In this document: positions 1 through 58,530 of the stretch, one piece after another | How the letters are laid out: every line of letters begins with the position of its first letter | How positions within the stretch are numbered: the first letter of the stretch is position 1 | Made by a program: the position numbers and the translations under genes | From: a virus | Taxonomy: Duplodnaviria > Caudoviricetes | Strand: one strand, 5' to 3' | Virus record (IMG/VR): IMGVR_UViG_3300015050_000977 | Span: 1 to 58,530 of that record | Length of the DNA: 58,530 nucleotides | Notes under the pieces: model-generated | Database searches by the model: none | The model's input: the letters and a program-made list of their open reading frames with translations, nothing else | Told to the model about the DNA's origin: nothing

Positions 1-123
1 CTTCAATGCTCGACTTCATCGAGGCAAACGAAGCGTGGATTACATACGCCAGCGACCACGCCAAAACGGACAGGGCGTGGCGATGCCAAGTCGCCGAGCG
101 GCGATTCCCGTCGCCGGACATTC
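1..123. repeat. Terminal direct repeat (circular assembly overlap), copy 1
   Basis: Bases 1-123 are identical to 58408-58530, and an ORF reads in frame through the join. Confidence 0.95.
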
Positions 124-254
124 GTGAGCGAAGCGGGCGCCAAGGATACGGCAAGACCGCACGCAAGGCTATCGCCGAGGCAATGCGCGCGACGACAGTT
201 CCTTTCTTTGCGAACATTCCGAATCACCAACGCGCCGAGAGCGCAGAAGGGTAA
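1..254 (+). CDS. Cassette protein, 3' part; full ORF starts at ATG 58320 and crosses the origin (113 aa, MKTKLKKTPK...MLDFIEANEAW...)
   Basis: 58320-58407 plus 1-254 is 342 nt with an open frame; it starts in the loop of attC 58268-58399 and stops in the loop of attC 209-402. Confidence 0.75.
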   Translation, partial: SMLDFIEANEAWITYASDHAKTDRAWRCQVAERRFPSPDIRERSGRQGYGKTARKAIAEAMRATTVPFFANIPNHQRAESAEG

Positions 255-402
255 AAATGAAAAACCGAAAGAAAATCGAACTTGAAGAGACAGCGGGCGA
301 AAGAGAAATGCGTCTGAGCTGGAAAGCCGACGCGTGGAACGGACGCAGCACTCCCGAAAGCGCGGCTCAGTCCGGCGCGTTGGGTGTGGTCGGTTGTTCG
401 AG
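209..402 (-). repeat. attC-like site (cores TGCGAAC...GTTCGAG)
   Basis: Imperfect inverted repeat CAACGCGCCG/CGGCGCGTTG flanked by AAC and GTT cores. Confidence 0.85.
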
Positions 403-655
403 TCAGGCACCGAGCGCAATCAATCCAATAGACGAATGCGTGCGCCTCGGCACCCAACTGGCCCACCTCCGAAGCGCGCTAGAGGAGATTCAGAGAAGCG
501 CCGATGGCTCTCTAAACAACGACTTCCCCGAAGATGCTCCCGACACCCTGCAACACATCTCTGGAATCGTCGCTCGTGCTCTGGGCTCTGCGACTGAGCG
601 CCAGCCTGACTCGAACGATCCCGATCAGCCACGCGCAGAACGTAAAATCTTATGA
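257..655 (+). CDS. Cassette hypothetical protein (132 aa)
   Basis: ATG lies in the attC loop 2 nt after the upstream stop; its stop overlaps the next start (ATGA). Confidence 0.7.
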   Translation: MKNRKKIELEETAGEREMRLSWKADAWNGRSTPESAAQSGALGVVGCSSQAPSAINPIDECVRLGTQLAHLRSALEEIQRSADGSLNNDFPEDAPDTLQHISGIVARALGSATERQPDSNDPDQPRAERKIL

Positions 656-796
656 TCGAAGACATCGAACATTCGCCGCTCCCCGAGCGTAAAATCATGC
701 GGGCGATACTCGTCCCCGCCGATGGGTCGAGCGCAGAAGCCACATCGGAACCGCAGGCCCACTGTGCGCGTTGCTGCTGTGGCGGGTTGGTTCGGC
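610..796 (-). repeat. attC-like site (CTCGAAC...GTTCGGC)
   Basis: Arms GATCCCGATCAGCCACGCGCA / TGCGCGTTGCTGCTGTGGCGGGTTG. Confidence 0.85.
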
Positions 797-984
797 TCCG
801 CAGCCTCGGCCTCGTCTGCGTGGCTCAGTCGGGCATGGCTCTCGTCATGGCCGCTCTCGGCATCGTAGATCGCTGGACGGTCTATCCCGCCTGCTACTTC
901 TCTCTCACCACATTCGTCGGCGTGTGGCTCATGCGAGATAAGCCGAACGATGCACATCAGCCAACTCGGAGGCCCGACGCGTGA
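652..984 (+). CDS. Cassette hypothetical membrane protein (110 aa, about 2 hydrophobic segments)
   Basis: ATGA-coupled start; hydrophobic stretches in the C-terminal half. Confidence 0.65.
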   Translation: MIEDIEHSPLPERKIMRAILVPADGSSAEATSEPQAHCARCCCGGLVRLRSLGLVCVAQSGMALVMAALGIVDRWTVYPACYFSLTTFVGVWLMRDKPNDAHQPTRRPDA

Positions 985-1049
985 ACACCACTGATCGAAG
1001 CGACCGCTCAGGAGCATCGCCCGAGTTGGCTGTGGGTGCCGGGTTCGGC
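942..1049 (-). repeat. attC-like site (GCCGAAC...GTTCGGC)
   Basis: Perfect inner stem CAGCCAACTCGG/CCGAGTTGGCTG. Confidence 0.9.
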
Positions 1050-1337
1050 AAGGGTGAAATCTCCGCGCCGCTGCCGCTAGAATCATCGGAGACAAGGTCG
1101 GCGAACCACGTAAAAAGCGTGATGGAACAACTGAACCGGGCGCAGGCATTCGCGGGGAGTCCAAAAGCGCGGAAACTATACCGCGACGCCTATGAGATAA
1201 TTAAGGCGGCTCAAATCTCCGGCGGTTTTGTCTTTCCGAAGTCCCATGATTGCCGATTTCACCGAGACCTAACGAACAAGTGCGGGGTTTGCGGATCTTT
1301 TCCGCCGAACGAAAAAGCTCAGACACGCTCGCCATGA
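981..1337 (+). CDS. Cassette hypothetical protein (118 aa, C-terminal Cys/His cluster HDC...CGVC)
   Basis: GTGA-coupled start in the attC loop. Confidence 0.7.
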   Translation: MNTTDRSDRSGASPELAVGAGFGKGEISAPLPLESSETRSANHVKSVMEQLNRAQAFAGSPKARKLYRDAYEIIKAAQISGGFVFPKSHDCRFHRDLTNKCGVCGSFPPNEKAQTRSP

Positions 1338-1419
1338 ATCACCCTCTGCAACCGCTCGTAGGCAAGACGCCCGAACAACCTGCCGCTGGCGAGCGTTGTT
1401 CTGTGGCGCTGGGTTCGGC
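1304..1419 (-). repeat. attC-like site (GCCGAAC...GTTCGGC)
   Basis: Minus strand reads GCCGAAC-CCAGC-GCCACAGA...TCTGAGC-TTTTTC-GTTCGGC, the canonical R''-5-L''(8)...L'(7)-6-R' spacing. Confidence 0.9.
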
Positions 1420-1684
1420 GTGGGCCGCGCTCTGGACGAGCAAGAACAAACTCGACGGCCTAAAGAGACATCTCATCTACGAGAACGGAGTGCCCGCGCT
1501 TTTCTCGAAGCGCCGCTTCGCCCGAAATTTCATCCGCGCTCAATACGGCTACATCGCGACGCGCGCCGATCTTCGCGCTGAACCGCATGGCTGGCGGCTA
1601 CCCGTAGCGGTCAAAGTCACGGTTACTCTTTCTTCGCCGAACCATATAATATCACATCCCCATGAGAATTCACGGCAACCTTGA
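1334..1684 (+). CDS. Cassette hypothetical protein (116 aa, MNHPLQP...)
   Basis: ATG at 1334 overlaps the upstream TGA; preferred over the track start at 1250. Confidence 0.75.
   Translation: MNHPLQPLVGKTPEQPAAGERCSVALGSAWAALWTSKNKLDGLKRHLIYENGVPALFSKRRFARNFIRAQYGYIATRADLRAEPHGWRLPVAVKVTVTLSSPNHIISHPHENSRQP
1636..1660 (-). other. attI-like simple recombination site (half-site with no partner arm)
   Basis: Minus strand reads GGGATGTGATAT-TATATG-GTTCGGC. It is AT-rich, its core matches the previous site, and I found no complementary arm downstream. Confidence 0.6.
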
Positions 1685-1979
1685 CCGAGCAATATCCAAT
1701 CTGCGTGCCGGTCGCGAAGTATCCCGCCAATGTCGCCGCGCCTTCCTCGGCCCACCGCTCCGCGCTCCAGATGCCGGGACTTTGCTCAAAACCATCCGCG
1801 TCACAGACCACGTAAAAAATATCAGCTACGCCATCACAATTCACCAAGGCAACCGCCGCAATGGCATTGAACCACGCCTGTTCGGACAATCGTTCGTCAA
1901 ATCGCGCTACTGCGGTTTTGATCTGCTGTTTCGCGAACTGCGCAAACGGTGGTCATTGCGGTGGCTGGTCCTAAACTAA
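1662..1979 (+). CDS. Hypothetical basic protein (105 aa)
   Basis: ORF directly after the array, co-directional with the operon. Confidence 0.65.
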   Translation: MRIHGNLDRAISNLRAGREVSRQCRRAFLGPPLRAPDAGTLLKTIRVTDHVKNISYAITIHQGNRRNGIEPRLFGQSFVKSRYCGFDLLFRELRKRWSLRWLVLN

Positions 1980-2096
1980 ACATTACCCATGAGAGGCTTC
2001 CTCCTATTCTTCCAAATCATCACGCATCTGGTATTCTGGTGCGCTGTCGGCTACGTCGCCGTCCACTTCATCATTAAATTCTGGTAGCTGATTATT

Positions 2097-2342
2097 ATGA
2101 CCAAACCACCCATCACCGCCGCCGAACTAGACCCCGCATGGCCCGAAGCCGTGCGCTCCGCCACGCCCGCCGTCAAACTGCGCGCTGGCCACGGCCACAC
2201 GATTGAGGCGTGGTCCGAGGCGCGCAACAGGTATATGCCGCTCCAACTGCCCGGTGGCGGCATCGCGTTCACCACCGAGGCGGATCGCGACCTGGTGCTG
2301 GGGGCGATTATGGGGCTCAATATATTGCCTCCCGCTAAGTGA
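2097..2342 (+). CDS. Hypothetical protein (81 aa)
   Basis: ORF coupled (GTGA) to the helicase. Confidence 0.65.
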   Translation: MTKPPITAAELDPAWPEAVRSATPAVKLRAGHGHTIEAWSEARNRYMPLQLPGGGIAFTTEADRDLVLGAIMGLNILPPAK

Positions 2343-4072
2343 GCGCCCTCATCGACATTGACTGGGATGAGGCGCCCGTAGCGGTAGCAACGCCCCATCG
2401 CTTTGCGCTGCGCGGTAAACAGCCACAGTGGCTCGCAACGATCATCTCTGATTTTGCGACCAAATCGCGCCTACTTGTGGTAGCCCCAGGAGGCGTGGGC
2501 AAAACGACCCTCTTCGCCGCGCTCGCAGCCCACTACCACACGCTCGGCATCCGCACGCTGGTCTTGGAGAACCGCGACCGGCTCACGCGCCAGACTGCCG
2601 ACCGTATCCGCATTGAGACCGGCATCGAGGTGGACATTGAAATGGGCGACGAGCACGCCAGTCCGTTCGCGCCCATCGTGGTTGCTAGCGTGCAGACGCT
2701 GGGGCGTGTCAACCGCTTGACCGGCTTTTCGGATTCTCACTTTGGATTGATCGTCGCGGACGAATGCCACTTTTCGCTAGGGCCGCAATTCCAACGCGTC
2801 ATGTGCTATTTCCACTACGGCGCCCACAGCCTAGACCCGGACTGGAAGCGGCCCGAAGATGGCACCTACGAGGTCAAGGCTCGCTGCGCCGGATTCACAG
2901 CCACGCCAGACATCGGCGAGCGCAAGAACCTCGGTCAGTTCTTCCATCACCGCAGCGTCAATTACAGCTACCTAGAAGCCGTGCAGGACGGCTGGCTGGT
3001 CGGCCCGGTTCAGAAGAACATCCCGGTTCGCATCGACCTGTCCAAATACAAGGCCAAGTCCACACCCAACGGAAACGACTTCGCCGCGTCCGATTTGAGC
3101 GCGGCGCTCATCCCGATCATCGAGGAACTGGCCGAGCAAATCCTGATCCATGCCTCGGCCAAGAAGACCATCGCATTTCTGCCTAGCGTGGAGTGTGCCC
3201 GCATGATGACCGACGCTCTGTTGCGGCGCGGGATGCGAGCGATATTCGTGTCCGGCGAGTGTCTTGATGCGTCTGAGAAGACGGACGAGTTCGCCGCGCT
3301 CGGAGCAGGCTCGGTGTTGGTCAATTGCTGCCTCTACGTCTACGGCGTGGATTTCCCTGACGTGGACTGCATCGCGTGGTTCCGCGCTACCATTTCCAAG
3401 GCGTTCTACATCCAAGGAATCTACCGCGGCACTCGCGTATTACCCGGCATCCTGAATGGCCTAAAAACCGCAGAGGGACGTCGCGATGCCATCGCCTGCT
3501 CGCGCAAACCGTTCCTGACAATCCTTGACCCGCTGTTCGTGTCTGACCGCATTGACCTGCTAGATGCCTACGACCTGCTCACCGATGAGCCCGAGGTGAA
3601 GAAGGCCATGAAGGCGTCGGGTGAACTGAGCGTGGAGTCGGCGCAGAAGGCGGAGCGCGATTTTCTGAAGTCGCTAAAGAAGGAGGCGAAGAAGCATGAG
3701 CGGAAAGCGGCCCGCACGATTGACCCGCTCCAGTGGGCGGTATCGCTTGGCGACTCCATGATCAAGTCCTATGCGCCAACCGAGGCGTGGGAATCGCAGC
3801 CGGCGAGCGTCGGTCAACTAGACTTCATCCGCAATCAGGGCATGGAGATTGGCGGGATCACGTCGAAAGGACTGGCCTCGCGTATCATCAGCCGGCTGCG
3901 CGTGCGACAGGACAATAAATTGGCAACGCCTAAACAACTACGCCTCATGCACCAACTCGGCCTAGACGAGCAGACCTGCGCTACGCTGACCCAAGCCGAG
4001 GCCACCGCCACCATCGACCGCATCTTGCAGGGCAAGCGGGAGCGGGGTGGGCTGACGCCGGCCGTGGCGTAG
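2339..4072 (+). CDS. Superfamily 2 (DExH) DNA helicase
   Basis: Walker A PGGVGKT, DECH, FTAT, GVDFP and YIQGIYRGTR motifs. Confidence 0.92.
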   Translation: MSALIDIDWDEAPVAVATPHRFALRGKQPQWLATIISDFATKSRLLVVAPGGVGKTTLFAALAAHYHTLGIRTLVLENRDRLTRQTADRIRIETGIEVDIEMGDEHASPFAPIVVASVQTLGRVNRLTGFSDSHFGLIVADECHFSLGPQFQRVMCYFHYGAHSLDPDWKRPEDGTYEVKARCAGFTATPDIGERKNLGQFFHHRSVNYSYLEAVQDGWLVGPVQKNIPVRIDLSKYKAKSTPNGNDFAASDLSAALIPIIEELAEQILIHASAKKTIAFLPSVECARMMTDALLRRGMRAIFVSGECLDASEKTDEFAALGAGSVLVNCCLYVYGVDFPDVDCIAWFRATISKAFYIQGIYRGTRVLPGILNGLKTAEGRRDAIACSRKPFLTILDPLFVSDRIDLLDAYDLLTDEPEVKKAMKASGELSVESAQKAERDFLKSLKKEAKKHERKAARTIDPLQWAVSLGDSMIKSYAPTEAWESQPASVGQLDFIRNQGMEIGGITSKGLASRIISRLRVRQDNKLATPKQLRLMHQLGLDEQTCATLTQAEATATIDRILQGKRERGGLTPAVA

Positions 4073-4435
4073 TCACTTCAACGTCACCCGATCCAAAATC
4101 ACCTGTTGCCGGCGAATCAACTCCTGCTGATTCTCAATCATCTGCATGAGTCGGGTATCAATCTCGTCCTTCTTCGACCGCCACGTTGCGTAATCGCGCA
4201 ACACGTCCGACCTATCTTGCTTGATGGACGAAATCTCCCTTTGCGTCGTGGCGAGCGCAACGGTCGTGCTGTTGACCCAGACAGCTACGCCACCGAACGC
4301 CACGAGGCACGCCCAGAAGCCGCCCACCAATAGACGCGCCAGACCGAGCAGCGAATGCAGTCGGTCAATGTTCTTGGCCAGCTTGTCTAATTCTTCGGGA
4401 GGCATGTTGAGTAGGTAGTTATGTGCGGCCTCCAT
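4073..4435 (-). CDS. Membrane protein with coiled coil (possible lysis/holin-like)
   Basis: One transmembrane segment; located at the distal end of the late module. Confidence 0.55.
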   Translation of the reverse strand: MEAAHNYLLNMPPEELDKLAKNIDRLHSLLGLARLLVGGFWACLVAFGGVAVWVNSTTVALATTQREISSIKQDRSDVLRDYATWRSKKDEIDTRLMQMIENQQELIRRQQVILDRVTLK

Positions 4436-4516
4436 GCCGCAGATACTTAGGTATTTTTAGCTATTGGCAAAAAGGTATTTTACCCATAGTTTAAGTATTG
4501 GGCTACTGTTTAAACA

Positions 4517-5239
4517 TTAGCCGGCTCCCTTGTCGATGTCCGTCGCCATCTTGGCCGCTGTGTGAATCCGCGAGTGCAGCCACGGTGCCGTCACGCGCTC
4601 AATCGCCGAAATCGGATTCTCGCCCGCCCTGACGCCTGCCATGGCGGCACCGAGCGACGCAGGCGTAATTGAAAAGAATCTGGCATATAGCCACAGACCT
4701 CCAAGCAGCACACATACGCCGATAAGGATAGTGCTCTGGCGCTCTGATGCCAACTGCGCCGCCGCGGCCTCGGAAATAGCCACGTCAGCCGCCCTGCGTG
4801 CTGCCAGCGCCGCATCACGCTCGGTCTGCAACTGTGATGCGCGCTTGGCCTCCGCTTCGTAAAGTCGCGCCGCCTCCGTCAGCCGTCCCTCCATAACCGC
4901 CACACGCCGTTTCTCGGCCTCCAGTAGCGCCAGTGGGTCCGGCGTCGGCAACTTGGCAAGCGCGGTCGGCACCTCGCGGGCAATGAAATCCTTGGACGGG
5001 GACGCTGGCGCCATCGTGTTCGCCTCTCCGATCTTGGCGACCGATGCCGCCGCCGATGCGCCCTGCGCCGTCGTTGCCGCGTCCAGTGCGGCGGTCGCGG
5101 TTTTCGATGTCTCGGCCCGCTTGCTTGCGCCATCCAAGAACTTTGGCTTCAGCACGAACAGGCCACCGCCGATCACGGCGAGGACGATAAGGACGACGGT
5201 GAGGGCTTCAGCACGTTGGTTGGCGTTTGCGGATTTCAT
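4517..5239 (-). CDS. Membrane-anchored coiled-coil protein (possible spanin-like)
   Basis: N-terminal TM segment, Ala-rich coiled coil and a second TM segment. Confidence 0.55.
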   Translation of the reverse strand: MKSANANQRAEALTVVLIVLAVIGGGLFVLKPKFLDGASKRAETSKTATAALDAATTAQGASAAASVAKIGEANTMAPASPSKDFIAREVPTALAKLPTPDPLALLEAEKRRVAVMEGRLTEAARLYEAEAKRASQLQTERDAALAARRAADVAISEAAAAQLASERQSTILIGVCVLLGGLWLYARFFSITPASLGAAMAGVRAGENPISAIERVTAPWLHSRIHTAAKMATDIDKGAG

Positions 5240-8200
5240 TTCTTGTCGCGGCCGATCTCATTCATTATTCGCGCGTCTTGCAAGAGCAGGTAGGCGCGCT
5301 GCGGGGGTAGTTCGGCCAACCCTGCCGCAATGTCGTCACCGTTGCGGTTCAGCGCGTTCAGATAGCCGTCGTCCAGCAGCGCGGCGGAGGCTAGGTTGAA
5401 TCGCTTAGTGCGGATCATATTGATGCCTTGGCGCATCAGGCTTCCAAGCGAGCGGCCGGACTGGATGCTGCCAGATTGCCCGGTGCGCACGAACTCGGCA
5501 GCATTGACAACCTCGGGTGTCATCTTGGCCGAAATCATGGCCTCGCGGCTGGCGTCGTCCATCTTAGCCACGCCCATCGCAAACTTGCGCAACCTTTCAG
5601 CCTTTTCCGGGCCGATAGCAGCGGAGAGCTGGCTGAATCGGGTGTCCGTATCAGCGCCTGGAAGCGACTCAAAGAACGACCTTACTTTTGGCGTATCCAG
5701 ATTTACGATTTGACCCGGAACATTGCGCTCCGTGCGAATCATGCCCTGAAGTGCATTTGCAACCAACCGGCGCTCAACCATCTCAGCCAAGTCTGGCTTC
5801 TGGTCACGCAGCGCGTCCATGAACGAACGCGCCTCGGAGCGGCGCATGTTGGCTACGAGGTCCGTGACCGTGCCGGCGCCGTCGATCTTTTCGGCCTCGT
5901 TAGACAGCCGGTAGCCTCCCTTGCCTTTGAATACGCCCGTGAGCGGATTTTGCTCCGCCGCCTGCATTGCGGCCTGCGCAGCCTGAGCGTCAACGCCTGC
6001 GCGCTTGGCGAGCCCGTTGGCCTCCACGAAAGCCTCGCGAGCCTTTTGCATCAGCCCGGCCTCGCGCAGCGCCACGGCGTCATTGACGCGTTTCGTGAAC
6101 GCGACAGTGGCCATCGCTTTTGCAACCTGCGCAGGGGCGTCTTTTCCGCCCACGTTGAGCACCTGTTGAATCTGTGGCGACTCCATCACGGAGCGGATAG
6201 CGTCCGGCATCAGATCGTGCGGCTTGAACTCTTGCAGCGCCTTCGTCCAGCCCTTGATCGTGGGTGCGTCACCCATGCGGAACAGTTCGACCGGGAATGG
6301 GCTGTCTTTCTTGGCGGCGTAGCGCCCGACCAATTCACCCAGCTTGCGGTAGTCCACGCCGTAAGCATCGGTCGCTTTTTCGAGGAACGAATTGCGGACG
6401 GCGCTGCCCATGGTGGCCATGGCGGCATTCGCCACGTCCGGGTTCATCGGCTTGATCTGGTCAACGAAGGCTTTGAAGTTTTTGATTTCGTCCACATTGC
6501 CGGACGCCAACTTGTCAGCCATGCCTGCAACGGTGGAGTCGGCCACTTCGCCGCGTAGCAGCGCCCGGCCAAAGTCGGAGTCGCGCAGCTTGGACGTGTC
6601 TCTCCAGAACTGACGGAACTTCTGATACGGTTCCACCGCGTCGGGGAACAGGCGCCCGATTTCTTCAACGTGCGTGTCGGACATCGCGTGATACGTCTTG
6701 GCTGCAAGACGCTCCGCGTTGTTCATGTTGTTCGTGTCGATCTTGCCTTGGAAGCCATCGCTGATGGCGTCGCGCAGACGGCGGAAGTCATCGAGGGTTA
6801 GGAACTTTTCCTCCGGCGCGGCGACGGCCGATGCGGATTGCATAGGCTGGCCTGCTACAAGCTTACCGCCAACCGTTTTTATGCCCCCGGGGAACGCGGC
6901 ATTAAATTGAGCCGGGGTCATTTCGGTTCCGGCTAATTGCGCCTTGCGCGCCATCTGCTCCAGCGAAAGCTGCTTGGTCGCTGTTGCGTCGGCGACAGTT
7001 TTGCTTCCCCAATTCTTGATCGTCTCAAGGATGGACTTGCCTGCCACAAGCTCCGCGTCCGAGCCTAGCGCGGCCTTTGCGGCGTTGTAGAGCGCGTCCT
7101 GCCCGATGATAGCGGCATTGTCAGGAATGCCCGTAGCAGCCAGCATTTCGCCTGCCGCCTGCGACCGCGCGCCGAACAGCTTTTTGGTAATGTCCTGCAC
7201 AGCCTCCGCGTGCCCAGTCTGCGTGCCAATGGTGTCGGCGCCAACGGTCAGTGCAATACTGGCCTTGGCTTGGTCGGAGATGGCCCGCATGGTCTCGGCC
7301 TGCGCACCAGCAATAACATCGGCGCGCGTCTTAGGGTCGAGATTGGTCGCCGCCTTGGCTTTGGTCACCATCGCCTGCGCTTCCTCCATGCGCTGTGCCG
7401 CCATTTTATAGGCAGCATCAAGTTCATCCACCTTGCCAAGAATCGGCTGCAACTGCGCCGCAATCTGCTCGTTCTGCGGAGCATCGGTCGCCGTCGCAAA
7501 AATAGCCTTGGCCATCGGCGCACGAGCCGCGTCCTGTTTTGCGCGCATGGTCGGATCAATACTGACCACCTTCTGCTGCATCGCGCCGTAACGCTTCGGA
7601 AGCACGTCGCCCAGCATCGGGTCAGCCATGCCCAGTTCTTCCGCTGCCCGACGGCCCGCGTCGGCCTCAGCCTGGACCTTCTGCATGGATTGCAGCTTGC
7701 CGCCCACGCCGAGCGCGGCGGAACCAATGATCGCCGGAACGATGGCGTCCTTGAGCGAGGTTTTGTATTCGTCCCAATTGGGCGTAAGTGACTGCTCCTC
7801 GATGGATCGCTCCAGCGCATTGCCGACCGCAACGGTGGCACCGGCCGCGCCCGCGCCCTTGGCGATGTTGCCGACCGTCGATGCGCCGGGAAGCGGATTC
7901 GGCGCGCCCGAAAAGAACATCGTCTGCGCGAGCTTCGACAGCTTCGGCGTCTCGCCGTTGTTCACCGCATCCAAAAGATACGCGCCGCCGCCGACCATCG
8001 CGCGGGTCGCCATCGGGATTGCTCCAAAGCCAGGGACGGCCATCGGTGACGCGGCCATGCCGACGCGCCCCATCGTGACCATTTGCTTGTCGAGGCGATT
8101 AGCCATCTCGTCGGGCGTCCCAAATGGGCTCTTGAAAGCGGGTGGCGCATCTGAGCGCTGAACACTGGCAAGTGATGCGGAAGGGTCATGCGCGGGAGCC

Positions 8201-8316
8201 GCCGTGGTCTGCGCCCGCATCTCGCGAATGGCGTCAGCCAATGCCTGCGCTGATGCCGTGTCGCCCGCGGCGTCAGCCTGCGCAAGTGAGTCTTCCAGTT
8301 GTGCGATGGTGGGCAT
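5236..8316 (-). CDS. Large internal virion / DNA ejection protein (1026 aa)
   Basis: Ala-rich helical protein in the last structural-gene position typical of podoviral ejection proteins. Confidence 0.65.
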   Translation of the reverse strand: MPTIAQLEDSLAQADAAGDTASAQALADAIREMRAQTTAAPAHDPSASLASVQRSDAPPAFKSPFGTPDEMANRLDKQMVTMGRVGMAASPMAVPGFGAIPMATRAMVGGGAYLLDAVNNGETPKLSKLAQTMFFSGAPNPLPGASTVGNIAKGAGAAGATVAVGNALERSIEEQSLTPNWDEYKTSLKDAIVPAIIGSAALGVGGKLQSMQKVQAEADAGRRAAEELGMADPMLGDVLPKRYGAMQQKVVSIDPTMRAKQDAARAPMAKAIFATATDAPQNEQIAAQLQPILGKVDELDAAYKMAAQRMEEAQAMVTKAKAATNLDPKTRADVIAGAQAETMRAISDQAKASIALTVGADTIGTQTGHAEAVQDITKKLFGARSQAAGEMLAATGIPDNAAIIGQDALYNAAKAALGSDAELVAGKSILETIKNWGSKTVADATATKQLSLEQMARKAQLAGTEMTPAQFNAAFPGGIKTVGGKLVAGQPMQSASAVAAPEEKFLTLDDFRRLRDAISDGFQGKIDTNNMNNAERLAAKTYHAMSDTHVEEIGRLFPDAVEPYQKFRQFWRDTSKLRDSDFGRALLRGEVADSTVAGMADKLASGNVDEIKNFKAFVDQIKPMNPDVANAAMATMGSAVRNSFLEKATDAYGVDYRKLGELVGRYAAKKDSPFPVELFRMGDAPTIKGWTKALQEFKPHDLMPDAIRSVMESPQIQQVLNVGGKDAPAQVAKAMATVAFTKRVNDAVALREAGLMQKAREAFVEANGLAKRAGVDAQAAQAAMQAAEQNPLTGVFKGKGGYRLSNEAEKIDGAGTVTDLVANMRRSEARSFMDALRDQKPDLAEMVERRLVANALQGMIRTERNVPGQIVNLDTPKVRSFFESLPGADTDTRFSQLSAAIGPEKAERLRKFAMGVAKMDDASREAMISAKMTPEVVNAAEFVRTGQSGSIQSGRSLGSLMRQGINMIRTKRFNLASAALLDDGYLNALNRNGDDIAAGLAELPPQRAYLLLQDARIMNEIGRDKK

Positions 8317-8334
8317 GGTGCGTGATTGGCGCGA

Positions 8335-9762
8335 TTAGCGCGGACCGGAGCCTTGGCGTGGAGGATACTTATTTAGGATGGCGTCGAGCGACGACGTGGC
8401 CGGCGCAGCCTTTGGCGCCACCACAGGCGCCGCTGAGGCATTCGGCGTCCAACTGACATATTCAGGCGGAATCACCTCATCCGGGTCCAGCCCGCGCTTA
8501 TCGGCGATGGCCTTATACTGCTTCGCGTCGCGCATCATATTTTCGTGATGGCGCTTACTTGCGTCATCCAGCGTTTTCAAGAAGTCGGCGCGCATCTTTA
8601 GCGAAAGGGTTTCACCCGACGCAGCCTGATTATATTGCTGCCAGATGCGCTCAGGAATCGAGCCCGTGTTCTTGGCGTCCGCACGCTCACCTTCGCGCAC
8701 CGTGGAGCGCGGATCGTAAGCCTTCATCACCGAGTAGACGAACGCCATGTCGTCGGCCGGCGTGCCGCGAGCCGCGAGGTCTCTGGCCAGATTGTAGGCC
8801 GTCGAAACGATGGCGAAGTTCTTGGCCGAATCCTTGGCGCCAAACTCGTCGCGCAGCTTCTTGGTCTCGTCAAAGACCTGCGCCGAGTCCTTCTTGCCGG
8901 TCTTGAGCGCATCGGCCTCGGCTTTGGCTGCTGCGGCCTCGGCTTTGGCTGTTCCAACCTGCTGACCCATCTCGTTGCGCAAGCCCTGCACCTCAAGCCG
9001 CGACTGCGCCGCAAGCGCTGCACGTTCAGCCGCGCCAGCCCGCGTGCTGTCGGCCTGTTGAAGTGCGACCATCTGAGCGGGCGTCATGCGCACGCCTTGC
9101 GAGGCCAATTGACCGGCGCCAGTCTCCAAGAACCTGCGCGCAGCATCGGACACTTCCGGCCGCACCACGCCGCCACCGTTGAGATTGCCGCTGCGCCCCG
9201 CCAGCGAGTCCGCCCCGCCAAGAGCCATCGGACCATCTGGCGCGCGGCCAAACAGCGCGGATGGACCGCCCGTGGCCGCGGGCTGCATCGGTGTGCCAGC
9301 ATTAAGCCGCTGACCAAGCGCCGCCATCTGCTGCATCTTGGCGTTTGTGGCATCCTCCTCCGTCTGCTGACGCTGCGCCTGTGCCAATTGGAACTGCGCC
9401 TGTTGCATCTGCATCGCCCGCATCTCCGCCATCTGCTTGTCCTCCTTCGCCTTCGTGTAGGTGTCCGCAAACGTGCTCAAAAGCGCCGCGTCCCGCACGC
9501 CCACGGTGCCGTCCCTCTGGAGCTTCATAAACGCCTTCACCGCGTCGGAGGGCGCGTTCGGCGACGGCTCCTCGGGGTTGAGGAATTGCAGCAGATCAGG
9601 GTTGGCCTTCAGTGCTCCCTCAAACTTGCCGAGGGCCTGTGCGGCCATCGTCTTGTTCTGGGCATAGCTTTGCATCCCCTGCTGGATTGAGTTTCCGAGG
9701 TTGCTGATGCCTTGGGCGATGTATTCGCCGCTGCGGTCTTGGATTCCAGGTGAGTAGGCCAT
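8335..9762 (-). CDS. Internal virion / ejection protein (start MAYSPGIQ at 9762)
   Basis: Gln/Ala-rich helical protein; position in the module; ACTACCATG start context. Confidence 0.6.
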   Translation of the reverse strand: MAYSPGIQDRSGEYIAQGISNLGNSIQQGMQSYAQNKTMAAQALGKFEGALKANPDLLQFLNPEEPSPNAPSDAVKAFMKLQRDGTVGVRDAALLSTFADTYTKAKEDKQMAEMRAMQMQQAQFQLAQAQRQQTEEDATNAKMQQMAALGQRLNAGTPMQPAATGGPSALFGRAPDGPMALGGADSLAGRSGNLNGGGVVRPEVSDAARRFLETGAGQLASQGVRMTPAQMVALQQADSTRAGAAERAALAAQSRLEVQGLRNEMGQQVGTAKAEAAAAKAEADALKTGKKDSAQVFDETKKLRDEFGAKDSAKNFAIVSTAYNLARDLAARGTPADDMAFVYSVMKAYDPRSTVREGERADAKNTGSIPERIWQQYNQAASGETLSLKMRADFLKTLDDASKRHHENMMRDAKQYKAIADKRGLDPDEVIPPEYVSWTPNASAAPVVAPKAAPATSSLDAILNKYPPRQGSGPR

Positions 9763-9769
9763 GGTAGTT

Positions 9770-11722
9770 TTAGGTTCCGGGCTTTTTAGCCGTCGATCCC
9801 GCGTAGTTGCCGTAAATGCTCGCCGCATTACCAATCAGCCCCAGCCCCGCGCCCGTCAACGCCGCATTGCTATTTCCCTGAGCGATATTAGCGCCCGCCT
9901 GCGCGTTGTAGTTGGTATTGTTTAGGTCGGACCCGTAACCGAGCAGCGCCGATGCGTAGTCTGGCGTCTGGCCCTGAATCAGCCCGTAATACTGCATCGG
10001 ATTGATCGCCTGCTGGCCTTGGAATTGGCCGTAACCCATCGCCCGGTTCCATGCGTCGGTGTTGTTCTGCGCCTGCAAGCTGGCATTGTAGCGATTGATG
10101 TCGTTCGACGCGCCCGCGTTGAACTGCGCCGCGGCGTTGGTCTGACCAGCGTTGAACTGATTATTCTGCTGCGCCAGATTTGCGTTAAACTGATTCTGCG
10201 TGTTGGTCGCGGTCGTGTTGAACTGACTGCCCTGCTGTTGGCGATTGGCGCCCGCTTGGAACGCGTCGTTGTTGAGACCTGCGTAGCCGAGGCCAAGCTG
10301 GTTATACTGCGTGGCGGCGTTCTGGTTGGCCTGACCAACCTGAAACCGCTGATTGTTCATCGTCAGATCGCGGCCTTGGTTGGCCTGTTGCGCCGTAAGG
10401 CTGTTGCTGGCGTTTGCCATCTGCCCTTGCAGTCCGAGCGCGTTCGCCCGCGCCCGCGCATCCTGATTGCCGAGTTGGCCTTGCAGATTGAGCGCATTGG
10501 ATGCCTGCCGCGCGCCCTGATTGGACTGCTGTGCGGCCAAGTTCTGCGCGTTACCCTGAAGTTGTGCCCCCAAGTTGCTCTGCTGCGCGCTCAAGCCCTG
10601 CGCACCGTAGTTCTGGAACGCGTTGGACACGCCGAGCGCATTGGCGAAACCTTGCTGGCGCTCACCAAAGCCCTTCTGATCCACGGCAGCGGCAAATCCG
10701 CGGCGCTCGTTGAGTCGCGCATTGGAGGCCGCGTCGCGGTTTAGGATTTCCGCCGCCACGGTGCTGTTGCTATTGATGAGTCCGCGAGCCGCGCCGGCTT
10801 CACGCGCCGCCTGCTGCGAGTTGCGGATGCCTTCTTGCGACAGCGCACCACCAAGCGCGAGGTCCGTGCGCGCCTGATCCTCAAGCGACAGTTGAATGTC
10901 AGACGGACCACCAGTGAGCATCCGCTGCGTAGCAGAGCTAAGCCCGATGTCGCCCTGTTGCGCCCGCACGCGGTCAAAGCCCGTGTTGGCCTGAACGCGG
11001 TCAAAGCCAAGATTGCCGTTCACGCGGTCGTAGCCCGTGTCGGCATTGACCATCATGGCGTTCACGTCACGGGCGTTCTGCGGACCGGCGATGTCTGCTG
11101 GTCGTTGCACGTTGGCGCCGTAGTTCGTCGGGCCGAACGGCCCAATCTCAGCCTGCGCAGCCTGCCCTGCGCCATTGGTGTTTCCTGATCCGCTGGCGAA
11201 ATATCCGCTGGCACTTACCGGGCCGGGCGCGTTGGCGTTGAGGCCGGCCATCGTGGAGCCAAGACCTTGCGTGTAGGATGCCAGCGCCGGGTTAGCCGAG
11301 TCGTAGGCACTGCGAAGCTGCTGCCCAAAGCCGGGGCCGTAAGTGAGCGAGCTTTGGTTGTTGCCTGAGTTGGCGAGCGCAAACTGCTCCGGCGTCCAAC
11401 CCTGATTTTCGCCCGACGCTTGCGCCGCCTGATATTGCGCCATGAAACCGGGGTTGGCGGCTTCGTAGGCAGCAACGTCAAAGTTGCCGCGCATCGCGTT
11501 ATTGAAATTGTTCTGGTTAAGCTGCGTGAGCTGGCCGTTGTATTGGGCTTGATTATTGTAGCCAAGCTGCGCGAACGTAGGCACCTGATTGGCGATGGTG
11601 CCGAGTTCGTTTCCGAGGTTGCGCGCGGGCGGAGCGGTGCCCGTGCCGGAGCGCGTGGCGCCGTAGATTGACGTTCCTGCGCCGACTACGGCGCTTCCAA
11701 TTCCGACCCACATCATGCTCAT
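9770..11722 (-). CDS. Gln/Asn/Ala-rich ejection protein (P22 gp7-like position)
   Basis: N-terminal hydrophobic Gly-rich segment, low-complexity QN repeats and a Gly-rich C-terminus. Confidence 0.65.
   Translation of the reverse strand: MSMMWVGIGSAVVGAGTSIYGATRSGTGTAPPARNLGNELGTIANQVPTFAQLGYNNQAQYNGQLTQLNQNNFNNAMRGNFDVAAYEAANPGFMAQYQAAQASGENQGWTPEQFALANSGNNQSSLTYGPGFGQQLRSAYDSANPALASYTQGLGSTMAGLNANAPGPVSASGYFASGSGNTNGAGQAAQAEIGPFGPTNYGANVQRPADIAGPQNARDVNAMMVNADTGYDRVNGNLGFDRVQANTGFDRVRAQQGDIGLSSATQRMLTGGPSDIQLSLEDQARTDLALGGALSQEGIRNSQQAAREAGAARGLINSNSTVAAEILNRDAASNARLNERRGFAAAVDQKGFGERQQGFANALGVSNAFQNYGAQGLSAQQSNLGAQLQGNAQNLAAQQSNQGARQASNALNLQGQLGNQDARARANALGLQGQMANASNSLTAQQANQGRDLTMNNQRFQVGQANQNAATQYNQLGLGYAGLNNDAFQAGANRQQQGSQFNTTATNTQNQFNANLAQQNNQFNAGQTNAAAQFNAGASNDINRYNASLQAQNNTDAWNRAMGYGQFQGQQAINPMQYYGLIQGQTPDYASALLGYGSDLNNTNYNAQAGANIAQGNSNAALTGAGLGLIGNAASIYGNYAGSTAKKPGT
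10968..11048 (-). repeat. Three degenerate 27-nt in-frame repeats (xTG[YF]DRVxx)
   Basis: Protein reads DTGYDRVNG-NLGFDRVQA-NTGFDRVRA. Confidence 0.7.
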
Positions 11723-12231
11723 GTTAGTGCCCTTTCATTAGGCGCGATGCCGCGCTGGTTTTGACGAATCGCAGCCATCTGGTCGTCGGAAAGAAAATCC
11801 ATGTGCCCAAGCGACATATGTGGATACGTCACGGCATCCACGATCTTTTCGGGATCGGTTTCGTCGGTGACGTGGAACGTGCTCCATACCGTGTCCTCTA
11901 ACACGTCAAGAATGCGGCGCGTGCCGGGCTTGGTAACGCCGACATGCGGCGCGTAAAGCGTGACCCAATCGCTGTCGCCGTCACGGACTCGGACGGTGCC
12001 CTTGGAGATTACGAACGGGTGTTCGTAAAGGTGGATGCGGCTGGTCAGCTTGGTCCCGGCTGGCATCAGGATCGTGCGCGTGTAGAGGCCGGACGTGAAC
12101 GTATGCGTCAGTGGGCAAACCTGCTGCGGGAGTTGCGCCATCGCCTGCTCAAGCCGGTTGATCTGTTCCCATGCGGGCGTGCCGATTCGCTCGGTCACTA
12201 TGCTATTCGGGAGTTCGGCTACGGGGAGCAT
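11719..12231 (-). CDS. Cupin-fold phage protein
   Basis: HTFTSGLYTRTILMPAG...SRIH..EHPFVISKG...TKPGTRR pattern, typical of small cupin proteins in podoviral tail regions. Confidence 0.7.
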   Translation of the reverse strand: MLPVAELPNSIVTERIGTPAWEQINRLEQAMAQLPQQVCPLTHTFTSGLYTRTILMPAGTKLTSRIHLYEHPFVISKGTVRVRDGDSDWVTLYAPHVGVTKPGTRRILDVLEDTVWSTFHVTDETDPEKIVDAVTYPHMSLGHMDFLSDDQMAAIRQNQRGIAPNERALT

Positions 12232-12237
12232 GGATGG

Positions 12238-13128
12238 TTAGCTAGCGACCGCCTTGATAACTGCAAAGTTAATCACGATGGAGCCGGTTTCTGCGGTGAC
12301 AGCATCGGCATTGTAGACCGTGATGGTGAAGTTGCCTGCGTTCACGTTGCTGACCTTGACGATGGTCTTCTCGTTCACGGCTCCGCTCTTGATGCTGACT
12401 ACCACGGTGTCGGTAGCAACAACCGTGGAGTTAAGGACCGAGAATGTGGCCGAGGCAAGTGCCGCTAGCGACGTGCTGTTAGTAGTAACGGCGCCACATA
12501 CATTGTCGAGCGTAACGGAGGTTGTGCGGTTGGTGGCTTGCGTAACGGCACCGCCTGCGCCGGTTGTGTAGCCTGAGCCTATGGTTGGGCTGTTTGCCAA
12601 GAAACCCAATCCCGCGATACCGGCACTCGATACCGTCATTGCGATGGAGCGACTAGACGAGCCGTTTCCGATGTAATACTGAAGTGTCCCGCCTGTCCAC
12701 TCGGTTGCTCCATTCGCAAATCCGTTTACTGTAGTGGTGCTGCTTCCAGCAAAAATCTTGTTTGGCGGAGAACCGGCCGAGTTGTATTCAAACGTAAGGT
12801 TTCCCGTGTTACTATTTCCCATCCGAAATTGCAGCGTTCCAGTCGATTTCGCAATGGCCAACGTATCCCCATTATTTGCCCACGTAATGCTTCCATCGTT
12901 GAGCGTGATAAATGATATGTCCCCGAGCGTTGCTGTCGTGCGCCCCAAGAATCCGCCGCCAGTTGCCTGTGCCAGCTTGGAATTAGTCACGGAGTTGTCC
13001 GCGATCATGGCGGTGATGATCTCATTTGTTCCGACCGTGACGGTCGGGCTCCCGAGGAGATTAAGCTTGGAATACGTGATCGGATCAGTTGCGGAAGTGA
13101 AGACGTATCCTGGAGTTGTGTTAGCCAT
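12238..13128 (-). CDS. Tail fibre/spike-like protein
   Basis: Thr/Gly/Ser-rich beta-type sequence; probable start MANTTPGY. Confidence 0.6.
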   Translation of the reverse strand: MANTTPGYVFTSATDPITYSKLNLLGSPTVTVGTNEIITAMIADNSVTNSKLAQATGGGFLGRTTATLGDISFITLNDGSITWANNGDTLAIAKSTGTLQFRMGNSNTGNLTFEYNSAGSPPNKIFAGSSTTTVNGFANGATEWTGGTLQYYIGNGSSSRSIAMTVSSAGIAGLGFLANSPTIGSGYTTGAGGAVTQATNRTTSVTLDNVCGAVTTNSTSLAALASATFSVLNSTVVATDTVVVSIKSGAVNEKTIVKVSNVNAGNFTITVYNADAVTAETGSIVINFAVIKAVAS

Positions 13129-13144
13129 GGTATTTGTTTTTCCG

Positions 13145-15676
13145 TTACCCAACCTGAACTAGACTGTTTCTATCGCCCGCGCGAGCCTCAATGCCAACAC
13201 CCTCGATGTTGCATACGCCAGTCGTGTTCGTGACCCGATACCAACTGAGCCGACCCTTGCGGCGCGAAATGATCGGGAAGCGATACGACTGCCGCATCTC
13301 CGGCTTAATCCCGGTTCCACACTGCACGCTGTCCGGCCCCGATGCGTAGTCCTTTCGGAACGCGCGATTGTAGTCGTCGTTCGCGTTCGACATTACATAA
13401 GCCGCATCGTTGAACAGCCAGCTTTGCGACCGCAGGTAGGTCTGATCCGTCAGAATAAACGACGACTCACTTGCCCCCTCCGCGAACGCCTCAACCGAAA
13501 ATTCAGGCCGGTTCGTGGACACGTCCATATACATCCGGCGAGGGATGTGGCTGTTGTTGTCCAAGCGGTAAGCGCGAGTCGTAAGGCTGTCCGCGATCTC
13601 CGCCACGATGGTTCCGCTGATGTCCACGTTGGACTGGCCGGTGACGAAAATGCGGCCGTCCGATGTGACGACATGAAGCCTTACGGTGCCGTTATAATTG
13701 CCGGTCACGAAGCCTTGAATGTCCATGCCCAGCGCCGAATCAAAACCCCACTCACCCCACCATTGTTTCGTGATAAAGTTGTAGACCAAGATCGCGTTGA
13801 TCGTGGGCGAGTTGTCCAGCGGAAGCGCGACGTAGAGCTTGTTATCCCAGTAGGCCATACTGACGCGATACGCCTGCGGCCAATTCACGCGGTTGATGAT
13901 CGACTTGATGTTGCGCGAAAGGGGCTCAGTCGCGGCCTGAAGGTTGTTCTGGAGGTTGAGCTGAATTGTCGTGATGTCGCGGTCGGTCATGTAGACCAGA
14001 TCAGGACCAACCGCAGTCACGGCATTGATGCCGATGATTCCGAGCTGACGCGTGACCTCGGTCGCCGTCACGTCGTTCAGCGAGCCCTGCACGTTCTGAA
14101 GCATGATGGACGACTTGTATTTGAACACTACCAGACCGTTGTCGCCGAACGGGTAGCTGGTCACGATGTAGTCGCTGCTGCCCGTGTTCAGATTGAAGCT
14201 GTTGGCGATGTCGTCGTAGGCCGTGAAGTCCAGCACGTCGGAAGCCGCCAAGTTATCCTTGCCGTTCACGACCCACATGCGGTTTTGGCAGTAGGTCGCT
14301 TGGTTGCTCTGAGGGATGCTGGCGAAGCCAGGCACGCCGCCCGTGTAGTCCGGCACCTCAATAAACGCACCGTTCCAATTTCCGTCCCAGTAGATCGGCG
14401 TCTGGCCTTCGCCTGCGAAGATGAACAGCAGGTTATTGGCCTGCACAATCGTGGACTGCTGGCTTACGACGTAGCCTGACGGGTAGGCGATGTTGACGCT
14501 ATTCTTCCCGAACGAGTAAAATCCGGCCGACGTAGGCCCTGCGAGCACCTTCCAATCGCTATCTGGCGCGTTGGGATCGGAGTAGGTGCCGCTGGCCCAG
14601 ACGGTGACGCCGTAAGCGGTCATCGCGCGGGTGCCCGTTCCGGTTGCGCCGACCGCAACGAAAATGCCAGCCGCGTAGGTGACGCAGGTCCAGTTCTCGT
14701 CAAGTGCGTTAGACCTGGACGACCACGTTATCCCGTCATACGAAATCATCACCCGGTTATTGGTGCCGGTGCTGGAGACGGCGACAAATCGGTTGTATCC
14801 GAACGCGACTGCTTTCCATACATTTGCCGCGGCGGCGGTTCTCGCTGTCCACGTCACGCCATCTGGCGAGGTCATCACCTGTGATGTCGCCAAACTTGAA
14901 ACGGCTACAAAAATACCGTTCCCGTAGGCGACCGACTGCCACGCGTTGCTATCTGGACTGGTGCGAGCAGTCCACGTAACGCCATCTGGCGAGGTTGCCA
15001 CGGCGCCAGCGGTTCCGACCGCGACAAACGTCCCGTTACCGTAGGTTATGCACTGCGAGTTCTGAGCAATGCCTGTGTTTGCTGCCCACGTAATGCCGTC
15101 CGTGGATGTCATCGCGTAGTTGGGGCCGGTTGAGGCGACTGCAACGAATTTGCCTGCACCGTAAGCGACCGAACGCCAGTTGCTGTCTGCGGCGCTGACC
15201 CGAGTCGTCCACGTCACGCCATCAGGGGAGGTCATTACGCGGTCCCCGGTGCCGGTAAGCGACACGGCCACGAACAGACCTGCGCCAAAGCAAACCTCGC
15301 TCCATATGTTCGCAACAGAGGCCGTGCGCGCCGTCCATGTGATCCCATCCGGCGAGGTCATCACGCGACTGGCGCCATTGGCAGCAACAGCCACAAACAC
15401 TCCGTTCCCGTAGGTGATCGACTCCCACTCGTTATTAGCCGCAGTGGTCCGGGCCGTCCATTCGCTCAGGAACGGCGCGGCGCCCAATTCTGGCAGGCAC
15501 ACGAAACCACCGCGCGTGGCCGCAGAGGAGTTGGTGAAATCCTTGTTTGTGGCTGCCTGCGCGATGCCTTGCGGCAGGTTCTCCGGGTTTGTGAAGTCGT
15601 CTACGCCGATGAACGCGGTATCGCCCTCTTCCATCGGCGGGGCATCTATGGCCCCGTATGACGAGTAACGATTCAC
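13145..15676 (-). CDS. Tail nozzle (tail tubular B / DNA-stabilisation-like) with an inserted beta-propeller repeat domain
   Basis: 843 aa; position after the adaptor; about seven repeats of WTARTxxxxNxWxxVxYGxGxFVAV. Confidence 0.7.
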   Translation of the reverse strand: MNRYSSYGAIDAPPMEEGDTAFIGVDDFTNPENLPQGIAQAATNKDFTNSSAATRGGFVCLPELGAAPFLSEWTARTTAANNEWESITYGNGVFVAVAANGASRVMTSPDGITWTARTASVANIWSEVCFGAGLFVAVSLTGTGDRVMTSPDGVTWTTRVSAADSNWRSVAYGAGKFVAVASTGPNYAMTSTDGITWAANTGIAQNSQCITYGNGTFVAVGTAGAVATSPDGVTWTARTSPDSNAWQSVAYGNGIFVAVSSLATSQVMTSPDGVTWTARTAAAANVWKAVAFGYNRFVAVSSTGTNNRVMISYDGITWSSRSNALDENWTCVTYAAGIFVAVGATGTGTRAMTAYGVTVWASGTYSDPNAPDSDWKVLAGPTSAGFYSFGKNSVNIAYPSGYVVSQQSTIVQANNLLFIFAGEGQTPIYWDGNWNGAFIEVPDYTGGVPGFASIPQSNQATYCQNRMWVVNGKDNLAASDVLDFTAYDDIANSFNLNTGSSDYIVTSYPFGDNGLVVFKYKSSIMLQNVQGSLNDVTATEVTRQLGIIGINAVTAVGPDLVYMTDRDITTIQLNLQNNLQAATEPLSRNIKSIINRVNWPQAYRVSMAYWDNKLYVALPLDNSPTINAILVYNFITKQWWGEWGFDSALGMDIQGFVTGNYNGTVRLHVVTSDGRIFVTGQSNVDISGTIVAEIADSLTTRAYRLDNNSHIPRRMYMDVSTNRPEFSVEAFAEGASESSFILTDQTYLRSQSWLFNDAAYVMSNANDDYNRAFRKDYASGPDSVQCGTGIKPEMRQSYRFPIISRRKGRLSWYRVTNTTGVCNIEGVGIEARAGDRNSLVQVG

Positions 15677-15684
15677 GGACAGAA

Positions 15685-15918
15685 TTAGACCGGCAGCGGG
15701 CCGTCTTGGCGCTTCACGATTTCCGTGATGCGTTTCTCAAGCTCGGAATGGCTAGCCTCAAGCGCGGCATACTTGGCCTTCAGGTCGCCGTGTTCCTTGG
15801 CGAGCGCGTCGGCGGCTTCCTGGTTGACGGAAGCCTGTGCCAGTTGATCGACCAGCGTTGTGACGGCCTGCTGGTTCAGTTTTGATACGATGGATGCCTT
15901 GGCTTCGTTCAGGGTCAT
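15685..15918 (-). CDS. Small coiled-coil protein (possible fibre chaperone)
   Basis: 77 aa helical ORF after the fibre gene. Confidence 0.55.
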   Translation of the reverse strand: MTLNEAKASIVSKLNQQAVTTLVDQLAQASVNQEAADALAKEHGDLKAKYAALEASHSELEKRITEIVKRQDGPLPV

Positions 15919-15936
15919 ATATGGATGCGATTTAAG

Positions 15937-17103
15937 TTAAGCGATAACGCCTCCGAAGCTACCCGTCACGATCCACCCGCGCGTCGTGCGATACACGAGG
16001 GTGATGGACTCCCCTGCGGCGGTGGATGTAAACGTGGACCAGCCGGTTGCCGTGGTCGGCGTGAGCACGAATGAGCCACCGTCAACGTCGTGGAAAATCG
16101 TCTTGGTTTGCCCGTTCGTGCCGTTCGCCAGCGTGATCGCATCCAGTGCGCCCGTGGTGGTGATAGCAGTGACTTGCTCGGTTACATTTGCCGCGCCAGG
16201 ACCGGACAAGGCCTGGATGCTCTCGACGATGAAGCCCGTGAACGTAACCGCCGTCCCGGCCTTGCCCATTGTGACGCCTCCGCCCAAGATGGGGTTAAAC
16301 CGCACGCTACTGCCCTCTAGGTCCAGCGTGGCGAAGGAGCCGGCATCGTTCACGGCCTCGATAGCAATGTTGCCTGTGCCGCGGATGCGGAGGTTCTGGT
16401 TGGTGCTCGCGTAGACGTTCAGATTTCCGGGCGTGAAGGCGGCGGCGTTGGGCTCACCGATCTGCACGGCGGTGCCGAAGACTTTCAGGCCGGTTATTTG
16501 CGCGGTCGTGCCGGTGGCCACCGTCTTAATCGAAACCGAGCTGGCGTGATTCGTGCCGCTCCACAGGCTCTCCGCGGCGAGGATGATTTCCGGGCTGTGG
16601 TTGAGCGAGCCGGTGAGGCCGGTATGATCCAGTCCGAGGCCGACGATGGTGAGAATGTTGCCCGCTTCAGTGGGCGTGGGCGAAGCAAAGGAACCGCTGA
16701 TACGCTCCCCAGCGATGTAGTTTTGCTTGGGCGTTCCGCCATCGACAACGAATAGGCGTTGCGTGGTATTCGCGCCTTCTCGGAAGAGATGCAGTTCCCC
16801 TTGACCGCCGTAGAGCGGGCCGGCCGTCTGGTCGCCAATGCGCATTTGGATAGAATCGGCAGAGAGTCCGATGCGTGTGCTTTGCGTTGAAGCAGAGTCG
16901 GGAAATGATACTACAAAATCCCCGCCTGAACCGCTTGGGGTCAGCGATATGTCCTGATCGGTTCCATTGGCCGCAATCGCCCACGAACCGGCAGCGCCCC
17001 CAGTGATGGTTTGACCGTTGGGGCCAACGAACGGCCCGCCAATGACGGTGCTGGAAACGCCACCGCCGTTGCCGCCCATAATATTCGGGTGATTTGAGAG
17101 CAT
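15937..17103 (-). CDS. Tail fibre-like protein (start MLSNHPNI)
   Basis: Gly/Thr-rich; the longer track start would overlap the upstream gene. Confidence 0.6.
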   Translation of the reverse strand: MLSNHPNIMGGNGGGVSSTVIGGPFVGPNGQTITGGAAGSWAIAANGTDQDISLTPSGSGGDFVVSFPDSASTQSTRIGLSADSIQMRIGDQTAGPLYGGQGELHLFREGANTTQRLFVVDGGTPKQNYIAGERISGSFASPTPTEAGNILTIVGLGLDHTGLTGSLNHSPEIILAAESLWSGTNHASSVSIKTVATGTTAQITGLKVFGTAVQIGEPNAAAFTPGNLNVYASTNQNLRIRGTGNIAIEAVNDAGSFATLDLEGSSVRFNPILGGGVTMGKAGTAVTFTGFIVESIQALSGPGAANVTEQVTAITTTGALDAITLANGTNGQTKTIFHDVDGGSFVLTPTTATGWSTFTSTAAGESITLVYRTTRGWIVTGSFGGVIA

Positions 17104-17116
17104 GTTGGCGGGGGCG

Positions 17117-17458
17117 TTAGATTTGGAACGCGGACGAGAAGATGATGGCGTCGCCGGTCGCCGCCGTGTCGCGGATGAACTTGGCCGCGTTGAACTGATC
17201 CACGTTCCACGTATAAGCCGAGCCAACGTAGAGCAGATGGCCTACGGTGCTGGTCGGGTCCGTGCCATCCCAGCGAACGCGCACGTTGGCGGTCTGCACG
17301 TCGAACGTGACGACGGAGTTGGCACCCACGGCGGACGAGCCCGTGTAGCCGGCCGGCGAGACTGCGGAGGTGCTGACAGTCAGCGATTGGCTGGCGACCG
17401 GCAATGCGCCCAGCATGGCGCGCTTCGGGTAGGAGACGTTCTGGGATGAGTAGGCCAT
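17117..17458 (-). CDS. Small virion structural protein
   Basis: 113 aa beta-rich protein with a VRVRWDGTDPT motif, in the structural block. Confidence 0.6.
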   Translation of the reverse strand: MAYSSQNVSYPKRAMLGALPVASQSLTVSTSAVSPAGYTGSSAVGANSVVTFDVQTANVRVRWDGTDPTSTVGHLLYVGSAYTWNVDQFNAAKFIRDTAATGDAIIFSSAFQI

Positions 17459-17487
17459 GGTGGTAGGTGGTTAAAACAGTAGGTGGC

Positions 17488-18816
17488 TTAGTAGGCTGGG
17501 CGGGAGGTGAGGTGGGTTGCGACCTTCATTGGCGACATCACGTTCATCTGGCGTTCGTTCTTGTCGAGCTGATCGCCCATCTTGTCCTCGGCGATGGCAT
17601 AGACGGCCTGCGCCTTGTCGAACTGGCCGTCGCTGATCAACCAATCGCCGAACGACTGGTAGATGCAGAACTGGAGAAATGTATCATACAGCGTAATCCG
17701 CACCCAGCTATTGGGCGTCGTGGTCGGCGATTGCCCCGCTGACGTTGCCACGATGCACTTATAGAAATCGCCGTAGCCATCTGCGGCAGTGAAGTAAATC
17801 TGCTCATCCACCGCATAGGTCTCCGCCGCGTCGTAAACGTCGCCCGTGTATTGCGGGCAAGTGGTGCGGTAGTAGATGTAGATTGGGTTGTTTGGAGGCG
17901 CCCCGTATAGGTTATTCTGAGCCACGCCGTTCTGATACTGCGTATATTGATATGGCGTGCCGTTAATGACCTGTATCCCCTGCGGCGTGATGTTGTAGCC
18001 GAACTGCGACGGGTAGTTGTTGGCGAATGGGCTGCACGGCCAGATGTTGTAGATCGCGTCTATTTCGTTTTCGCCCAACTGGTCCCATGACAGCACCAAG
18101 TCCTGAACCGGCGTGTATTGCGTCTGCTGGACGAGGGCACCCCACAGATAGCAGCCCTTGGCGGTGTCGCCCGCGTAGGAGAGCGTGCTGCCATCGGTCG
18201 AAAGCTGGAGCGTGTAGCTGCCCGACGTAGTTGCGGCAGCGTTGGCCGTGAATGTTGCTTGGCAGAGCCAGAAGCCGTTCGGCTGTTGCGCGATGGTCGT
18301 GGATGTGAAATTGCTGGCCGTGCCTACGGTGCCGGCCGACGTGTTGAAGAACGCCGTGTAAGTTGTGACGCCATCGAACACGGACAAATACTGCCAGATG
18401 CGGCCATTGGGCCGGGCATAGAACGAGACCGTGTAGCTGGTGCTGGGATAGAACGTGGTGACGTTTTGCGCGACGCTGTGCGCGGAACTCGCACCAGTCT
18501 CCATCATCTTCGTCGCCGTAGTGAAGCCGTCAGCGGGGTTGGAAATGCTGTTTGCGGTCAACGTGGCCGCAGTTGCGGTCCAGTAGGAAGTCTGAGCTTG
18601 GTTGTTCGGATAACTCAGCCGATTGCCAAGGAAACGTGCTTCGCCGTAGGGGCTAATCTCAATCCACGGGGCGTCATCCCACATCTTGGCGATGGCCGTA
18701 TTGAACGTCGCGTTAAGAACGGCCGCAATCTCAGTCGTAATTCTGTCCGCGGGAATCCCAATGAGCGCAGCGATCTGCGTCAGGTAGGTCGAGTAGTGAC
18801 TGGCGAGCCTTGCCAT
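17488..18816 (-). CDS. Head-tail adaptor (tail tubular A-like) with inserted carbohydrate-binding-like domains
   Basis: Helical termini enclose a jelly-roll-like insert and a CBM5/12-like YDAAETY...YKC...P...W segment. Confidence 0.6.
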   Translation of the reverse strand: MARLASHYSTYLTQIAALIGIPADRITTEIAAVLNATFNTAIAKMWDDAPWIEISPYGEARFLGNRLSYPNNQAQTSYWTATAATLTANSISNPADGFTTATKMMETGASSAHSVAQNVTTFYPSTSYTVSFYARPNGRIWQYLSVFDGVTTYTAFFNTSAGTVGTASNFTSTTIAQQPNGFWLCQATFTANAAATTSGSYTLQLSTDGSTLSYAGDTAKGCYLWGALVQQTQYTPVQDLVLSWDQLGENEIDAIYNIWPCSPFANNYPSQFGYNITPQGIQVINGTPYQYTQYQNGVAQNNLYGAPPNNPIYIYYRTTCPQYTGDVYDAAETYAVDEQIYFTAADGYGDFYKCIVATSAGQSPTTTPNSWVRITLYDTFLQFCIYQSFGDWLISDGQFDKAQAVYAIAEDKMGDQLDKNERQMNVMSPMKVATHLTSRPAY

Positions 18817-18817
18817 A

Positions 18818-18988
18818 TTATCGCCCGTTGCAGGTCTTGCGAAGGCTGCTCAGCATCGCCTCTGGCGACTTGTGCTCAGGGCGGGCGCAGTCGCACTTGG
18901 ACGACATGCCCTTGGAGGTGTTGACGGTCGAAGCAGGCGCTTTGATGTCGCCGGGGGCGCAGCAGGTGGTGGGTGGGTTGGTGGCCAT
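18818..18988 (-). CDS. Small Cys-containing protein (56 aa, below the ORF-track cutoff)
   Basis: MATNPPTTCCAPGDIK...TCNGR* fills the gap between two late genes exactly. Confidence 0.6.
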   Translation of the reverse strand: MATNPPTTCCAPGDIKAPASTVNTSKGMSSKCDCARPEHKSPEAMLSSLRKTCNGR

Positions 18989-18991
18989 AAA

Positions 18992-19357
18992 TTAAACAGG
19001 CTTTCCGTTCACAAATGTTTTGCCGTGCCGCAAGTCACCCTTGCGCTTCGGGCGGTAGCCGGGGCAGCAAAGCTCCGGGTTGTCATAAAGGAGGTCTTCC
19101 AACCAACCCTCGTGGTGCCCGAACGAATGCAAAGCCCTGAAGTAGAGACGCGGATCAATGCTCGCCACTTTTTGGCCAAGCGTGTCAATGGTCGTGGAAC
19201 CAGCCTGCCGCGAGATGCGCGCCAGCTTCTCCTGCTTCAGTTGGGCCGCAACCTTCTCGGCCGGCACCCGTCCGCGAATCTCCGCCTCAAATTCATCGAG
19301 GAACTGCTGGGGCAAGCCCGTGATAAGCTCGCCGTCTCCGAGTGCGACCATGGACAT
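18992..19357 (-). CDS. Hypothetical morphogenesis protein
   Basis: ORF in the capsid-adjacent position; probable start MSMVALG. Confidence 0.6.
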   Translation of the reverse strand: MSMVALGDGELITGLPQQFLDEFEAEIRGRVPAEKVAAQLKQEKLARISRQAGSTTIDTLGQKVASIDPRLYFRALHSFGHHEGWLEDLLYDNPELCCPGYRPKRKGDLRHGKTFVNGKPV

Positions 19358-19469
19358 AGGTGTAGCGCCTAACTGTTGCTGTGCTAAAAATTGTGCCCGA
19401 CTACGGGCGTAACGGGATGGCAAAACTGAAGCAGGGCGCGGTCATCACGCGCGCCCTGCGCCCCGTGAA

Positions 19470-19937
19470 TTAGGGCAAATCAGCCGTATTTTGGATTCGC
19501 AGGTAGACGTCCAGCGCGCCCGCAGTGAGCGCAGCGGGACCGCCCGTGCCGGCCGCGGTGAACGTGGCCGTCAGGTTCTTGGCCGCGGTGAACGTCAGGT
19601 TGGTCGAGACTGCCACGCCGCTCGCCTGCGGGAGCCATGCAGCCGTGAGGATGCTGGTGCTCGCAATGAGGGCGTTCGTGGTGGTCGTGGTGCCTACGAT
19701 GACGGTAGCGGCGGTGATGCCGGCGAACGCCGTGTAGATGTTGACGCCAGCCTTGTCGATATACCAAGCGGCCGGGGTCGCGCCGAGCGTCACGGTGACG
19801 GTATCGGATGCGCCAGTGCCGTAGGCGATGTCGGTGCTAAGGATGGTGGCTCTGTAGTTGTAGCCCGTGGCGGCGCGTTCCTGTTCGGAAAGCGGCGAGA
19901 CGCGGGCCGGATTGATCGTGATTGCTGTATCAGCCAT
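19470..19937 (-). CDS. Capsid decoration / minor capsid protein
   Basis: 155 aa Thr/Ala-rich beta-sandwich-like protein directly after the major capsid gene. Confidence 0.6.
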   Translation of the reverse strand: MADTAITINPARVSPLSEQERAATGYNYRATILSTDIAYGTGASDTVTVTLGATPAAWYIDKAGVNIYTAFAGITAATVIVGTTTTTNALIASTSILTAAWLPQASGVAVSTNLTFTAAKNLTATFTAAGTGGPAALTAGALDVYLRIQNTADLP

Positions 19938-19975
19938 GGTAGTGTGCTCCTATTGGTTAATTGTTGGCTGTGAGA

Positions 19976-20983
19976 TTAGCTGGAACCGGCGAACTTGCCG
20001 AGACCGCGAGGATTCTTGACCATGAGGAGGAGCGCAGTCTGGACGAGACCGCGACGGCCACCGCCCTGATTCTCCAGCTCCATGCTGTCAACGCCGAGCA
20101 TCGTACCGATGCCGACAAGGGCGGGGTCGATGACGTAGCCGCGGGCCATCTGCTGACTGGTCGTGGTCGTGACGGCGGAGCCATCGAGAAGACCGTTGAA
20201 CATATCAGGGATGATCGTGACCGTGTGGAAGCTGCCCTTGTAGACCGAGACATCGAGGTCGATGCGGTTCGAGGACGCGTCCTGAGTGACCTGATAGGTC
20301 TTGGTCGTGCCGGAAGCACCTTCAACGCGTTGGAACGTGTTGATCGCGGTGATCAGGTTCGGACCGGCGAACAGCGAGTAGCTGCGGCGACCGCCGTTCT
20401 GTGTGAAGATCGAACGGAACACGCCGTTGAACAGCGCCTCAGTGAGCGAGCTGGTGGCGGTGGTGTCGATGTTGCCAGAGGGAGTGAGGAACAGCGTCGG
20501 GACCGGATTCGTGGTCTGGGCGGTGGATTGAATCCACTTGCCGAGGCCGCGGGTCTTGTAGGGCGCAAGGCCGGTATCGGCCTGCATGTCGTTATCGGAG
20601 CCAACGGCGGCTTCGATGGAGCGTTTAAGCTCACGCATGGCCTTGACCTTGCTGTTCGCAACTTCGCCGTCAGTGCCGGCCGGATCGGACGCTTCTTGGA
20701 GGTCCGAGACCATCCACGGGCGCCAGAACTTCTGGATGTAGTTGCCGAAGCGGGCGCGGTTAGCGGCTTCGTTGTTGAATGCGGCTACGTCGGCGCCTTC
20801 AAGGACGCCGCTGAAGTCAACATTGGCGAGGGTATCGGCCTGCCAAGTTTGGTAGGTGTTCGTGACCTTGGTCGTTTTTGCAAACGTGGAGGTCTTCGGG
20901 GTGTCCTCGGGTTCGAGGATGGTGAGGAAATTGGTGAGCGCTTCGCGGTCACCGGAGACGTTGTATGAGGTGGCTAGAGCCAT
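19976..20983 (-). CDS. Major capsid protein (DUF5309/SU10-like HK97 fold)
   Basis: Start MALATSYNVSGDREALT; motifs WQADTL, EGAD, NYIQKF, ELKRSIE and TRGLGKWI; follows the scaffold gene. Confidence 0.85.
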   Translation of the reverse strand: MALATSYNVSGDREALTNFLTILEPEDTPKTSTFAKTTKVTNTYQTWQADTLANVDFSGVLEGADVAAFNNEAANRARFGNYIQKFWRPWMVSDLQEASDPAGTDGEVANSKVKAMRELKRSIEAAVGSDNDMQADTGLAPYKTRGLGKWIQSTAQTTNPVPTLFLTPSGNIDTTATSSLTEALFNGVFRSIFTQNGGRRSYSLFAGPNLITAINTFQRVEGASGTTKTYQVTQDASSNRIDLDVSVYKGSFHTVTIIPDMFNGLLDGSAVTTTTSQQMARGYVIDPALVGIGTMLGVDSMELENQGGGRRGLVQTALLLMVKNPRGLGKFAGSS

Positions 20984-20987
20984 GGAA

Positions 20988-22181
20988 TTATCGAGATTTG
21001 CGTAACTGTGAGCTTTTGAGAAGAAGCCCAACCGCATCATCCGAAGTAATTCCGCCCTTCGCCGACAATTTCGCTGACTCCGCTGCAATCTGCTGCCGTT
21101 CGGCTGAACCGATAGGCGCCCGTGCCGCTGCACCGCTGGCCGAGACGGCGGTTTGATCCGCTGCTGGCTTTGGCTTGACCACCGGGGCTGGCTTCTTGGC
21201 GGGAGCAGCCTTGGCCGCGTCCTCTGCCTCGACCGCCTTCGCGCCTTTGACCAGCACGCCCAGTATCCATTCCGCATTTGGCATCGCCATAAGGGCGGCA
21301 TACTGCGGGTTGCGACGGCCCTGTTCGGCCATCTGATACTCGGCGCTCTGCTTGTCGGTCAGAAACGGGAAGCGTTCGTGAGCCTGCTTGGTGATCTGCT
21401 GCTTGGCGGCGATGAACTGCGCGCGTTGGGGGATATGATCCTCCAGCGTGCGCCGGGCCTCGCGTAACTTGCGCTTCAGGTCCAGTTCAGTGAACAACGC
21501 CTCGCCGATCTTGTGAACGCGGATTTGCTTATCCTCGTCCTTGGGATCGGTCATCGTTTGCCACTGACCGGCGTCGTCCAGCACGTCCTCGATGTAGCGA
21601 GCGGCCTCCTTGGCGGTGTTCTGGATTTCGCCCAGCTTGGCGATGTCCATTACGTCGCCCAACGGCATGTTGGGTGTAGGGGCTACGACTACGGGAGCTT
21701 GCGGGGTGACGGGAGCGGCGACCTTGGCCTCAAGTTCGGCCAGTTTGGCGGCTTGTTCCGCCATCTTGGCCTCGATTGCCTTGGTTTTAGCCACTTCCTT
21801 GCCGATGCGCTTATTGAGCAGCTTTTGTTGCTCGGGAGTGAATGAAATTGTCTGAGAAGGAACAGAATCGGCCTCTTCCTCGGTTGCCTTGTCCTCGGCC
21901 TCTGTCATCTCGGCGGTGGGCGTGGCTTCTTCGGCGGGGGCGGTCTCTTCGGAAGCTGCTGGAGCTTCTGCTGCCGGAGTTTCGTCAAGGGTAAGGTCCG
22001 GGGCGATTACCTCGGGGGCATTATCTTCCGCAGCTTGGCGGGGCGGCTGTTTCGATGCTTTCTCGGCCGAAGCCATGAGGAGCACCGCTGCCTGACCCGT
22101 CGCGATATTGCCCGACCCTTTTACTGTCGCATCACCTGTTTTTGCGGCCGGCGAAGTGGCCTCGATATTTTCAGTTGGCAT
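20988..22181 (-). CDS. Capsid scaffolding protein
   Basis: Acidic disordered N-terminus, KRIGK coiled coil, directly upstream of the major capsid gene. Confidence 0.75.
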   Translation of the reverse strand: MPTENIEATSPAAKTGDATVKGSGNIATGQAAVLLMASAEKASKQPPRQAAEDNAPEVIAPDLTLDETPAAEAPAASEETAPAEEATPTAEMTEAEDKATEEEADSVPSQTISFTPEQQKLLNKRIGKEVAKTKAIEAKMAEQAAKLAELEAKVAAPVTPQAPVVVAPTPNMPLGDVMDIAKLGEIQNTAKEAARYIEDVLDDAGQWQTMTDPKDEDKQIRVHKIGEALFTELDLKRKLREARRTLEDHIPQRAQFIAAKQQITKQAHERFPFLTDKQSAEYQMAEQGRRNPQYAALMAMPNAEWILGVLVKGAKAVEAEDAAKAAPAKKPAPVVKPKPAADQTAVSASGAAARAPIGSAERQQIAAESAKLSAKGGITSDDAVGLLLKSSQLRKSR

Positions 22182-22543
22182 GAGTTAGAGCCGTCAAGGG
22201 GCTTTTGCTAAATCCTAGCGCGCGGCAGGATTGCCGTGTGGCCAATTGAACTAGTCGTGCAATTTGCAATGTCAATGGTGGAGTCGTGCAAATTGCATGG
22301 TTAATGCAATCAGAGGCAGATCGTGCATTTTGCACGATTTTATGGCATGGAAAAGCCGCGCTGGTGGGCGCGGCGTGAGTTACGGTGTTCGCGTAAACAC
22401 GTATCTGAACCTCGCCCCCGTCTTCGGTGTCTCGTTCTTCAGGAAACGCCAATTGCGCTGGCGAGTTATGCGGCGCACTTCTCCGAGCGCGACGGAAACC
22501 GAGTCGTTGGTTTCAACGCGGCGGTATTCTGGTGTTTTGGGGC

Positions 22544-22813
22544 TCATGCCTTCTCCTCCCTCTGTAACGCCGCCTGCGCCACCGCCTCGTCATACGTGCG
22601 AATCAGCGCCATGTAGGCCGCAATCTCGCCTGTGCAGGCCAGTGAGGCGCGGTCGCTCTGGATCACGGCGCCGTCCACAAGGTTGAGCAGCGCGCCTTCG
22701 CGGCACTCGCGCACGGTCTCCATGAAGTCGCGAAAGCGAACATCGGAGGCGAGTCCGATAAGGGAGGCTTGGATGCGCTTTTGGCGCGCGAGTTGTTGAT
22801 CGGCGAGGGTCAT
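22544..22813 (-). CDS. Small protein between portal and scaffold
   Basis: 89 aa; preceded by TTGACA 34 nt upstream. Confidence 0.65.
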   Translation of the reverse strand: MTLADQQLARQKRIQASLIGLASDVRFRDFMETVRECREGALLNLVDGAVIQSDRASLACTGEIAAYMALIRTYDEAVAQAALQREEKA

Positions 22814-22850
22814 GCCCTATGTGGGCACTCGCCAAGCGGGGTGTCAAGCA

Positions 22851-24971
22851 CTACGCAGCGCCGTAGACCCCAATCTTCTTATTCAAATTCTGAGAAATTT
22901 GCATCCGGGTCTGCTTTACGATCTTGTCCAGTCGGCCACGGAACGCTTCATCCTGCTGATACCGCTGCTGCACATCCGGCTGCTGACCGTAGTTCTCAAT
23001 CGTCTGCATCACGAGGTCAGGTGGCGCGTTCAAATCAATGTCGCGGTCCACGCCGGAGAATACCTGCGCCAGCATCGTGTGCGTCTCGTTGACGGTCTTC
23101 TGTGAGCCCGTCTCCTTCGGCAGCACCACGAGTTCAGCCCAATTCGGGTCGATGGTCTGCACCGCAAGCTGGATGACCTCGCCGTAGTCGATTTGTCCAT
23201 ACTTGTCGAACATGCCGGCGACCTCAGCGAGTGCCTTCAGCTTTTGCTGCTGCACCTCGGGATTCATGCTCTGGATGTCAAACGTGAGACGGAAATCAAA
23301 CTCCTCGTCGTCCTGGCCCTTGTTGAACTCAACCGGATCGGCCTGCTTCAAGCCAACGACGCGGAAGTAAACGGCCTCGCTGCCATACTGCTTGTAGCGG
23401 CTCCAGACCTTTGCGAAAACTTTGCTGAATCCGGCCATGAAGCTCTCTGCCTCCTTCTGGTTTTTATACCCAGCGAAAACGGGGTCTGTCTCCGCCGATA
23501 CAAAACCGAGATACTGGTTGAAGTCGGCGCGCAGGCTGGCCTCGCTCTTCTCCGTGCTAGGGTCGTAGGCCGGTCTGTCGGCAAAGTGATACTCGCCCGG
23601 CCGGCGCTCTGGCACGCGTGCGCCTGCGCCCCACCGTAGCGGAGGACGGCCCTGCGGATACATCATGGGCGGGCAAATGGCCAGCGACGCAGCGTCGATC
23701 AGGCTGTCCTTATGGACCTTGATCTGCTGCTGGAGGGGCTTGCCCGGCTCAGGAATGCCGCGCGTGTCATGCAGCTTGCGGGACAGGTGCTCGCGGCGGA
23801 AGATAACGAACGGGTAGGCGCCGTCCGCGTAGCCGAGCAGGCCAAACTTGGCGTAACCGTCCTGCTCGCCATCGGGCGGAAGCATCGGGTTGAAGATCGT
23901 GAGGTAGAGCCCCGTGTATCTGTCCTCATCGGACAGGCGCTGGTAGGCGTAGACGACACCGATCAGGTCGGTGAAGTTCTCCTGCTGATACATGAACGAG
24001 CGCGAAATCGGCTGGTTGTATTCGTTCTGCGTCTGCGTAATCTGCGTGCCCTTGCAGGTCTTGATTGCGGCCTCAACCCACGCGTTGTCCCAGCCCGCCG
24101 TGTTCACGAATGCGCGGAGCTGCTCTGCGGTGTAATACTCAACGCGAAACATGGCCGATGCGGTTTCGGCGTCGGTCGTGTAGTTCGGGATGAAAAGGTT
24201 CTGGTTTAGGTTGAACGCGCGCAGGACGGGGTAGCTTTTCTTGCGGCCCAACGTCGGAACGGTCGTTTCCTGCTTCGCGCGCAATTCCTTTACCATCTTG
24301 CGGGCCTTGCTCGCAGTGCAGCCGTAAATCTCAGTGAAGATCGCCACCGCGTCGTCCATCAGGTCGTCGCTGTAAAGGAGCGCCTGCATGTCCAGCGTCG
24401 GGAACTGCTCTTGAAGCATCTCCAGCGTGACGTTCTGCAAAATCTTTTCCTGCGTCTCTTCCCAAAAGACGCCCATGGCGCCGACACCCATTTCCTGAAT
24501 GTAGTTTGCGAGCAACTCCACCTCGCGGTTCACCTCGGGGATTTGCGTCTGGACTAGCCAGCGCATGAAGCTGGAAACAGTCTTGGCGCGTTTGGTGTCG
24601 TTACCCTCGACTGGCGTCGCGGTGATGCCGGCGCGAAGAAACGCGATCCAGAGCATCGCCACCTTTGAGATAATGGCTTCGTCAGTGAGGAAAACCTGAA
24701 GGTCCGATGCGCCGTCCCACGGCGTCGGGTCAATCTTCTGTCCTTCGCGGGCGTGTTTTTTCCCATCCGCTGACTGCCCGGACCAGAGGGCGTAACGCGT
24801 GTTGTAGTTCTCGGTGCATTGGTCCGTGAAGCCCTGGAGGTTGGCAATCGTGGTGTTAAGCGTGCGCGAAAGGAGGGCGTGATCTGGACCGTCGTTGCCC
24901 TCGGGCGCCAGTTGCAGGCCGGCGTCGGAGTTTTGTCCGTTGACTTGGGTTGTGCCCGCGAAGGATGACAT
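22851..24971 (-). CDS. Portal protein
   Basis: About 706 aa; PWDGASD N-terminal motif and RGIPE motif; lies between terminase and scaffold. Confidence 0.85.
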   Translation of the reverse strand: MSSFAGTTQVNGQNSDAGLQLAPEGNDGPDHALLSRTLNTTIANLQGFTDQCTENYNTRYALWSGQSADGKKHAREGQKIDPTPWDGASDLQVFLTDEAIISKVAMLWIAFLRAGITATPVEGNDTKRAKTVSSFMRWLVQTQIPEVNREVELLANYIQEMGVGAMGVFWEETQEKILQNVTLEMLQEQFPTLDMQALLYSDDLMDDAVAIFTEIYGCTASKARKMVKELRAKQETTVPTLGRKKSYPVLRAFNLNQNLFIPNYTTDAETASAMFRVEYYTAEQLRAFVNTAGWDNAWVEAAIKTCKGTQITQTQNEYNQPISRSFMYQQENFTDLIGVVYAYQRLSDEDRYTGLYLTIFNPMLPPDGEQDGYAKFGLLGYADGAYPFVIFRREHLSRKLHDTRGIPEPGKPLQQQIKVHKDSLIDAASLAICPPMMYPQGRPPLRWGAGARVPERRPGEYHFADRPAYDPSTEKSEASLRADFNQYLGFVSAETDPVFAGYKNQKEAESFMAGFSKVFAKVWSRYKQYGSEAVYFRVVGLKQADPVEFNKGQDDEEFDFRLTFDIQSMNPEVQQQKLKALAEVAGMFDKYGQIDYGEVIQLAVQTIDPNWAELVVLPKETGSQKTVNETHTMLAQVFSGVDRDIDLNAPPDLVMQTIENYGQQPDVQQRYQQDEAFRGRLDKIVKQTRMQISQNLNKKIGVYGAA

Positions 24972-25173
24972 CTTGACAGCCACGCGTAATGCAGCGCGGG
25001 GCGTTGGCAAGATGCAAGTGATGGGCTAGGCCCACCTACGCAGCGCAAGCTCTGCCGCCATGGCATCGGCTATGGCCAAGAAACGATGCCAGTTTCGGCG
25101 GTTGCCGAATGTGCGCTTTATCTCGGGGATCGTGTCAAAGGCGCAGGTGGATATGCCAGACATGGCCATGCTT

Positions 25174-25365
25174 TCATTCCCCGACAGAAAGCCTGTATTT
25201 GACCCATAAATAAATGCCAGAAAACGGAATGTAATGCCTCATGTTTTTGCTCGGCATTTTCCACCTTCTGAACCAGAATGGCGTTTTCGCGTAAAGCGCG
25301 CAGTCTAAAATCGCGGCCGCGAAAAATGCGATGGCAGCCGCAAGGCATATATTTTCGTTGCTCAT
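25174..25365 (-). CDS. Small membrane protein (63 aa)
   Basis: ATGA-coupled to the upstream ORF; hydrophobic. Confidence 0.45.
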   Translation of the reverse strand: MSNENICLAAAIAFFAAAILDCALYAKTPFWFRRWKMPSKNMRHYIPFSGIYLWVKYRLSVGE

Positions 25366-25637
25366 AAATGAGCCCCCTGTCTCGCCGCCCGAAACGCCGC
25401 AAACCGCTCCTTGAGCGACTCCAACGCCTCAGCCTTGGCCGGCGCAGGCTTAGCCGCCCTCGCCACGCGCGCCGGTCGCGGTCCACGCGTAACGCTGCCG
25501 TGCTCGGCGCGGTATTCGCGGGCGTAAGCGGCGATCTTGGCTTTGTTGCGCAGGCGCCATGCGGCTTTGATGGCCTTGCGTTTTTCAGAGTTGGCGCGGG
25601 CGTAGTTGCGCCAGTATTCGGTGCGGTCTTTTTCCAT
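25362..25637 (-). CDS. Basic Arg/Ala-rich protein (start MEKDRTEY)
   Basis: Start lies 35 nt downstream of the TTGACG motif. Confidence 0.55.
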   Translation of the reverse strand: MEKDRTEYWRNYARANSEKRKAIKAAWRLRNKAKIAAYAREYRAEHGSVTRGPRPARVARAAKPAPAKAEALESLKERFAAFRAARQGAHL

Positions 25638-25664
25638 GCCACAACCCACGCACATCGGCGCTTT

Positions 25665-25677
25665 CTCGTCAAGCGAG
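25665..25677 (-). promoter_or_regulatory. 13-bp motif CTCGCTTGACGAG, copy 1
   Basis: Four exact copies in the genome; contains a -35-like TTGACG. Confidence 0.7.
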
Positions 25678-25689
25678 TAAATGGATATT

Positions 25690-28422
25690 TTAATATACTC
25701 CGGTCCGACTGCCGTTATCATTCACGAAAGGCACGAACTCGCAATTGGCCTTGCGGAGGTAGCGGAGGCAGTTGCCCGCAACTAGCGGCCTGCGATTGCG
25801 GCGAACCAGCACTGTCTCGTTCGGCACCGAGACGCAGTAAACGCGGCCATCGTAATCACGCTGCTCAATCAGGAACTCTTTGTCGCAGTTCGTGATCGAC
25901 GCAACGCGCAGGCGCTTCTCGCCCATCATCATTAGCGGCATCGTAGACCTTACCGACCGGCCGCGAATTTCAGACTCCCAATCCATGCTGCGCACGTAGG
26001 TGCATCCATACGGTTTTCCGAGTTTTGAAAGTAGTTCGGTAACGTCGTCAATTAGGCGCGTGGATACGCTTGCATACTTGCGCTCTGTCTTGTCCTCGCC
26101 CGACATCCATCCATCGCCCAGCACCATCGCCTCCCACATCGCCTGAAGGCAGTGGCGTGGAAGCGCCATAACATCGCGCGGGATGTATCGCTCGCTCTGC
26201 GATCCGAGCGGCGAGACGATGGACCACAAATCCTTGGACGAGATACTGAAGCTCTTGCTGTAATACCTGAAGCAGAAATCAAGGCGCGTGAGTAACGCTG
26301 CGATACGGGCGTGCTTCTCGGCGTTGACCTCACTGCATTGCGAGATGTAAACGGAATACCCGCGACCCGGAATCTGGATTTTGCCGCCGTCCGTCCCGGT
26401 TGCTGAACCCTCAGCGACATACCAACCAATGAACTCAGCCCAGTCTTTCGCGGCCACGACCTTGCCTGTCCAAATCTCAATCATGCGCTCCGGCTCGTCG
26501 GCGATGCCGTTAGTTGTGATCGGGAACGTGTCCTGACGCTTGATGTCCTTGGCGAGCCTGATCTTCAATGGGGGGCGCTGCGGATAAACAAGCATCCGAT
26601 GATTTGGCGTCACGCAGAAGTTGAGCGCGTTCTGTTCGCACGCAATCATGGGGCCGGTGTAATGCCGGTCGTGATACTCAGTCGGAACCTGATACTCCAG
26701 CGCGCCGTCCTTCGCCATCGTGGCCACCGCCACGCCACGAGGTAGCGACGGGAACGGCACCCAGCCATCAGTCGTCAAGATTTCGGTCTCGGCGTCGTAG
26801 CAATCAATCGGGTCTTTCGTAGCCTCCGTCGCCCCCAATTTACCCGTATATTCCTGCAATGCGTAGATCAAGTTCTGGCACCTGTCGCTGACGTATAACC
26901 TAGGCCGGTTCAGTGCATCAATCGGCTGGTCCGTTTTGTAGGCCAGCAGGTTATTGATAAGTTGGATACCGTCCTCAATTTCACCCTTGTTTGCCTCCGA
27001 CGACGCGGCTGGAGCCGGGATAAATGTTAGCCCGGCGTCGTCCAGCTCACTGATGATGGTCGTAGCCCCGTCCTGTGACTGGCGCTCCGCGGCGCCCATG
27101 CGCGGGTCGATGATGCGTTCGTAAATGTTGCGGTCGCCGTCCGGGCCGCTCTCGGCGGTCGTGATGTGTTCGACGTAGGCTTTGATGCCGTGAATGCGCG
27201 GCGTTGTCGCCGGGCCGGGCTTGTTGCCGGGCAAGGCCCATTCCTCGTTCTCGGGTGACTCGCGGTAGACCCACCACGTATTCGCGGCGTCGATGGCGAC
27301 CCAGACCATGAACCATGCCTTGGAGCCGGCGGGGTCGAGCGCCATGTAGAACGTGACGGGATAGGGCACGTCTTGACCCTTGGCGTTCTTGCGGGTTTTG
27401 AGCCATGGGAGGTCTTCGTGTTTGACCACGTTGCCGCCGTCTTTGACGTATTCTTTGCTGAAGAGGGGGAAGGCGGAAGTCGTGGATTTCGTGGGGACTC
27501 CGAAGGCGCGGGCTAGGATTACTTCGCGGGATTCACTACCGTAGAGCTTAAGAAATTCGCGGTAGTCGGCGAATGGGTTGTCTTGCGTCCAGCAATATAT
27601 GATGCAGCACGATCCAACAGAAAGACTCTCTTGGAGGATCGGGAGATTTGCCTGAATCTTAGGGTGGTCGCAGTAGCGCGTCTGAAGCGTTTTTGTGCGT
27701 GCTAAAATTTTGGATACTAGATCGTTCCAGCCATCGACCACGGTGTAGGTCAGCAGCAGGCGTCCATGGTAAGTGCCGAGACGGCCCATGCGGAACGTCT
27801 CAAACAAATCGGTCGGGCATTTTTCGTCCATCCATGCGAAATGCGCCTTAACTCCTTCTATTATCTGTGAGTTAGAAATATACTGCTGATAATTATGAAA
27901 CTTGATTGAGCCACCGCGTCGATAGCCTTTAACGGGCGGCATGATGGCGATTCCGTCCGTAAATCCGTTCTTCTGGTTGTATTGCAGGCTGTGGGCGATG
28001 CCCTTCTTGGTTGGCATGTCCCTCAACCAACTCGGAAGCTCTTCGTAAATAAAACGCTGCTGGTCGGCAATCGAACGCTGCTCGTTGATGTGAAAATTGT
28101 AGACCTCGGCCTCGGGGATTTCGCAAGCGGCCCAGACGGACATACGGGCGCCGAGTTTCGTTTTGCCGCTTTGGTTCCCGCCAAGCAGGATCGTCACGTT
28201 ATACTTCTTCCAGCAATCCATGACCATTTCCCATGATGGAAGCGTCCATCCCCATCCAACCGGATTCTTAGCGCTCTCGGTCTCGATGAGCTGCCGACTG
28301 TGCATGTATTCCCGCAACCTCTCCTCGCTTAGCCCAGCAAGTTCTTCGGGCGTTAGCGGAGCGCGGTATGGGATTCCGAATCGAGGCTGGAACGTGTCGG
28401 CGTATTGAATCTTTTTAGCCAT
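25690..28422 (-). CDS. terL: Terminase large subunit containing an intein
   Basis: Walker A GGNQSGKT, Walker B AWMDE, nuclease LDP motif; the C-terminal KDPID|CLRY motif is split by the intein. Confidence 0.92.
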   Translation of the reverse strand: MAKKIQYADTFQPRFGIPYRAPLTPEELAGLSEERLREYMHSRQLIETESAKNPVGWGWTLPSWEMVMDCWKKYNVTILLGGNQSGKTKLGARMSVWAACEIPEAEVYNFHINEQRSIADQQRFIYEELPSWLRDMPTKKGIAHSLQYNQKNGFTDGIAIMPPVKGYRRGGSIKFHNYQQYISNSQIIEGVKAHFAWMDEKCPTDLFETFRMGRLGTYHGRLLLTYTVVDGWNDLVSKILARTKTLQTRYCDHPKIQANLPILQESLSVGSCCIIYCWTQDNPFADYREFLKLYGSESREVILARAFGVPTKSTTSAFPLFSKEYVKDGGNVVKHEDLPWLKTRKNAKGQDVPYPVTFYMALDPAGSKAWFMVWVAIDAANTWWVYRESPENEEWALPGNKPGPATTPRIHGIKAYVEHITTAESGPDGDRNIYERIIDPRMGAAERQSQDGATTIISELDDAGLTFIPAPAASSEANKGEIEDGIQLINNLLAYKTDQPIDALNRPRLYVSDRCQNLIYALQEYTGKLGATEATKDPIDCYDAETEILTTDGWVPFPSLPRGVAVATMAKDGALEYQVPTEYHDRHYTGPMIACEQNALNFCVTPNHRMLVYPQRPPLKIRLAKDIKRQDTFPITTNGIADEPERMIEIWTGKVVAAKDWAEFIGWYVAEGSATGTDGGKIQIPGRGYSVYISQCSEVNAEKHARIAALLTRLDFCFRYYSKSFSISSKDLWSIVSPLGSQSERYIPRDVMALPRHCLQAMWEAMVLGDGWMSGEDKTERKYASVSTRLIDDVTELLSKLGKPYGCTYVRSMDWESEIRGRSVRSTMPLMMMGEKRLRVASITNCDKEFLIEQRDYDGRVYCVSVPNETVLVRRNRRPLVAGNCLRYLRKANCEFVPFVNDNGSRTGVY
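25771..26802 (-). mobile_element. Intein (344 aa) with a LAGLIDADG-type homing endonuclease domain
   Basis: Begins CYDAETEILT, block B VTPNHRM, endonuclease helices FIGWYVAEG and AMVLGDG, ends VYCVSVP...AGN followed by Cys+1. Confidence 0.92.
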
Positions 28423-28989
28423 TTAGATGTGTTTCCAATGACGCTTCGTGATGGCGCGATAGATCGTATTTTCGTTAAGCCCAAATTTCTCTGCAATGAT
28501 CCGGTATGCGTATCCAGTCTCCTCGCGCATCTTTCTCATTTCCATGACGGTTTCGTTCGTCATCTTTGCTCCGTAATTCTTATCGCCGATATTTTTACGT
28601 AGAACCGCGTTTCGATGCAGCGAATTTTCCTGATGAGTCATCCACTCAAGATTATTTACCGAGTTGTCGTTTTTATTTCCATCCTTGTGGTTAACCTCTG
28701 CTTTTCCGTCCGGGTTTGGTATGAATGTTTCTGCTACAAGTCTAGATATCAGCGTCATGCGCTGGACCGAACCCCTGCACATCATAACAGCCCAATACCC
28801 CTTGTCGCTCACGCCCCCAGTGAGTATCTTGGATCGGTAGCGCCGTGCGCGGCCAAGCCCGTCGATAAGCGTTCTCGGGACGGACCTAATGCGACCTAAA
28901 TTACTCGCCTCATAAAGCCCCTCGTATCCGGCGACCTCTTTCCAGATTTCGCCTGGCAAATTCAGATTGTCGTATCCGGTCCAGCTCAT
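28423..28989 (-). CDS. NUMOD4-HNH homing endonuclease
   Basis: EIWKEVAGYEGLYEASNLGRIRS plus VNHKDGNKNDNSVNNLEW. Confidence 0.92.
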   Translation of the reverse strand: MSWTGYDNLNLPGEIWKEVAGYEGLYEASNLGRIRSVPRTLIDGLGRARRYRSKILTGGVSDKGYWAVMMCRGSVQRMTLISRLVAETFIPNPDGKAEVNHKDGNKNDNSVNNLEWMTHQENSLHRNAVLRKNIGDKNYGAKMTNETVMEMRKMREETGYAYRIIAEKFGLNENTIYRAITKRHWKHI

Positions 28990-29543
28990 TTCTTCCCCTC
29001 CCCATAAATCTCACCCCAAATCCCGACTGCCAATTCCTCCGCGATCATTCCAACAAACTCACGCGGGTATCGGCATGACTTCATCGCCGTGTGCGTCACG
29101 CCATAGGCAAACATGAAGTCGCCGCGCTGGCCGGGCACGTTGGTAATGCGGAAGTGCATTCGGCGAGTCATGTCCTCGCGTAGTGCTGGTTCGCTCTGCA
29201 AAATCATCATCAGTTCCTCAGTGGGCACCGACCTGAACGACTCGCTCAAATCACTCTCCCATGCGCGCATCAGGTCACTCCGGTCAGGTGGTGGCATCAC
29301 CCGCATGTGCGGATTCATGTATTTCAATTTGTCCTTCACCGGAAGCAACGTGCTGCTGCAAAACCGCGCCACGTCATCGTGCCAGCGTTGCAGCTTTCGC
29401 TCGGCGTATTCGGCGCGCTCCGTCATATTGGCGAGAGCGCGTTCATGGTAGGCCGCGACGGACCCGACGTGAGCCTTAGCTTGAGCGAGTTCCTCGCGGA
29501 GCTTGCGGTTTACGGTGCGTTGGCGTTTGGATAGTTTGCCCAT
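28986..29543 (-). CDS. Hypothetical protein (185 aa)
   Basis: Coupled ORF in the minus-strand operon. Confidence 0.65.
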   Translation of the reverse strand: MGKLSKRQRTVNRKLREELAQAKAHVGSVAAYHERALANMTERAEYAERKLQRWHDDVARFCSSTLLPVKDKLKYMNPHMRVMPPPDRSDLMRAWESDLSESFRSVPTEELMMILQSEPALREDMTRRMHFRITNVPGQRGDFMFAYGVTHTAMKSCRYPREFVGMIAEELAVGIWGEIYGEGKK

Positions 29544-29544
29544 G

Positions 29545-29880
29545 TTATTTCGGTGGTTGAGTTTTGAATACTAGCGCCCGCATATCCGCCAAATGCCGCT
29601 CCGTCGCAGCCAGCGAGCCGGCGCTGCCAGAACCTTCGGACGGACGAAAACCGACGCGCCATAGTTCATCCATGAACTGCTGGGCCTGTTCATCCTGCAT
29701 GGCGAACGCGGGCGGCAACTCGGTGCCATCCTCTTCGGCTGTCAGCACCTTAAACTCTAGGGGCTGCGCGAATGCCGAGCGCGTTCCGTCACTCGTGCGC
29801 TTCTTAACCCAGAACTTGACGCCGTGCCAGAGCGGATCGCGCTGGCAGAATACTTCTGTTTTTTTGCCGTTGGTGTTCAT
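29545..29880 (-). CDS. Hypothetical phage protein (111 aa)
   Basis: Coupled ORF containing AQQFMDELWRVGFRP...ATERHLADMR. Confidence 0.7.
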   Translation of the reverse strand: MNTNGKKTEVFCQRDPLWHGVKFWVKKRTSDGTRSAFAQPLEFKVLTAEEDGTELPPAFAMQDEQAQQFMDELWRVGFRPSEGSGSAGSLAATERHLADMRALVFKTQPPK

Positions 29881-30176
29881 TGGTAATCCTCCCCAAAAAT
29901 CTCAGGATGCCGCCGCGCATACCAGTTACGCAGCCACGCGCAGAACGGGCCGCGCAGATACCATGGCCAGAGGTTGGCGCCGTAGTAGCGCTCGGGCGGA
30001 GTGAGGGTCTGGACGTAGTCGCGGCATGACTCGCGATCTGATGCGGGCGAAATCTTCTTTTCGTGCCACGTCATGTCAGAGCATTCGGCTTCACGCATCA
30101 GCGCAGCAAGTTGCTGCTGCGTCTTGGCTGGATTTTTGCTGGGCGGATTCATTTGCGCCCTCCCATATATTTCCAC
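29877..30176 (-). CDS. Hypothetical protein
   Basis: Coupled ORF; the start may be 30152. Confidence 0.55.
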   Translation of the reverse strand: MEIYGRAQMNPPSKNPAKTQQQLAALMREAECSDMTWHEKKISPASDRESCRDYVQTLTPPERYYGANLWPWYLRGPFCAWLRNWYARRHPEIFGEDYQ

Positions 30177-30574
30177 TCATCCTTCAGCCCCTCAATGCAC
30201 AGCTTCGTCGCGATCACCGTCGCCAGTTCATCGCGAATCTTGCGAGCCAGCGCGGGCGCATCGTCGCGGCGGTCGTCCAGCTTAATTTCAGCATCGTGCT
30301 TCTCGCCGTTGAGCGTGAACTGGACGCGCAGCGTCTCGCTGAACGCGGCGAAGTTCTGCTCCACCACGGCCCGGCAACTGAACTTGTTGTCGCGGCATTC
30401 CAATGTCGCAATCACGCTGTCGCGCGCCTCGGCTTGCAATTCTCGGAGCAGTTGCGCGCTGGCATCTGTCGGCGCGCGGTGCTCATGGACGGTGCTGTTG
30501 CTGGACGTGTGCTGCGTGACGGTCTTTTCGTATGGGATGTATTTTGTGAAGAGGGCCATAATTCTGTTTGACAT
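30149..30574 (-). CDS. Hypothetical protein
   Basis: First ORF of the minus-strand block. Confidence 0.6.
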   Translation of the reverse strand: MSNRIMALFTKYIPYEKTVTQHTSSNSTVHEHRAPTDASAQLLRELQAEARDSVIATLECRDNKFSCRAVVEQNFAAFSETLRVQFTLNGEKHDAEIKLDDRRDDAPALARKIRDELATVIATKLCIEGLKDEWKYMGGRK

Positions 30575-30607
30575 TGCTCGCCACTTGTAACCACGCTGTC
30601 AATTCAA

Positions 30608-30841
30608 ATGGCAGCGAAAACGAAGAAATCTAAGCCCGATGGCCGCAAGCCCCGCACGGCGGTCCAAGGCTACATTATGACCCGTATTGAGCCTGACGTG
30701 GCCAAGGACGTGCGCATTGAGCGGAAGCGCAACGGCCGCACCGTGCAGGGCGAGGTAAACTCAGTCTTGCGCGACCATTATTCATCCAAATGGGACGTGC
30801 CGCCTGTCGCGGCGGGTGCGGATGCGTTAAGGAGATTTTAA
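30608..30841 (+). CDS. Small Arc/ribbon-helix-helix-like DNA-binding protein
   Basis: Basic 77 aa with an IMTRIEPDV...NGRTVQGEVNSVL pattern; TTGACA upstream. Confidence 0.6.
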   Translation: MAAKTKKSKPDGRKPRTAVQGYIMTRIEPDVAKDVRIERKRNGRTVQGEVNSVLRDHYSSKWDVPPVAAGADALRRF

Positions 30842-30842
30842 C

Positions 30843-31538
30843 ATGACCAAGCCATTCTCCATCCTCCACCCCAACCAAGCCGCGTGGCCCAAATCCTACG
30901 GGCTGCATCCGAATCACTGTCGGGATGTTTTGGAAGGCTCCTACAACGTGCCCTATGATCCCGCGACGCCGCCAACCGTAATCGACCTCGGGGCGAACGT
31001 CGGGGCGTTTACGCGCTGGGCGGTGGAGCGGTGGCCTCGATGCACTGTCCATGCTTACGAGCCGTGCCCGGCTAATTTCAAACTCCTTCAGGAGACGGTC
31101 AGTGACTTTGACCAAAATGACGAAGACATTGACGTGCATCTACACAACGTCGCCGTCGCAGGTCACGCCTGCCGCGCCACGTTGCAGGCCGGCGAGTTCA
31201 ACTGCGGCGAGTGGTCGCTGATGATGCCGCCTGTCGAGGGGCGCGAAAAGGTGGAGGTGGACGTGATAAGCGCATTGGAACTTCCGAAGGCCGACGTGCT
31301 AAAAATTGATACCGAGGGCTGTGAACTTTTAATTTTGGCTACGCTGGACTACGACAAGCGCCTGCCGGAATTTTCAGCGATCATGCTCGAAACTCACTCG
31401 GATGAGTATGTGCCGATTGTTAAGGCGAACCTTGCTCGCGCTGGCTTCACCCTAACCGGCGAGGCCCGCCCGCATCTGAACCGCGGCGAACTCAAGTTTG
31501 TGCGCACCGATCTGCTGCCTGCCGACTTTAAGCCATGA
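30843..31538 (+). CDS. FkbM-family SAM-dependent methyltransferase
   Basis: VIDLGANVG, AYEP and LKIDTEGCE motifs. Confidence 0.9.
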   Translation: MTKPFSILHPNQAAWPKSYGLHPNHCRDVLEGSYNVPYDPATPPTVIDLGANVGAFTRWAVERWPRCTVHAYEPCPANFKLLQETVSDFDQNDEDIDVHLHNVAVAGHACRATLQAGEFNCGEWSLMMPPVEGREKVEVDVISALELPKADVLKIDTEGCELLILATLDYDKRLPEFSAIMLETHSDEYVPIVKANLARAGFTLTGEARPHLNRGELKFVRTDLLPADFKP

Positions 31539-31726
31539 CCTACATCCTGCCGCACCAGTATAAGTGCGATAAGTGCGGGCACGAGCAATCGTGCAGCCCG
31601 CATCATCCGCACGGCGCACCTTGGATAGAACTTGAAACGGGCGCGCAGGTTCCGGTCTGTCCGGTTTGCTTCGGCAACTTTTTAGCCGCTAACATTGGGC
31701 TGATGCAGCCCGTCAAATCTCCATGA
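31535..31726 (+). CDS. Small zinc-finger protein
   Basis: CDKC...CPVC; ATGA-coupled on both sides. Confidence 0.6.
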   Translation: MTYILPHQYKCDKCGHEQSCSPHHPHGAPWIELETGAQVPVCPVCFGNFLAANIGLMQPVKSP

Positions 31727-32100
31727 AAATCACCGCCCATTCCCTCGACATCCTGCCCACGCAAAAGCTGAGCCTGCCTACGGGCGCGAAGCTGCTGACC
31801 GTCAATGTCGATCACCGATTCAACAAGTGCCTGCTCTGGACCTTTCAGGACGATAACGCGCCGGAGGAGGAACTGACCTTTACGATGGCCAAGCTCGGTG
31901 ACGAGGTGCTGGGCAGCAACTACGTCGGCACGTTCAAGGACAACTCGGGATATGTGCATGTGTTTGCGGAGAGACCTAAGCTGGTGCCAATCATGTCCAA
32001 CGCCCATGAGGCGCTTGCTGGGGCCGTAATCAGCAGGACCGTATCTTCGGTGCCGACTGTTGTGCCGACCGATCCTATGCTTAAGGAGGCCCACGCATGA
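31723..32100 (+). CDS. Hypothetical protein (125 aa)
   Basis: Coupled ORF containing LPTGAKLLTV...YVGT...VHVF. Confidence 0.65.
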   Translation: MKITAHSLDILPTQKLSLPTGAKLLTVNVDHRFNKCLLWTFQDDNAPEEELTFTMAKLGDEVLGSNYVGTFKDNSGYVHVFAERPKLVPIMSNAHEALAGAVISRTVSSVPTVVPTDPMLKEAHA

Positions 32101-32930
32101 GCAAGCGCCGCGTCGTAATCTGCACCTCCGCCAAGGGCGGCTTGCCGTTCTGGTGGTTCGACGCCTACGCGAAGCTGCTGGCGCTGAACCGTCCCGACTA
32201 CACGTTTGAACTGTCCGTTGAGGCCGGCAACTCCGCCATCAACATCAGCCGAAACATCATGGCCGACCATGCCATTCGCACCGAGGCGGACATCATGGCG
32301 CAAATTGACACGGACATGAAGTGGACGCCCGAAGGGCTGATTCAGATGCTGGCTCATAACGAGCCCATCGTGTGCGCTCCCTACGTCAAAAAGCAGTCCG
32401 GCCCCATTCGCTGGCTCGTGGTGCGCAAGAAGGGCGCGTTTCCTGACGAGCGTGGGCTGTGCGACATGGACTTTTTTGGGACCGGAATGTTTCTGGTTAG
32501 CGTCCCGGCTCTGCGAGCCATGTGCGATGCATTCCCCGAGCGACGGTTCACCTACGAGGACGACGACGCGCATGGCGGCATAACGAGCCGGACCATGACG
32601 GAACTGTTTCCGATTGGGCTCGTGGGGCCGAATACGCCGGAGGGTAGGCTAGCGCGCATACGCAAAACGATTGAAAGCTGCATGGGCGATGCGTCTGACT
32701 GCCTAGACGACATTGAGGCAATTCTAAACACCGTGCACGAGGGCGAATCCCGCTTCCTCGGCGAAGACTTTTTCTTTTCGCACCTTGCCCGCAAAGCAGG
32801 CTTCAAAATCTGGTGCGACTCGCGGCTGCTGATCCGGCACATCGGGCCAGCTCCGTATCCGATCTTGGAGGAGCAGCTTTCTACTGTTACGCCGTTGCCG
32901 GAGAGCAATCTGAATTTAGATGCCTACTAA
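32097..32930 (+). CDS. GT-A-fold glycosyltransferase-like protein
   Basis: SRN, QIDTD (DxD), GTGMFLV, GEDFFF and H-I-G motifs. Confidence 0.75.
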   Translation: MSKRRVVICTSAKGGLPFWWFDAYAKLLALNRPDYTFELSVEAGNSAINISRNIMADHAIRTEADIMAQIDTDMKWTPEGLIQMLAHNEPIVCAPYVKKQSGPIRWLVVRKKGAFPDERGLCDMDFFGTGMFLVSVPALRAMCDAFPERRFTYEDDDAHGGITSRTMTELFPIGLVGPNTPEGRLARIRKTIESCMGDASDCLDDIEAILNTVHEGESRFLGEDFFFSHLARKAGFKIWCDSRLLIRHIGPAPYPILEEQLSTVTPLPESNLNLDAY

Positions 32931-32953
32931 GGCACCAACGCCCACCAACTACC

Positions 32954-33499
32954 ATGCCCACCAAAGAAGAAAAAGTAGCCAAGCAAAAAGCCGCCAACGA
33001 CAAAGCCCGGGTCCGCACGCTGCTGATCGCGGGTAAGGTCGCAGAGGCCGAAAGATTCGCCGCGGAGCGCGGTTTTGACGTGTTCGCAGCCCGACTGGCG
33101 CCGGAGTATCAGAACGCTGCCGAACCGGCCTTTATCGCGCTGGAACTGGCGCGGGCGAAGCCCGCAGTCATAACCGAAGTAACGCCGGGCGAGCCAAAGG
33201 ACATGACGGGCATCGTTGCGATCATGGACGTTGGCGACGAAGCCGTGGAGGCGGAGGCGCTGGTTGCGGCTCCACCTGAGTCGATCAACGGCTGGCCCGT
33301 GCTGACCGATGCCGTCGTGTGGGGAATGCCACCCAACAAGAGCATGGTCATCATTGAACTACCTGACCGGCGCCGCGTGTCCCTGTGGCGGACCCGCAAC
33401 ATGCGGTATCGCATCTTTGACAAGCTGCGGGCGCGGATCGTCAAGACTGAGGGCGACCCGATCTACGAGGAAGTGATGCGACCTCGGACGGCGTTCTAA
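32954..33499 (+). CDS. Hypothetical protein (start MPTKEEK)
   Basis: ACTACCATG start context; ends before the terminator. Confidence 0.65.
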   Translation: MPTKEEKVAKQKAANDKARVRTLLIAGKVAEAERFAAERGFDVFAARLAPEYQNAAEPAFIALELARAKPAVITEVTPGEPKDMTGIVAIMDVGDEAVEAEALVAAPPESINGWPVLTDAVVWGMPPNKSMVIIELPDRRRVSLWRTRNMRYRIFDKLRARIVKTEGDPIYEEVMRPRTAF

Positions 33500-33512
33500 G
33501 CCGCTGCTAATT

Positions 33513-33553
33513 AAAAGCAAAACGCCCCGACGTAAATCGGGGCGTTGTTGTTT
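33513..33553. terminator. Probable bidirectional intrinsic terminator
   Basis: Stem AACGCCCCGA/TCGGGGCGTT flanked by A-rich and T-rich tracts. Confidence 0.8.
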
Positions 33554-34261
33554 ACCGCCAGTCCTATTCAGCCTGCGAGGCGGTGTCCTTTGGTCAACGA
33601 CCGAACCGCAGCGGGAAATTGATTCACCACGGCAACTTTCGCTCACTCCAGATGCCGTTGGTTTATGATGAGACGGTGAAAATAATCCTCCTTACCGAGC
33701 TTTCTATGGACGGTCTCTCCGCCTCCGCACGGCGAGGATCGGCCGGTGCGTGTTCACGCATGATGATGAAACCCAGCTCGGTTCGCTCGGTATATGAAGC
33801 CCGCATCAACTCGGGAAGATGGTGCAGCAATCAGGAGTTTAACCTGCTATGAGACTTGAAGCCGGTAAGGGCGTGGCTCTCCAGAATGACCATTCTAGCT
33901 TTGCTGCGTTATCCCCTCCGCCGCCCGCTAACGCGCTTGTTGGAGAACTTGGCGGGAGACTGGACGCGGCTGGCGGTGGAGGGAAAGGGTGCTCGTTCGC
34001 GTATCCCTGACGGGTGTGTAAGGCACTTATCATCCGACCCCATTTCTGGGTCCGGCGATCCGTTGCCGGCAAGTAACCTTGCGGTCTCTTCTTAATCCAG
34101 CTTCCAATCATCCCCGTCACCGCCATGTGTTGCGGCCAACGGTTAGGGCGCTTCCGAGCGTAAATGTGAAAGAACTTTGGCCGGATCGCGCTGGTCGGCC
34201 CCCTTAGACCGACCAGCGGATTCCAGCTTCAACTATGGGTGCCAAGCTAGGCTTGGTTCAC
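33515..34261 (-). ncRNA. Candidate ~750-nt structured non-coding RNA
   Basis: No credible ORF; bounded by the promoter motif at 34289-34301 and the terminator; contains many hairpins. Confidence 0.55.
33820..33907 (-). tRNA. Non-canonical tRNA-like cloverleaf ending in CCA
   Basis: Acceptor stem GCAGCAA/TTGCTGC-A-CCA, 7-bp D-like stem, GAGCC/GGCTT stem with an 11-nt loop, and a CAGG-TTAAACT-CCTG T-arm. Confidence 0.55.
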
Positions 34262-34288
34262 TGCCCGACGCAATCACGCGTTTACGTG

Positions 34289-34301
34289 CTCGTCAAGCGA
34301 G
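34289..34301 (-). promoter_or_regulatory. 13-bp motif CTCGCTTGACGAG, copy 2
   Basis: Exact copy upstream of the non-coding region. Confidence 0.7.
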
Positions 34302-34303
34302 AA

Positions 34304-34822
34304 TTAATCCTCAAGGTCGAGAATTGTGATTTTCTTTTGTTCAGCCAACTGGGCTCGCTTTTGCCTTCTTATTTCTATGTGGCGCTGCGCGTGGTGCTCG
34401 GTGCAAAACCAAATTACCGCAAGTGGCTTTGAGTAATCCTCATGGTGCGCCTCAGAATCCCATGATCCGCATCTCGCGCACGGCTGCTTAAGCACTTCTC
34501 CTGATGCCACGGCCCTAAGCAACTTTCTGTTTGCTGTATTTTTCTCTGGGTATTTGCTCCTCGATCTACGCTGGGCCTCACGTCTATGCTCTTGGGTTTG
34601 AATAAATGCGCGACCGCTCTCCCTTCTCTGTCTTTCCTTAATTCTCTGGCGCTCGGTCTCCATCTCAACCCATTCGGGGTTAAGCATCATCTTTTCGATG
34701 TGTTTCTTCGTGTCGTTTTTAGAGCAATCCTTGCATTTATTTAGATGCCCATCCGCCATTCTTGGATGGGCATAAAATTCTGACAGTGGCTTTACGGTTT
34801 CGCATTTGAAGCATTTTTTCAT
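34304..34822 (-). CDS. HNH-like endonuclease with an N-terminal zinc finger
   Basis: CFKC...CKDC and CARCG...AHHEDYSKPL.V.W.C..HH motifs. Confidence 0.8.
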   Translation of the reverse strand: MKKCFKCETVKPLSEFYAHPRMADGHLNKCKDCSKNDTKKHIEKMMLNPEWVEMETERQRIKERQRRESGRAFIQTQEHRREAQRRSRSKYPEKNTANRKLLRAVASGEVLKQPCARCGSWDSEAHHEDYSKPLAVIWFCTEHHAQRHIEIRRQKRAQLAEQKKITILDLED

Positions 34823-34857
34823 CAGCTAAACCGAATCAGAATGGCATTATTTGTAAA

Positions 34858-35292
34858 TCAATAAGGTATGGAATCTCCATCGTCATCCACGACCTCGGTC
34901 GCCGCGCCAGCGGATGGCAACGGCGGCGTGCCAGTCGTGAGTGTCCCCTTCTGTTGATGCCAGAGCGTGCGGGCGGCGTTACGCAGCAGGATTTCCTGCG
35001 GGCGCGGCGGATACGGCTTGCCGCTGCTGTCCAAGCGCGCGGGCTGCTCGGCGGCATACCAGCTAAGGCTGCGTTCAGACAGTGCGCCGAGGGCGACGCC
35101 GTTATTTTTTCCGAAGTGGACTTGGACCTGCGCGGCGTTTTCGATCACGCTATCCGGCTGCGGGGGCGGGCCGTCAGGGGCCGGCGCTTGCGATGGAGGA
35201 TTGGCCGTGGCGGCAGCAGGTTTGGCGCCGCCCGCGAGCAGGGCGCGGATGGCTTTGAGTTCATCAAGGATGGCTTGATTTAGGTCGGGCAT
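34858..35292 (-). CDS. Protein with an FGKxxG (DUF3820/ExoX C-terminal-like) domain and an SSB-like acidic tail
   Basis: VHFGKNNGVALGAL...LSWY; ends DDDGDSIPY. Confidence 0.6.
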   Translation of the reverse strand: MPDLNQAILDELKAIRALLAGGAKPAAATANPPSQAPAPDGPPPQPDSVIENAAQVQVHFGKNNGVALGALSERSLSWYAAEQPARLDSSGKPYPPRPQEILLRNAARTLWHQQKGTLTTGTPPLPSAGAATEVVDDDGDSIPY

Positions 35293-35442
35293 AGGTTTAT
35301 TTCGGCGTGCAAACGCGGTTAATCGTATCGGAAATTACAAGACGCAAAAAGCGCAGGCTGCGCCAGTGGCCGCGCCTGATGCGGCGCATGAAATTGCGGC
35401 GGCAGGCGGCGTGGAAGAGGTCGTAGGCTTCGCGGGAGGCGT

Positions 35443-35742
35443 TCATGGGGTGGTAGCTGGGCGAAACAGCTCAGGGTCAGGCAACCCAAGTGTCCGCGAA
35501 ATCTTGAGAAATACCGGCGTGGACGGCCACCCGTTCATCGCGCAGCTTTCGATGTTCACAATCGTGCGGAACGAGACGCCTGCGGACTGCGCCAGCGAGG
35601 CTTGCGTGATTTCCAGCGCAAGGCGGCGGCGCTGGATATTTTCACCCAGCACGCGCAGATCGTCAGGCATTAGAATTGGATTCTTGGATACACCCTTGAT
35701 CCACTTGCGGGTGTGGCCCATCATTTTCATTGGCTTCGGCAT
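35443..35742 (-). CDS. XRE-family HTH regulator (start MPKPMK)
   Basis: LGENIQRRRLALEITQASLAQSAGVSFRTIVNIE. Confidence 0.8.
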   Translation of the reverse strand: MPKPMKMMGHTRKWIKGVSKNPILMPDDLRVLGENIQRRRLALEITQASLAQSAGVSFRTIVNIESCAMNGWPSTPVFLKISRTLGLPDPELFRPATTP

Positions 35743-35769
35743 GAGCGCCACCGTCCGGCAACTATTTTT

Positions 35770-35782
35770 CTCGTCAAGCGAG
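35770..35782 (-). promoter_or_regulatory. 13-bp motif CTCGCTTGACGAG, copy 3
   Basis: Exact copy; TTGACG lies 35 nt before the HTH gene ATG. Confidence 0.7.
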
Positions 35783-35832
35783 ATTTTGCTTGCGGCAGAG
35801 AAATAATCGGAACACGCATGGGCCATCAGCCA

Positions 35833-36150
35833 ATGACTCCAGCTCAAACAGTCAGCCAGCCCAAGATGGTTCAGTGTCCACGGTGCAACCGCGAATACGT
35901 GCTGTGGACGCCAGCGCCAGACCAACGCGAGAACGAAGATTCAACTGGGCCTCATGCGTGTGTGCCTGATTGGTGTGACGCGAGCAAAACACGATTGTCG
36001 CCAGCGGATGCCAGCGGAAAGCGGTATCTCTTGCACGTTCGCGCAAAGGGCCGGGAGCCGAGCTATTGGCCTGCTGAACTGAGTTGTCCCCGATGCGTGC
36101 CCGAAGGCCGCGCTGCCGCCGCTGCATGGAATGCGTTTATGGGTAGATAA
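35833..36150 (+). CDS. Cys-rich hypothetical protein
   Basis: Two CPRC motifs; first gene of the plus-strand block. Confidence 0.55.
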   Translation: MTPAQTVSQPKMVQCPRCNREYVLWTPAPDQRENEDSTGPHACVPDWCDASKTRLSPADASGKRYLLHVRAKGREPSYWPAELSCPRCVPEGRAAAAAWNAFMGR

Positions 36151-36151
36151 C

Positions 36152-36354
36152 ATGTCCGACCTCTTTCCAGACCTTCAACCATCGCTCTCCCCGCGCCTCG
36201 CGTGGCTGGAGCGGTATGGGCTGGTAATTACCAAGCTGGAGAGCGGGCGATATGAGTGCGCGCTGGATGATGAAAACGCGGCACGGGCGAGGATGAGGAG
36301 GCGGCTATCGTGGCTTTCTGCGTCAAAACCGGCATTGCGCATTACAGCCAATGA
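36152..36354 (+). pseudogene. Small ORF with a probable frameshift near 36276
   Basis: Starts MSDLFPD; an alternative frame GTGEDEEAAIVAF...YSQ* ends in an ATGA overlap with the next gene. Confidence 0.4.
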
Positions 36355-36641
36355 CTACGCCCGCCATCTTCTCCCTCTACGACGCTGACTCTGACGAGCA
36401 CGTTATTATGTGCCACAGCTTCCAGCGCACCGAGCCGTTCGGGCCGCGCATTTTCAGGGCGCCGCCGCATCCCGTGGTAAAAACAAGGCACGCCACGGAG
36501 GAAAGCGCCGCGACCGATGTCATCAAAATCAACGCCTATTTTGCGGACCTTCCGAAGCGGCGCAAGGCGGCTTACAAGGAGCCGGTCTATGCGGGGAACG
36601 GGCTGGGCGGGATTGAGGATTGTCCGCTGTTTCAAGCCTAA
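36351..36641 (+). CDS. Hypothetical protein (96 aa)
   Basis: ORF in the operon. Confidence 0.6.
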   Translation: MTTPAIFSLYDADSDEHVIMCHSFQRTEPFGPRIFRAPPHPVVKTRHATEESAATDVIKINAYFADLPKRRKAAYKEPVYAGNGLGGIEDCPLFQA

Positions 36642-36654
36642 CGTTGTCTCAATC

Positions 36655-36858
36655 ATGAAATCCAACCACGAAAAAGTGTTTCGCGCCGCCTACCCAAAGG
36701 CCACCATTGAAGGCTTCAGGACGCATGGTGGAGAGCACTGCTTCGTGGTCCGCAAGACAGCCAAGGCGACGCCAATATCGGGCGTAGGGTCAACACGCAT
36801 CGCGGCGTGGCGGGAAGCGGCTTCTTCAATCGCGCTAGCAAAAACAGTCCAGCAATAA
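36655..36858 (+). CDS. Hypothetical protein (MKSNHEK)
   Basis: ORF in the operon. Confidence 0.55.
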   Translation: MKSNHEKVFRAAYPKATIEGFRTHGGEHCFVVRKTAKATPISGVGSTRIAAWREAASSIALAKTVQQ

Positions 36859-36862
36859 CACT

Positions 36863-37066
36863 ATGCCCACCCCAACAATAAAAACCTGCAAACTGAGCGC
36901 CAACGCTATCATCGGCCGCAACATCCGCCCCGGCATGACGCCAGGCGGCATGATGACCAGCGCCCCGGCCAGCAACAACGACCGCAGTCGCGTGCACCGC
37001 CGCAAGTGCATGGAAGTGCAGCAGGCCGCGATGGCGTTTTTGGAGAATCGCGTAGTGCGGACGTGA
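36863..37066 (+). CDS. Hypothetical protein (67 aa)
   Basis: Tightly packed ORF. Confidence 0.5.
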   Translation: MPTPTIKTCKLSANAIIGRNIRPGMTPGGMMTSAPASNNDRSRVHRRKCMEVQQAAMAFLENRVVRT

Positions 37067-37068
37067 AC

Positions 37069-37383
37069 ATGGCTGGATTACAGATCATGCTTGCCGAGCT
37101 GGAGGCCCACCGCCTTGAGGTGGTGCTGGTGCCACTCAACCCCAACCGGCGCGGGTGGAATGAGGGCGGGATGAAACGGGTCTGCGCCGACGTTCCGCCA
37201 CGCTGGTATCGAGCCCTGTGCCGGGATTATCCGAGCAGTCGCGGTGTGCGGCGCGGGAAGCCGGATACGCGCATCCGCCGTGCTAATGTGCTGCGCGCCT
37301 TGGAGCGCCTTGTGGACGGGCGCGGCTACGCGGGCAAGTATCGTGAGGAGTTTTTGCGGGTGGCGGAGGGGCTTGCGAAATGA
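37069..37383 (+). CDS. Hypothetical basic protein (MAGLQIML)
   Basis: ATGA-coupled to the methyltransferase. Confidence 0.6.
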   Translation: MAGLQIMLAELEAHRLEVVLVPLNPNRRGWNEGGMKRVCADVPPRWYRALCRDYPSSRGVRRGKPDTRIRRANVLRALERLVDGRGYAGKYREEFLRVAEGLAK

Positions 37384-38462
37384 CCGCCTACTACAACGAA
37401 AACAACCCTGACTGCGTGGCGTGGCTGCGCGAACTGATTAAACAAAAACTGATTCCAGATGGCGTGGTCGATGACCGCAGCATTGTGGACGTAATGCCTG
37501 AAGACTTACATGGATTCACTCAAAAACATTTCTTCGCCGGAGTCGGCGGATGGGCCCTTGGATGCCGCCTCGCCGGATGGCCAGACAGCCGACCCGTTGA
37601 AACCGTCAGTTGCCCCTGCCAACCGCTTTCGTGCGCCGGCGCCCAACAAGGGGAACTCGACATCCGGCACCTGTGGCCGGAATACCATCGTATCAAGCGG
37701 CAGCTTGAGCCTTGCGAAACTTTTGGAGAGCAGGTTGCGAGCCCGCTTGGCATTGAGTGGTGCGACGGAATATCGCTTGATTTGGAAGAACTCGGTTACG
37801 ATGTCGCAGCGTTTGATTTGCCGGCTGCGAGCGTCGGCGCTCCGCATATCAGACAGCGACTCTACTGGATGGCCAACCCCGATCACGAACGATGCGCTCG
37901 GGTCAACCCACTGCTACGGAGCGAAGCAACCGGACGGTTCGCGGGCGATCTGCTTGAAACTTCCCGGCGCGGCGAAGCTGGTGGGTTGGCCGACGCCGGT
38001 TGCGAGGGACCACATGCCGGCGCATACGCCGGAGTATATCGCGGAGAAGAAGGCGCAGGGTCACGGCATGGCGAACTTGAACGATGTGGTTCAACTGGCC
38101 GGCTGGGCCACCCCCACGACCAGGGATCACAAGGACGGGGACTGCGATCTGTCGGTGACACCGGACAATGGTCTGCTTGGTCGCCAAGTCCTTCATTCGT
38201 CTCATGCGCCGACGGGAAAACGCGGCGTGTTGAACCCAGCGCATTCCCGCTGGTTGATGGGATACCCAGTCGAGTGGGACCGCTGCTCACCGCACTTCGC
38301 GGAGTGGGAAAAGGTGCAGTCAAAGCTGCACGACTTAATCGCATCGCCCGACTGCACGCCTACGGAAACGCCATCGTCCCTGAACTCGCCGCCCAGTTCA
38401 TCGGAAGCTACCTCGATCTTGGACTTGGAGGACTGACGGCGGTCATGGACATCGAAGATTAA
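37380..38462 (+). CDS. C5-cytosine DNA methyltransferase, alpha polypeptide (circularly arranged motifs I-VIII and X)
   Basis: HFFAGVGG, CPCQPLS, EQV, APHIRQRLYW and AYGNAIV motifs. Confidence 0.88.
   Translation: MTAYYNENNPDCVAWLRELIKQKLIPDGVVDDRSIVDVMPEDLHGFTQKHFFAGVGGWALGCRLAGWPDSRPVETVSCPCQPLSCAGAQQGELDIRHLWPEYHRIKRQLEPCETFGEQVASPLGIEWCDGISLDLEELGYDVAAFDLPAASVGAPHIRQRLYWMANPDHERCARVNPLLRSEATGRFAGDLLETSRRGEAGGLADAGCEGPHAGAYAGVYRGEEGAGSRHGELERCGSTGRLGHPHDQGSQGRGLRSVGDTGQWSAWSPSPSFVSCADGKTRRVEPSAFPLVDGIPSRVGPLLTALRGVGKGAVKAARLNRIARLHAYGNAIVPELAAQFIGSYLDLGLGGLTAVMDIED
37510..38436 (+). CDS. Nested alternative-frame methyltransferase beta polypeptide (TRD and motif IX)
   Basis: 308-codon open +1 frame with WPTP repeats and LNPAHSRWLMGYPVEW. 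Confidence 0.75.
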   Translation: MDSLKNISSPESADGPLDAASPDGQTADPLKPSVAPANRFRAPAPNKGNSTSGTCGRNTIVSSGSLSLAKLLESRLRARLALSGATEYRLIWKNSVTMSQRLICRLRASALRISDSDSTGWPTPITNDALGSTHCYGAKQPDGSRAICLKLPGAAKLVGWPTPVARDHMPAHTPEYIAEKKAQGHGMANLNDVVQLAGWATPTTRDHKDGDCDLSVTPDNGLLGRQVLHSSHAPTGKRGVLNPAHSRWLMGYPVEWDRCSPHFAEWEKVQSKLHDLIASPDCTPTETPSSLNSPPSSSEATSILDLED

Positions 38463-38466
38463 CTTT

Positions 38467-38946
38467 ATGGATACACCCAAACGCACCATCACGATAAAAC
38501 CACCGGAGGACCGCGCCAAGAGCGCCGAATTTTGGAGCGCCATGGCCACGCCCCGCACCGACGCCATCCTGCTCCCGATCAATTCGCACACGCTGCCCGA
38601 CGACGTGGTTTACGCCGACGAGATGCGGTTGCTGGAGCGCGAGCTAAGCCTAGCCACCGATTTCCTCGACCTGATGCGCGACGAGTTCCAGCGCATCAAG
38701 TCGTGCCCCGGCTGCGATAGCGAAATAGCGCAGCTTTGCGACCGCGCGCAGTCTAATTTGCTTCAGCGCGTGCCGGTAATTGCGCAGCGTGACTTGGCTG
38801 AGAACCGGCTGGGCGTGGCCAAGACCGCGCTGCATACCATCGCCCATATCTGGCAAACGCAGTCCGAAGCCTGCGCCGACAATTCGCGGGCCGGCGAACT
38901 GATGATGGAGAAGGCGCGGGACGCGATTACGAGGCTTGCGACATGA
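38467..38946 (+). CDS. Hypothetical coiled-coil protein
   Basis: TPRTDA...RLLEREL motif. Confidence 0.65.
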   Translation: MDTPKRTITIKPPEDRAKSAEFWSAMATPRTDAILLPINSHTLPDDVVYADEMRLLERELSLATDFLDLMRDEFQRIKSCPGCDSEIAQLCDRAQSNLLQRVPVIAQRDLAENRLGVAKTALHTIAHIWQTQSEACADNSRAGELMMEKARDAITRLAT

Positions 38947-39142
38947 GTGCGCCAACCATATAACTTGACCCGACCGCCGTCGCCCCCTAGCAACAAACCC
39001 AGTCGCCGAAACACGACATGACTACCTCTATCCCCTTGGTGCCGCAAGGCACCCGCCTCCGCGTCTTCCAATTGCCGGCTATGCCGGGCGTTTCCTTTGG
39101 TGGAGCGGGGGCGATAATTTTTGGTGGCGAGAAAGGCCGACC

Positions 39143-40774
39143 ATGAGCCGCCTGCTGGACCTTGATGATGACGGCGTGGCCAGTGCCAGTGCCAGTGCCG
39201 ATGCCGAGCGCAACGGCACACATCCCAACCGCTTCACGCCACCACCCAACTCATTCGAGTCCGCCCGCCCGGCCCGCATCGGCGAAACGGTGCTGTCCCG
39301 TGAACTGCCATCCGACGCCGACGCGGAGGAAAACCTGATTGCCGCACTGTTTGTGGACAGCGCCGAAGTGCTGTCAAAGTGCGCCGATGCCGGCCTGACC
39401 ACATCCAGCTTTACGTCCCCAAGGCTGGCGGCTGTTTTTGGTGCCGCCTGCGAGCTTAACGATGAACGCGAGCCGGTCAGCACCATCAGCCTGATCCATC
39501 GGCTAAAGGGCCACGAGGCGTTTGATGGCCTGCCGATCATGCCGGAAATACTGGCGCTTGAGAAGCAATCCGCCACGACGGCACACGTAAAAATGCTGGT
39601 CCGGTCGATCCGGGGAGCCGAATTGCTGCGCCGGGCGCACGGGGCTGCGTTACAGGCGATGGAGGAGGTGTTCAAATGTTCGGCCGACGACGCCGAGCGG
39701 ATGCTGGAAGGTCAGCAGGCACGCCTGAAGCACATCACTGACAGCGCCTCATCCCCGTCCGACCTGATGGATCGGGTGTTTGACCCCAAAAAACTGCTGC
39801 CAAGACCGCCCGCCATCTATACCATCGCCGACATCGGCATTTGCACGCGCGGCAACCTGACCACGATCTACGCCCAGTCCAAGGCAGGCAAAAGCAGCTT
39901 TATCGCCGCCATGATCGCGGCCACGATGCTGCCCGGCACCAGTAGCGCCGACACGTTGGGCGTTAAAGGCCCTAACTATGGCCACGCCGCCGTCCTGCAC
40001 TTTGACACCGAGCAGAGCACCTACGACTGGCAGGCGCTGGTGCTGTCCATCCTGCGCCGGGCCGGTCTGCAAGCGCCGCCCAAGTGGTTCCTGAGCTTTA
40101 GCCTGGCCGGCATGGAGGCCGCAAAAGCCGAGCGCTTTGTTCACGCCGCCCTGCGCCATGCCAAAAAGCAGTGCGGTGCCGTGCATAGCGTGTTTGTTGA
40201 CGGCGTGGCTGACCTTGTTTCCAGCCCCAACAACGAGGATGACAGCAACGCGCTGGTGGCCCGCCTGCATGGCGCCGCCATTGAGCATGACTGCGCCATC
40301 GTGAACATTTTGCACCTGAATCCGGCCTCCAAGGACAAGACCGACAAGGGCCGCGGGCATCTAGGCAGCCAACTGGAGCGCAAAAGTGAGTCCAATCTTA
40401 CGCTGAAGAAGGAGGGGGACGTTACGATGGTGGTCGCGGAGGGAAGGCAGCGCGGGAAACCAATTCCCGAGAAAAAGCAGCCGTGTTTCAAGTGGTCGGA
40501 CGAGCATGAAATGCACCGATCCTGCGCGCTGCCAGAGGACGAGACAAAATCTGTCGGCCGCCCAGAGTCGTGGGTATTTTCCACCTTCAAGTCCGTCTTC
40601 CCCTCAAAAGCCGAGAACCCGCTTCCGTTGACCCAGCTCGTTCCACGTCTGTCAGCCAACAAGCCAATCAGCGCCAAGCAGCTATATCCGGCGCTGAAAC
40701 GATGGGAAGAAGAGGGCTGCATCGAATCGTTCCAGATTCAGGGTCAGCCCCGTAAGTATCGCTGCGTAGTTTAG
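39143..40774 (+). CDS. Replicative helicase: DnaB-like N-terminal domain fused to an AAA_25/RepA-like ATPase
   Basis: LPSDADAEENLIAALF; Walker A AQSKAGKS, FDTEQ, FVDGVAD and RGHLGS motifs. Confidence 0.85.
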   Translation: MSRLLDLDDDGVASASASADAERNGTHPNRFTPPPNSFESARPARIGETVLSRELPSDADAEENLIAALFVDSAEVLSKCADAGLTTSSFTSPRLAAVFGAACELNDEREPVSTISLIHRLKGHEAFDGLPIMPEILALEKQSATTAHVKMLVRSIRGAELLRRAHGAALQAMEEVFKCSADDAERMLEGQQARLKHITDSASSPSDLMDRVFDPKKLLPRPPAIYTIADIGICTRGNLTTIYAQSKAGKSSFIAAMIAATMLPGTSSADTLGVKGPNYGHAAVLHFDTEQSTYDWQALVLSILRRAGLQAPPKWFLSFSLAGMEAAKAERFVHAALRHAKKQCGAVHSVFVDGVADLVSSPNNEDDSNALVARLHGAAIEHDCAIVNILHLNPASKDKTDKGRGHLGSQLERKSESNLTLKKEGDVTMVVAEGRQRGKPIPEKKQPCFKWSDEHEMHRSCALPEDETKSVGRPESWVFSTFKSVFPSKAENPLPLTQLVPRLSANKPISAKQLYPALKRWEEEGCIESFQIQGQPRKYRCVV

Positions 40775-41448
40775 GGCTTAAGCTCCTTGATCGGCAGGTC
40801 GGGTATCATCTCGTTGGCGATTAGGTCGCGTAGTTTCTTTGTGCACCACTCGTCCGTCCTTGATTCATCCGCGTCAAATCGCTCGTCCAGCATGGACAGA
40901 ACCTTTGACGGATAGTAGTTCCTAAGTCCGGGGGCCTCGCACATTTCGCAAATTGCTCCGATAATGCGATCTTCTTCGGATTCCTCATCGTCAACGTCGA
41001 TCACCGTGCCCCCCGTGGATGAGATCGCGACATACTCCTTCCCGCACTTTTTGGCCAATCCGCGCTTTTCAAGCGACCACAGCGCGTGCAGGCAGAACCA
41101 GTGCCCGGAAGCGTGCCCGTCCGCCTCAAGCGCTTCCTGAATCTCCCTGAACCGGCATGGGTGCTTGATAGCCGCCAGTAGCGCCTCCTCCGGTGGCCAT
41201 GTCGATTTCCAGTCCGTCGAGATGTTTGGCCGCTTGTTTCCGGCCCGCGTTTTGGGGTCATTTGCAACCCCTGCGACCGAGCCATCCGGCAGCACGGAAA
41301 GCACCCCGATTTCACAGAGGTGATCTATGATGTAATCGGCGAGCATGGGGCTGGAGACGACCGATTTTCTGGCAGCGTCCAAAGACGCGAACTTGCTGGA
41401 GCGCATGGCGCCCTCGAATGCGAATTTTGTTTTCACGGAAATGAGCAA
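40771..41448 (-). CDS. Hypothetical protein (winged-helix-like segments)
   Basis: ORF of about 212-225 aa convergent on the helicase. Confidence 0.55.
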   Translation of the reverse strand: MLISVKTKFAFEGAMRSSKFASLDAARKSVVSSPMLADYIIDHLCEIGVLSVLPDGSVAGVANDPKTRAGNKRPNISTDWKSTWPPEEALLAAIKHPCRFREIQEALEADGHASGHWFCLHALWSLEKRGLAKKCGKEYVAISSTGGTVIDVDDEESEEDRIIGAICEMCEAPGLRNYYPSKVLSMLDERFDADESRTDEWCTKKLRDLIANEMIPDLPIKELKP

Positions 41449-41454
41449 AAACTG

Positions 41455-41660
41455 GATTCTATTAATTCGGCAATGAATTAATAGACTTAAAATTAAAAAG
41501 TGCTTACCCTGCGCCTTTTAAGTCTATAAATTGATATATCCAATTAATAATTTCTAGAATCGCCTCCTCCGTGCCTGTCGGATGCCCACCCGGAAGGCAT
41601 GTATTAATCGGGCGTGCCTTCCCGCCTCTAACGGCGGGTCGGCAGCCCGATTATACATGT
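41455..41660. other. AT-rich tract plus a long hairpin (candidate replication origin or regulatory element)
   Basis: AT-rich 41455-41560; hairpin CATGTATTAATCGGGC...GCCCGATTATACATG at 41598-41659. Confidence 0.4.
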
Positions 41661-42341
41661 CGCTGGGCAGCCGTCAACGGAAAAGGTTGAGATAATTGAA
41701 AAAAGTTTTCACCCAGCAGGAGAAATCCGGGGCTTCGGAAGTGGGCTGTGGGTCGATTTCTAGCCCAAATTTTTTAAAATGAGACCCGATTGCGGAACTG
41801 CGCCGAAAGTGCACGGATTTGGACGCAACGGCCCTCATGGCCAACGAGGCGAACTACTGCAAAATTTTTATTATATGGGCGGATGTATTGGCGTTTCTGT
41901 CTTTGCCAGGAATCGAGGCCCCCGCCCCCGCCCCCGCCCTCCGCCAGCTCGGCCCGAAAGTAAGGATCGGCGCAAAGTTGCAACCTAGCCAACTACCCAA
42001 AAGTAGCGCGCAAAACTTTCGCAAGTAAGTAACTAGCAATCTATTACGTATGGTTTGACGCCAATAGTTTACATAATACGTATTGTGCGTGCACCTCTGA
42101 GCGTGCGACTAGTTTGGAGCCTAGATGCAAACAGAACGGACAATTGCGGAAAACCCCTAGTGGATTCCTTCCGATTTACGGCAGTTTCGGCACTCCACTA
42201 CCTACGAGCCGTCAAATCGCCTAAAAAGGGCATAGGACGGCGCGCCTTGGCGTGCGTGGACACAAGACACGGGGCGCGGAGACTGGGGAAATCTCCACAC
42301 GGCGAGGAACCCATTAAGCCGCCACTTAATTAAGTCGCCGT

Positions 42342-42878
42342 TTAAACAATCGGCGTCACGTTCCGCTCCTCCTTATGCAAGCTGGCCAATATCTGCTCCC
42401 TGCTCATCGCCCCGTAATTGTTGACCGTGACGGAAACATTACCCGATTGTGCGCTTCGCCCCGAAACGGCCGCGTGTTTGTCAACGGCGATTGCCAACGT
42501 CATGTTAAGGTCACTCAACTTCTGATTCCCTTCCTCCAGCTTTTCCATGATCCGCTGGCCAGTCGCGCGAGCAATGGTTCGCAGCGTCAGTGTCAGCTCG
42601 TTGGAAAACTCCTCCGCGCTACTTTCCGTTATGCGGGCGATTGTTCGTTTGTCGTGATCCGTGACGGCGCCAACTCTCGGCAGCGTAAGCGGACTTCGCT
42701 TGCCCGCTAGGATAGCGTCAGCCGTTGCGTCAATTAACTTGTCTCTTGGGTAGGTTCGCTTGTTGGCCAGTTCTGTCCCCTTGGCAATACCTCCCTTGTT
42801 GCCGTTCTCCGCGTTGGCCCTTGCTTTGCGGTCCCTTTCCGGCATCGGCGCGTCCTCGTTCAATTCTAGAATGTCCAT
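42342..42878 (-). CDS. Possible terminase small subunit
   Basis: 178 aa, helical, with a C-terminal beta-strand tail VSVTVNN; lies next to a long non-coding region. Confidence 0.4.
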   Translation of the reverse strand: MDILELNEDAPMPERDRKARANAENGNKGGIAKGTELANKRTYPRDKLIDATADAILAGKRSPLTLPRVGAVTDHDKRTIARITESSAEEFSNELTLTLRTIARATGQRIMEKLEEGNQKLSDLNMTLAIAVDKHAAVSGRSAQSGNVSVTVNNYGAMSREQILASLHKEERNVTPIV

Positions 42879-43128
42879 GCCCCTTACCTAATCCGCTCGC
42901 CCCGCGAGGCAAGCCTTTGCCTGTTTGCGCGGTCTGCCAATAGCGCCCCAATAGCGTATCCATTTTTCCACTATCACCCAAAAGGCCAAAAAATAGTGCG
43001 TTGCAAACTTGTTGGCACTAATGGCTTGCGTCTCTTTAGTGTTAAAACGAAAACTTTTGCTCGCCAAACGAGAGGCAATTTCGCAACCTTTGCGCATCGG
43101 CCAATTCCGGCCCTTATTTTTCACCCTA

Positions 43129-43347
43129 ATGCAAACCTCCGCTCCCCAAAAATCCTGGTTCCGCGTCTCCACCCTTTGCGCCAATTTGCGCGAGCCGTTC
43201 ATTGACTTCTATCCGGCCGCTAGCGTGGCCGATGCGTTGGCCATGGCGCGAGCGGATGCGGATGCGTTTGGCTTGCCCGCTTCTGCTGTGCAAACAGCTC
43301 GGCTCGCGACGGGCTTGGAAGCGGCCGTTTGCGCTAGCTTGGCTTAA
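43129..43347 (+). CDS. Early-region hypothetical protein (MQTSAPQK)
   Basis: First ORF of the small-gene cluster. Confidence 0.5.
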   Translation: MQTSAPQKSWFRVSTLCANLREPFIDFYPAASVADALAMARADADAFGLPASAVQTARLATGLEAAVCASLA

Positions 43348-43358
43348 CTTTTCTCAAC

Positions 43359-43878
43359 TAACCGCAACCCTCATTCCCCATAATCCAAACATGAAAACCA
43401 ACCAACCTGTCTGGCAATTTATCGCAAACCTAGGTGACGCAAACCCAATGGCGCACGGCGGGTTTTTCGTCTATCAGGATAGGACTGGCGTCTATTCCCC
43501 TAAATGCGTCTTGCTCCAACCCAAAAACGACGAAGACGACATTCGTGACAAAGACATGCACTGGACTGCATGGCGCTTCAGTGCCGACAAGTGCTCCTAC
43601 GTCAACGGCGTTTTGTCTGACAACAAATTCCACCCCGAGCTCCCTGCATGGTTTGCTGAACGAATCGGCGCACTGGCCGATTGCTACGGCCAAACGGAGA
43701 AGTCTGTAATTGCGCTTCTGTGCTCGGATGATGCGTGCGAACGTGCGCACGGCTGGCGAATGATTGGCGAATACTTTGGCTGGGACAATCTGGACAGTTA
43801 CCCTGACCGCCTCACGCGTCGCGACGTTTACAATCGTTTTCGCGTGGAGTGTTACAAGTAACCGCAACCCTCATTCCC
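43359..43878 (+). repeat. 20-bp direct repeat TAACCGCAACCCTCATTCCC at 43359 and 43859
   Basis: Exact copies 500 bp apart, flanking one gene. Confidence 0.85.
43391..43861 (+). CDS. Early hypothetical protein (156 aa, MKTNQPVW)
   Basis: GDANPMAHGGFFV motif; acidic and aromatic composition. Confidence 0.7.
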   Translation: MKTNQPVWQFIANLGDANPMAHGGFFVYQDRTGVYSPKCVLLQPKNDEDDIRDKDMHWTAWRFSADKCSYVNGVLSDNKFHPELPAWFAERIGALADCYGQTEKSVIALLCSDDACERAHGWRMIGEYFGWDNLDSYPDRLTRRDVYNRFRVECYK

Positions 43879-43887
43879 TCGCAAATC

Positions 43888-44139
43888 ATGAAGCTAATTG
43901 CCTCCCTCAGCTACTCCGGCCCGGATTCGTCTGGCGCCCGCGTTCACTCTGTTTCTCGCCGCAAAGCGTTTCGGTCTCGCGTCGCAGCAATGCGCCAGTG
44001 CGAAAAGTGGGCGCGCAAGTCACTGCGCCGTTTTGCCAATGCGTCGCAGCGAATCGAAACGCAAAACTGGGGTGTGCGCTCCGGCGCATTCCCGTTCGCC
44101 TACGTGCAGACCACGGTAACGTGGGTGCCCCATTTCTAA
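43888..44139 (+). CDS. Early hypothetical protein (MKLIASL)
   Basis: Starts after repeat copy 2. Confidence 0.55.
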   Translation: MKLIASLSYSGPDSSGARVHSVSRRKAFRSRVAAMRQCEKWARKSLRRFANASQRIETQNWGVRSGAFPFAYVQTTVTWVPHF

Positions 44140-44166
44140 CCCTTTCCCGTAACCATTCCCGATCCA

Positions 44167-44525
44167 TGAAAACTCCACGCTCCGTCCTAGAGTCTCAAAA
44201 CAAGCGCCAAGGCGAAGAAATCGACTGCCTTTCAATCGCCTTGCACGACACGCTCTGCGGAGTCGTGAAATGGTTTGGCAGTAGTCGCACGTATTCCATC
44301 GGCATAACTCGCCCTTGCGCAGCGTCTGGCGGATTCGCCATTGTCCGCAGTGGTGGCGCCGAATCTCGCGCGGTCTACTGGGAAAAGTTCGCACGCAACG
44401 AAGCCGAAACGATTGCCGCATGTATTACTGGCGAAGATACGGAATACAATCGCGAGCTATTGCGTAGGCGCAGCGTGTTGGAAGCTGCGCAAGCTTACGT
44501 GACTGAATGCCAGCGATCCGCCTAA
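44167..44525 (+). CDS. Early hypothetical protein (MKTPRSV; start approximate)
   Basis: ORF after an AC-rich leader. Confidence 0.55.
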
Positions 44526-44557
44526 TTTCCACTAGCAACACCTAACAATTCACGGTC

Positions 44558-44785
44558 ATGAAAACAGCCTTTCGCATTATCCGCGTTATTCACTGCGCCA
44601 AAGTCCACGCATTGCACGCGCGCGGTCTCTACGGTTTCCACGATTCGCCTAGTTGCGCCGATTGTCAGAAAATCCCGCACGAAACGCGCGTGCATGACGG
44701 CGATAGTATATTTGCGCCTTTTGTTGGCTATCGCGTTGACGCTGAAACCGTCGTTTCGCCGCATCCTGTTTATGTAACCTTTTAA
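44558..44785 (+). CDS. Early hypothetical protein
   Basis: ORF track. Confidence 0.5.
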   Translation: MKTAFRIIRVIHCAKVHALHARGLYGFHDSPSCADCQKIPHETRVHDGDSIFAPFVGYRVDAETVVSPHPVYVTF

Positions 44786-44808
44786 CCCTAGCTAAAATCT
44801 TTCAACGC

Positions 44809-45108
44809 ATGAAAACGCATTCCGCTAAATTTATCGACGCGTGCCACTACCGCATTTCGGATCGTGCCGCGGCCGCTCTTTGCAAACTCGCAGGCAAACC
44901 GTTGCCGCGGCCGGGTTATGAGATGTCCGTCTTTCTCACGAAGGACGTAACCGGCCCTAGCTTTGCCAACGCGTGGGTTAATCGCACGCCTTACAGTGTC
45001 CGGCTGGATGCGCCGAAACGCGGCTGGGTTTGGTGCGTCCATTCCGTCTCGCATCCTGACACGCGCGAGGGTTTGCGCCTTGGCAAATCCTTTTCCTTTG
45101 TCGCATGA
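44809..45108 (+). CDS. Early hypothetical protein
   Basis: ORF track; ATGA-coupled to the next gene. Confidence 0.55.
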   Translation: MKTHSAKFIDACHYRISDRAAAALCKLAGKPLPRPGYEMSVFLTKDVTGPSFANAWVNRTPYSVRLDAPKRGWVWCVHSVSHPDTREGLRLGKSFSFVA

Positions 45109-45416
45109 CTCCCATGCCAACGCCCATGCAAACCCGTTTCCACGTTCGCCCCTACCTTGACGCGTGCCAAGTAATTGACTTGGCGCCTACGCATCGGCGC
45201 GCCGATACGCGTGTCTATTGTCTTGCGCCACTCCTCACAGCCGAACGCGTTGCGCGCACCTGGCCAACCTGTAACGCATCGGAAATCGCCAGCCATGCCG
45301 AGGAAAGGGCCAAACAGGCGCGGCGCCTATGGGCAAAGATTAGGTTGCGAGATGCGCGCACGCGCGAAGCCGATCTGTGCTTTTACTATCAGGAGATGCA
45401 CGATGCCAAGAAATAA
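45105..45416 (+). CDS. Early hypothetical protein
   Basis: ORF track. Confidence 0.5.
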   Translation: MTPMPTPMQTRFHVRPYLDACQVIDLAPTHRRADTRVYCLAPLLTAERVARTWPTCNASEIASHAEERAKQARRLWAKIRLRDARTREADLCFYYQEMHDAKK

Positions 45417-45530
45417 CCCGCCCGCGCACAGCACAATTTACCCGCCACAATAAACACAGCACAGCGCGGAAACCGTTGAGCGCGCCTACTGGGAAGCGCG
45501 TGACACTGTGACCGCATAACATTTCCACCC

Positions 45531-45767
45531 ATGACCACTCCACAAGCACAGCCAGCACACAAGCCAATCGGCCGCGCCCTCCCTTCAATGCGCATCCTTT
45601 GGGGCCGCAAAACAGACGCGCCCGAATGGGCCGAGGATATACTTTGCACAAACCCGGCCCGCTTTGCCGAGGTCCGCAAACTCGCCGCGGCCGATGGGTT
45701 CGCGCATTTTCGCGAATCCGTTGACGATGGATCAGCGCCGTATTTTGCCCGCACCATTCGCGCATGA
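45531..45767 (+). CDS. Early hypothetical protein
   Basis: ILWG...PEWAEDIL pattern. Confidence 0.6.
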   Translation: MTTPQAQPAHKPIGRALPSMRILWGRKTDAPEWAEDILCTNPARFAEVRKLAAADGFAHFRESVDDGSAPYFARTIRA

Positions 45768-45940
45768 CCCCACAAAACCGCGCCGAAATTCTCGGCTCTT
45801 TGGCCCTGCTGGCCCTGCTGGCCGTCTTAGTAATTCTCTGCCTTGCCATGTAAAGGCCCCACTGGGCGCAACCTGTTAGCACAATCCGTTAGCCAACCAA
45901 AAACAACACAGCCGGATCAGGCTTAAAACGATAAAAAAAT

Positions 45941-46426
45941 ATGAGCACACAGAAACGCAAGTTTGAACTATTCGCCCGGCTCGCACGCCTCGGCTTCACC
46001 TACGACGAATCGGCCGCACTGCGCCGTATTGAAATGACCCTTCAGCGCTGGGCCGAAGCCGAGTGCGGCAATGGCAATGACCACGGATCATGGGCCATTG
46101 AGCGCGACGAAACCAGCGGTAAGCCCTACATGGTTCATCACCACTACATGCACGGGCGCGGCAAGGACTACACGACACGGCGCCCCATTGCGGACCGCGA
46201 GGCGGGCGCGCTGCGCCGGCTGGCCGCAATTGTCAGCGCACGCAATGCGCGCGGAAACGCACACGATATTAACATGACCCCATACACGCCAAACAGCCCC
46301 ACGTTTGTCGTCCACTATCACCAAACAGACCCGCGCGGCTGTGCTCTCTACCTGCTCACGCGTGAGCAACTTGGCGCGGATGAAATCAGTTCAATCTACA
46401 CCCGCGGTCTCGCCGTTTGCGCTTAA
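45941..46426 (+). CDS. Early hypothetical protein (161 aa)
   Basis: LRRIEMTLQRWAEAECG...QTDPRGCALY. Confidence 0.7.
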   Translation: MSTQKRKFELFARLARLGFTYDESAALRRIEMTLQRWAEAECGNGNDHGSWAIERDETSGKPYMVHHHYMHGRGKDYTTRRPIADREAGALRRLAAIVSARNARGNAHDINMTPYTPNSPTFVVHYHQTDPRGCALYLLTREQLGADEISSIYTRGLAVCA

Positions 46427-46430
46427 TCCC

Positions 46431-46634
46431 ATGAACCGCTCATCCGCCACCCACCTCGCCGCAGTCTACAATATCCCGCTCGGCCGCGACTTTTGCACGC
46501 TGCGCAGTTCCGAAGTCGAGCGCGTTTTGGACGCTGCCGATTCGGTTAAGTATCGCCGGCCCAAAAACGCCAACGGATCACGCGGCCGCTACTTTTATGC
46601 GCGCCTCACGCGCGCCATTAACCGAAAGGACTAA
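46431..46634 (+). CDS. Early hypothetical protein (MNRSSAT)
   Basis: YRRPKNANGSRGRYF motif. Confidence 0.6.
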   Translation: MNRSSATHLAAVYNIPLGRDFCTLRSSEVERVLDAADSVKYRRPKNANGSRGRYFYARLTRAINRKD

Positions 46635-46644
46635 TCCGCACGCC

Positions 46645-46947
46645 ATGAAACCCACCTCCGTAATTTTCCGCACTTGGCCAACCGGCCCGCGCTCCGCCGT
46701 CATCGCCCTATTCCCCTGCGAAGCCGCATCCGTTGGCCAAGCCTGGCTCTGCTCATCATATGAGCACATCGGGCAACACGGCGCGGCCGATCCGCACCGC
46801 GTAGTCGCCGGCACCCGTCCGGCCACGCGTGCCGAGTGGCAACCGCTGGCTCGTGAATTGCGGCGCCTCGGCTACCGTCTCCGCATCACGCGTCGCATCC
46901 CCCGCAACGCTTACGACGTGAGGCGGGCGCAGCTTAACACGCCATGA
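46645..46947 (+). CDS. Early hypothetical protein (MKPTSVIFR)
   Basis: VIALFP...SYEHIGQHG...LARELRRLGY. Confidence 0.65.
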   Translation: MKPTSVIFRTWPTGPRSAVIALFPCEAASVGQAWLCSSYEHIGQHGAADPHRVVAGTRPATRAEWQPLARELRRLGYRLRITRRIPRNAYDVRRAQLNTP

Positions 46948-46971
46948 CTACGCACACAAAAACACCCACCT

Positions 46972-47262
46972 ATGAAATTCTTCAATAACTGCGTAAATTG
47001 GGACCGCGCCGACGTTCACGCTTCGGGCGGTCTCTGCGACATGATTGACGCCTGCCGCTCTATCACGCGGAAAACCTTTCTGCGTCACGTTGACACCAAT
47101 TCGCGGGCGGAGGTCGAGCGCGCCCTTGGCTACGCTCCGCATGATCCCGGCGCCGTGCTCACGATGAAGCGGGATTTTCACGTCAGCTATCACCGTTCAA
47201 AGCTCCACGGGCGCACCGTGTATCTCTTCAAGCACTCGGCAATTGAATACGTTTTTGCATGA
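46972..47262 (+). CDS. Early hypothetical protein
   Basis: DFHVSYHRS...HSAIEYVF. Confidence 0.65.
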   Translation: MKFFNNCVNWDRADVHASGGLCDMIDACRSITRKTFLRHVDTNSRAEVERALGYAPHDPGAVLTMKRDFHVSYHRSKLHGRTVYLFKHSAIEYVFA

Positions 47263-47447
47263 CCCCGCACCAACTCCATGACAGAGCCCGCGCCCTGGCC
47301 CTGCGCCAAGGCATCACGCACGGCGCTGCCTGCTCTATTCTAGCCAAGCGGCGCCGCAAGGCGCGCAAACCCTCCACGGCACAGAAACAACCCGCCGCCT
47401 ATTGGTGGCAAAACGATAACTAACCGGCCGCATTGGCCACAAAATAT

Positions 47448-47798
47448 ATGAACACATCACACGCGAGCGCGCCCGCTTTGGCCGCACAGCACACGCCCGG
47501 ACCTTGGCTGTTCATTGAAACAGGAACTGAAGACGCGTCAGTCGAAATCTCGTGCGACTGCATGGTTTCCGGTTCGTATCGAGGTTGCGATTCAGACCGG
47601 CTATCGCACGTAGACGCACGCTTAATTGCGTCGGCACCCGATCTGCTCGCCGCCCTAGAGGCCGCGCACCGCTCCCTAGTAACGTGCAACAGTTGCCACG
47701 GCATCGGCACAATTCCAACCGCATCAGAGCGCGCAGAAATCGAGTCGGCAACCCTGCTTGCCCGCGCCGCCATCGTCAAAGCTACCGCCTCCACATGA
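47448..47798 (+). CDS. Phage hypothetical protein (HTPGPW...ARLIASAPDLLAAL family)
   Basis: Common phage motif. Confidence 0.7.
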   Translation: MNTSHASAPALAAQHTPGPWLFIETGTEDASVEISCDCMVSGSYRGCDSDRLSHVDARLIASAPDLLAALEAAHRSLVTCNSCHGIGTIPTASERAEIESATLLARAAIVKATAST

Positions 47799-48067
47799 AA
47801 ACCGCCCACCCATGCCCCACGCTCTGCCGCTCTCTCGGCCTAGCCCTGAAGGCCACACGTAAAGCGCATCCCATCTCAATCGACCGCCTCTCCGCCTCCA
47901 GTGGCGTTGCCATGAGCTGCATAAGCCTAATCGAGCGCGGCGACAGCAACCCCACAATCGACACCATTAACCGGCTCGCCGTCGCACTCAACACGACGCC
48001 GGCCAACGTGCTCCGTTATGCGGAGCATTTGCAGACACCGGCAGCAGTAAAAACAGCCACCACATGA
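47795..48067 (+). CDS. XRE-family HTH protein
   Basis: SIDRLSASSGVAMSCISLIERGDSNPTIDTINRLAVAL. Confidence 0.85.
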   Translation: MKTAHPCPTLCRSLGLALKATRKAHPISIDRLSASSGVAMSCISLIERGDSNPTIDTINRLAVALNTTPANVLRYAEHLQTPAAVKTATT

Positions 48068-48333
48068 GCACACCCACCATCACCCTGTCACAGCTCCATT
48101 CCGACCTCCTGCGCATCTACGCGCACCCGCTGTCGTCCACCAACATTACCAACATCCAGCACACCGCGGGCGGTGCCGTCTTTTTTGAGACAGACACGAG
48201 CGAACTGGAGGCCAACTTGGCGCAGGCTGAAGCCAAGCGGGCCGCGGCAGAACGCGCACTGGCCACAGCCAAAGCCCGCATTGAAACGCTGGAGGAATAT
48301 ATTCACGACCTGGAACAAAAGCCCACCAAATGA
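48064..48333 (+). CDS. Hypothetical coiled-coil protein
   Basis: Coupled ORF. Confidence 0.6.
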   Translation: MSTPTITLSQLHSDLLRIYAHPLSSTNITNIQHTAGGAVFFETDTSELEANLAQAEAKRAAAERALATAKARIETLEEYIHDLEQKPTK

Positions 48334-48515
48334 AAACTGAAAACATCACCAAGGCGGCGCGCAGCATCGGCTTAGCCGTCAGCGAACTGCGGGCCGCGCT
48401 TAACGACGCCAACCGCGCCAATAACCAATTTGCTTGGCTCGTGCTGGAGCAGGCGCTTGGCGAGGCTGTGGTATTGCAGACAAAGATTATGCGCATCGAG
48501 GAGGCGGCAACATGA
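48330..48515 (+). CDS. Hypothetical protein
   Basis: Coupled ORF. Confidence 0.55.
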   Translation: MKTENITKAARSIGLAVSELRAALNDANRANNQFAWLVLEQALGEAVVLQTKIMRIEEAAT

Positions 48516-48947
48516 ATGTCCATTTTTCATCCGCCTCCGACGAGTGGGCCACGCCGCCCGACTTCTTCGCCAAGTGCGCCGAGGAGTTCGGTTCGTTTGA
48601 CTTGGACGTATGCGCATCTGCCGAAAACCACAAGGCGCCGCGCTTTTTCACCAAAGAGCACGACGGCCTTACGCAAGACTGGCGAGGGCGCGTCTGGATG
48701 AATCCGCCCTATGGTCGCACGATTGCGACATGGATGCGCAAAGCCTACGAGTCGGCACAGGCGGGTGCGCTCGTGGTCTGCCTCGTGCCGTCTCGCACAG
48801 ACACATCATGGTGGCACGACTACGCAGCCAAGGGCGAAGTGCGCTTCATTCGCGGGCGCCTTAAATTCGGGGGGGCATCACAACTCGGCACCGTTCCCGA
48901 GCGCACTCGTCATCTTTCACCCGCAAATCATGGAGGTTGAATCATGA
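48512..48947 (+). CDS. Phage N6-adenine DNA methyltransferase (Dam-like), frameshifted at a G7 run
   Basis: WATP, DLDVCAS, NPPY and PSRTDT motifs; the conserved NSAPFPS tail lies in another frame after 48869-48875. Confidence 0.85.
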
Positions 48948-49342
48948 TCACCACCCTAATCGCCGCCGCCCACGCTCCGCTGGACGCCTTCGACAACGAC
49001 CGCTTTTTACAAGCCATCATCCAAGTCGAGGGCCACAAGTGGAGCGATCCAGGTGGCGCCTACGCCATCCAACCCGGCACATGGCGCGACCACAGCAAGC
49101 GCACCTACGCCCTTGCCAGTATCCCGATCTACGCCCGCGACGTGGCCGACAGGCACATCGCTTGGCTAAGCCGCACCATGCGCGCCCACGGCTACCCGGT
49201 CAACGCCTACACGCTGGCCGTCTGCTGGCGCTTTGGCTTCGTCGGGTTCACGCAACGCGCCCGAAGCGGTGGCGGGGCCATTGAGTATGGGGAGCGGGTT
49301 TGGAATTTGTATCACGATAACAACAACGCGAAAACACCATGA
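48944..49342 (+). CDS. Lysozyme/lytic-transglycosylase-like protein
   Basis: FLQAIIQVE (candidate catalytic Glu), GAYAIQPGTW and Y..RVWNLY. Confidence 0.55.
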   Translation: MITTLIAAAHAPLDAFDNDRFLQAIIQVEGHKWSDPGGAYAIQPGTWRDHSKRTYALASIPIYARDVADRHIAWLSRTMRAHGYPVNAYTLAVCWRFGFVGFTQRARSGGGAIEYGERVWNLYHDNNNAKTP

Positions 49343-49605
49343 AAACACTTCACAAAATAGTTCTTAAAATCGCCTACGCTTGGCACACCAAGCGCGCATT
49401 GAAACTGGCGCGCAAGTTGGAGGTTAAGACCGCTGAATGCTCCATGCTTAGGGTGTCTGAACGCGATTACAGGGACAGTTATTACGGCGACCTTCATCGC
49501 TGGGCTGTCTGCGAGCGCATCGAAATCGAATCAAAGAAGAAATATCACGAAGACCGAGCGGCCCTGCTGCAACCAATCGCAACAACCAACCATCACCCGC
49601 TATGA
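49339..49605 (+). CDS. Hypothetical protein
   Basis: Coupled ORF. Confidence 0.55.
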   Translation: MKTLHKIVLKIAYAWHTKRALKLARKLEVKTAECSMLRVSERDYRDSYYGDLHRWAVCERIEIESKKKYHEDRAALLQPIATTNHHPL

Positions 49606-49723
49606 TCCTCCTCCTCTCCATCACCATCGCCATCCTCTACCTCTGCCTCAGTGCCGCCTGCTCGCGGTGCGGACCGAAATAAGCCAACCGTTTAAGCCAA
49701 CTATTTTAAGATTATTGCAAATC

Positions 49724-49736
49724 CTCGCTTGACGAG
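49724..49736 (+). promoter_or_regulatory. 13-bp motif CTCGCTTGACGAG, copy 4
   Basis: Exact copy; TTGACG lies 36 nt before ATG 49765, heading the operon that leads to the cassette array. Confidence 0.7.
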
Positions 49737-49764
49737 AACAAGGCAACCGCTCAACTATTGCAAC

Positions 49765-49953
49765 ATGCCAGCCAAACCAAAGCCCTCTGCGGCTAAAAAG
49801 CACACCAATCCCAAAGGCCGTGTGGCCTTTTTCTGCTACGTCGGAACCAAAACGCTCAAGCTCATTAAATCCGCCGTCAAGTCCGGCGCCCAATCGCAAG
49901 GTCACGTCGTAGATGCTGCGGTGCATGGCGCTTACAAGCGGCCAATCGCATGA
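49765..49953 (+). CDS. Small basic RHH-like protein
   Basis: 62 aa; basic N-terminus, a beta strand and two helices. Confidence 0.55.
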   Translation: MPAKPKPSAAKKHTNPKGRVAFFCYVGTKTLKLIKSAVKSGAQSQGHVVDAAVHGAYKRPIA

Positions 49954-50606
49954 TCATGGCCCCATCATCTGCCCACGCCGGCCCATGGCTGTTCGTGGAC
50001 ACCGGGACCACGGGCAAGGCGCTGCACAAGTGCCCGCCCGACCATCCCGACCAGCCGCGCATCGTGCAACTGGCCGCGATCCTTTACGACATGCAGCGCA
50101 AAGTGGTCGCCGAGTTCAACTGCCTCATCAAGCCGGAAGGCTGGACGATTCCAGCCGATGCCACCGCAGTCCACGGCATCAGCACAGAGCAGGCCGACAC
50201 CTACGGTCTCAAGATCGGCACGGCGCTGGGCGTGCTATGCCAGCTCGTAAAACGCGCCAAGTTGCTCGTGGCCCACAATGCCGCGTTTGACTGCCTCGTG
50301 ATCCACAGCGAACTGTGCCGACTCAAAAACGCTGACTTCCTGTTCCTGTTTATGAACTGCGAGCGCCACTGCACGATGGAGGCCAGCACCAACGTGCTGC
50401 GCATTCCCAGTCCCTATCGCGCGGGCGAGTTTAAGTGGCTGAAGCTGTCTGAAGCGTATGCCCATTTTACAGGCCGTGAGCTGGAAAATGCCCACGACGC
50501 CAGCGCCGACACCAAGGGGTGTGCGGCTGTTTACTTTGCCATGAACCCGCTGCCAACTTCCAGCCCTGATGCAGCGCAGGGCACAATGTTAGACGTAGAA
50601 GAATAA
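49950..50606 (+). CDS. DEDDh 3'-5' exonuclease (DnaQ-like)
   Basis: VDTGTTG, VHGI, AHNAAFD and AHDASAD motifs. Confidence 0.85.
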   Translation: MIMAPSSAHAGPWLFVDTGTTGKALHKCPPDHPDQPRIVQLAAILYDMQRKVVAEFNCLIKPEGWTIPADATAVHGISTEQADTYGLKIGTALGVLCQLVKRAKLLVAHNAAFDCLVIHSELCRLKNADFLFLFMNCERHCTMEASTNVLRIPSPYRAGEFKWLKLSEAYAHFTGRELENAHDASADTKGCAAVYFAMNPLPTSSPDAAQGTMLDVEE

Positions 50607-50628
50607 CTGCCATCCAACTAATATCACC

Positions 50629-51804
50629 ATGTCCGAAAATAACCAAATCGCCATCCGTCAGGAACCCTCCCTGTTCAACATCGCCACGCTCATCGAAGCG
50701 AACGATTTCAGTCTCCAAATGTCCAAGGCCAAGCTGATCCCGGCCCACCTCCAAGGCTCGCCGTCCGACTGCCTGCGCGTCGTGATGCAGGCCGCAAAGT
50801 GGGGCATGGACCCTTTCGCCGTTGCCGACAAAACCAGCGTAATCAGCGGCAAGCTGATGTATGAGGGCCAACTGGTCGCCGCCGTAATCAATACCCGCGC
50901 CAACCTGAGCAAGCGCCTGAGCTACACGTTCAGCGGAACCGGCGCCCAGCGCTCCCTCGTGGTCTCCGGCACGCTGCGCGGCGAGACGGAGCCGCTGACC
51001 ATTGACCTCAGCTATTCACAAGCCTGCGCCATTAACAAAAACGGCCAGATGCAGAAAAATCCCGATCAGCAAATGTGCTACATCGGCGCCCGCATCTGGG
51101 CTCGCCGGCACATGCCTGAACTAATGCTGGGCGTCACGAGCGCGGATGAAATTCCCGAGGACTTGCCCATGGAAAACGTGACCGGCACTGGTGACGCTCC
51201 CGCCACTGCGCCCGTCGCCGATCCGGTGCCCCAACGCCAGGCTCCGCCGCCGCGCGCCAAGAAGGGCGCCGCTGCCGTGGTTGAAAACAAAGCACCCGCA
51301 ATCGAGGTGCCGGCGACCGTGGTGCCGGAGCCTGCGCCTGATCCTGTGAAGCAAGCGGCGCCTGCGCCCGAGCCGGTAAAGGCTGCGCCCGTGGTTGCGC
51401 CAGAGCCCGCTGCTGCTGCGCCTGCCGCTGCTGCTGCCACGCCCCGCGTCTTCCTCAAGGCCGATGAAGAACTTACGGCCAACTGCACCATCGTAAAGTT
51501 TGAACCCTGCCGGATGTTGCGCGGTGGCGTGCAAAAGGCCAGTGTTGCTGCGACCGTCAAAGGTGACTTCAACGGCCAAATCTGGCACTTCGGTGGCGCC
51601 GACTCGCCGGACATCACGGCGGCACAGCCCACGATCACCATTCCCGAGGTGTGGAAGGTCGGTGCCAACGTGGTCATCAAACTGCGCGGCCGGCTGGTTA
51701 TCCCGAAGGGCGCGGACGGTAAGCCTGACCCGACGAAGCAGAGCATTAAGTCGGACGTGATCAGCATTGAGGCCGCGGCGGCTGACTTGGAGGTTGTGGA
51801 CTAA
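50629..51804 (+). CDS. recT: RecT-family ssDNA-annealing recombinase
   Basis: IPAHLQGSPSDC...WGMDPFAVA...YEGQLVAAVI...PDQQMCY...WARR...LLGV-like pattern. Confidence 0.85.
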   Translation: MSENNQIAIRQEPSLFNIATLIEANDFSLQMSKAKLIPAHLQGSPSDCLRVVMQAAKWGMDPFAVADKTSVISGKLMYEGQLVAAVINTRANLSKRLSYTFSGTGAQRSLVVSGTLRGETEPLTIDLSYSQACAINKNGQMQKNPDQQMCYIGARIWARRHMPELMLGVTSADEIPEDLPMENVTGTGDAPATAPVADPVPQRQAPPPRAKKGAAAVVENKAPAIEVPATVVPEPAPDPVKQAAPAPEPVKAAPVVAPEPAAAAPAAAAATPRVFLKADEELTANCTIVKFEPCRMLRGGVQKASVAATVKGDFNGQIWHFGGADSPDITAAQPTITIPEVWKVGANVVIKLRGRLVIPKGADGKPDPTKQSIKSDVISIEAAAADLEVVD

Positions 51805-51805
51805 C

Positions 51806-52072
51806 ATGGGCGCGCCAATTAACGATGGGGGACCGGCGTTTCCTTTCCAGAGCCCTACGAATTATTGCGCCAATGAAGGAATCACGGCGCGCGACTACTT
51901 CGCGGCGCTGGCCAACGAAAATGACATCGAATCAAGTCGTCCCGTTACCTACGGAGAGGCCACTGACTTTAGAAAAGAAAAGGGCTTCTCGTGGAGCCGC
52001 CAATGGGCGCGCTACCAGCACGCCGACGCCATGCTAACCGCCCGCAAAAACGAAGGAGGAACCATCCGATGA
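51806..52072 (+). CDS. Phage hypothetical protein (DGGPAFP...RDYFAA family)
   Basis: Common phage motif. Confidence 0.75.
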   Translation: MGAPINDGGPAFPFQSPTNYCANEGITARDYFAALANENDIESSRPVTYGEATDFRKEKGFSWSRQWARYQHADAMLTARKNEGGTIR

Positions 52073-52290
52073 TCCGCCTCATCCAAGACCGTCGCCCGCA
52101 TCACGGCCACACGGACGTTTACGTGAACCCGAATGATGTCATGTCTATCAACGACATTATTGGCGAGCGTAGCACTGAAAACCGTTCCCGCATCACGCTT
52201 CGTAACGGCGACACCTACGATGTCACTGAATACGCGAGCGTGGTGGCGGAGAAGATTAACTCGGCGATTAAGCCACTAACATCCAACTAA
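52069..52290 (+). CDS. Small FlbD-like protein
   Basis: YVNP..V.SI...ITLRNG..Y.V.E....V..KI pattern. Confidence 0.5.
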   Translation: MIRLIQDRRPHHGHTDVYVNPNDVMSINDIIGERSTENRSRITLRNGDTYDVTEYASVVAEKINSAIKPLTSN

Positions 52291-52291
52291 C

Positions 52292-52930
52292 ATGGGCTGT
52301 GACATTCATCTTTACCAAGAGCAAAAGATCGACGGTCAGTGGAAGTCCACCGATGTCTGGTCTGACAAATACAAGGAAGGTCGTCTGTCGGTCGCTTATG
52401 ATGACATGGCCTATCACGACCGCAACTACAACCTATTCGCGATTCTTGCGGACGTGCGCAATGGGCGCGGCTTTGCTGGCGTAAATACCGGCACGGGATT
52501 CAACCCCATCGCGCAACCAAAGGGATTGCCCGATGACATTTCCGAGCAGGTCCACGCTGAGGCTGTCTATTGGCATGGCGACGGCCACTCGCATTCGTGG
52601 CTTACGATGCGCGAGATTCTGGACTACGACTGGAATCAGAAAACGATGCTGAGCGGTTTGGTAGATGCGGAGAACTACGAGACATGGAAGCGTCGCGGTT
52701 ATCCCGAATCGTGGTGCAGGGCAGTCTTTGGCGCCAAAACTCGCCACGTCACTCACGCCGAAATGCAGGCCGCGATTGACTCAAAAGCCGACACGTCGGA
52801 TATGCACTGTGAGGTTGAGTGGGCGCGCTATTATCACCAACAGGCAGGCTCGTTCTGGAAGGCTGTTTGCATGGCGCTCCACAAGGCATCTCCCGATGAT
52901 GTTCGTTTTGTGTTCTGGTTTGATAACTAA
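52292..52930 (+). CDS. Conserved phage protein (MGCDIH...RNYNLFAILADVRN...VFWFDN)
   Basis: Recognisable phage family motifs; function unknown. Confidence 0.8.
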   Translation: MGCDIHLYQEQKIDGQWKSTDVWSDKYKEGRLSVAYDDMAYHDRNYNLFAILADVRNGRGFAGVNTGTGFNPIAQPKGLPDDISEQVHAEAVYWHGDGHSHSWLTMREILDYDWNQKTMLSGLVDAENYETWKRRGYPESWCRAVFGAKTRHVTHAEMQAAIDSKADTSDMHCEVEWARYYHQQAGSFWKAVCMALHKASPDDVRFVFWFDN

Positions 52931-52934
52931 TTCT

Positions 52935-53780
52935 ATGACCACCGACCTAGAACTAATCCTGCCGGCCATCACGCCCGCGTTGCCCCTTGTCCTAGCCGAC
53001 CGCAAATTCCTCTCCACGCTCGCCACAGTCGAAACCCAAGTAGCCGCGCTGCGCGTCATCGACGCCGCCACCCAGCAGCTTGCCGCCGATCTACAAATCC
53101 GGCTGACCACTGCGGGCGGTGCGCTGGAAAAGGAGCGCAAGGCCATTAAGCAGCCGTTCCTCGACAAATGCACCGAAATCGACACCGCGGCCCGGCCCGT
53201 GATGCTGCGCATCGACACCGCCAAGGCTGTGCTCAAAAAGGCACTGACTGACTTTGCGCTGGAACAGGCACGCATCGCGGCCAAGGCGGAAGCTGACCGC
53301 CAAGCCGAATTGCGGCGACTTGAGGCGCTCCGGGTAGCAGAGGAGCGGGCGCGTCAAGAAAAGGCCGCAGCGTTGGCTAAACAGGCGGCGTTGGCACAGG
53401 CGGAACGTGAGCGTGTGGCGGAAGCTGCGCGCATTGCAGGGATGCCGGCGCCGGTCGCGCTGATGGATGTGGAGGACGATTGCCCTGATGACGCGCAGGC
53501 CGCTAAGACGGAGACGGAGCGCCAGATTGAGGCGGTCAAGTATGCGGCGCCTGTGGTCGTGGCTAAACCCGTTGGCGTTGCAATGAGAACAACTCTTATT
53601 ATGCGCGTCACTGACGCGGCAAAGGTGCCTGACGTTTTTGTAAAACGAATCGTCAACGAGGCTGCAATCCGAGCCACGTATTGCTCAGGGTGGCGAGTTG
53701 GGATGCCCGTGCCGGAAGTTCCGGGCGTGCATTTCGATGTTGAGACCACAGCCGTGAGCACGGGACGCGGGGGATTTTAA
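52935..53780 (+). CDS. Coiled-coil recombination-associated protein (Gp157/Gam-like C-terminus)
   Basis: Start MTTDLEL; C-terminal VTDAAKVP...PGV. Confidence 0.6.
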   Translation: MTTDLELILPAITPALPLVLADRKFLSTLATVETQVAALRVIDAATQQLAADLQIRLTTAGGALEKERKAIKQPFLDKCTEIDTAARPVMLRIDTAKAVLKKALTDFALEQARIAAKAEADRQAELRRLEALRVAEERARQEKAAALAKQAALAQAERERVAEAARIAGMPAPVALMDVEDDCPDDAQAAKTETERQIEAVKYAAPVVVAKPVGVAMRTTLIMRVTDAAKVPDVFVKRIVNEAAIRATYCSGWRVGMPVPEVPGVHFDVETTAVSTGRGGF

Positions 53781-53781
53781 C

Positions 53782-55005
53782 ATGATCCCCACGATCCGCG
53801 CATCATCGCTCGATAGGGTGCTCTCCTGCCCCGGCTCACTCACCGTCAATGCCATCGTCGCACCCCGCGACGGTGACGACGGCGAAGAAGGCACGGCGCT
53901 ACACCACCTGTCAGCCGCCCGCATCAAAGCCGAGATGGGCGCCATTGGCGAAATCGGTCCGCAGCCTCCGGGCCAATATCCTCACTCAACCTGGATTAGT
54001 GACTACTACGTGCGCCACGTCATGGAGTCTACCCCAGCCAGTTACAGCCTAGAGTGTGAGGCGGCGCTGGCCTACTTCTTTGAACCCGAAGAACCGCGCG
54101 TTATCACGCAGGTCATGTGGGAGGACGGTCGCCCCGTGCTGCGCCAGGTGCCTTACAACGGCTTCATCCTCTCCGGCCACATTGACTGCCTCGCCCTGTC
54201 ACCGGACGCCACACACGCCATCGGCTGGGACTTGAAGACCGGCTACGACCCCGTGGACTGCGCCGATAGCAACTGGCAAATCCTCGGTTACTGCGTGCTG
54301 CTGAAGCGGGCCTACCCCACGTTGCAGTCGGTCACGTTCTACATCGTGCAGCCGCGTAACGATGAGGACGGCGACGCCGTAAACGAAGGCCATCCGCGCG
54401 TATCCTGCGTCACGATCACCGACCTTGACGCCGCGGTTGCCACGCTAGCAGTCCGCATTGCCGACGCCATTTCAAGGCCCCTCGAACTCAACACCACCAT
54501 CAAAGGCTGCAAATTCTGCGTGGGCTGCTCGTGCCCCGCGATTCGCGCCAAACAAAAACTTATGAGACTAACCATGACAGAGGAATCGCTGGCCTCGCTT
54601 AAGGCCCAGCCGGACGACGCCACGCTGGCGGAGTTCATTATCGGTGCCAAGGAACTGGCCAAGCCAACCGAGGACGCCAAGGCTATGCTGAACGACCGGC
54701 TGGATCGTAACCCGCAACTGGTGGCCGCAGACGGCACCGTGATCACGCGGGTGACTCAACGAGGCGCATGGAGCGTAAACGACCCGCAGGCGTTCTTCCG
54801 CGCCATGCGCGAACTGCTTCCGGCCGACGAACAGATTGCCCGCGTCACGAAGCCGAGCATGACGGCACTCAAGGATGAGATTGCCACGAGCATGAAGGTG
54901 CCGAAGACGAGCAAGGCAGGTGTCAGCGCCGCCAGCATTTTCGACAGCACGTTTGCGCCGCTGGCCACGCAAGGGGAACGGAAAATGATTCAATTTTCGC
55001 AATGA
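53782..55005 (+). CDS. PD-(D/E)XK exonuclease (Cas4/DUF2800-like)
   Basis: CPGS, EGTALH, GHID, DLKTG, QILGY and CKFC motifs. Confidence 0.85.
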   Translation: MIPTIRASSLDRVLSCPGSLTVNAIVAPRDGDDGEEGTALHHLSAARIKAEMGAIGEIGPQPPGQYPHSTWISDYYVRHVMESTPASYSLECEAALAYFFEPEEPRVITQVMWEDGRPVLRQVPYNGFILSGHIDCLALSPDATHAIGWDLKTGYDPVDCADSNWQILGYCVLLKRAYPTLQSVTFYIVQPRNDEDGDAVNEGHPRVSCVTITDLDAAVATLAVRIADAISRPLELNTTIKGCKFCVGCSCPAIRAKQKLMRLTMTEESLASLKAQPDDATLAEFIIGAKELAKPTEDAKAMLNDRLDRNPQLVAADGTVITRVTQRGAWSVNDPQAFFRAMRELLPADEQIARVTKPSMTALKDEIATSMKVPKTSKAGVSAASIFDSTFAPLATQGERKMIQFSQ

Positions 55006-55164
55006 CCAACCACCAACTCCTCACCATCGTTATCGTCGCAATTTGGCTGTGCTCAACGATTGGCGCGTGCGTCACAAAGCGCGCTGAAATATACCAAGCT
55101 CCGGCCATCCTCACTGTGCTCATATGCATCGGCTACTTTTTAATCAAAACAAGAGGCTAATCCC

Positions 55165-55635
55165 ATGCCCCGCTACACCACCGAGAGAGAATTGGCCATC
55201 GCACGCCGTAGCATGGGCGAGCCCAACGTCGTGATCCCGCCCGCGCCAAAGAAGCGCAAGAACGAGGAAAGCGCCGCCCAGTGCGAAGTCATCAAGTGGT
55301 GGGCGACTGCGTGCAAGGCTTATGACATTCCTGAAATTCTGCTGTTCAGCATCCCGAACGGAGGCCGGCGCGATCCACTGGCCATGATTTTTCTCAAACG
55401 AGAGGGGCTGCGCAATGGCGTTCCCGATTTGTTTCTGAGCGTCCCGCGCGGACACTGGCATGGTCTTTACGTCGAAATGAAGACAGCGACGGGACGCGTC
55501 AGGGATGAGCAGCATGAATTTATTGAGTCTGCGCGCGTGAATAACTACGTCGCATTTGTGTGCCGCAGCGCAGAGGACGCGAAGGCCATTATTGAACGGT
55601 ATCTAACTAATCCAAGCCAACTGCATTCGGCCTAA
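55165..55635 (+). CDS. VRR-NUC domain nuclease
   Basis: IPNGG, GVPDL and YVEMK motifs. Confidence 0.9.
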   Translation: MPRYTTERELAIARRSMGEPNVVIPPAPKKRKNEESAAQCEVIKWWATACKAYDIPEILLFSIPNGGRRDPLAMIFLKREGLRNGVPDLFLSVPRGHWHGLYVEMKTATGRVRDEQHEFIESARVNNYVAFVCRSAEDAKAIIERYLTNPSQLHSA

Positions 55636-55729
55636 CATCAAGACCCGACAACCCAGCCCCGAATACTACGGCGGTCACTTCAAGCCCTGCCAAATCTGCG
55701 GGGATAGCGGCTGGATAGAGGCTCAACCT

Positions 55730-56089
55730 ATGAACCCGAAAAAGACCGAAACGCTCACCCTCGCCGACGCAATGGATGCGCTCGCACGCGACATCCAATC
55801 TGGCGACGGGATCGCCAACGCAGCTATCGCGGAAGCGGCCGACCGCCTGCGCGAAACGCTAAAGGAAAACAATCGCCTCGACGGACTAATGGCGCAGCGT
55901 GACGAGCGAATCGTTGCGCTCCTACAAGAAGTGGACGAGCGCCGCCGCGACGCACAGAAAGACGCGGCGCTCGTGGGGCGGCTTCGCCGGGCGCTGGCAG
56001 ATGCGATAACCACCTACGACCCGACGCGGAAAGAGACTCTCGTGACTGCCGAGCGGCAAGAAGCGTGGGCCGCGGCATTGGCGTCATGA
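55730..56089 (+). CDS. Hypothetical coiled-coil protein
   Basis: Last fixed gene before the array. Confidence 0.7.
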   Translation: MNPKKTETLTLADAMDALARDIQSGDGIANAAIAEAADRLRETLKENNRLDGLMAQRDERIVALLQEVDERRRDAQKDAALVGRLRRALADAITTYDPTRKETLVTAERQEAWAAALAS

Positions 56090-56133
56090 CTTCGCCCAAC
56101 ATACCGGTGAGCAACACCGACACGAACACCTAA
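56086..56133 (+). CDS. Leader mini-ORF MTSPNIPVSNTDTNT crossing the first crossover
   Basis: ATG overlaps the upstream TGA; reads the core AAC as Asn, like every cassette gene. Confidence 0.5.
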   Translation: MTSPNIPVSNTDTNT

Positions 56134-56223
56134 AAACTTTACGACCATGACAAAACATAATCCTACTCAAAACATCCGCCGAAGCCTGAAGCTGTCGGTG
56201 TTGGCTCTAGTGGCTGGTTCGGC
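56094..56223 (-). repeat. attC-like site (GCCCAAC...GTTCGGC)
   Basis: Stem CAACACCGACA/TGTCGGTGTTG. Confidence 0.85.
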
Positions 56224-56431
56224 TCCGTTCTTGCTGTGCTCAAGCTACCGCACGAAGGCCGGCCAGTGGGTCCGCATCGTCGATGAATCCACGCTCAAAG
56301 GCTACGAATGCGTGAAGGGCGACGACGGAATCTGGCGCTACAACCGCGAGAGCGACCGAGGACGAGTGACCGGCTCAGCCTTCGACATGAGCGACCCCAG
56401 AAATCTTCTGCCGAACGCCCGAGGTGACTGA
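56147..56431 (+). CDS. Cassette hypothetical protein (94 aa)
   Basis: Starts in the attC loop; contains YRTKAG..VRIV...GRVTG. Confidence 0.7.
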   Translation: MTKHNPTQNIRRSLKLSVLALVAGSAPFLLCSSYRTKAGQWVRIVDESTLKGYECVKGDDGIWRYNRESDRGRVTGSAFDMSDPRNLLPNARGD

Positions 56432-56604
56432 CCAACGCCCCGCGAGCGCAGATCAACCCAACCAACTCTAGCCATGCTCTCCGATACTCTCGCAAAAGGA
56501 ATCGCTCAACCGCCGGACGTGCGGACCAAAGACGGTGCGCGCGTAGATGGCACTCACGAACAACAGCCCCGTGCAGGGGCGTTGGGTCTAGCGACTGGTT
56601 CTCC
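56410..56604 (-). repeat. attC-like site (GCCGAAC...GTTCTCC)
   Basis: Stem ACCAACGCCCC/GGGGCGTTGGGT; TGAC duplication in the left arm. Confidence 0.8.
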
Positions 56605-56612
56605 CTCTTTTT

Positions 56613-56858
56613 ATGACGATCAAACAACTCAAGGCGACAATCGCCAACATGCCCGACGAATGGCCGGTATACTTCCGGCGGATCGCGCCGCTCTGCGGCA
56701 ACGTGGAAGAAGCCGGAACGATCAACGCCGACAAATACAGCTCTTTTGGGACGCTCTATCCATGCGCCATCATCGAACCCGTGAAGGACGATGAGGAGAA
56801 CACCCACGCTGAGACAGGACCACGGCAGGACGCGGCACCGAAACGCCCTATCGCGTGA
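56613..56858 (+). CDS. Cassette hypothetical protein (81 aa, MTIKQLK...MPD)
   Basis: Typical phage MT.xxL...LPD start; stops in the next attC loop. Confidence 0.7.
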   Translation: MTIKQLKATIANMPDEWPVYFRRIAPLCGNVEEAGTINADKYSSFGTLYPCAIIEPVKDDEENTHAETGPRQDAAPKRPIA

Positions 56859-56892
56859 AGCCGTGGGCCTTGTCTCTGGCAAATGGTTAGGC
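56795..56892 (-). repeat. attC-like site (GGAGAAC...GTTAGGC)
   Basis: Arms GAGACAGGACCACGGC / GCCGTGGGCCTTGTCTC. Confidence 0.85.
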
Positions 56893-56902
56893 TCTTCTTA
56901 AA

Positions 56903-57142
56903 ATGCAAAATATACCTTACGACGACTGGCGCTCCAAAGCCGCCCGCGAAATTGCAGACGCTCTCCGCGAAGAAAACCAGCGCGTGGCCTACTATGCGTC
57001 TGGGCAGGGCGACGGCTGGGCGCGCTCCTACGGTGCAGGCAACTTCAGGAGCCCCGACTACGCCTCGATAATCGACCGGCACTATCAGGCTTCGCTCGCC
57101 AAGCCTAACGCGGAGATGAGGGACGAGCCCGAACGTAAATAA
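56903..57142 (+). CDS. Cassette hypothetical protein (79 aa)
   Basis: Ends KPNAEMRDEPERK inside the next attC. Confidence 0.65.
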   Translation: MQNIPYDDWRSKAAREIADALREENQRVAYYASGQGDGWARSYGAGNFRSPDYASIIDRHYQASLAKPNAEMRDEPERK

Positions 57143-57290
57143 ACAACATGGATACACCCACAAAAGACCTCGCCGCTGCTCAAGTGCGCGGCCACGACAC
57201 CGGCCCCGTTGGCGCTCATGCGTCGAGCGCACTCCCTCCGTCCGAATCGCAGGGCCAGTCGGCTCGTTCCTCTCGGGCGACTGGTTCTCT
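57103..57290 (-). repeat. attC-like site (GCCTAAC...GTTCTCT)
   Basis: Arms GAGGGACGAGCC / GGCTCGTTCCTC. Confidence 0.8.
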
Positions 57291-57447
57291 TCCGGGGTGG
57301 GCCGTCGATACTCTAGCGGAAAGCTGGCACGTCTCCGCAATCTTCGACGGAAATAAACACGTCCGCGCGACACTCGACCGATGCCTCAAAGAACTGCGAG
57401 CGGCGCAGGCCCGTGCGAATAAGCGCCAGCCTGAAGAGAACGACTGA
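57148..57447 (+). CDS. Cassette hypothetical protein (99 aa)
   Basis: Starts in the attC loop. Confidence 0.65.
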   Translation: MDTPTKDLAAAQVRGHDTGPVGAHASSALPPSESQGQSARSSRATGSLPGWAVDTLAESWHVSAIFDGNKHVRATLDRCLKELRAAQARANKRQPEEND

Positions 57448-57628
57448 GATGTGCCACGAGCCCGCTGAACGGAGAAAAACAATATGCAAATCAGAACGAA
57501 ACTTGGACTAGTAGATATACCGAACGAAGTCATCATGGCTGCCGCGCGGGACATAGCGGGGAGCGCAGACAGCACTCCCGAAATCGCGGCCCCATCGGGC
57601 TCGTTGTGCACTGGCGATTTGGTTCACC
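57435..57628 (-). repeat. attC-like site (AGAGAAC...GTTCACC)
   Basis: Arms GTGCCACGAGCCCG / CGGGCTCGTTGTGCAC. Confidence 0.85.
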
Positions 57629-58005
57629 GTCTGGGGGAAATCGCTGCCGCTGCGCCATTCGGTGATGCGGAATGGAATCGGACGCTCCAAGACGCGACAA
57701 TGGCGCTGCGCGAAATAGAGGAGGGCGCGAGCGACATGCACGAAGCACACGACAATCTCGCGCTCCTGCTGCGTCGCGCGGCGCGCAAGATAGACCCGCG
57801 CGACCCGCTGCGGACTGAGTGCGTGGCCTACCTCAAGCGCATCGGGCAGGCGGGAAATCCACTGCGCGGCGTGACTGCCGCACAAGATGCGGAGCCGCTC
57901 CCGGCTTCAGACCTCACCGACATGCGCGAAGCCGGAGTTTTATCTTCGGTGAACGTCCCTGATGAGCCGACGCGCGGAGCGTCGGACAAACTGAATACAA
58001 AATGA
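57484..58005 (+). CDS. Cassette hypothetical helical protein (173 aa)
   Basis: Starts in the attC loop; ATGA-coupled to the next gene. Confidence 0.7.
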   Translation: MQIRTKLGLVDIPNEVIMAAARDIAGSADSTPEIAAPSGSLCTGDLVHRLGEIAAAAPFGDAEWNRTLQDATMALREIEEGASDMHEAHDNLALLLRRAARKIDPRDPLRTECVAYLKRIGQAGNPLRGVTAAQDAEPLPASDLTDMREAGVLSSVNVPDEPTRGASDKLNTK

Positions 58006-58080
58006 AAAAGACACGAGCGGAGAAGGCACTCCCGAAAAACAGCCCCCGTAAGCGCGTTGGCTCTGGCAGGCTGGTTCGGC
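57948..58080 (-). repeat. attC-like site (GGTGAAC...GTTCGGC)
   Basis: Stem GAGCCGACGCGC / GCGCGTTGGCTC. Confidence 0.88.
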
Positions 58081-58310
58081 CTCTGGGGCTCTGGGCGGTG
58101 ATAATCTACACGCCCCAGACAGAGTGGATAAACCACTGGACGATAGCACGAACACGCACCGAAGCGCGTAAGCTATACTTTTCGCTTTGGACTGAGGCAA
58201 AACACCCCAAGAGGCACATTCGCAACGGCAGCGCCGCCCTTGTTCGGGTGACGCTTTCTTTGGCCGGGCCGAACCGGCGCATATCAGCCGCGCCCGTCGA
58301 ACTCCTCTAA
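58002..58310 (+). CDS. Cassette hypothetical basic protein (102 aa)
   Basis: Starts in one attC loop and stops in the next. Confidence 0.7.
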   Translation: MKKTRAEKALPKNSPRKRVGSGRLVRPLGLWAVIIYTPQTEWINHWTIARTRTEARKLYFSLWTEAKHPKRHIRNGSAALVRVTLSLAGPNRRISAAPVELL

Positions 58311-58399
58311 ATCCTCTCCATGAAAACCAAACTCAAGAAAACCCCGAAACGTAAGCCAGCCGGACAGACAAGGGCGTTGGCTGTGGATGCTGGTTCGCA
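58268..58399 (-). repeat. attC-like site (GCCGAAC...GTTCGCA)
   Basis: Arms CAGCCGCGCCC / GGGCGTTGGCTG. Confidence 0.8.
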
Positions 58400-58530
58400 A
58401 TCCGATTCTTCAATGCTCGACTTCATCGAGGCAAACGAAGCGTGGATTACATACGCCAGCGACCACGCCAAAACGGACAGGGCGTGGCGATGCCAAGTCG
58501 CCGAGCGGCGATTCCCGTCGCCGGACATTC
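58320..58530 (+). CDS. 5' part of the origin-spanning cassette gene
   Basis: ATG at 58320 is in frame with ORF 6..254. Confidence 0.75.
   Translation, partial: MKTKLKKTPKRKPAGQTRALAVDAGSQSDSSMLDFIEANEAWITYASDHAKTDRAWRCQVAERRFPSPDI
58408..58530. repeat. Terminal direct repeat, copy 2
   Basis: Identical to bases 1-123. Confidence 0.95.

Follow-up and report, generated by a model that had tools for sequence, protein, structure and literature searches.

The window analyzed here, a stretch of 58,530 nucleotides recorded as an IMG/VR virus, is a complete tailed-phage genome, with a CheckV completeness of 100% and direct terminal repeats; its last 123 nt (58408-58530) repeat positions 1-123, so that the circular length is 58,407. 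It encodes an SU10 capsid protein, terminase, DnaB, RecT and a VRR-NUC protein, and its host is probably a member of the Verrucomicrobiota. Within the early/replication operon of this phage lies an array of 11 cassettes of 308-513 bp with 11 complete attC-like sites, which spans from 56097, across the terminal repeat, to 1642. The sequence-only reading had placed the array at 56217-58399; units 1-7 were found inside that range, whereas units 7-11 lie at 1-1642, past the terminal repeat. The upstream phage flank (55165-56089, same + strand as the array) comprises the VRR-NUC gene at 55165-55635 and an ORF at 55730-56089, and RecT, an RNase_T-type exonuclease, and a DUF2800 protein are encoded just upstream of the array; the downstream flank (2339-4072, likewise on the + strand) is a ResIII/DEAD helicase. 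All 11 sites share one orientation, with a left-core start-to-start spacing of 288-512 nt, and the array divides without remainder into 11 whole C...GAA units, its first boundary being cccAA|C at 56098-56100 and its last GAA|C at 1639-1642 (the bar marks a boundary between bases).

The features of the array, all on the + strand, were delimited as follows. The first site (site 0, 56097-56220, cAAC ... GTTC, 124 nt) starts 8 nt past the stop of the upstream phage ORF. Cassette 1 (56100-56415, AA|C to AA|C, 316 nt) bears GTTCGGC at 56217, GCCGAAC at 56410, and an ORF at 56147-56431, whose product weakly matched phrog_9244, of unknown function. In cassette 2 (56416-56800, 385 nt; attC 56413-56601, 189 nt), with GTTCTCC at 56598 and GGAGAAC at 56795, the ORF (56613-56858) starts downstream of the right core. 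Cassette 3 (56801-57108, 308 nt) has the attC 56798-56889 (92 nt), GTTAGGCT at 56886, AGCCTAAC at 57102, and an ORF at 56903-57142; cassette 4 (57109-57440, 332 nt) has the attC 57106-57287, GTTCTCTTC at 57284, GAAGAGAAC at 57433, and an ORF at 57148-57447. The largest, cassette 5 (57441-57953, 513 nt; attC 57438-57625; GTTCACCG at 57622 and CGGTGAAC at 57947), encodes 173 aa (57484-58005) and has a leader common to unrelated bodies. Cassette 6 (57954-58273, 320 nt) contains the attC 57951-58077, GTTCGGCC at 58074, GGCCGAAC at 58267, and an ORF at 58002-58310. Cassette 7 crosses the record end: its first part (58274-58530, of which 58408-58530 repeats 1-123) holds the attC 58271-58396, GTTCGCAA at 58393, and the ORF start at 58320, and its second part (1-214) holds TTGCGAAC at 208, the ORF ending at 254. 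Cassette 8 (215-615, 401 nt; attC 212-399; ORF 257-655) has a 13-nt core, GTTCGAGTCAGGC at 396, that pairs with GCCTGACTCGAAC at 604, and its protein shows 49-57% identity to a cassette protein of the integrase-bearing viral contig L035. The remainder are cassette 9 (616-947, 332 nt; attC 613-793; GTTCGGCT at 790, AGCCGAAC at 941; ORF 652-984), cassette 10 (948-1309, 362 nt; attC 945-1046; GTTCGGC at 1043, GCCGAAC at 1304; ORF 981-1337), and cassette 11 (1310-1641, 332 nt; attC 1307-1416; GTTCGGCG at 1413, CGCCGAAC at 1635; ORF 1334-1684). The array ends in GAAC|catataat (1639-1642), with no L box beyond. When 10 of the 11 cassette proteins were searched, leaving out that of cassette 7, which crosses the record end, Pfam gave nothing above cut-off and PHROGs gave only the phrog_9244 match of cassette 1.

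Blastn of 54000-58407 against 50,697 GenBank phage records returned no match. Close relatives of the flanking helicase were sought among viral contigs and none was confirmed, which left the comparison without a relative whose array was different or empty, and no empty insertion site was found.

Structure and folding of the attC-like sites

Each site was found to be a structured imperfect palindrome. Its left arm has xxxGAAC and, ~10 nt on, an L'' box (consensus AGCCAACGCG); on the far side of a variable loop, its right arm has an L' box (GCGTTGGCT) and, after a further ~10 nt, GTTCyyy. The attC sites of canonical and sedentary integrons follow an R''-L''...L'-R' imperfect palindrome in which AAC and GTT are conserved and structure is maintained over sequence, and the Vibrio VCRs represent a homogeneous attC family of this kind in sedentary chromosomal integrons. 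The window sites share this palindrome plan, with R''/L'' and L'/R' boxes, terminal AAC/GTT, and structure conserved over sequence; the AAC and GTT triplets were present in all 11. The attC core consensus is RYYYAAC / GTTRRRY, which the window cores fit in the triplets but not in full. The fourth base of the right core, in particular, is C in 10 of the 11 sites (A in one), a difference from canonical sites, and the sites, at 92-189 nt, are longer than most attC, just as their box-to-core spacers of ~10 nt exceed those of canonical sites.

The arms of a site paired better with each other than with those of other sites: own left and right arms gave a mean ssDNA duplex energy of -19.8 versus -13.1 +/- 3.1 for arms drawn from different sites, and the own right arm ranked first among the 11 in seven sites, second in two, and third in two; the predicted duplexes contained bulges. 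It had been proposed that each hairpin would improve once its unit was circularized in silico, and this was borne out: over the 10 internal sites, the ssDNA MFE values added up to -283.8 kcal/mol before closure and to -319.8 or -320.2 kcal/mol after it, the last two figures reflecting the choice of core for closure. The gain was equal for circularization at the left or the right core, and thus folding does not tell which of the cores is cut. Both strands folded about equally well, and an Rfam search of the window at gathering thresholds gave no hits. Since there are no long exact repeats among the sites, the array is not a repeat-driven misassembly.

Imperfect palindromes repeated between genes would also be expected of REP/MITE-like or IS200/IS605-type elements moved single-stranded by an HUH Y1 transposase, or of plain intrinsic terminators. 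The window sites recall the ssDNA hairpins with short adjacent guide-like sequences that characterize IS200/IS605- and REP-type systems. Terminator-like sites, however, were not enriched (6 versus 4.8 +/- 2.2 expected; 0 versus 3.2 +/- 1.8) and T tracts were absent after the stems, in keeping with the earlier contention that the sites are neither terminators nor REP elements; moreover, coding sequence runs into the sites in a fixed frame, and the recombinase found beside this site family is an integron integrase. Explanations of this type are thus hardly credible.

Core complementarity and cassette boundaries

Canonical cassettes carry a core at one end and, at the other, an inverse core complementary to it. 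The sequence-only reading had listed 11 such pairs, each formed by the right core of one site and the left core of the next, and all 11 proved to be exact reverse complements, of 7 to 13 nt, at the positions given above. When pairing was scored as the perfect run counted inward from the fourth base of GTTN, the sum over the own two ends of each cassette was 58, whereas that within the 10 internal sites was 18 (1, 0, 0, 1, 1, 2, 2, 2, 4, and 5 per site); in 200,000 random re-pairings of the cores, 58 was never reached (maximum 56). The accompanying claim that cores usually mismatch within a site agrees with these sums, the exceptions being the last two sites, which match internally because both belong to the GGC group, GTTCGGC being common to five cassettes (1, 6, 9, 10, and 11). 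The own partner was the strict best in eight of the 11 rows and tied in one, and in the other two it was one base shorter than another GGC-type partner. A motif scan further led to arrays of the same site family in the viral contigs L035, L076, and L058; as the loose motif expression gave many chance hits in unrelated loci, only arrays that also had cross-cassette complements were counted. Complementarity held for nine of nine motif hits in L035, six of six in L076 (one of these pairs being just 6 nt), and three of five in L058.

Such cores might instead act in RNA, forming a long-range stem that closes each gene body in a polycistronic transcript and serves its processing, its stability, or the control of translation, with the attC likeness being incidental. 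All units are co-oriented in one operon, the coding bodies lie within the stems, and the two strands fold about equally, all of which this explanation would accommodate, but a stem of 7-9 bp around a loop of ~150-330 nt is weak, no Rfam family was matched, and it would explain neither how whole units come to move between genomes, with their breakpoints at AAC, nor why integrase and attI adjoin the array in related contigs (both described below). We therefore regard a role in RNA as the main cause of the pairing as very improbable.

The circular-cassette proposal had named homologous cassettes with boundaries away from AAC as the observation that would count against it. The proposal withstood this check: in contigs from four runs, each of a different other study, the breakpoints of single window cassettes in other contexts (56798, 57110, 57438/9/41, and 57954/6) were found at the left-core (G)AAC. 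Window 56798-57110 (cassette 3) was present with 0 differences in an X5 contig of 1588 nt whose flanks were both unlike the window, and at least three different upstream contexts converge at 56798. A contig of run X1 diverges from the window right after 57441, the end of cassette 4; cassette 5 was found with other flanks in X3 (57438-57956) and X5 (57441-57954), with 15 differences; and a contig of run X2 matched 56098-56219 (site 0), beginning at AAC. In L035, a 368-nt cassette is duplicated with 100% identity from AAC to GAAC, the second copy being attI-proximal. Any one run covered at most 21% of the sampled words of 55700-58530, and the phage backbone was absent from the contigs of the four runs, where the joints between array and backbone thus had no independent support. 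A candidate excised allele, a lone joint skipping 549 nt (56888 to 57438; one contig, 31-nt side), was judged too weak and was set aside.

Some likenesses stop at the right core rather than the left. The attC part of cassette 6 at 58002-58079 (78 nt) is 93.6% identical to L069:10316-10393, the likeness ending at GGTT; contigs matching only 56098-56219 or 56803-56882 continue into other bodies; and homologous cassettes in L076 and L099 have different upstream sites. The attC part and the body are therefore not always co-inherited. Near-identical attC parts joined to unrelated ORFs are also seen in canonical and sedentary integrons, which the window resembles in this respect as well as in its palindrome plan and cross-end core complementarity.

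Shuffling of small genes through promoter/stem-loop cassettes is known in T4-type phages, and the repeats might likewise be hot spots for a phage homologous or single-strand-annealing machinery (RecT plus exonuclease) without any integron integrase. The genome lacks an integrase and encodes RecT, the RNase_T-type exonuclease, and the DUF2800 protein just upstream of the array, and some of the shared pieces are attC-only modules broken at both cores, as this explanation would have it. It leaves unexplained, however, the cassette-specific exact reverse-complement cores of up to 13 nt and the breakpoints within the 3-4 nt AAC; the sites have only very short exact repeats in common, and in related contigs these sites adjoin integron integrases, the attI junction lying at AAC. 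Shuffling of this kind was accordingly considered very unlikely.

Integron integrases in related viral contigs

A search of the whole 58.5-kb record with PF00589 (tyrosine recombinase) gave 0 matches, while all 14 control genomes matched, and tblastn with the L035 IntI also found no match in the window. Because no tyrosine recombinase was found in the window, the array was classed as a CALIN (attC sites without integrase), having two or more close attC sites on one replicon and no integron integrase nearby. A complete integron, namely an intI of the TIGR02249 type, attI, and an array, was found not in the window but in the related contig L035, whose 324-aa integron integrase scored 282.2 bits against the TIGR02249 cut-off of 265. 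L009 and L099 encode relatives of this integrase, and in all three contigs the array ends in xxxAAC|, followed after 30-50 nt by the intI start on the same strand; by eye, the xxxAAC| junction was seen in 17 of 28 viral intI loci. Cassettes for Mom and N6/N4 methylases adjoin attI in relatives. The SU10 capsid family gave no match on five integrase-bearing records, but as it failed to match the controls too, this result carries no information. The exact right-half motif was not enriched in 80 bacterial intI loci. The same type of site occurs in the bacterial integron L112 (Terrimicrobiaceae MAG), where the ORFs lie on the strand opposite intI; in site orientation, the likeness of the window to L112 is only modest.

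Integrons are known chiefly as bacterial gene-capture platforms, and few phage examples have been published. Among sequenced isolates, integrons or their components were described in 21 phages, as were 17 CALINs with at least two attC sites each (Qi et al., 2023, PMC9892861). According to the available passages of that work, phage attC sites are usable by a bacterial integron integrase, CALINs occur in virulent as well as temperate phages, and their cargo includes DNA methyltransferases; these published CALINs are, like the window array, attC clusters without an integrase. The same passages describe no ORFs inverted relative to attC, no read-through of the crossover, and no intI clade of uncultivated phages. 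Phage CALINs are thus already published, and what differs here, relative to those passages, is the inverted, read-through build.

Gene orientation and proposed mode of insertion

In all 11 cassette bodies, the plus-strand frame that has AAC in frame scored best, and in all 11 cassettes AAC occupies codon position 1, i.e., it is an Asn codon, so that the next attC gives each ORF its tail and stop. The GTT, on the other hand, takes codon position 2 in five cassettes, 1 in three, and 3 in one. Of 46 motif-defined units (10 from the window, the rest from eight other loci), 32 carry AAC in frame within their longest open frame, and most of the remainder stop at a TAA that forms part of a TAAC core. 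The attC loop appears to hold the start of most ORFs. The leader regions carry only a weak coding signal (per-codon log-odds of -0.10 to +0.12); the leaders and tails are presumably translated.

The canonical order, in which the ORF precedes its attC and transcription runs away from attI and intI, was not found; the mobile units are instead an attC plus the ORF downstream of it. Where intI adjoins this site family, the genes point toward attI and intI. Sixteen of the 28 viral intI loci were examined, and in all 14 that had a scoring ORF upstream of intI, coding was mainly on the intI strand; among 13 of the 80 bacterial intI loci examined, coding was mainly on the opposite strand in 10, on the same strand in two, and even in one. 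The window thus differs from canonical integrons in having its ORFs on the intI-sense strand, with attC 5' of its own ORF, and in that the ORF passes the crossover point in frame. In the Treponema integrons, as far as they are described in the available part of PMC3607928, intI and the cassette genes also share a strand, but intI is transcribed toward attI with the cassettes downstream of it, whereas in the window family the cassettes lie upstream and are transcribed toward attI, intI being transcribed away from it.

Taken together, we put the probability at roughly 85% that the region is an integron-type cassette array without integrase (CALIN) in a complete tailed-phage genome, built by insertion at AA|C in the left core. 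The underlying idea, that the cassettes were circles with a fully paired attC integrated at GTT/AAC, is supported along four independent lines, namely the intI adjacency, the L035 duplicate, the single-cassette breakpoints, and the lack of terminator enrichment. The G|TT crossover originally assigned to it stands as the minus-strand equivalent of AA|C in the left core, but the right core is not where G|TT is cut. Placing the crossover there on the gene strand, as the canonical scheme taken literally would require, was rejected, since cassette 11 would then lack a site and the left half of site 0 would be orphaned; such a crossover is also at odds with the attI junctions, the L035 duplicate, and the X5 and X3 pieces. 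With the crossover at AA|C in the left core, attC travels with the ORF downstream of it.

In the proposed mechanism, each cassette would once have been a circle, its two ends closing a fully paired R box, and an integron integrase from the host or a related phage would insert this circle by a single-strand crossover inside the left-core AAC, that is, AA|C on the gene strand and G|TT on the other. Each site would thereafter be of mixed origin, its left core owing its variable part to the cassette upstream and its right core to the cassette downstream, so that cores would pair across cassettes and not within sites. The strand that is folded and cleaved would be the gene-sense strand, which would make the order of the cassette attC then ORF, with the genes toward attI and intI. 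Each ORF would enter the junction with AAC as an in-frame Asn or, in relatives, stop at the TAA in the TAAC core, and the attC of the next cassette would supply a short tail, a stop codon, and often the next start codon. An integrase presumably acts on the array of the window phage, although the array may be a frozen relic, the genome having no integrase of its own. An integron integrase can insert cassettes outside att sites according to the abstract opening of bioRxiv 10.1101/2022.09.11.507474, a study on bacterial genomes whose opening does not show this for phage genomes; such insertion would account for the position of the array in a phage backbone that has ...cccAA|C on one side, GAA|C... 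on the other, and no attI or intI.

More tentatively, and as a reading somewhat less likely than not, we propose a phage-adapted integron in which attC lies 5' of the gene, with a loop coding for a reusable N-terminal leader and a first arm that serves as the C-terminal tail and stop of the upstream gene, AAC acting as a universal in-frame Asn through which any cassette could be plugged into a translated, co-directional operon. It would belong to a clade of uncultivated phages, probably of Verrucomicrobiota, with their own IntI, others, the window phage among them, being array-only and using IntI in trans, and the cargo would be largely for counter-defence, as the Mom and N6/N4 methylase cassettes next to attI in relatives suggest; for the window cassettes, such a cargo function is putative.

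Starting from the window, no fewer than 17 viral contigs were found that combine this site family with an integron integrase of their own. Should the inverted read-through build prove true, the chemistry of integrons would have been put to a further use in which the gene lies on the recombinogenic strand, an attC site could be part of the coding sequence, and tools that assume ORF-then-attC may mis-delimit such cassettes. Phages could then exchange small accessory genes, plausibly for counter-defence, with one another and with host integrons.

Complementary cores and anatomy of the sites

The array of 11 cassettes, numbered as segments running from AA|C to AA|C, extends from 56097 across the record end to 1642. 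The sequence-only reading had held that the right core (GTTCyyy) of each site is the exact reverse complement of the left core (xxxGAAC) of the next, and all 11 core pairs were indeed exact, over 7–13 nt. The region it had named, 56217–58399, covers only units 1–7; the array continues through the terminal repeat, so that units 7–11 lie at 1–1642. When complementarity was scored as the perfect run counted inward from the fourth core base, the summed run was 58 for the cassettes' own two ends versus 18 for the two cores within the 10 internal sites, and none of 200,000 random re-pairings reached 58 (maximum 56). GTTCGGC was common to five cassettes; of the 11 rows, 8 had the own partner as the strict best and one had it tied, and in the other two it was one base shorter than another partner. 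That the two ends of a cassette are complementary is standard textbook knowledge of integrons.

On the plus strand, each site (92–189 nt) consists of xxxGAAC, a spacer of ~10 nt, an L'' box (consensus AGCCAACGCG), a variable loop, an L' box (consensus GCGTTGGCT), a second spacer of ~10 nt, and GTTCyyy. The inner arms were shown to co-vary, the mean ssDNA duplex energy being -19.8 for own arms versus -13.1 ± 3.1 for arms of different sites, and the own partner arm topped the ranking in 7 of the 11 sites and came second in two and third in two. Circularization of the units in silico, proposed earlier as a check on the hairpins, improved ssDNA folding: summed over the 10 internal sites, the energy went from -283.8 to about -320 kcal/mol. 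Terminator-like sites were not enriched, in line with the earlier view that these are not simple terminators; nor were promoter-like sites, and Rfam gave no match. Since the exact repeats that the sites share with one another are very short, an array produced by repeat-driven misassembly is unlikely. In several attC loops (57561–57583, 58015–58037, 56539–56561, and near 372–383), a third conserved box, GCACTCCCGAAA and its variants, was seen 25–30 nt upstream of L', with no obvious pairing partner. One site in the viral contig L076 (1297–1350, reverse strand) is minimal, measuring 52 nt from GAAC to GTTC; its 4-nt hairpin loop contains the stop codon of the previous ORF, and an ATG lies in its right spacer.

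The phage genome and integrases of related arrays

The record represents a complete virus genome (CheckV completeness, 100%) with 123-nt direct terminal repeats; as a circle, it measures 58,407 nt. The repeat (1–123 = 58408–58530), which falls within the unique body of cassette 7, looks more like a circular-assembly overlap than a packaging terminus. The window encodes an SU10-type major capsid protein, a large terminase, a DnaB-type helicase, RecT, an RNase_T exonuclease, a DUF2800 protein, a VRR-NUC nuclease, a ResIII/DEAD helicase, and a C5 methylase. A tyrosine recombinase is absent from it, as PF00589 gave no match in the window and matched in 14 of 14 control genomes, and tblastn with an integron integrase as query found none there. 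In blastn, GenBank phages gave no match to the window. Just beyond the array end lie two overlapping candidate ORFs, 1623–1889 (-), which overlaps the last core, and 1662–1979 (+), neither of which matched Pfam.

A right-half motif scan of viral contigs matched 104 stretches, mostly by chance; among the 80 of these 104 matches listed, cross-cassette complementarity was also found in the arrays of three contigs (L035, L076, and L058), and arrays were later recognized in L069, L009, L099, L012, and L070. Directly after the L035 array, a 324-aa gene passed the NCBIfam integron-integrase model TIGR02249 (282.2 bits; cut-off, 265), and its relatives in L009 and L099 were 47% and 37% identical. In all three loci, the last cassette ends at xxxAAC|, followed by 30–50 nt and the start codon of intI on the same strand. 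A profile built from these three integrases retrieved 28 viral loci, 17 of which displayed this junction as judged by eye; in a clade of ~48% identity, most loci carried motif-defined cassettes of the window's site family upstream. The closest integrases in genomes (47–54% identity) came from Verrucomicrobiota metagenome-assembled genomes, which suggests this phylum as the likely host. The terminase of the L009 record resembles that of the window, and the record of another locus, L191, encodes an HK97 capsid and a terminase; therefore, at least some integrase-bearing contigs are real phages. L012 (reverse strand; about 2600–4950 and 5784–6089) carries another array, in which ORFs start 14–25 nt past GTTA behind T-rich leaders; of a tyrosine recombinase, only the C-terminal third lies ~0.8 kb downstream of this array, and a weak homologue of window ORF 2097–2342 is present at the locus as well.

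Of the window's cassette proteins, the 10 compared (all but that of cassette 7) matched no Pfam family above cut-off, and a single one matched a PHROG, whose function is unknown. A homologue of cassette 8 is present in the L035 array. Two relatives carry DNA-modification genes in the cassette next to attI, for an N6/N4 DNA methylase in L099 and for a Mom-family protein in L009. Cassettes 6 (58002–58310) and 11 (1334–1684) look by eye like possible distant paralogues, their C-terminal stretches preceding the Asn codon being similar.

Gene orientation and position of the crossover

In all 11 cassette bodies, the best codon score was obtained in the plus-strand reading frame that takes AAC as a codon, and thus the genes lie on the strand carrying AA|C, the intI-sense strand in relatives. 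Sixteen viral intI loci out of 28 were examined; 14 of these had a scoring ORF upstream of intI, and all 14 were coding mainly on the intI strand. Of the 13 bacterial loci examined, picked from 80 for their long upstream flanks, 10 were coding mainly on the opposite strand, 2 on the same strand, and 1 evenly. A Terrimicrobiaceae integron (L112) shares the site type of the window and has the canonical gene direction. Unlike in the window family, intI in Treponema integrons is transcribed towards attI, according to part of the published account (PMC3607928). In 9 of 11 cassettes, the sole long open frame starts within the attC loop, immediately past the stop of the preceding ORF, and four of these starts overlap that stop codon. 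The coding signal of the attC-loop leaders was weak, and so we only infer their translation.

Because closing the units yielded an equal folding gain with either core, folding cannot place the cut. Five lines of evidence placed the crossover in the left-core AAC on the gene strand. First, the attI junctions lie at xxxAAC|. Second, L035 contains a 368-nt duplicate, 100% identical, that begins at the AAC of the left core before it and ends with its own GAAC. The second copy forms the attI-proximal cassette, as excision and re-insertion would produce. Third, the window array divides without remainder into 11 [C...GAA] units, running from cccAA|C (56098–56100) to GAA|C (1639–1642), after which the sequence continues catataat. 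A cut at the right core was rejected, as cassette 11 would be left without a site. Fourth, although boundaries elsewhere could have fallen away from AA|C, contigs of four sequencing runs from four studies, which contained single window cassettes and lacked the phage backbone, had breakpoints at left cores. A 1588-nt contig of run X5 contained 56798–57110 without a difference between flanks unlike the window, and cassette 5 segments spanned 57438–57956 in run X3 and 57441–57954 in X5. Several distinct upstream sequences joined at 56798 and 57438/9, and several distinct downstream ones departed at 57954/6. Among 24 of 75 loose contig ends, a left core lay at most 2 nt away in 10 and a right core nearby in 7, and the other 7 fell elsewhere. 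Fifth, AAC occupied codon position 1 in all 11 cassettes, whereas GTT occupied position 2, 1, and 3 in five, three, and one; such a uniform frame would be needed at a junction that ribosomes must cross.

Cassettes and leaders beyond the phage

In the read search of 55700–58530, no run held more than 21% of the sampled words. Over 57335–58009, covered by contigs of runs X1, X2, X3, and X5, the summed contig depth of cassette 5 reached up to ~108 in one activated-sludge run, where the phage backbone had none, and therefore this cassette is carried by other, more abundant replicons. Several likenesses run against strict left-core units. A 78-nt piece of the attC of cassette 6 is 93.6% identical to L069, the similarity ending at GGTT; some contigs match only 56098–56219 or 56803–56882 and then continue into other bodies; homologous cassettes of L076 and L099 have different upstream sites; and the cassette-5 leader is joined to at least seven unrelated bodies among metagenome proteins. 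This leader (57484–57625, ~45 aa, encoded in the attC loop) shows conservative-looking substitutions across proteins P0011–P0017, and the cassette-5 body also occurs with other N-terminal halves. We read these likenesses as many ORFs sharing a single attC family, the pattern of chromosomal integrons, and recombination may occasionally take place at the right core.

A published survey describes integrons and 17 CALINs (attC clusters without integrase) among 21 phages and reports that IntI1 can use phage attC sites (PMC9892861). In full-text literature searches, no paper was found on phage integrons of Verrucomicrobiota or on the inverted, read-through build, and a further look-up surfaced only the Treponema paper. 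The attI junctions, the L035 duplicate, the AAC breakpoints, and the adjacency of the integrases supported the reading of the core pattern as a scar of circular-cassette integration.
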